A stretch of 35,208 nucleotides of DNA from Guillardia theta CCMP2712 (lineage: Eukaryota > Protista > Cryptophyta). The notes below the pieces were generated by a model. The model made no database searches, had not been told where the DNA came from, and was given only the letters and a program-made list of their open reading frames with translations. The DNA is taken from assembly GCF_000315625.1 (NCBI RefSeq), contig NW_005434396.1, positions 1 through 35,208 on the forward strand, in the 5' to 3' direction. Below, piece by piece: positions 1-35,208 of this stretch (the stretch's first letter is position 1; every line of letters begins with the position of its first letter). A program made the translations under genes and the position numbers.

Positions 1-2451
1 GGAGCAGGAGAAGGAGCAGGAGCAGGAGTAGGACCAAGGAGCAGTAGCAGTAGCAGTAGCAGGAGCAGTAGCAGTAGCAGTAGCAGTAGCAGTAGCAGTA
101 GCAGTAGCAGTAGCAGTAGCAGGGGCAGGGGCAGGGGCAGGGGCAGGTCCGCACCTCCCGACGAGCCTTCAAGAACTCTTGCAGCAGCGCGTTGGGGTCG
201 TTCTCCTGTCAAGTCCTCGTGATCCCAAGCAAACCCCCTGCTAGTCCCCACCTGTACTCTTTGCGCTCTCTTCTCCGACGCGTTCATCTGTGCTACTGGC
301 TTGCCAGCTGAGTTTCCGTTGGGCAGGGGGGGCAGGCCGTTGGAGTGCGCTCCTATCCCGTTGGTGTAAGCTGTCGACTTGAGTCAGCAGGGAAGGAGGA
401 GCAGCAGGAGGACAACGATAATGGGTAGGAGGTAAAGGAGTAGGAGGAGGCAGAGGGAGGGAGGGGGGGGAGGAGAATCTTTACGTTGAGATGGAGCAGA
501 AGAGCTTGAGAGGGTCGAGGGGATCGGGTGGGCGTGACCTGATGTCAAAGTCAATGTGACTGCCCCACGTCGCAATTATGATTTGTCAAAGTTGACAGTT
601 ACCGTTGACATGAGCGGGGGGGTGCCTTTCGTTAGGATCGAGCTGCTGCTGCTCGGAAAGAAAGACGTCAAACAAGCCAAAACGAAAGTCGAGAAGTTCC
701 GGACCGGAGTGTCACGGATGGCGTAGACCATCTGCATGAGGCTGTCCAGTGCTTTCTTCTCAGCTGCCAGCCCAGCCATCACCCAGCAGGGACTTTGACA
801 GGGTCAAACTTCACCAGCCAGCCTCGACTTTTCCTTCATCAGCGATGCTCCTCCTCCAAACTTGTCGTAGGCAGCCCAGGAGGAGCGAACGACGTCGCAG
901 CACCTGGCCCAGGGGCGTCAGCTGCAGGAGGAGGAAGGGAGCCGGTCAGCGAGGTACCGTCTGGTGAAGGCAAGGGGATCTTGCGTTGGGTCTGGTCCAG
1001 CTGCAGTGTCCTGCTCGTTGACATCCTAGTCAGCTGCCGAGACTTGGCGGCCCGCCCGGTACCTTCACTGCAGCCCCGGCAGCTGGAGGATCCGATGGGG
1101 TTGGAGCTGGAGTCTGCGCAGCTCTAGACAACCAGCTGGAGGAGATGCACGTCAAGAGCTGAAGAGAACGAGCCAGGGAGGTCCCACCGATCTAACTTGG
1201 ACTTCTTGCCTCCATCATCGTCCGAGGCTGCGGCCCCAGGAGGAGGAGAAGGAGGAGGAGGCTGTTTTGCCCTCGACAGCCATCGGTCAAGCTTGTTGTT
1301 CCCACTTGCAGGAGCAGGAGACGTCTGGCTCAGGCGTCAGGGCTCTGACAAGAAACCTTCAGATCCCTCGCACCTGGTCTGCCACGTTCGGGGCCTCCGT
1401 CGCCGTCGCCTCTGGCTTGCTAGGGGCTGGAGCTGGGGCCCTTGACGGAGGGAGGAGAGTCAAGAGCTGGACAGGATCCCTCCTTCCTCCTCTCTCACTC
1501 GTTCGTCTTCCTCTCTCGTTCCACCGCCTCCTTCATCAACGACGCGAGCTCCACCAACACTGCAGTGACCATGAGTCTTATCCCCATGTGACAGCTGGTC
1601 GAGCAGAGAAATTCCTCCTTTACCTGTTTGCAGGACTCCAGTGGCTTCGTTGGCGTCCTTGGGCAGGGGAGGGACGACAATCTGAGCTGGAGGAGAGCTG
1701 AACTTGCCTGCATCTGGTACCGTCCCCTTGGACTGCATTGCATCCACAAGGCAGGATTGTACCTGTCAAGGAAGGAAAACTCTTATCTCAGACCAGCATC
1801 CCTCCAGCGCATCTCCCTCTCAGGAAATCTCGTTGAGCACAAAGGAAGCAAACACAAGAGAGCTGGCAAAAACAGATACCTTCTTCAACTCCTCCGGCTC
1901 CAGCAACTACAATATTCGTTACTCCAAAACTTCTCTTGCTTCGACACTATCCTCACCTTGATCAAGTTGCAGCACGCAACCAGCCCTTCGTTCTCCTTGT
2001 CTGCTCATACGTCAAAATACCTCAATACACCATCTTCCAGCATAATCCCTTCCACCACCATTCCCTCGGCTCTTAAAGTTTTCATCTCCTCTTTCGCATT
2101 TTCTTGTCTCCTTCCCAATTCCTTCCTCCCCCCCCCCTTTTTATCTCTCGTCTACCTGTGCACTGTTCGTTGTCCGCAGCATCCGCATGGCCGTTCATAG
2201 CTGGCTCTGCCTTAGCTCGTGAAAGCCATCTGTCCAGCTGTAGACAAAGTTCAGCCTTCGCACCATGCCAAGGGAGGGAGGAAAGCAGTAACCTTCTTGC
2301 CCTGGGGTGGAGCTGGAGCCTCTGCTGGGGTTTCATCTTGGAACGGCGGATCCACTTTCACCTTGTTCAGCCATCGAGCAAGCTTGCCTTCCGACATTGA
2401 AGGAGAGGGCAGGAGGCAGGAGGCAGGGGCAGAGGAGCTGGCAAAGAACAT
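1..2451 (-). CDS. Multi-exon hypothetical protein (3' end probably beyond window) with repeated KL(D/A)RWL(S/N)(R/K) motifs in Pro/Ala-rich linkers
   Basis: Manual splicing gives coherent GT-AG-bounded exons: MSEGKLARWLNKVK..PQGKK|LDRWLSRAKAEP, NNKLDRWLSRAKQPPP..KSKLDR|WLSRAAQTP, ..NASEKRAQRVQ|ENDPNALLQEFLKARRE. Start (2451 or 2397) and several internal exons are uncertain. No family recognised. Confidence 0.55.
42..146. repeat. (CAGTAG)n/(GCAGGG)n hexanucleotide microsatellite, probably intronic
   Basis: Visible tandem units. Confidence 0.9.
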
Positions 2452-3063
2452 TGCCGTCAGCTTCCGTTGAGAGTTGCTCAGTTCGGTTCGCGGTACATCG
2501 AGAGGACAGTGCCGATATTCAGAACGAACTATCTATACATATCTCCTCCTCCCTACTTCCTACCCTCCCCACTTCCCTCTTTCTCGTACTCTGCATACGT
2601 TTCCTTGCGATATTCCTGCACCCAACAATCATCCAACCACTCCATGATCTGCTTGTCGTCATGTACTATCCCTTCCTCTCCTCCTCCCTCCTCCCTCTAT
2701 CCCTTCCCCTTCCCTCAGCTTCCTCCGCCCTCTCACAGCTCCATCCCCCTCCCTCTCTCTCCTCTCCTTCCTCCTCTCTCATCTCTCTCCCTCTCCATCA
2801 TCTCTCTCCCTTCCCCTTCCCTCATCTCCTTCCTCCTCTTCCTCCTCTTCCTCCCCCCCGTCCCCCTCCCCCTCCCTCCCTGTCGCATTTCAACCTCGTC
2901 ACCTCCTGCATTTTTTCTCCAAAAATAGAAAATTTTGTTGCCCCCCTCGTCCCCCTGCATTACAAAACTTGAAAGGTGGGGCGGGCCCGCGGGTGGTCCG
3001 GTAACCAAGCGTCGAAGTGCAGCAGCACTGAGCTGTTCAGTGAAGTGCAGCAGGCCAGCAACA

Positions 3064-3327
<264 letters not shown>

Positions 3328-3786
3328 GAACCATCTCTCCGAGTACGGCAGCAGATTTTCTTATCTGACGAGGCCTTCTCCTCTTCCTCTTTGCCAGGTG
3401 TGTATCCACACAGTGACACACTTGAAGATCAATCACGGATCGAGCAAGGCTCATCTGGTGAAGACAGAGAAAAAAAAAAGTCTCGAAAATTTACTGTTGG
3501 TAAACTACAAAAGGATCGAAGGAGAAAACTGTCTTCTCATAGTTTGATGGCTCGTCTGTTCAACTTCACACCGAGCATTCGCAATGAAAGGCCTCTCACT
3601 TGACATGCGGCTCCTCATGGATACAGCAGAAACAAACTTCAAGCAAAGATCAAGTCAACACAAGTGAACACGTCCGGGCCGTAAGATATCCTGTCATACC
3701 CCTCCCTCCATCCCAGCTCCCCCCCACCAGGCTAGAGCAGTTTTCCGCTAGCCATTGTAGGGTCCTCTATGAGTGTTGCATCATAA

Positions 3787-3849
3787 ACGTATCTTTGTGG
3801 ATACAACACGTATCGTTGTGGATACAACACGTATCGTTATGGAAACAAC
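3787..3849. repeat. 3 x 21-bp tandem repeat (ACGTATCGTTGTGGATACAAC)
   Basis: Units at 3787, 3808 and 3829. Confidence 0.9.
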
Positions 3850-3881
3850 ACTCTCCTTGCTCCTGAAACGATAGGCTCTCT

Positions 3882-4454
3882 TTAGTTCAGCGTTGTTTCA
3901 CTCAACCATCTCATCTCAACTAACACCTCCACATGCTCCAGCGCCTCCTCCAGTAGCTCCCCGATCATTCCCTCCCTCCATACGTCCCTCCCTCCTCTTC
4001 CTCCTGCCCCTCTTCCTCCTGCCCCTCTCCCTCCGGCTCCCGTCTCCCTATCCTCCCCTCCCTCCCGACCCTTTTCTTGACCCTCTCCCTGCCCGCTCTG
4101 CAGTCCTCGTCCCGTCCTGTCGTACGGCCACCGCTTGATCCCCACCTCCTTGCACGCTCGCTTCAGCGCCGTCAGCGAGATCCCCTGCTCCCCCCGCACG
4201 TCAGCTCGCCGCCCCCGCCAAGCAAGAGAGGAGGAGAAGAAGGACGCGAGACTCACGAGGGTGTCGGCGGCGTCGGCCTGGCGGAGGGGGAGGAGGGGGG
4301 CGATGTCTTGGTAGGAGAGGTAGCGGACGGGCTTGCGGGGGAGGGCGAGGAGGGTGTGGGAGGAGGAGCGGCGGGGGACGATGCGGGCGACAGGAGGAGG
4401 GGGCAGAGGAGGCAGAGAGGAGGAGGAGGATGTCGCGTCAGGGGAGGATGCCAT
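3882..4454 (-). CDS. RWP-RK domain transcription factor, copy 1 (2 exons; intron 4185-4256)
   Basis: Removing the 72-nt GTGAGT..GCTGAC..CAG intron gives YLSYQDIAPLLPLRQADAADTL|GISLTALKRACKEVGIKRWPYDR, matching the RWP-RK pattern (LP..EAA..LG+S.T.LKR.CR..GI.RWP). C-terminal VWREGMIGELLEEALEHVE. Confidence 0.9.
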   Translation of the reverse strand: MASSPDATSSSSSLPPLPPPPVARIVPRRSSSHTLLALPRKPVRYLSYQDIAPLLPLRQADAADTLVSLASFFSSSLAWRGRRADVRGEQGISLTALKRACKEVGIKRWPYDRTGRGLQSGQGEGQEKGREGGEDRETGAGGRGAGGRGAGGRGGRDVWREGMIGELLEEALEHVEVLVEMRWLSETTLN

Positions 4455-4634
4455 AGTTTGATTGAATGCACACAGCGTGGGAGGGCGAAGGGTCAGATTG
4501 AACTAGACGAGGGGGGGGGGGACAGAGGAAGAGCAGGGAGAGGAGGAGGAAACTAGATGGGGGGAGCAGAAGAGTCGAGGAATAAAGTAGAGGAATAAAC
4601 TAGAAGAGATGGCTCTGTGACAACAATGTGCCAC

Positions 4635-4690
4635 AGGGTCAGGGGTATGGTCGAGTTACTCGAGGAGACAAGACTGAAATCGATCAGGTA
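4635..4690 (-). promoter_or_regulatory. Conserved upstream element A of RWP-RK copy 1
   Basis: AGGGTCAGGGGTATG..TTACTCGAGG..AAGACTGAAATCGATCAGGTA recurs upstream of copies 2 and 5 and, inverted, at 10327-10396. Regulatory role is inferred. Confidence 0.55.
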
Positions 4691-5197
4691 CGACCCCTGC
4701 CTTTCCACGACCTTTCACGATACCCCTGATGTGCCCCCAACTCCCCACCCTAGGGGCACAATCACGGGCTGAAGCCGTGCATTCTGGCCTACCCTACCGT
4801 GATGTTTTCAGTTCTGTCTCACTAAGTGAATCTCTTGTAGCTCGGACCTCTGAGCACCTGGACTGCTATACTGTAACAACCCCTCCCCGGGGCCCCGTGT
4901 CACGTTCCCGGCAGGAGCGCGAAGGGGTTAATGGCAGGACTGCGAGATTTCAGTCTTGTGGTCAATGTGAAAATGCAACAGGCAGGACCCTCGGGCTGCG
5001 AGAGCAGATGAGAGATAAGGCTGGCAAACATTGATGCATAGGCCACAGTAAAGATCTCGTGACGGTTACTCGTGACATTCTGCTGTAGTAAGATCGAAAG
5101 GCCGGGCCACTGCAGTGATGCCGCCGCGCTCGGGGTGTGGCCGGCGGTGGCGTACTAGCCAGGGCGCCCGGGCTCAGTCACTGTGTGCCGGGCTGTC

Positions 5198-5272
5198 GTG
5201 ACTGACTGACTCAGGCCTGATCGGACTGATTGACTGACTGACTGACTGACTGACTGACTGACTGACTGACTG
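5198..5272. repeat. (TGAC)n tetranucleotide microsatellite
   Basis: Visible tandem units. Confidence 0.9.
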
Positions 5273-6041
5273 CAGCCTTCAAGGCTTGTAGTCTTCAAGT
5301 AGTGCCACGGTGAGCGGAATCATCGAGTCCAAATGATCGGGAAGGCTTCCAGTGATCAGCTTCATCATTGACTTTTGAAAGTTGAGGTTTCTGCTTCAAA
5401 CTTGCCGCGGGGTAGGACTTCACTGCCGGGCAGTTGGATCGAACGGTCGGCAGGGTTCGGACTCGGACTCGACTCAGTGCAGTGATAGTCTTCCATCATC
5501 CTACACTGTCGCACAGGCCATACGGCAAGAAGAGAAAAGACAGTGACTCAGTGAGAACCAACCCTCATCCTGCCGACTGCTGTCCCCCAACTGGCAAACT
5601 TGACTGAGTAGTAGTAGCAATACAGTACGGTAGCGTCGAGCTCAATTAGGCTGATTGAAATCCAGTAGATCGAGTGCCTTCACAGCGATGATTGGATGCC
5701 TGACTTACTCCCCACCCCTCCCCCACCGTCATAATACTCGGATCAAGGCACCTCCGCTGGAACACATAGTACAGATGAAGGGTGGAGATATGAAGTTTAT
5801 TTGAGATGCAACACGACAGGTTCGTTGCATACTCAGAAGCCCTGGAACACCAGACCATTTCAAGTAGTTGTTGAGAAAGGACCATGTCATCACTTGCTGC
5901 TCACTCCCGCTCAATAAGATTCCTTCTTGCGGAGACTTGGGATCAATCACGGTCACAACAAAGAGCTCTGATACAGTCTTGAGGAAGCTGAGAGGATATA
6001 TGATCATCAAAGTGAAATAGTCATGTAATAACAGCCTCAAG

Positions 6042-6686
6042 CTACTTCGGTCCTCCATTGCTGTAACTTACCGCGTTCCTCCTCACTGCCACCTCCACAT
6101 GCTCCAGCGCCTCCTCCAGTAGCTCCCCAGCGCCTCCTTCCCTCCATTGCCCCCTTACCCCAGCCTCTTCTACACCCCCTCTCCTACCCCCTCTTGGTTT
6201 CCTGTCGTACGGCCACCGCTTGATCCCCACCTCCTTGCACGCTCGCTTCAGCGCCGTCAGCGAGATCCCCTGCTCCCCTCGTCGCACGTCAGCTCGCCGC
6301 CCCCGCCAAGCAAGAGAGGAGGAGAAGAAGAACGCGAGACTCACCAGAGTGTCGGCGGCGTCGGCCTGGCGGAGGGGGAGGAGGGGGGCGATGTCTTGGT
6401 AGGAGAGGTAGCGGACGGGCTTGCGGGGGAGGGCGAGGAGGGTGTGGGAGGAGGAGCGGCGGGGGACGACGCGGGCGATAGGAGGAGGGGGCAGAGGAGG
6501 CAAGGCTTGAGATGGATTGAGTGAAGGCAGCAATGATTCCGCGTGGTTAAGAGGAGAAGGAGATATGCACGGTGAGGATTGCAAGTAGGGAGAGGAGGAG
6601 CAGGAGGGACAGAAGGAGGAGGGAGAGGAGGGAGAGGAGGAGGGAGAGGAGGGAGAGGAGGAGGGAGAGGAGGAGGTGAAGGGCAT
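6042..6686 (-). CDS. RWP-RK domain transcription factor, copy 2 (intron 6270-6344)
   Basis: Same core (..GIKRWPYDRK), 75-nt intron at the same position, Ser/Pro-rich N-terminus, C-terminal QWREGGAGELLEEALEHVE. Confidence 0.9.
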   Translation of the reverse strand: MPFTSSSPSSSPSSPSSSPSSPSSFCPSCSSSPYLQSSPCISPSPLNHAESLLPSLNPSQALPPLPPPPIARVVPRRSSSHTLLALPRKPVRYLSYQDIAPLLPLRQADAADTLVSLAFFFSSSLAWRGRRADVRRGEQGISLTALKRACKEVGIKRWPYDRKPRGGRRGGVEEAGVRGQWREGGAGELLEEALEHVEVAVRRNAVSYSNGGPK

Positions 6687-6744
6687 GGAATGCCGTGATT
6701 GTGGACTTTATTACTGTGCGAAGATTGTCGGGGGAATATGAAGG

Positions 6745-6815
6745 TTTTGACTGCATGCAAGGGTCAGGGGTATGCTCGATTTACTCGAGGACGTAAGACT
6801 GAAATCGATCAGGTA
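6745..6815 (-). promoter_or_regulatory. Conserved upstream element A of RWP-RK copy 2
   Basis: ~70 nt matching the reverse complement of 10327-10396 with about 6 mismatches. Confidence 0.55.
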
Positions 6816-8345
6816 GCCCCACCCCCTCTTCAGTTCCGCCTCTCAATCTCTCCCCAGCGCACCCCGCCAAAGGGCTGGGCAGGCAGTTAAAACCAAGTTT
6901 TACGGCAAGGTAGACTAGCCGAACCGATGTTTGATCGATGCCTTTGTTGCACGTGAAGTTTATTGATCAACTCTCAAATTTATAGGGAAAGACAACAATC
7001 CTATCAAATTCGTACTCTTGATCTTCAAGACCAACTTCTTGTGCTCGTTGACCTTCTCAAAGACCAACTTGAATCGATTGGTAACGTTACCAACCTGCTC
7101 TTTGGAGCGACAATCCACTCCATCGGAATGATATTCTTTCGCGTCTTCCCCTCGATCAAATGTAGGTTTAGTGAGCACCCGAATCAGCATGCAAGAGTGT
7201 TGATGTAAATGTTGAGGTCAGTGTTGACATCCTTGCAAAAACATCAGGTGTTCAATGGTATGAGGCATCTGCACTTGTGTTGTTTACTACTACACAATCA
7301 GGGCAGGTTTTTTGCAAACACACCCTTCAACGGCAGATGTACCGTAACTCGCTTCTTCAATTCATGTGTTCATCATCAATTTCAACTGATACTTCTATCT
7401 GCTCTTTAGACTAGGTATCTTACAGATAAACTTGCAGCTGTCAAGATCTTCTCCTTGTTTTCATTCCGCACCCACGTCACTTGGCGATTGACAGGGCAAG
7501 AAGTTCAGTAATGTCGCAAACGGCAGCAGCAGTTTTTGCGGTCGTTACAGCAATCAATGTTCAAAGAGACCATTCTAGTTGTGCATCTAGCACCAAGAAT
7601 TCGATTTGTACAGTGTAAGACCTAGTCCATTGAAGTCATCGCAATGAAGCTGTATTGTATATAGCCAAGGGTATGAAGGAGCAACAGGGTAACGTATTGC
7701 AGCAGCTGGCTTCTAACTCAGCAACTTGTAGAAGAAAACTTGAGCATCTGCAGTCGCTCAGCTCAGCCTGACACCTTCGACGTCCTTGCTCGCCCTGACG
7801 CGGCTGCACTATTTAGCCCGCCATTCCACCAAAACAAAAAAAAAGAAAAAAAATTATTTTTGAACAAAAAAACAAGTGGGCAGCACCAGGATCTCACTGG
7901 CCGGCTTAACGCCGCTGCCACCCCCTCTCAGGGTCTGACCTGTGGCAGTTTCACTTAGAGCCTCGAGGCCGAAATCTCCTCACTCTCACCCCCTTCACAG
8001 CAGCACATCCCGTCGCAACTCGCGTGTGACTCAAGGGGAAAAATGGGGGTGGGTGGAATCACTCGCTCTGACTCCCCCTCCCAAGGGAGAGAAGCTCAAA
8101 CCTATAGGTGATTCACTTAGTGGAAGAAGACTGAAAACCCCGAGGTACAGGGTAGCATGTAAAACCTCGTTTCCAGAACCTTCAACACATGTATGTACCT
8201 CCTTCCCTGGCTCACGTTCCTCCATCTCGACTCTCTCTCTCTCCCCCCTCCTGTTCTTGCTCTCCCTCCTCCCATAGAAACCTCCTCCTCCTTACTGCCC
8301 TCCTCTCCCCTCTCCTCCCCCGGGCCTCGCTCCTTGCTAGCTCCC

Positions 8346-8910
8346 ATGCCCTCCTCGACACCTACCATCGAACACTTGCCTCCTCTGCCCCCTCCTCCTG
8401 TCGCCCGCGTCGTCCCCCGCCGCTCCTCCTCCCACACCCTCCTCGCCCTCCCCCGCAAGCCCGTCCGCTACCTCTCCTACCAAGACATCGCCCCCCTCCT
8501 CCCCCTCCGCCAGGCCGACGCCGCCGACACCCTCGTGAGTCTCGCCTCCTCCCTCTCCTCTTCTTGCTTGGCGGGGGCGGCGAGCTGACGTGCGGGGGGA
8601 GCAGGGGATCTCGCTGACGGCGCTGAAGCGAGCGTGCAAGGAGGTGGGGATCAAGCGGTGGCCGTATGACAGGACGGGACGAGGACTGGAGAGCGGAACA
8701 GACAAGGGGGTGGGGGAGGGGGAGGGTCAGCGAGAGGGTCGGGAGGGAGGGGAGGATAGGGAGACGGGGGCAGGAGGGAGCGGAGCAGGAGCAGGATCAG
8801 GATCAGGATCAGGAGGAGGGAGGGACGTATGGAGGGAGGGGATGATCGGGAAGCTACTGGAGGAGGCGTTGGAGCATGTGGAGGGCCACGTAAGGCATCA
8901 AACATGGTGA
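8346..8910 (+). CDS. RWP-RK domain transcription factor, copy 3 (intron 8535-8604; alternative upstream ATG 8193)
   Basis: A 70-nt intron containing an in-frame stop joins ORFs 8193-8588 and 8590-8910 into the RWP-RK domain. C-terminal VWREGMIGKLLEEALEHVEG. Confidence 0.9.
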
Positions 8911-9415
8911 TGTTTCATGTTTCTCTGCTTTTGCCCTGCTCCTTCTGCTCAGTTGCCCTCGCTGAGCTTGATCTTGTTAACGAGGCTGCAAGCTTCGTTC
9001 CCTTGTTGATATTGCGTCTGCTTTCCAAGAACAATCGCAGCCTGATGCTTGTCTTTCACATCTTACAAGAGATTTCTGACTGATTCAATAAAGAATGAAT
9101 CTGCTAAAAGAAATTGTACACCAACACCTTTGATTTTCCATCTTGTACATTTGGAAGATCGTCGCAGCGTTGGCAAAAATATCAACAAGAGTGCATGACA
9201 CACTGAAAAGCCTTGATCAAGTCGGTTTGACTTGTTGTATAAAAGTGTGATGGCATCTGTTTACGTCGAGAGTTCTTGACTTGAGCTCACTTGTTGTATA
9301 TGTTCCCGCGCCTCAGTCTCTAGATGCTCATGCGATTTGTGGGTCTTGTTTTCCTCTGGTCGTGCGAAGGCATGAAGTACTATGACAAGAGCAACATCCA
9401 GCGACGCAAGCCTTG

Positions 9416-9536
9416 ACGTGTTGCAAGAAGCAAACCTGTGTGACTTCCACGTGTTGCAAGAAGTCGCAAGCCTGCTGTGTTGTGACGTGTTGCAAGAAGC
9501 AGATGTGAAAATTGTACTGTGACGTGTTGCAAGGAG
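9416..9536. repeat. Four 15-bp direct repeats ACGTGTTGCAAG(A/G)AG with 18-22-bp variable spacers
   Basis: Repeats at 9416, 9449, 9485 and 9522. Confidence 0.85.
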
Positions 9537-9699
9537 CTGAAGGAGCTTGCTCTAAGGAAGCTGTAGGTCGACCCCACAGCAGTCTCATCCGCTTCGCAGG
9601 GAGCTTCCTTGGAATCAGAGTCTCCGCAGCTGGAAAGAAGGGAAGGATGAGGACTGGAAGGGGTGTTAGGACGAGGGGGGCAGGGGGAGTAGGGGAACG

Positions 9700-9789
9700 C
9701 AGCAGGAGCAGCAGTAGCAGCAGGCACAGGACAAGGAAAAGGAGCAGGAGCAGGAGCAGGAAAAGGCGCAGGAGCAGGAGCACTTGAAA

Positions 9790-9849
<60 letters not shown>

Positions 9850-10156
9850 TTGGAGCAGGACGTTGTCTCAGGGAGCAACGGTTTGGAATCCCCTCCTTGT
9901 ACGGCAGGGGATAGGTAGACGTGGGATGGTGGGGGGTCAACCTGGTTGATTTCAGTCTTACGTCCTCAAGCAGGAGCGCTTGAAAGAGCAGGAGCAGGGG
10001 CAGGAGCACGAGCAGGAGCACCAGCAGGAGCACCAGCAGGAGCACCAGCAGGAGCAGGCGCGGCACAGAAGAAGGTGCAGGCGCAGGCGCAGGCGCAGGA
10101 GAAGGAGCAGGAGCAGGAGCAGGAGCAGCAGCAGCAGCAGCAGCAGGAGCAGAAGA

Positions 10157-10236
<80 letters not shown>

Positions 10237-10357
10237 TTGGAGCAGGACGTTGTCTCAGGGAGCAACGGTTTGGAATCCCCTCCTTGTACGGCAGGGGATA
10301 GGTAGACGTGGGATGGTGGGGGGTCAACCTGGTTGATTTCAGTCTTACGTCCTCAAG
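9700..10357. repeat. (GCAGGA)n microsatellite block containing a direct duplication of a 122-bp unique segment (9849-9970 = 10236-10357)
   Basis: Identical segments 387 bp apart, each preceded by GAGCAG repeats. Confidence 0.9.
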
Positions 10358-10396
10358 TAAATTGAGCATACCTCTGACCCTTGAATGCAGTCAAAA
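10327..10396 (+). promoter_or_regulatory. Orphan copy of RWP-RK upstream element A, oriented for a plus-strand gene
   Basis: Reverse complement of 6745-6815; nearest downstream RWP-RK sequence is the fragment at 11613. Confidence 0.5.
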
Positions 10397-11612
10397 TAGC
10401 CCCGCATGCTAGGGTGCCGTACCGGTACTTTGTATGCTGTAACATACCGGTAGTGGAACCGCAACAGTCAAACGGAGAGTTACGTTCGAGTCGACCTGAA
10501 GCTCGGTGCGCATCAACCCGTGGCTCCTGTATGTCGCGTGCTTCCCATTGTGAGACAAGAGGATTGATGCCTCAGCAGCTCAGGAATGTCACGACCTTCA
10601 AACTTGAGGGATGGGGGTGGAGGCTTCATGGACCGTGAGGGCAGTGGAAGCGTTTTGAATTCGAACATGCGATGCGAATGTCAGTGTTCATGGTGAGGAC
10701 TCCTATGGTGAACGGTTTTCATGAGGTAAACTTGTATAATGGCAATCAATCAATCAATCATTGGCTTCGCCTCGACGCATGGTTGACAAGATTTAGCTAC
10801 ACAATGGATACCGCCTTCTCAGGTGGGTTGTACAATAAGGCAAGCTTCCTATTCATCCTGGATTCGTAAAAGAACCGAGTCTGACACCATCACGACGGAT
10901 CTGAGTAGAAGAGAGTTGAGCTGAGGTGTGTGGACATCGTTGCTCAGAAGTTTAGCAACAGATATTCGGTACATGTGACGGTTTGTAATGTGCATCTTAA
11001 CTTTGTTCCTGTGTTCATTGTAATTAGAACATGACTAATGTAATTGGACCATGTAATACCTCGTGCGCATTACGCTGTTCTTTATCCTGCTTGTACTTGC
11101 CTGCAACATCACCTACAACAGCACAAGCTAACGTCACACACACCTTGCAAGCGCTCGTTCTGCGCAAGCATTTCAGTTTCACTACTAATCCAACACTTCC
11201 CAAAATGAATTAAAAAGAGAATAAAACTCTAAAAACTAAAGGTCATGGTACAAATTATTGACTGATTTTAGAAGGAATCTCGATTGCTTTTCCCCTACAT
11301 CACAACGTCTCAAAATCAGACTCAGGTTAAAACCGCCGCGTAACGACTAGGACATCTTTGGCGCCATGAGACCCCCCAGGGGGTTAGCCCTCCCTTTGAC
11401 TAAAACATTTGTACCAGGAGCTAATCTTCAGGTCTTTATTGAAGGTCTCCGGTAAACATCCATGTAACGAGAAGCGTTTTCAAAGAGGAGATGTAAGAGA
11501 GGTCAGTGGGCTGTAAGACCTGCGGCACCACAAGGATGCAGTCAGCCGCGTGAGCACGGTACTCCAGCAAGTGTTCCAGGTTTCTTCGCACAGCAATGCC
11601 ATGATGATGATT

Positions 11613-11755
11613 CCCCCCTCCTCCCCCTCCGCCAGGCCGACGCCGCCGACACTCTCGTGAGTCTCGCGTCCTCCCTCTCCTCCTCTTCTTGCTTGGAAGC
11701 GAGCGTGCGAGGAGGTGGGGATCAAGCGGTGGCCGTACGACAGGACGGGACGAGG
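11613..11755 (+). pseudogene. Truncated RWP-RK pseudogene (copy 4)
   Basis: Begins mid exon 1 (PLLPLRQADAADTL) and keeps the GTGAGT donor at 11657. A ~54-nt deletion relative to copy 3 removes the branch point, acceptor and GISLTAL. KRACEEVGIKRWPYDR remains; no ELLEEAL tail. Confidence 0.85.
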
Positions 11756-12246
11756 CCCCCGACTGGAGGGGGGGAGGGGGGGGGAGGGAGGGAGGGGGGA
11801 GGCGAAGAGACGGGACGGAAGACAGGCAGAGTCAGCGTCTGCTTGCCTGGCATTGATTGTACTTTAATCCAGAAGGATCCGGACTTGCGGGTCCCGAGTC
11901 ATCGAATACTCAGAATTTGAGCGAATTCGTGTCTGCTGTCTAATCTCCTGCATTCTCCTTGAATTTTGTGACAGTTTTTTAATCTTGTGTAGTTTGCATC
12001 AACGTCACTGTACGACTGCTATCTTCTCTATCTCGATCTCGCTCATCCCCGTGCGATTTGCTGAGCGACGGATCTGTTTGCGTTGTGTACCCATCACTGA
12101 TAGTCTGACCTTGCAGAGATGAGTGCAGACATAAGGGCAGACGACGAAAGAAGAAGAATGGTAAAAGGAAGATTCACAGTCTGAACTAATGATTCAATAT
12201 CACACAACCCAAAAAGAAAAATTTTCAAGTTCTCACTCTCTTTTCG

Positions 12247-12344
12247 TCAGCTCGTCACATGCTCCAGCGCCTCCTCCAGTAGCTCACTTGACATTCCCTC
12301 CCTCCATACGCCTCCCACTCCCTCTGCTCCTGCTCCTGCTCCTG

Positions 12345-12383
<39 letters not shown>

Positions 12384-12799
12384 ATCCTGCTCGTGCGCCT
12401 CTCAGATCCCCTCCTGACCTTCCTTCTCCCTGCCTCCCCTCCCCCTCCCCTTCTGCCCCTGCCTCCTCCCCCCTTCCACCCTCCAGTCCTCGTCCCGTCC
12501 TGCCGTACGGCCACCGCTTGATCCCCACCTCCTTGCACGCTCGCTTCAGCGCCGTCAGCGAGATCCCCTGCTCCCCCCGCACGTCAGCTCGCTGCCCCCG
12601 CCAAGCAAGAAGAGGAGAGGGAGGAGGCGAGACTCACGAGGGTGTCGGCGGCGTCGGCCTGGCGGAGGGGGAGGAGGGGGGCGATGTCTTGGTAGGAGAG
12701 GTAGCGGACGGGCTTGCGGGGGAGGGCGAGGAGGGTGTGGGAGGAGGAGCGGCGGGGGACGACGCGAGCAGTGGAAGGCTGAGGTGATGAAGAGGACAT
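12247..12799 (-). CDS. RWP-RK domain transcription factor, copy 5 (intron 12568-12637)
   Basis: 70-nt intron; core ..GIKRWPYGR; Gly/Ala repeat linker; C-terminal VWREGMSSELLEEALEHVTS. Confidence 0.88.
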
Positions 12800-12845
12800 G
12801 GGAGTAGCAGATCAGCTACTAAGATTGCTCAACTTTCTACTGGGC

Positions 12846-12894
12846 AGGGTCAGAGGTATGCTTTATTTACTTGAGAGACAAGACTGACATCGAT
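12846..12894 (-). promoter_or_regulatory. Conserved upstream element A of RWP-RK copy 5
   Basis: AGGGTCAGAGGTATGCTTTATTTACTTGAGAGACAAGACTGACATCGAT, ~47 nt upstream of the ATG. Confidence 0.5.
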
Positions 12895-13668
12895 GATCTT
12901 TGGGCCACCCCTCACCAAACTTGAACTTTCTTCACCCCCCCCCCATCCCCCCCCCACTATACACCTCACAGGGGGGAACAGGCTTTATCTGCGAGTCGTG
13001 TGCTGCTGTACCTCGCGGTTTTAAGTCTTGAAGCACTAAGAAAGGTCAAGGTACAAGCTTCCCCTGCGGCACCTGACTGCCCTCTTCTATGGGTCGTAGA
13101 GTGGGGAGTTGTTGGAGGTGGGGGGTGAGAGGGGGAGGCTTCTGGTCTTGGGCCTCTAAGTAAAACGTGTAGGGGTCAGCACCCGAGCCTTTCACGACAG
13201 GGGGATAAGACCTTGCTGAACCCACTTGTTCTCACATGAAGGGTTGTGGGGGAACAAGGTTTTTACGTAGTAGCTTGCCTCTCACGGTTCTGCTTCTTAC
13301 ACATGCATGTATGGAGTTCTATTCAAACCTACACTTGCAAGTAGACTCAGAAACGAACAACCTCCTTGACTATCATGAAGACGTAGGTCGTGAATGAGAA
13401 AAGAATCTCTTTGTAAAACAGATACTTGAACATTCAAAGATGTCTAGTGCATGTTTGATAAAGATGCAGGCAATAGCAAGCTGGATTTTTCCGCTTTACT
13501 TAAAATCGCAGACAAGCAACAAACCTAAATTCAACGCAAATCTATGCGACACGCCATCTATCTACCTACAGTTTTTCCTTCATTTTGTGTTCTTTCGTAA
13601 GACTTTCTAATCAAAGGCTTTCTGATATTCTTCTTTGAAAATCTCCACGCTTGTACCCTCTTTCCTTC

Positions 13669-14145
13669 TTATCTTGAACCAACTTTCTTTAGTGAAGTCT
13701 CCAAGTACTCCAGCGCCTCCTCCAGTAGCTCCCGATCCAGACACTCTCTCCACACTGCCTTTCGTCCCTCGTCTTCCCCATGTCCTCCTTGCCTGCAAGT
13801 AACCCTCGTCCCGTCCTGCCGTACGGCCACCGCTTGATCCCCACCTCCTTGCACGCTCGCTTCAGCGCCGTCAGCGAGATCCCCTGCTCCCCCCGCACGT
13901 CAGCTCGCCGCCCCCGCCAAGCAAGAAGAGGAGAGACAGGAGGACGCGAGACTCACGAGGGTGTCGGCGGCGTCGGCCTGGCGGAGGGGGAGGAGGGGGG
14001 CGATGTCTTGGTAGGAGAGGTAGCGGACGGGCTTGCGGGGGAGGGCGAGGAGGGTCTGGGAGGAGGAGCGGCGGGGGACGACGCGGGCGGTATGTTGATG
14101 GTGTCGGGAAGGGGAAGGGGAGGGGAGGAGAGGGGAGGAGGACAT
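13669..14145 (-). CDS. RWP-RK domain gene, copy 6 (intron 13884-13956), frameshifted after the domain; possible pseudogene; alternative ATG 14256
   Basis: Intact core ..GIKRWPYGR. The family tail VWRECLDRELLEEALEYLE lies in a different frame (stop 13669) from the domain frame (stop 13689). Confidence 0.75.
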
Positions 14146-15454
14146 CGGATGTGCAGGCAGGGAGGAGGAGGTTACGAGACTGAGCAGGAGAGGAGCGGCC
14201 GAGGATGGAGTCCACAGGGTCCTGAACGGGTAGCAGAGGAAAGGGGGAACAGGCATTTTTGGTGTCAGTGTACCGGAGTGATTTCAGTCTTGTCTCACTA
14301 TGTGAAAATCGCCTACATTGTACCTCCCTCTTTCGCCATTCTTGTCCACCTAAGGTGCCCAGGGTTTTAAACGCACGAGTTCTCAAGGAGCAGCTTGGAT
14401 CTATACACCTGTAGTACGAACATGTCAGTCTTGTGCCTCTAAGTAAAAATGCACTTGGTCGAGCCCTCACGATCGGCTGACCTGTAAGACTGTTTTGTAT
14501 CCAGTCTGCTTCTCCTCCTCCTCCTATGGCTAGCAGGAGCCTTGTGCAGGAGGAGGTTTGGTCTCCTTCCCAGGACATCTGCCTCAGGGGAGGCAAGAGG
14601 CGCAAACAACAGCTCAAAGCAAGTGATGATGAGCTTGACTGAACGTGGTTCAACATTGTTAGTATTTTGGCTGACTAGCTTGCTACACATGGGTCATCTT
14701 ATCGTTAGTACAGTGTTCCTTGTACATCCAGGACCAACACGGATTGTGAAATCTCCCTGCCCCGCTAAGTTATCTCCTTGCAGTGCCGTTCTATGCCCCT
14801 ACGAAGAGGAGAAGCAAATCATTGCCGGAGAAACAACGAAATCATGAGAGTGAAATCGTAAACGACTAAGATATTATCAAGGATGGAACATACGCCCTGA
14901 AGCACGGTAGGTGGCCTTCTCAGGATTAGACTTAGAAGAAGCTGCAGGATGATTGCCTGTGAGGTTCTGTTGGCTGTCAGCACGGTACCGTACAAGTGTA
15001 TGTTCACAGTTACACCGCTCGGACATTCTTGAAGCGATGCTACTAGCGCCCATGCCTGCTGTAAGCTTGTCAAAGATCTCTGATCAAAACCCATGGATTG
15101 TGAGTGCAGTGCTGATCACTCGAGCGGGGATTGAGAAACAAGCAATGCAAAAGGAAGAAGATCAGAGGAGAGGGGTTGGGAGTTTGAGAGACAAGCGCGA
15201 GTATCTAAATTCATTTGAACGAAGTCAACAAGTAATTGAACAAGGATATTCACATGCCATCCAGATCCCAATAGATCCGCACAGAGAAATTCCGAAAGCC
15301 ACACGATCAACAAATTCTCCTCATCTTCAATCGACGACAAAACCATCTTGTTGTTAACACAAAACCACCACAACCAACCCTCTCGAAGAGTCTTGAACAT
15401 GCCCACATGATATTCTAGGGTGAAACTGCCTACTAGGCAGCCGCATCACTTGCC

Positions 15455-15982
15455 TTATGAGCCCTCCACATGCCTCATCGCCTCCTCCAGTAGCCCCCAA
15501 GACTCGCAGCACCTCACGTTCCATCGCCATGTCCTCATCGTCTGCTCGACTGCGCAAGGGATCGCAGGAGGTTCGGGCTCGTGGGCTTCATCGTTGATCT
15601 GCTGCTGTTGCTGCGCCTTCTTGGCGGCGACATGACTTTGTACCGTCCTATCGTACGGCCACCGCTTGATCCCCACCTCCTTGCACGCTCGCTTCAGCGC
15701 CGTCAGCGAGATCCCCTGCTCCCCCCGCACGTCAGCTCGCCGCCCCCGCCAAGCAAGAGAGGAGGAGAAGAAGGACGCGAGACTCACGAGGGTGTCGGCG
15801 GCGTCGGCCTGGCGGAGGGGGAGGAGGGGGGCGATGTCTTGGTAGGAGAGGTAGCGGACGGGCTTCTTCGGATGAGAGAGGAGTTGAGAGGAGGGGCGGC
15901 GGGGGACGACGCGGGCGGTTGGAGAGGCTGGTGGCAAATCGCTTTGGAGTTGCTTGTGAAGCAAACTAGAAGACGATAACAT
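15455..15982 (-). CDS. RWP-RK domain transcription factor, copy 7 (intron 15716-15787)
   Basis: 72-nt intron; same core; divergent linker; tail TWRW..GLLEEAMRHVEGS. Confidence 0.88.
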   Translation of the reverse strand: MLSSSSLLHKQLQSDLPPASPTARVVPRRPSSQLLSHPKKPVRYLSYQDIAPLLPLRQADAADTLVSLASFFSSSLAWRGRRADVRGEQGISLTALKRACKEVGIKRWPYDRTVQSHVAAKKAQQQQQINDEAHEPEPPAIPCAVEQTMRTWRWNVRCCESWGLLEEAMRHVEGS

Positions 15983-16027
15983 TTGAAGTACCTTAGGTAC
16001 CAGGAGGAATCTGAATCGGATCTACAA

Positions 16028-16087
16028 GGAGGAGGAGGAGGAGGAGGAGGAGGAGGAGGAGGAGGAGGAGGAGGAGGAGGAGGAGGA
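16028..16087. repeat. (GGA)n microsatellite
   Basis: Visible. Confidence 0.95.
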
Positions 16088-16870
16088 ACTACTATCACGA
16101 CCAACCCTATGACCACTACTACCACCTTTCTACCACCACTCCTAAAGTAGGAACAGCACGACCCTGCGCTTGACTAGCCGGCTAAACTGGGAATGAAGGA
16201 GAGGGGAAGAGATTTCAGTTGTGGGCTTCAATTGAATTCCTTGTAGGTCTGACCCTGAGCTTCCGACGGGTTTGTAAGAGGGCCATCCATCGCAATCTCC
16301 AGAACGAATGCTGACACCTCGTTGTAATAACTGTCACGGATACCACAAGATACGGTTTTCACAGCCACATCTGTGGGTGGGTGGTCGGATATCCAAGGGG
16401 AGGGTGGGTAGGGTGTTACGACTGTTAGTGACATGACTCGGGACAATAACTTGATATATAGCTCAAATTTTATGTGCAATATATATGATGCATCGCAACT
16501 GAAGAGCTCGTTGTGTTGTCAGCTACAGAGTTGCCATCTTGTAGTTTCACCGTCGATCGACGAACAGATCGAAGTCAGGTGTCGATGTTGAGATCGAATG
16601 TGAACCTCGGCAAAGCATCGATAACGTTGCCCATCCTGATATTCTTGAGCATTGTGAGTATGAACCTTGTGAGGGTGAACGAGTGGACTGAAGAAAGTGA
16701 TGATGATGTCAAGATATTTAAAGTCGACTTCATTTCAAGAAAATTCACCATCGATACAAAACTTCTAATCATCAAATGCAGAATTCTCAAGTCCAGTCCT
16801 AACCATTCGATCCATCAGCAATACAAGGTTTCGCCCAACATTTTCTCGTCGCCCTCGCTCTCTCATCCTT

Positions 16871-17382
16871 CTATCTACCTCCTACATGCTTCAGCGCCTC
16901 CTCCAGCAGCTCTTCAGTGCCCCCTCCCCCTCTCCAAGTCTTATTCCCCTCTTGCTTCTCTTTTTCACCTCCATTGCTGACTTTCCTCTCCTCGTCCGCG
17001 TCCACCTCTCTCGCCTCCATCGCCCTGCTTGCCTGCCCGCCCCTCCTCCCGTACGGCCAGCTCTTGATCCCGACCTGCCTGCACGCCCTCTTGAAGGCTG
17101 ACAGCGACAACCCCTGAACCATACCCTCCGTCATCTCCTCCATACCCCACCTTGCACCCCGCCCCACCCTTTCCCTCTGACAACCCCTCCTTAACATGGA
17201 GAACTTACCAGGCGATCGGCGGCATCGGCCTGGCGGAGGGGGAGGAGGGGCGCGATATCTTGGTAGGAGAGGTAGAGGGCGTGCTTGCGGGGGAGGGCGA
17301 GGAGGGTCTGGGAGGAGGAGCGACGAGGGATGATACGGGAGATGCAAGAAACTTTAGGAGAATCAGTTGAGTTGGAGGACAT
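16871..17382 (-). CDS. Divergent RWP-RK domain transcription factor, copy 8 (intron 17114-17208)
   Basis: 95-nt GTAAGT..CAG intron at the same position; ..QADAADRL|GLSLSAFKRACRQVGIKSWPYGRR; tail TWRGGGGTEELLEEALKHVGGR. Confidence 0.85.
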
Positions 17383-17499
17383 GACGGAGACTCGTAGTGA
17401 TGGAGGAAGAAAGGTAGGAGGGATGGGTATGTGCAAGACGGAACCAGCTAGAAGTTGATCTGAAGCAGCTGCAAGGGATACGCAGCAGGAAGGGGGGGA

Positions 17500-18570
17500 G
17501 GGGGAGGCGGGAGGCGGGAGCGCCCGCGGGGAAGTCCACCAGTCTATGCGGATCGAATCGGCGCCGGTGACGTGACGCCGGTGACGTGACTAAGAGTAGC
17601 GGTGACGTGACTGAGTCCCGGGCCGACTCTCCTGATTGTCCTCGTACCGTCGAGGCTGATTTTTAACTTAACTTTGAGTAAAAGATGAGAGAAGACGGTG
17701 ACGTGTACTAGCGCGGCCCGGAGCGTGGCGCCCTTCCATCGGCCGGCACATAGGGCAGGCTGGCGCACCGCGCCCGGGCCCGGGCCGGCCGCCGGCTGCG
17801 GCCCCGCCCGGCCCGGCGTACGGGCCGCCCGGCCGTATCAGTGATTCATAGTAGGCCCAGGGCCTCCGAGTGCCAGTGACCGCATGCGGGTAATTTCTGA
17901 TCATCATCGCGGCTCGCCCTCAGCCTAGGCTCAGCTTTTCAATGGAGCGGTGCCGCACTGAAAAACTTCGACAATGCCACGGTTGAAAGTCTGTTTCGGA
18001 ATCGGGGACCGTGTCGAGCGCGGCAGTTTTCGGCTTACTATTCTGAGAGTCAGGCTTGCTTCCTCCAAACACAAGTTGCACCATGAGGCTCGCCGCTGAG
18101 TCGGGTTCCGATTCACAGTGACATCCGATGATCACGGCGCCGGTACTACTAGTAGCGGCCGTCTGAGTGCCCGGGGCCGCGCCCGGCGCCTCCGAGTGCG
18201 AACGTTGGAGAAAGGGAGATGATTCTTGCATACGCGGCCGGGGCGGCCGCCGCCGCCGTGGTCACTGTCAGACACATGACCGGCGAACCGAACGGACCGT
18301 TGAACTTGACCGGCGTTCATCAACTCAACTTGCCGCAACACAGTGACCTTTCGACAGGGTTCTCACGGACGGGCCGAATTGTCGGGGTCGCTGGCCGTGG
18401 CCGCAGTGGGGCAGAAGAACATTCCAAGTTCCACTAGCGGCCACTTCGAACAAGCCTTGATTTCGATCCATGGTGACGAGGAAGTCACAACGGGCTCGGC
18501 CCCCCCCCGGGGCGTCCCCGCGGCGCCGGCCGGGCCGGGCCGCGTCGGCCACCGTCACTGCCTGAGTGTC
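17500..18570. promoter_or_regulatory. GC/CpG-rich intergenic region between divergent RWP-RK copy 8 and the P450, with repeated CGGTGACGTG motifs
   Basis: High CpG content; CGGTGACGTGAC at 17565, 17579 and 17600, and CGGTGACGTG at 17696. Confidence 0.4.
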
Positions 18571-18769
18571 TGACATGGAACCACCCACCAGGAATGACTA
18601 CCCCTGACGGAGGAAAAAGACGGGTGGTCAAGGAGCTTCGAAAAAGGGAAAGAGTCTCTTTTCGAATTTCAGATACCGAGATCCTTATATGATATCGACT
18701 ATCACATCCCCCAACATGGCGTGCTGAAGGGGGTGGACAAGGCGGCGATGGCGAAGGGAAGGGGAGGAG

Positions 18770-19032
18770 GAGAATGAGGAGGAGTAGCAGTAGAAGTAGT
18801 AGTAGAAGGAGGAGTAGGAGGAGAATGAGTAGTAGGAGTAGGAGGAGGAGGAGGAGGAGGAGGAGAACAATCAGTAGTAGTAGTAATAGAAGTAGTAGTC
18901 GTTGTAGTAGAAGAGGAGGAGGAGGAGAACAATCAGGAGGAGGAGGAGGAGTAGTAGTAGTAGTAGTAGTAGTAGGAGTAGCAGTAGTCGTTGTAGTAGA
19001 GGAGGAGGAGGAGGAGGAGGAGGAGAACAATC

Positions 19033-19063
<31 letters not shown>

Positions 19064-19064
19064 C

Positions 19065-19126
<62 letters not shown>

Positions 19127-19140
19127 AGCAGCAGTAGAAG
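18770..19140. repeat. Compound microsatellite (GGA/AGT/CAT/CAG)n
   Basis: Visible. Confidence 0.9.
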
Positions 19141-19385
19141 GAGTAGAAGGAGTAGAATCAGGAGAAAGGGGAGGAAGAATCAGGAGGAATTGGGTGTGTG
19201 CAGAGGGGGAATATTAGTGAGGAAGGCAGTCCCGAGTGCTTGGAGAAGTAGGACAGAGAGAAGAAGACTACAAGTCCATCTCTCTCCTCTAAGCCTTTCT
19301 TCATGTTCATGTTGACGCATGAAACAGAGTTTGTTTGTTGTCAATCATTGCAGTGAATTCTTCTCTTTGTTTCAGCTCTCAAGGC

Positions 19386-21478
19386 ATGTTGACAAGTCTG
19401 CGGAGCAAGGCAGTCATAATCTCAGGTTCTGATCTATCTTCTCTAATCTTCATCAGCTCTTGTCTCTACCTGTTCATCAAAGATCTTCTTTCCTGATCTT
19501 TTTTCCTGACCTTCTTTCCTGCACCTTCTCCCTGCTAGTCTCCTGCCTGGCGACCTCCACCTTGATCAGTTTGCTCTACGATGTTCTCCGCAGATCGAAG
19601 ATTTACTCTGCCGATCTGTAAGGCTCTTTCCTCCTTGTTTCTGACATGCCTTGAAATGCGGCATGGCAGGGAAAAGGAGAAGAAAGGAAAGCGGATCCCC
19701 TACCTGACGAGCTTCCTCAAGCTTGACCTCCAGAACCTGCGCAAGGCGTTGAGGTGAGGGAAGGGGAGGGAGGGAGGGAGGCAGGCAGGGAGGCAGGCAG
19801 GCAGGGAGGGAGGAGAGGTTGTTTGGTTACTTTGCTTTCATAAGACGGTAGGAGAAGCTCTCCGGGAAACTGGAGGAATCTTTGCCTTCTCCTCTCCTGC
19901 CGGGAAGCCGTTTGTGATTGTGAACAACGAAGACATCTTGAAAGACATCCTAGTTCATCATGTTGCAAGGTAAACATGCGACGTTGACATGTGTGTTGTT
20001 AAGATTGCGTTGTTCTCCTCACTTGGTTTCTCCCGTCCAGGTACAAGAAGCAGCATGCCAACGGTATTCTGGAGCTGTTCAGGAAGACAACACTGCCCAA
20101 CAGTCAGTCTCCTGCATGGCGTCCAGTTCATAAGGTGACATGTGATGAACATGGAAGATTGTTGTATTTGAAGATTATGAAAGAAACAGAAAATAGCAAA
20201 GACTGATGGCAAAGAGGAGAGAGAAAGTATGATGATTATTTTTGATGTGATGATATGGATTGTGGGGCCGATGATGGTGGAAAAGAAGAAGATGATGATT
20301 GTACACTGACTTTCTCAGAGGAGGAGCAGGAGCAGGAGCAGGGGAATGGGGAGAGAGGAGGAGAAGAAGGAGGTCAAGGAAGGAGAGGAGGAGAAGGAGG
20401 TCAAGGAAGGAGAGTAGGAGAAGAAGGAGGAGCAGGAGAAGGAGGAGCAGGAGGAGCAGGAGGAGCAGGAGAAGGAGGAGCAGGAGGAGCAGGAGGAGCA
20501 GGAGGAGGAATCTGAAGGGAGAAGAGGAGTAGGAGTGATAGTAAGAAGGGATGGAAACATTAGAGGGCGAGATGTGGTACCGATGAGTACTGAGTATCTT
20601 GATATTTCCTTGCGCTACATCGCAGCTAGCAAGCAGGATGTGCTTTCATTCTGTGGAGAAGGTGAAAAACATTTGTCTTGGTGTTCTTTTCCTCCTCTCA
20701 CCCCAGTGTGCAGGAACAAAAACTTTTGTCGCTCGTCGACGAACTTTGTGTGATGATCAAGAAGGAAGAAGACAACGTAAGACCACGTTAGACAACGACA
20801 ACGTTCAAGAGCATCCTTCCTCCGACCCCCCTCCTTCTCCTCTCCTTCTTCGTCCTTTCCTCGTTCTCTCCTGCTCCTTCTCCTCTCCTTCTTCGTCCTT
20901 TCCTCCTTCTCTCCTCCTTTCCTCTTCCTCCTCTTCCTCCACCTCTTCTACTCTTTATTCTGCTCCCTCTCCCTCCATTCATCTTCTTCTCTTGCAATCC
21001 TCTGACTCTCTTTGCAGCGCAAAGTCAATCTCAGCGCCCTGCTCACGGACTGGTACTGGAAGGTGACAAGCTTCCAGCTCCAGCTCGTGCTCCTGCTCCT
21101 GCTGCTCCTGCTGCTCCTGCTGCTCCTTCTCCTCTAAATCTCTCCCAGGTTACTCTCTTTCTGGTCCTCGGCGAAGTTCCACAAGGATTCCCTGATGCCT
21201 ACCGGTAAATCTCGTTACTCCCCCACAAACCCCTCCTGTCCTGTCGTCTCCTCTCCTCTTCTTTTCTCTCCTCTCCTCTCCTCTCCTCTCCTCTCCTTTG
21301 CTCTACTCGTAACTGTTTCATAGGGACGCCTGGCTTGCCTGCATCGATCGCTTGAGTTCTCCTCTCATCAACTCCTTCTTTTTCTACAAGTTCATCCCAA
21401 CCCCTGCAAACCTCTGGTACAAAACGATGCTGGTGCTGGTGCTGGTGCTGCTGGTGCTGCTGGTGCTGCTGGTGCTGG

Positions 21479-21522
<44 letters not shown>

Positions 21523-23151
21523 CTGCTGGTGCTGCTGGTGCTGGTGCTGGTGCTGCTGCTGGTGCTGCTGCTGGTGCTGCTGCCTGGTGCTGCTGCNNNN
21601 NNNNNNNNNNNNNNNNNNNNNNNNNNNNNNNNNNNNNNNNNNNNNNNNNNNNNNNNNNNNNNNNNNNNNNNNNNNNNNNNNNNNNNNNNNNNNNNNTTGC
21701 TTCTTATCGCTGATTCTGCGACACAACAGGTACAGGTACACAACATGGAAGTTCAGAAAGATGATGATGAAGAAGATGGACGATGTAACCTTGTCTTGCT
21801 CCTCTCTTCGTTTCACTCCCTCCTCGTCCTCGTCCTGTCCTGCCCCTCCTCTCCTCTCCTCTCCTCTCCTCTCCTCTCCGATTTTGTCCTCTGCTCTGCT
21901 CTGCTCTGCTCTGCTCTGCTCTGCTCACCTCACCTCTCCTCTCCTCTCCTCTCCTCTCCTCTCCTCTCCTCTCCTCACCTCACTCTTCACTTCTCTGTTC
22001 TTCTCACCTTTCACTGCTCATCTCAGGACAACAAGTGTGACTGGAGTGTGGTTCACATGATGCTTCAAGACAAGGAGCTGAACTTGGAGACTAGCGAGGA
22101 TCGACTGGAGGTGAGGGAGGGCGACCGAGAGAAAGATTGAAGGATAAGAAGGGAGGAAGGAGCAACGATGACAGGAAGAAGGAGCAGGCAGGAGCAAGGA
22201 GAGGAGAGGGGGGAGAGGGAAGAGGACGAGGACAACGAGGAGGACGAGGAGGCGCAGGAGGACCGGACAAGCAAGAGAAGGACGAGGAGGAGCAAGAAGA
22301 GGTGGAGCAGGAGGAGAATTCGGAGGAGCAGGAGCAGGAGCAGGTGCAGGAGCAGGAGCAGGCGCAGGAGCAGGAGCAGGAGCAGGCGCAGGCGCAGGCG
22401 CAGGCGCAGGGGGGGAGCTGATGATGTACAGGTGGCGATGGAGTTTCTGTTCACCGGAACAACTTCAGTGACGAGCACGATCTCTTGGCTGATGTGGCAC
22501 CTGAGCGACAACATCAAGTTGCAGGTGGGAAAAATGAGATGGAAAGGAGAACTTGAAGATGACGACGATGCAGGACAAGGTTGCACAGGAATGTATCGGC
22601 TACCAGGCAAACTCTACTGAAGAGAGTTTTGTGAGGTGAGAGAAGAGGGGAGAGGAGGAGGAGTGGAGGAGGAGGAGAGAGATAGAAGATAGGAGAGCGA
22701 GGAGGGAAGAGGGAGATAGAAGATAGGAGAGAGGAGATAGGAGATAGGAGAGAAGAGGGGGAGGGGGGGGGGGAGGGAAGGGTAGAGGAGCGGAGACGAG
22801 GAGCTGAGAGGAGTTGAGGAGGAGGGGAGGGGAGGAGAGGAAAGGAGACAGCCGCAAGAGAGGAAAGCAATAGGAAAAGGGAGAAAGAGGAGGAAACAAA
22901 TGTAACAAATTTTTATCTTGTGTTCTCATTCATTTCCTTGTGTTGTTATCAGGGATCTCAACAAGCTCCAGCTGCTAGAAGTTTGTCTCAAAGAAACGCT
23001 GAGGATGTACAGCCCAATTCACATCGGTCGGATGTGCAAACATGTAAGAGAAGATGAGAAATTTGCAAAGAGATTTGATGGATGATAGGACGATGTTGCC
23101 GGAGGGTATTCGATACCTCAAGGAGCGGATATCATGACAAATATGTGGTAA

Positions 23152-23222
<71 letters not shown>

Positions 23223-23270
23223 CGGAAATGATGATGATGATGGTGATGATGATGGTGGTGGTGGTGGTGG

Positions 23271-23306
<36 letters not shown>

Positions 23307-23615
23307 CAATGACAATGGAGATGATGGCGATGTCAGGTGGGTTCACAGAAATGAAGACAATTGGAAGGATCCGAACAAGGTTAGCAATCATGAATTCCAT
23401 TCATTGTTATGGTCATGTAAGCTATTTCCTTCTACTTCAGTTCGACCCGAATCGTTTTCTTGACTCCTCGGGCAACATAGTCAAACCCGATCACTATTAT
23501 CCGTATGCTCTTCCTCCTCCTTAACTTCCTACTCCTGCTCCCGCTCGTAGCAGTCCCTGCTGCTCCGGCTCCTACTCCTGCTCTGCTCCTGCTCCTTCTC
23601 CTACTCCTGCTCCTA

Positions 23616-23680
<65 letters not shown>

Positions 23681-24398
23681 TCCTTCTTTCTCCTGCTCCT
23701 GCTGCTACCTTCTACTATACATTATTGGACCTGGCTCCTCCTCTTGCTTTTTTTCTCCCCTACTTCCTTTCCTCTTCTCTTCTTCCCTCGTCCCTTCTTG
23801 TTCTCTTCCTTTTTCTCCACTTTCCCCGCTTCCCCCCCTCTCGTCCCTCCTCCTTTCTCCTCTTCTCCTCTATTTCTCTCATGTTGTCGCGCAGATTTTC
23901 AATGGGTCTCAGAGGATGTCCAGGCCAGGTCTACCTGCTCTTTCAGACGTTTGTATGTTCTCACACATGGTTTATTTCCCCTCCTCCTCCTCCTCCTTCT
24001 CCTTCTCCTCCTTCTCCTTCTCCTCCTTCTCCTTCTCCTCCTTCTCCTTCTCCTCTCTCCCTCTTGCTTCTCTAGGCCGTTGCCTTCTACATCAGCAAAC
24101 TTGTTGTCATCCGCCTACTCTCCTCCTTCCGCTTCTCGTCGCAGTCGGTAAAATATCATCCTTACCTGCCTGCCTCTCTCCTCTCTCCCACCCACCCTCC
24201 TCTTCTCTCCCTCCTTCCTCCCTGTCGCCCATGTTCAAGGGGTTGATGTACAGCAGCAGCAGGAGCCTCTGTTCAAACCCAGTCTCATGCTCCCCAACAC
24301 ACCAGCCGGTGAGAAACAAGGGAGGAGAGAAAGGAGGTTTGAGTGCGGGAATGGCTAAGAAGGAGGAGAAGGAAGAGACAGCGAAGGGATGATTGAGA

Positions 24399-24465
<67 letters not shown>

Positions 24466-24631
24466 GATGATGATGATGATGATGATGAGATGATGATGAT
24501 GATGAAGGAGGCTTGTGCATCTGTATGCAGTTGACGGGTCTCTCAGAAATGAATTTGGCCGTGGCTCCTCGAGGAGACGAAGGGAAATGGTCGAGAAAAA
24601 TCTCCAGCTGAGGTGCGAATCGGTGGCATAA
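19386..24631 (+). CDS. Cytochrome P450, about 20 short exons (termini approximate)
   Basis: Spliced exons give GGIFAFSSPAGKPFVIVNNEDILKDIL; I-helix VAMEFLFTGTTSVTSTISWLMWHL (22432-22524); K-helix CLKETLRMYSP (ExxR, 22953-23043); WKDPNK|FDPNRF (PERF-like); heme motif P|FSMGLRGCPGQ (FxxGxRxCxG, 23895-23928). Exon phases are consistent from ~19845 onward. Confidence 0.93.
21597..21696. other. Assembly gap (100 N) next to a (CTG/CTGGTG)n repeat inside a P450 intron
   Basis: Run of n characters. Confidence 0.99.
23152..23306. repeat. (GAT)n intronic microsatellite
   Basis: Visible, between P450 exons ending 23147 and starting 23337. Confidence 0.9.
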
Positions 24632-24953
24632 GTCAACTTTGACGGTCGAAAATCAAATCGTCACTGAAAGTCAACTCGTCACTGAAAGTCATTCCGGCGG
24701 TCAAAGTCAACGCAGAGGCGAGAGATTGTGTCAATTAGTGTCAAAAATATGAGTGTAACTGCCATGTAACGGCCTCGCACAAGATGTCCAACGTGTCATT
24801 TTGGTTTGCTAGCCAAACTACCTTAAAATACAACACTTGTTCGTTATCTTCGCCTCTTCCTTCCTCGCCCTCGTCCTCAGTCCCCTCTCTCTCACTCTCA
24901 CTCTCACTCTCTCTCTCCCTCTTACTCTCTCCCTCTCTCTTCCTCCCTCCCAT

Positions 24954-27900
24954 CTAGACCGCGTCTCGTGCCTCATCTTCTTCTTCATCTTCTTCATCCT
25001 CATCGTTGATTGCCTCCTTAACTTCTTCCCCGACGTCGACGATCACAGCGTTGTGTATCTCCTGCAAACATCAAACTCTCAGTCTAACCTCACACTTACA
25101 CCGCAGCAAGACAACCTGCATGCACGTCATGTACCCCAGCCTTGCGTCTTCGTTTGTCTCGTCGACGTCCATTGCTCGCTCAAACTAGAAGGAATCAACA
25201 ACACATCGCTCTCTTCTTCGTCCTTCTCCTTACCATCTCCTTGGCAAGAGTGTAGTTCTTGACGTGCTTTCCTAGTAGAGTACCGTAGTTGCAGAGAGTC
25301 CGAAGATGGTCAGGGTCTAAGTTCAATGCCATGTGATAGTAGCTGCATGCTCGTGTCATCGAATGCTACGAGACTTTTCCTCCCCTTTTCTCGCCTCTCC
25401 TCCTCCTCTTCCTTCACCTCCTCATCCTCCTCCTTCATTTGCTTCATCATCATCATCATCATCATCTCCATCATCTCCATCATCATCTCCATCATCATCT
25501 CCATCATCATCATCATCATCATCATCTCCATCATCATCATCATCATCATCATCGTCATCATCATCATCATCATCATCATGAAGAACATGAGAAAGAAAGG
25601 CGATATCATCATCGACCAGGAAAACAGGAAGGAAAGAAAACAGAACTCACTATCTTGCTGACTGTATCTTCCCTCGCTTCTTCTGCAAGAACTTCACAGC
25701 AATCAGCAACAGCAAGATCTTGAATCCTCGCTCTTCACCTGCCCGTAGTTGCAGTAGTTGTCAGCTTCGTCAGGTTGGATTTCGATGGCCTGCCAATGCT
25801 CTCACGCACGATGGAGACGGAGCAAGCAGTCAGGCACAACCTTCTTCAACACAGCTTCAGCCTCATCGTATCTCTGCCGGTGTTGCAGGAACACAGCATA
25901 GTTCGACATCGCAGGAATACAACTTGCCAGCATGTCATCCTAACTATCACGATCGTCTTTCGCTTACTCAGTATCTTCAACTCTTACTGCAGCTTGATAA
26001 TATTCCTCAGCCGCTGAGTCGTTCTTGAGCTTTTGATGGAACAGCAGTCCAAGTTTTCCCTGTCTTGGTAGTCAGAGCGAGTGATCAGTAGCAGCCGACA
26101 ACCAAGATGGTCGAGTCTGTTGGAGAGATCGCAAGGGCCCGCTCATACATCCTCCTTCCCTCCTCCAGGGTTGCGAGGTTTGCCTCATACAGCTAGCGAG
26201 AAAGAAGCACGAATCAGGAGGCACTGAAAGAAAAGGGAGGAGGGAGGAGGGAGATGGAAAAGGGAGGAGGGAGGAGGGAGATGGAAAAGGGAGGAGGGAG
26301 GAAGAAAGCGGAGGAGGAAGAGGGAGAAAGGATGAGGAAGGAGAGAAGAAGAACAGGGAGGGAGGAGAGGGAGGAAAGGAGAGGAAGATTGAGACAATAT
26401 GATATTGGACGATGATGATATTTCATCAGATTACCTGTGCCATGTTATAATACAACGAGATCTTCTCTTCATCGCTCAGCGTTTCAGGTTGTAACTGGAA
26501 AGCTCTCTGGAGGTTGCGTAACGACGTCGAAGAAATTCATCCTCAGTCACCTCATAGATCTGCATTGCCGCCTTTGTATCGTTCTTCTGCTTGAAGAGGT
26601 CAAAGGAGGGAGGAGGGGGGGAGAGGAAGGAACAAGGAGGAAGGGAGGAGGAGGAAGGGAGGAGGAGGAAGGGAGGAGGAGGAAGGGAGGAGGAGGAGTA
26701 ACAGGGATGAGGTGTGAGGGAGGGAGAAGGAGGGAGGAAGGAGAGAGGAGGCAGAAGGGAGAGGGTAGGAGAGAGGAGGACGGAGGGAGAAAGGAGGAGG
26801 AGAACAAGATATTCTTACCGTATAGTGTAACAGAAGGCCATAGTTGCAGAGAGTAGTTGCCTCTGATGGGTCCAACTTTAGGATTTTCTTTCATGCCATG
26901 TCAGGAACAAGAGTAGGAGAATAGAGAGATCAAGCTACTTTGAAAATTTCCTCCGTCTTTGTGAAGTTTTCAAGTCGGTTCTTGTAGAACAACGCTTGCT
27001 GTCAACTAGTCACCTTGGGTATCCTCTATCGATTCCGATCACTTGATACAGGACATCGACGTTGGCCGGCTCCAACGAGGCAGCCCTGCCAAGTTCCCGA
27101 AGATTGACATGTGCAGTTGAGAATTCGATGAAGAAAAACGTCAAAGTCGCACTCACTTGTCGTACATCATGTGGGCCGTGCTGATGTCCTCCTCATACTT
27201 CTCTTCCGGATTATCCTCGTCCTTGAAATCGATCAGCAACGGCAGCGATGAGAGTCAGCAGTGAGCGAGGTTGCAACATGGCGCAAAGATAGAAGAGATT
27301 GTCCCCGAGGTTGCAAACATTCGAAACAAGTCAGGTCGAGAAAGCAAAACGTCCATGCCCGATCCCCCCTTGCAGTTGATGTTGTGTTCGACTCACTTGC
27401 GTCATCTCCAGGAACAGAGCGAAGTTGCAGAGGGTCTCAACATGGTCCGGCGCGATCTCTAGTATCCTCCGGTAGTACATCTCGGCTGCTGTAAAGTTCT
27501 GCTCGGTCAAATTCAGAACAGAGAAGCTGAAAAAGGCATCACAAATCATCCCCGAAAGCAAAACGTTAGCGTACGGCAAGAACCGCTCAACAACAGAAAT
27601 CGGTTTACTCCCATCTTGTAGGACTGGCTAAGAAACATTACAAGATCGGAGACAAATCACAGCTCAGACAATCTCCGCCCTCATCTTCCAAGTTGAAGAG
27701 GGTTCTTCCTCTTGTGACGAGTATCAACCTGGATGTCTTCGAACGAGTGACGAGCTTTCTCGCAGAGTTCCTCTACGTCTTCATCCTCGTCGTTTGTCTC
27801 CTTCACGTCCATCCTCTTCAACTTCTTGCTGTCTGCCTCCTCCGAAGACATGGCAACCGGGCTGGATTCCTTTGCTTCCCTTGTTTTCCTCGTCTTTCCA

Positions 27901-28927
27901 CCTGAAGTCTCATGAACAGTGTCTGTAGAACCCAAAGTCTTGTTCCCTTCCTCGACCTTCTTGTCCTTCTTTGACTTCTTCTTGTCTTGCTTGGCCGGCA
28001 GGTCAAACCATTCACTCGCCAAGTTCTCAATAGTCGGCATGACCCTCTTCCTGATTTCGTTTTGCTCATTCTTCTTCTTCTTCAACTTCTCCAGCTTCTC
28101 CTTTTTCTGCTCCCCCTTCACCTGTAACAGCCATCACACCCTCCCTCCTCCCCTCTTGTACACCATCTGCACTCACAGCAGGAGGGTCGATGTCAAAGTC
28201 AAACCACTTGAGCCTCTTTATCGCGTCATACGTCCACAGGATCTTGTCCAGGAGCTTTTCCAGCTTCTTTGGGTCGTCCCTGCACTCATCGATCGTTGCT
28301 TGAAACACGTTCCTGTTCTTCAGCCTCCTCTTGAAGTACTCGATCGCCTCCTCCTTTGGCTTCACCATCTTCGGCGTGTACTTGAAGTGATAGCAAAGAG
28401 TCCCGTTTACCTCCAACACCTGCCCTCCCCTTCAAACTCCTCCCCCTCCCTCCTGTCCTCTCACCTTCCCCCCGTAAGTTTTCGTCCAGTTGTCTTTCAG
28501 AGGCCATGAGCGCGGGATGGTAGACAGGGACGGACTTCCTCCCTGCATGCGTGAAGAAAGTCACTCATCTCATCGCCCTGCTCTTCGCTCGACTCACCCG
28601 CAGGGCAAGCAGACCATGACAGCTCTCGTTGAACCGGCGGCCATCACACGCATGAGCAGGACAGGGCTGGAGACCGGAGAAGTCGAGGAGGTTTGTGGTA
28701 GAGCAGCGCAGCATGGATCCCACGATAGCAGAGGAGAGGAGATACGACGCCACGCCTCCGACCGCCCAGTCTCCCGTCCTGAACCTTCCATGCCGTCTCC
28801 TCGCGTTGTCTTTGCTGGTTCTTGACTCTCCTCCCCTTGCGCTTCCATCTTGTAACTTTCCTTCGTCTCCTCCTCTCCCTCCTCTCCCTCCCCCTTCTCC
28901 TCGTCCTCCTCTTCTTCCTCCGTGCAT
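24954..28927 (-). CDS. Multi-exon tetratricopeptide-repeat (TPR) protein with N-terminal leader and Lys-rich region (3' end may extend to ~24820)
   Basis: Repeated TPR-like exons: AAEMYYRRILEIAPDHVETLCNFALFL, KILKLDPSEATTLCNYGLLL, GRRMYERALAISPTDSTIL|GKLGLLF, AIEIQPDEADNYCNYGQ, YYHMALNLDPDHLRTLCNYGTLL. Acidic C-terminus. Confidence 0.88.
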
Positions 28928-28959
28928 AATCGTTCACGCCATGCCGGATCCGCCCCAAG

Positions 28960-29075
28960 GTTCTTTAAAAGTAAGTTTTAGTATGAAGCATTAAAACATT
29001 TTAATGATACAGATGTGACTTTATATATAACTCAAGATTGTAGAGCAATACCGAGAATTATAAAATCGTTTTACT
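28960..29075. promoter_or_regulatory. Short AT-rich, probably bidirectional promoter between the TPR and PIF1 genes
   Basis: AT-rich island between divergent genes; palindromic TTATATATAA at 29021-29030. Confidence 0.45.
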
Positions 29076-29659
29076 GGGGCTCGGGTGGAATGGCGTACTG
29101 GCGGGAAGGGGAGGTGGGAGTAGTAGGACGGGGAGGAGGGGGAGGGGGAGGGATGGGGTGGTTGCGAGAAGGAGGAGGAAGGAAAGGAGACAAGTCGGGC
29201 AGGAGGGTTGGAGGAGAGGAATCAGGAGCAGGAGGAGACGAGAGGGGAGGAGGGGGAAGAAGATGGAGCAAGTTGAAGCTTCAAGCTAGTAGGAGATGCA
29301 ATCGTTGCAGGGCTGGGGGGAGGATTGGACGCATTGCAACAGCGCATCTTGTGTATCATGATGCGTGTTGAGGGAATGGGTTTGTGTCTGACGGATCCTC
29401 TGACTGATCCTGTGCAGGAGACGTCCATCTGAAGAGGGAGGAAGCGGGAGGGATGGAGAAGAAGAGGAAGAGGGAGGGAGAACCGGAAGGAGAGATCATG
29501 TAGAGAAGCCCATATCCTATGGTTGGAAACACCAATTTCATCCTGCTCCTCCTCCTCGTTCTGCCATGCACCAGCTACGTACCAACTGGGCATACGCACG
29601 CACCTTGCCCTTGTGGATGGAGGAGGGTGTCTCAGCTGTACCTGCGAGGGGGTTCAACG

Positions 29660-35208
<5,549 letters not shown>

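What the first reader, a model, noticed from the sequence alone, without database searches (positions are those of the whole stretch)
3882..17382. Array of eight minimal RWP-RK transcription-factor genes with a shared, apparently novel architecture
Seen: eight copies roughly 2 kb apart, six on the minus strand and two on the plus. Complete copies consist of a short Ser/Pro N-terminus, a conserved ARVVPRRSSS(H/Q)TLLALPRKPVRYLSYQDI lead-in, the RWP-RK domain split by one intron, a hypervariable Gly/Glu linker and a W..(E)LLEEALEHV helix. No GAF-like or PB1 domain is visible. Known: single-domain RWP-RK proteins (RKD, volvocine MID) control gamete or sex identity, while NIN/NLP proteins control nitrate responses. 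Inference: a lineage-specific, actively turning-over TF cluster with intact, frameshifted and deleted members, possibly a nitrogen- or sexual-cycle switch locus.
Basis: partly seen in the sequence, partly recalled or inferred. Interest (0 to 1): 0.85.

Follow-up and report, generated by a model that had tools for sequence, protein, structure and literature searches.

The report
Cluster of small RWP-RK regulator genes
This stretch of the alga Guillardia theta holds eight neighbouring copies of a small RWP-RK transcription-factor gene whose DNA-binding part is kept almost identical by copying between neighbours; it is real, but it is one of dozens of such clusters in this genome and its role is unknown.

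Summary
There are eight copies, six on the minus strand and two on the plus. Six are intact (c1, c2, c3, c5, c7, c8). One (c6) has its C-terminal helix out of frame. One (c4) is a truncated relic. Exon 2 alone passes Pfam's RWP-RK cut-off in six copies. A phase-0 GT..AG intron of 70-95 nt splits the domain. For c5 the splice is seen in RNA contigs of three studies.

The genome is Guillardia theta CCMP2712. It has at least 150 RWP-RK matches above Pfam's cut-off out of 571 candidates, many in arrays. At least 45 other loci share this lead-in, intron position and domain.

The architecture is not new. Annotated G. theta paralogues and Hanusia phi transcripts have it, including the C-terminal helix.

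A cassette of about 285 nt (lead-in, intron, domain) is 94-96% identical among six copies, the intron included. The flanks are no more alike than shuffled sequence. That points to interlocus gene conversion. The linkers are short tandem repeats.

The eight genes have no model in the protein libraries searched.

A nitrogen or sexual role is untested.

This scan found the same kind of array and the same conversion pattern earlier on other DNA of this genome.

The parts
3882..4454 (-). c1: intact gene. Exon 1 is 4257-4454, the intron 4185-4256 (72 nt, in frame) and exon 2 is 3882-4184.
   Evidence: ORF. PF02042 scores 34.6 bits against a cut-off of 29.3. Intron borders. The 3' end is not checked by RNA.
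6042..6686 (-). c2: intact gene. Exon 1 is 6345-6686, the intron 6270-6344 (75 nt) and exon 2 is 6042-6269. It has a Ser/Pro tandem-repeat N-terminus and a short linker.
   Evidence: (33.7 bits).
8193..8910 (+). c3: intact gene. Exon 1 is 8193-8534, the intron 8535-8604 (70 nt, shifts the frame if retained) and exon 2 is 8605-8910.
   Evidence: (33.0 bits).
11600..11825 (+). c4: relic. Only the last 14 or so codons of exon 1, the 5' half of the intron and a truncated exon 2 core remain. The rest is deleted or replaced.
   Evidence: Alignment. No acceptor found. tblastn. PF02042 scores only 20.5 bits.
12247..12799 (-). c5: intact, transcribed and spliced gene. Exon 1 is 12638-12799, the intron 12568-12637 (70 nt) and exon 2 is 12247-12567.
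   Evidence: The splice joint is seen in contigs of RNA runs X1, X2 and X3, from three studies. PF02042 scores 32.5 bits.
11970..12246 (-). c5 3' untranslated region. Its intron is 12186-12236 (51 nt), with an alternative acceptor giving 12181-12236 (56 nt).
   Evidence: Joints and contig pieces. Sequence.
13689..14256 (-). c6: the domain is intact but the C-terminal helix is out of frame. Exon 1 is 13957-14256, the intron 13884-13956 (73 nt) and exon 2 is 13689-13883. The helix lies in the frame of ORF 13669-13854.
   Evidence: (33.9 bits). No RNA contig over it.
15455..15982 (-). c7: intact gene. Exon 1 is 15788-15982, the intron 15716-15787 (72 nt, identical to that of c1) and exon 2 is 15455-15715. 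The linker is not Gly-rich and the helix variant is LLEEAMRHV.
   Evidence: (35.5 bits). No RNA contig.
16871..17382 (-). c8: intact but the most diverged copy. Exon 1 is 17209-17382, the intron 17114-17208 (95 nt, unrelated to the other introns) and exon 2 is 16871-17113. Its motif is SWPYGR.
   Evidence: PF02042 scores 21.9-23.8 bits, below the cut-off.

Best explanation
This is a birth-and-death cluster of small, RKD-like (single-domain) RWP-RK DNA-binding proteins of the cryptophyte Guillardia theta. It is one local array of a family of several hundred genes. Each protein is about 150-215 residues. It has a variable Ser/Pro N-terminus and a conserved lead-in that is modelled as a two-strand sheet packed on the three-helix RWP-RK fold. 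A disordered linker follows, encoded by short tandem repeats, and then a short acidic amphipathic C-terminal helix. The copies arose by old local duplications and inversions, and their flanks have diverged beyond recognition. Interlocus gene conversion keeps overwriting a cassette of about 285 nt (lead-in, intron, domain). As a result six copies encode nearly the same DNA-binding head, while the tails change by replication slippage. Shown here: the copies, the intron and its splicing in c5, the Pfam membership, the family size and the conversion pattern. Inferred: DNA binding, all six heads recognising the same site, and the C-terminal helix being an activation or partner-binding motif. The biological role is unknown.
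For: Eight copies and no more in the window. PF02042 is above its cut-off on exon 2 of six copies. Spliced paralogues with the same layout hit positions 2-43 or 2-47 of the 49-position model at 53-59 bits. The intron position is shared by all 16 paralogous loci fetched. The c5 splice is seen in three studies. Identity among six copies is 96% in the exon 1 part, 94% in the intron and 96% in the exon 2 part. The flanks are 59-64% identical, against 58-62% for shuffled controls. GC is 0.66-0.75 in the cassette and 0.44-0.60 outside it. Synonymous differences are 0-3 of about 38 sites and 0-2 of about 19 sites. Seven of 15 informative site pairs fail the four-gamete test. c8 is a mosaic: exon 1 part 86% identical, intron unrelated, exon 2 part 74%. 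The linkers are tandem repeats. The genome has at least 150 matches over the cut-off out of 571 candidates. At least 45 other loci span lead-in to domain. The genome's identity comes from an exact paralogue and its contig length. The AlphaFold model of spliced paralogue P0054 has pLDDT 90-95 over residues 31-70 and about 80 over the C-terminal helix. Its only fold matches are weak ones to small helix-turn-helix DNA-binding domains.
Against: Only c5 is shown to be transcribed. The RK of the RWPxRK signature is missing here (RWPY[D/G]R; c8 has SWPYGR), so DNA binding like that of canonical members is assumed, not shown. The structural evidence comes from a paralogue proxy, not from these proteins. 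The fold matches are weak (Z at most 3.9). Six informative sites is a small base for the four-gamete test.
Confidence: 0.8

Rival explanations
1. The near-identity of the cassette reflects recent duplication of the genes, not gene conversion between old copies.
For: c1/c3/c5 are alignable over about 510 nt and c2/c6 over about 400 nt. Short upstream pieces are shared by c1 and c2 (D9). Some duplications are therefore younger than others.
Against: Similarity stops at common, sharp borders, about -133 and +150 from the donor site, in nearly all pairs. The adjacent coding and non-coding flanks are at the level of shuffled sequence. Cassette identity across the flank-defined subgroups (c1-c6 97.6%, c3-c6 97.6%) is higher than over the longer alignments within them. 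Variant sites are mosaic.
Confidence: 0.1
2. The array is mostly decaying: apart from c5 the copies are unexpressed pseudogenes kept looking intact by conversion from a functional donor.
For: No RNA contigs over c6, c7 or c8 in four runs. One copy is frameshifted and one is deleted. No gene model for any of the eight exists in the protein libraries searched.
Against: Six copies keep open frames through the unconverted, repeat-rich N-termini and linkers up to the conserved C-terminal helix. c8 against the others shows fewer non-synonymous than synonymous changes per site: 0.085 against 0.22 in exon 1 and 0.175 against 0.44 in exon 2. Contigs drop weakly expressed genes, so their absence proves little.
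Confidence: 0.15
3. The cassette is conserved at the DNA level because the DNA or RNA itself has a function, for example through the C-rich to G-rich switch or an antisense transcript, rather than through conversion.
For: GC skew on the sense strand switches from -0.59 in exon 1 to +0.35 in exon 2. Long antisense ORFs overlie each copy.
Against: The c8 intron and the paralogues' introns differ freely in sequence and length. Paralogues elsewhere keep the protein at only 35-60% identity, with diverged DNA. No structure or antisense RNA was tested.
Confidence: 0.03

Closest known systems
Annotated small RWP-RK proteins of Guillardia theta CCMP2712 (GUITHDRAFT_152912 / EKX44596.1, GUITHDRAFT_151252, GUITHDRAFT_118109) and Hanusia phi transcripts (UniRef A0A7S0F1T5)
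   Same: The same layout: an xRIxPRR lead-in, an RWP-RK domain with WPYxR, a variable linker and a C-terminal LLEEAxxHV helix. The intron sits at the same place in the genomic paralogues.
   Different: They are only about 35-55% identical to the proteins of this array. The eight genes here have no model in the libraries searched.
Plant RKD and volvocine MID / VSR1 RWP-RK regulators of gamete identity (PMC10629530)
   Same: The RWP-RK domain is the only recognisable domain, as in RKD and MID, with no GAF or PB1. Precedent exists for RWP-RK factors acting through homo- and heterodimers.
   Different: No orthology has been shown. The canonical RWPxRK and the helix that directly follows it are replaced here by WPYxR and a distant helix. 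VSR1's dimerisation domain is a 261-residue region with no counterpart here. Nothing links this array to sex.
NIN / NLP / NIT2 nitrate-response RWP-RK factors
   Same: The RWP-RK domain family (PF02042).
   Different: No GAF-like or PB1 domain. The proteins are about four to five times shorter.
Other RWP-RK arrays of this genome with gene-converted DNA-binding cassettes
   Same: Tandem or inverted arrays of small RWP-RK genes in which a domain cassette of 170-290 nt is nearly identical while the flanks have diverged.
   Different: This is another subfamily and another contig. Here the converted tract includes an intron, which makes the case against protein-level selection direct.

Membership tests
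RWP-RK domain family (Pfam PF02042) | Profile match at or above the curated cut-off (29.3 bits) | tested here: met
   Exon 2 alone scores 32.5-35.5 bits in c1, c2, c3, c5, c6 and c7. c8 scores 21.9-23.8 bits and c4 20.5 bits, both below the cut-off.
RWP-RK domain family (Pfam PF02042) | The N-terminal half of the domain (model positions 1-22) is present, encoded by exon 1 | tested here: inconclusive
   The exon 1 peptides alone give no Pfam hit. They do align column for column with spliced paralogues whose hits span positions 2-43 or 2-47 at 53-59 bits. The joined protein of this array was not scored, because joining exons was left out.
RWP-RK domain family (Pfam PF02042) | The signature motif R-W-P-x-R-K | tested here: not met
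   The copies read RWPYDR or RWPYGR, and c8 reads SWPYGR. Canonical RWP[FHY]RK genes exist elsewhere in the same genome. The array therefore belongs to a derived WPYxR branch.
RKD-type (single-domain) RWP-RK proteins | No GAF-like and no PB1 domain; a short protein | tested here: met
   No other Pfam family at E up to 1. Exon lengths give proteins of about 150-215 residues.
RKD-type (single-domain) RWP-RK proteins | Groups with plant RKD or volvocine MID in a phylogeny of the domain | not tested
NIN-like proteins (NLP / NIT2) | An N-terminal GAF-like domain and (for NLP) a C-terminal PB1 domain | tested here: not met
   No such Pfam hits in any copy.
Concerted evolution by interlocus gene conversion | A tract with silent sites and intron as alike as replacement sites, sharp borders, unrelated flanks and mosaic variants | tested here: met

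The most novel reading that the evidence does not exclude
The hundreds of arrayed WPYxR-type mini RWP-RK genes, this array among them, could form a repertoire that shares DNA-binding heads but has fast-changing disordered tails and a common C-terminal docking helix. Cryptophytes might use it to switch life-cycle or mating states, or nutrient programmes, by competition or pairing among members. This would parallel the MID/VSR1 logic of green algae.
Probability: 0.08. Interest if true: 0.75.

Novelty: new member of a known kind. Interest (0 to 1): 0.35.

Why it matters
Cryptophyte transcription control and sexuality are almost unstudied. A family of several hundred small RWP-RK genes would be among the largest transcription-factor expansions in this alga. 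In the paper library searched, only one preprint mentions RWP-RK genes in a cryptophyte, counting 56 in Rhodomonas salina. This array adds eight genes with no model in the protein libraries searched, a verified gene structure, and a clean case of conversion that includes an intron. By itself it does not answer any open question.

Tried and rejected
- Word-indexed protein searches with the c1 reading frame, whole and restricted to residues 20-118, found nothing. An exhaustive phmmer search with c7 gave only weak hits, with E no better than 5e-10. Close models of these genes are therefore absent from those libraries.
No Pfam score, fold or search exists for a spliced protein of this array. Public spliced paralogues (P0054, P0002, P0023) served as proxies.
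- Fold searches of the proxy model against the PDB gave only weak matches to helix-turn-helix domains (Foldseek E at least 1.1, VIA-align Z at most 3.9). A profile search of PDB sequences found no solved relative.
- A homodimer prediction for the proxy returned no verdict. It is not evidence either way.
- I looked for a second small intron that would restore the frame in c6. By hand reading of the sequence, the only GT..AG candidates in the linker are too short or have a length that is a multiple of 3. I therefore read c6 as frameshifted.
- ORFs in the rest of the window gave no Pfam families. A helicase-like impression at 33.5-34.3 kb was not supported.
Full report
WHAT IS THERE

A tblastn scan of the whole 35,208-nt window with the two exon peptides of copy c3 finds eight copies, all between 3.9 and 17.4 kb.
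- c1: 3882-4454(-)
- c2: 6042-6686(-)
- c3: 8193-8910(+)
- c4: about 11600-11825(+)
- c5: 12247-12799(-)
- c6: 13689-14256(-)
- c7: 15455-15982(-)
- c8: 16871-17382(-)

Spacing between the copies is 1.0-3.1 kb. The window is a whole small contig (C278) of an 87.1-Mb, 669-contig assembly.

The organism is Guillardia theta CCMP2712. A paralogous locus that I fetched from contig C39 (595,616 nt) encodes exactly EKX44596.1 (GUITHDRAFT_152912), and that protein is recorded on a contig of the same length.

GENE STRUCTURE

The DNA alignment and a motif scan place a GT..AG intron at one phase-0 position in seven copies. It lies between the codon for the Leu of ...ADAADTL and the Gly of GISLTALK. That is in the middle of the RWP-RK domain.
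- The intron lengths are 72, 75, 70, 70, 73, 72 and 95 nt.
- Length changes that are not multiples of three occur only in this segment. That alone argues for an intron.
- In c1, c2 and c7 the intron happens to be in frame, which is why they appear as single ORFs.

Direct proof exists for c5. Contigs of three RNA data sets from three studies (X1, X2, X3) skip 70 nt with CT..AC ends on the plus strand, exactly at 12568-12637. They extend into c5-specific flanks with no mismatches. The same contigs show a second intron, 10 nt after the stop codon. It spans 12186-12236, with an alternative acceptor 5 nt further on. The 3' untranslated region reaches at least 11970.

No contigs covered c6, c7 or c8. 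A single 283-nt contig lies at 13284-13566. Reads could be laid only once, so c1-c3 were not tested. Their 3' ends are therefore ORF-based only.

State of the copies:
- c1, c2, c3, c5, c7 and c8 have open exons from an ATG to the conserved C-terminal block.
- c6 has an intact domain, but its ELLEEALEYLE block lies in another frame (ORFs 13689-13898 and 13669-13854). I found no plausible frame-restoring intron.
- c4 keeps only the last codons of exon 1, half of the intron and a truncated exon 2 core.

FAMILY MEMBERSHIP

Exon 2 alone scores 32.5-35.5 bits on Pfam RWP-RK (PF02042, cut-off 29.3) in c1, c2, c3, c5, c6 and c7. It matches model positions 23-44. c8 (21.9-23.8 bits) and c4 (20.5 bits) fall below the cut-off.

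Instead I used public spliced relatives with the same layout. P0054 (GUITHDRAFT_151252), P0002 (Hanusia phi) and P0023 hit positions 2-43 or 2-47 at 53-59 bits. The exon 1 peptides of the array align column for column with their N-terminal halves.

The name-giving RK is not kept. The copies read RWPYDR or RWPYGR, and c8 reads SWPYGR. The same genome also holds canonical genes with RWP[FHY]RK followed directly by a helix. The arrayed small genes elsewhere carry WPYxR or WPYxK. The array thus belongs to a derived branch of the family. No GAF, PB1 or other Pfam domain is present.

THE ARCHITECTURE IS NOT PRIVATE TO THIS LOCUS

Searching the genome with the c1 frame gives at least 45 loci on about 30 other contigs that align from the lead-in through the domain. 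All 16 loci that I fetched have the intron at the same place, and several carry it in frame. All 16 have WPY in the domain.

Two kinds of C-terminal motif occur among them. One is the LLEEALEHV type of this array. The other is a W(I/L)xWY type.

Library proteins from G. theta and from Hanusia phi show the full layout in spliced form. One G. theta / Hanusia pair is 75% identical. The layout therefore predates the split of those two genera.

Genome-wide, the Pfam model finds 571 candidates. All 150 that were scored lie above the cut-off, and many sit in tight arrays, for example seven at a spacing of about 1.5 kb on C2. The half-domain hits of this window are not even among those 150.

CONCERTED EVOLUTION

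Pairwise BLASTN shows similarity confined to a tract from about -133 to +150 around the donor site. The borders are the same in nearly all pairs.

Among c1, c2, c3, c5, c6 and c7:

| Segment | Mean identity | Shuffled control |
|---|---|---|
| Exon 1 part of the tract | 96% | 68% |
| Intron | 94% | 58% |
| Exon 2 part of the tract | 96% | 62% |
| 300 nt upstream | 61% | 59% |
| 200 nt downstream | 64% | 62% |
| Next 300 nt downstream | 59% | 58% |

Further observations:
- Synonymous differences are 0-3 of about 38 sites and 0-2 of about 19 sites.
- Because the intron and the silent sites are as alike as the replacement sites, selection on the protein cannot explain the pattern.
- Flank similarity defines subgroups (c1/c3/c5 and c2/c6). 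Cassette identity across subgroups is as high as 97.6%.
- Seven of 15 pairs of informative sites fail the four-gamete test.
- c8 is a mosaic: its exon 1 part is 86% identical to the others, its intron is unrelated, and its exon 2 part is 74% identical.
- The tract is GC-rich (0.66-0.75 against 0.44-0.60). This fits GC-biased conversion but does not prove it.

The variable N-termini and linkers are short tandem repeats of period 3-21. Replication slippage explains their hypervariability.

LIKELY WORKING

An AlphaFold2 model of the spliced paralogue P0054, built with an alignment that included the array's exon peptides as separate rows, has mean pLDDT 72.8. pLDDT is 90-95 over residues 31-70.
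- Two short strands (the xRIx of the lead-in, and the stretch just before the domain) pair with each other and precede three helices.
- The linker has low confidence.
- The C-terminal helix (133-145) is at about 80.

Searches against the PDB give only weak matches. All are to small helix-turn-helix DNA-binding domains such as Fis and the NtrC DNA-binding domain (Z at most 3.9). No solved sequence relative exists in the PDB copy searched.

I infer a DNA-binding head whose fold includes the conserved lead-in, a disordered spacer, and an acidic amphipathic helix that could be an activation or docking motif. A homodimer prediction gave no verdict. The published model for volvocine VSR1 and MID shows that RWP-RK factors can act through homo- and heterodimers (PMC10629530), but nothing here ties this array to that system.

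LITERATURE

In the library searched, only two papers mention both RWP-RK and Guillardia, and four mention RWP-RK with cryptophytes. The only substantive statement is a count of 56 RWP-RK genes in Rhodomonas salina, with a remark that sex in cryptophytes is speculative. The size and arrayed organisation of the G. theta family thus seem undescribed in print, although many paralogues are auto-annotated as RWP-RK proteins.

EARLIER NOTES OF THIS SCAN

Notes on other DNA of this genome already describe such arrays and the conversion of the domain cassette. My tests on this window agree with them.

VERDICT

This is a real, partly expressed gene cluster and a clean example of a known evolutionary process. 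It is a new member of a known kind. A nitrogen or sexual role remains speculation.

Noticed in passing
window 4670-4681(+), 4946-4957(-), 6795-6806(+), 8127-8138(+), 9948-9959(-), 10335-10346(-), 12880-12891(+), 14280-14291(-): The 12-mer AAGACTGAAATC occurs 8 times (at most 1 mismatch) against 0.31 expected. Most sites lie 25-500 nt upstream of RWP-RK copies c1, c2, c3, c5 and c6, in either orientation. A 15-mer version with at most 1 mismatch gives 26 matches in the genome, four of them in this window. It is a possible shared promoter element or the remnant of an old duplication unit.
   Followed up: partly
window 12181-12236 (-): An intron in the c5 3' untranslated region, 10 nt after the stop codon, has two acceptors 5 nt apart (51 or 56 nt removed). 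They are seen in different RNA data sets.
   Followed up: partly
window 13284-13566: A 283-nt contig from run X1 (kind only guessed to be RNA by the tool) lies between c5 and c6 with no ORF of note. It could be a 3' untranslated exon of c6 or a separate transcript.
   Followed up: no
window 9380-10369: A 269-nt direct repeat (9702-9970 and 10089-10357, 91% identical) sits within long hexamer arrays (AGCAGG/GAGCAG, 25 and 42 copies). A 329-codon low-complexity Ala/Pro-rich ORF lies on the minus strand. There is no meaningful Pfam hit.
   Followed up: partly
window 8403-8716 and 12456-12769: The c3 and c5 cassettes form a 314-nt inverted repeat, 96% complementary, around a 3.7-kb segment. It could mediate inversion. 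No evidence of flipping was sought.
   Followed up: no
each copy, e.g. window 4077-4556(+), 13780-14370(+): Long antisense ORFs overlie every copy. The sense strand switches from C-rich (GC skew -0.59) in exon 1 to G-rich (+0.35 to +0.54) from exon 2 onward. The cause is unexplained.
   Followed up: partly
window about 21400-21700: Runs of X in the ORF translations here suggest an assembly gap of N. The surrounding 18-35 kb is dominated by homopolymeric-codon and microsatellite tracts with no Pfam-recognisable ORFs.
   Followed up: no
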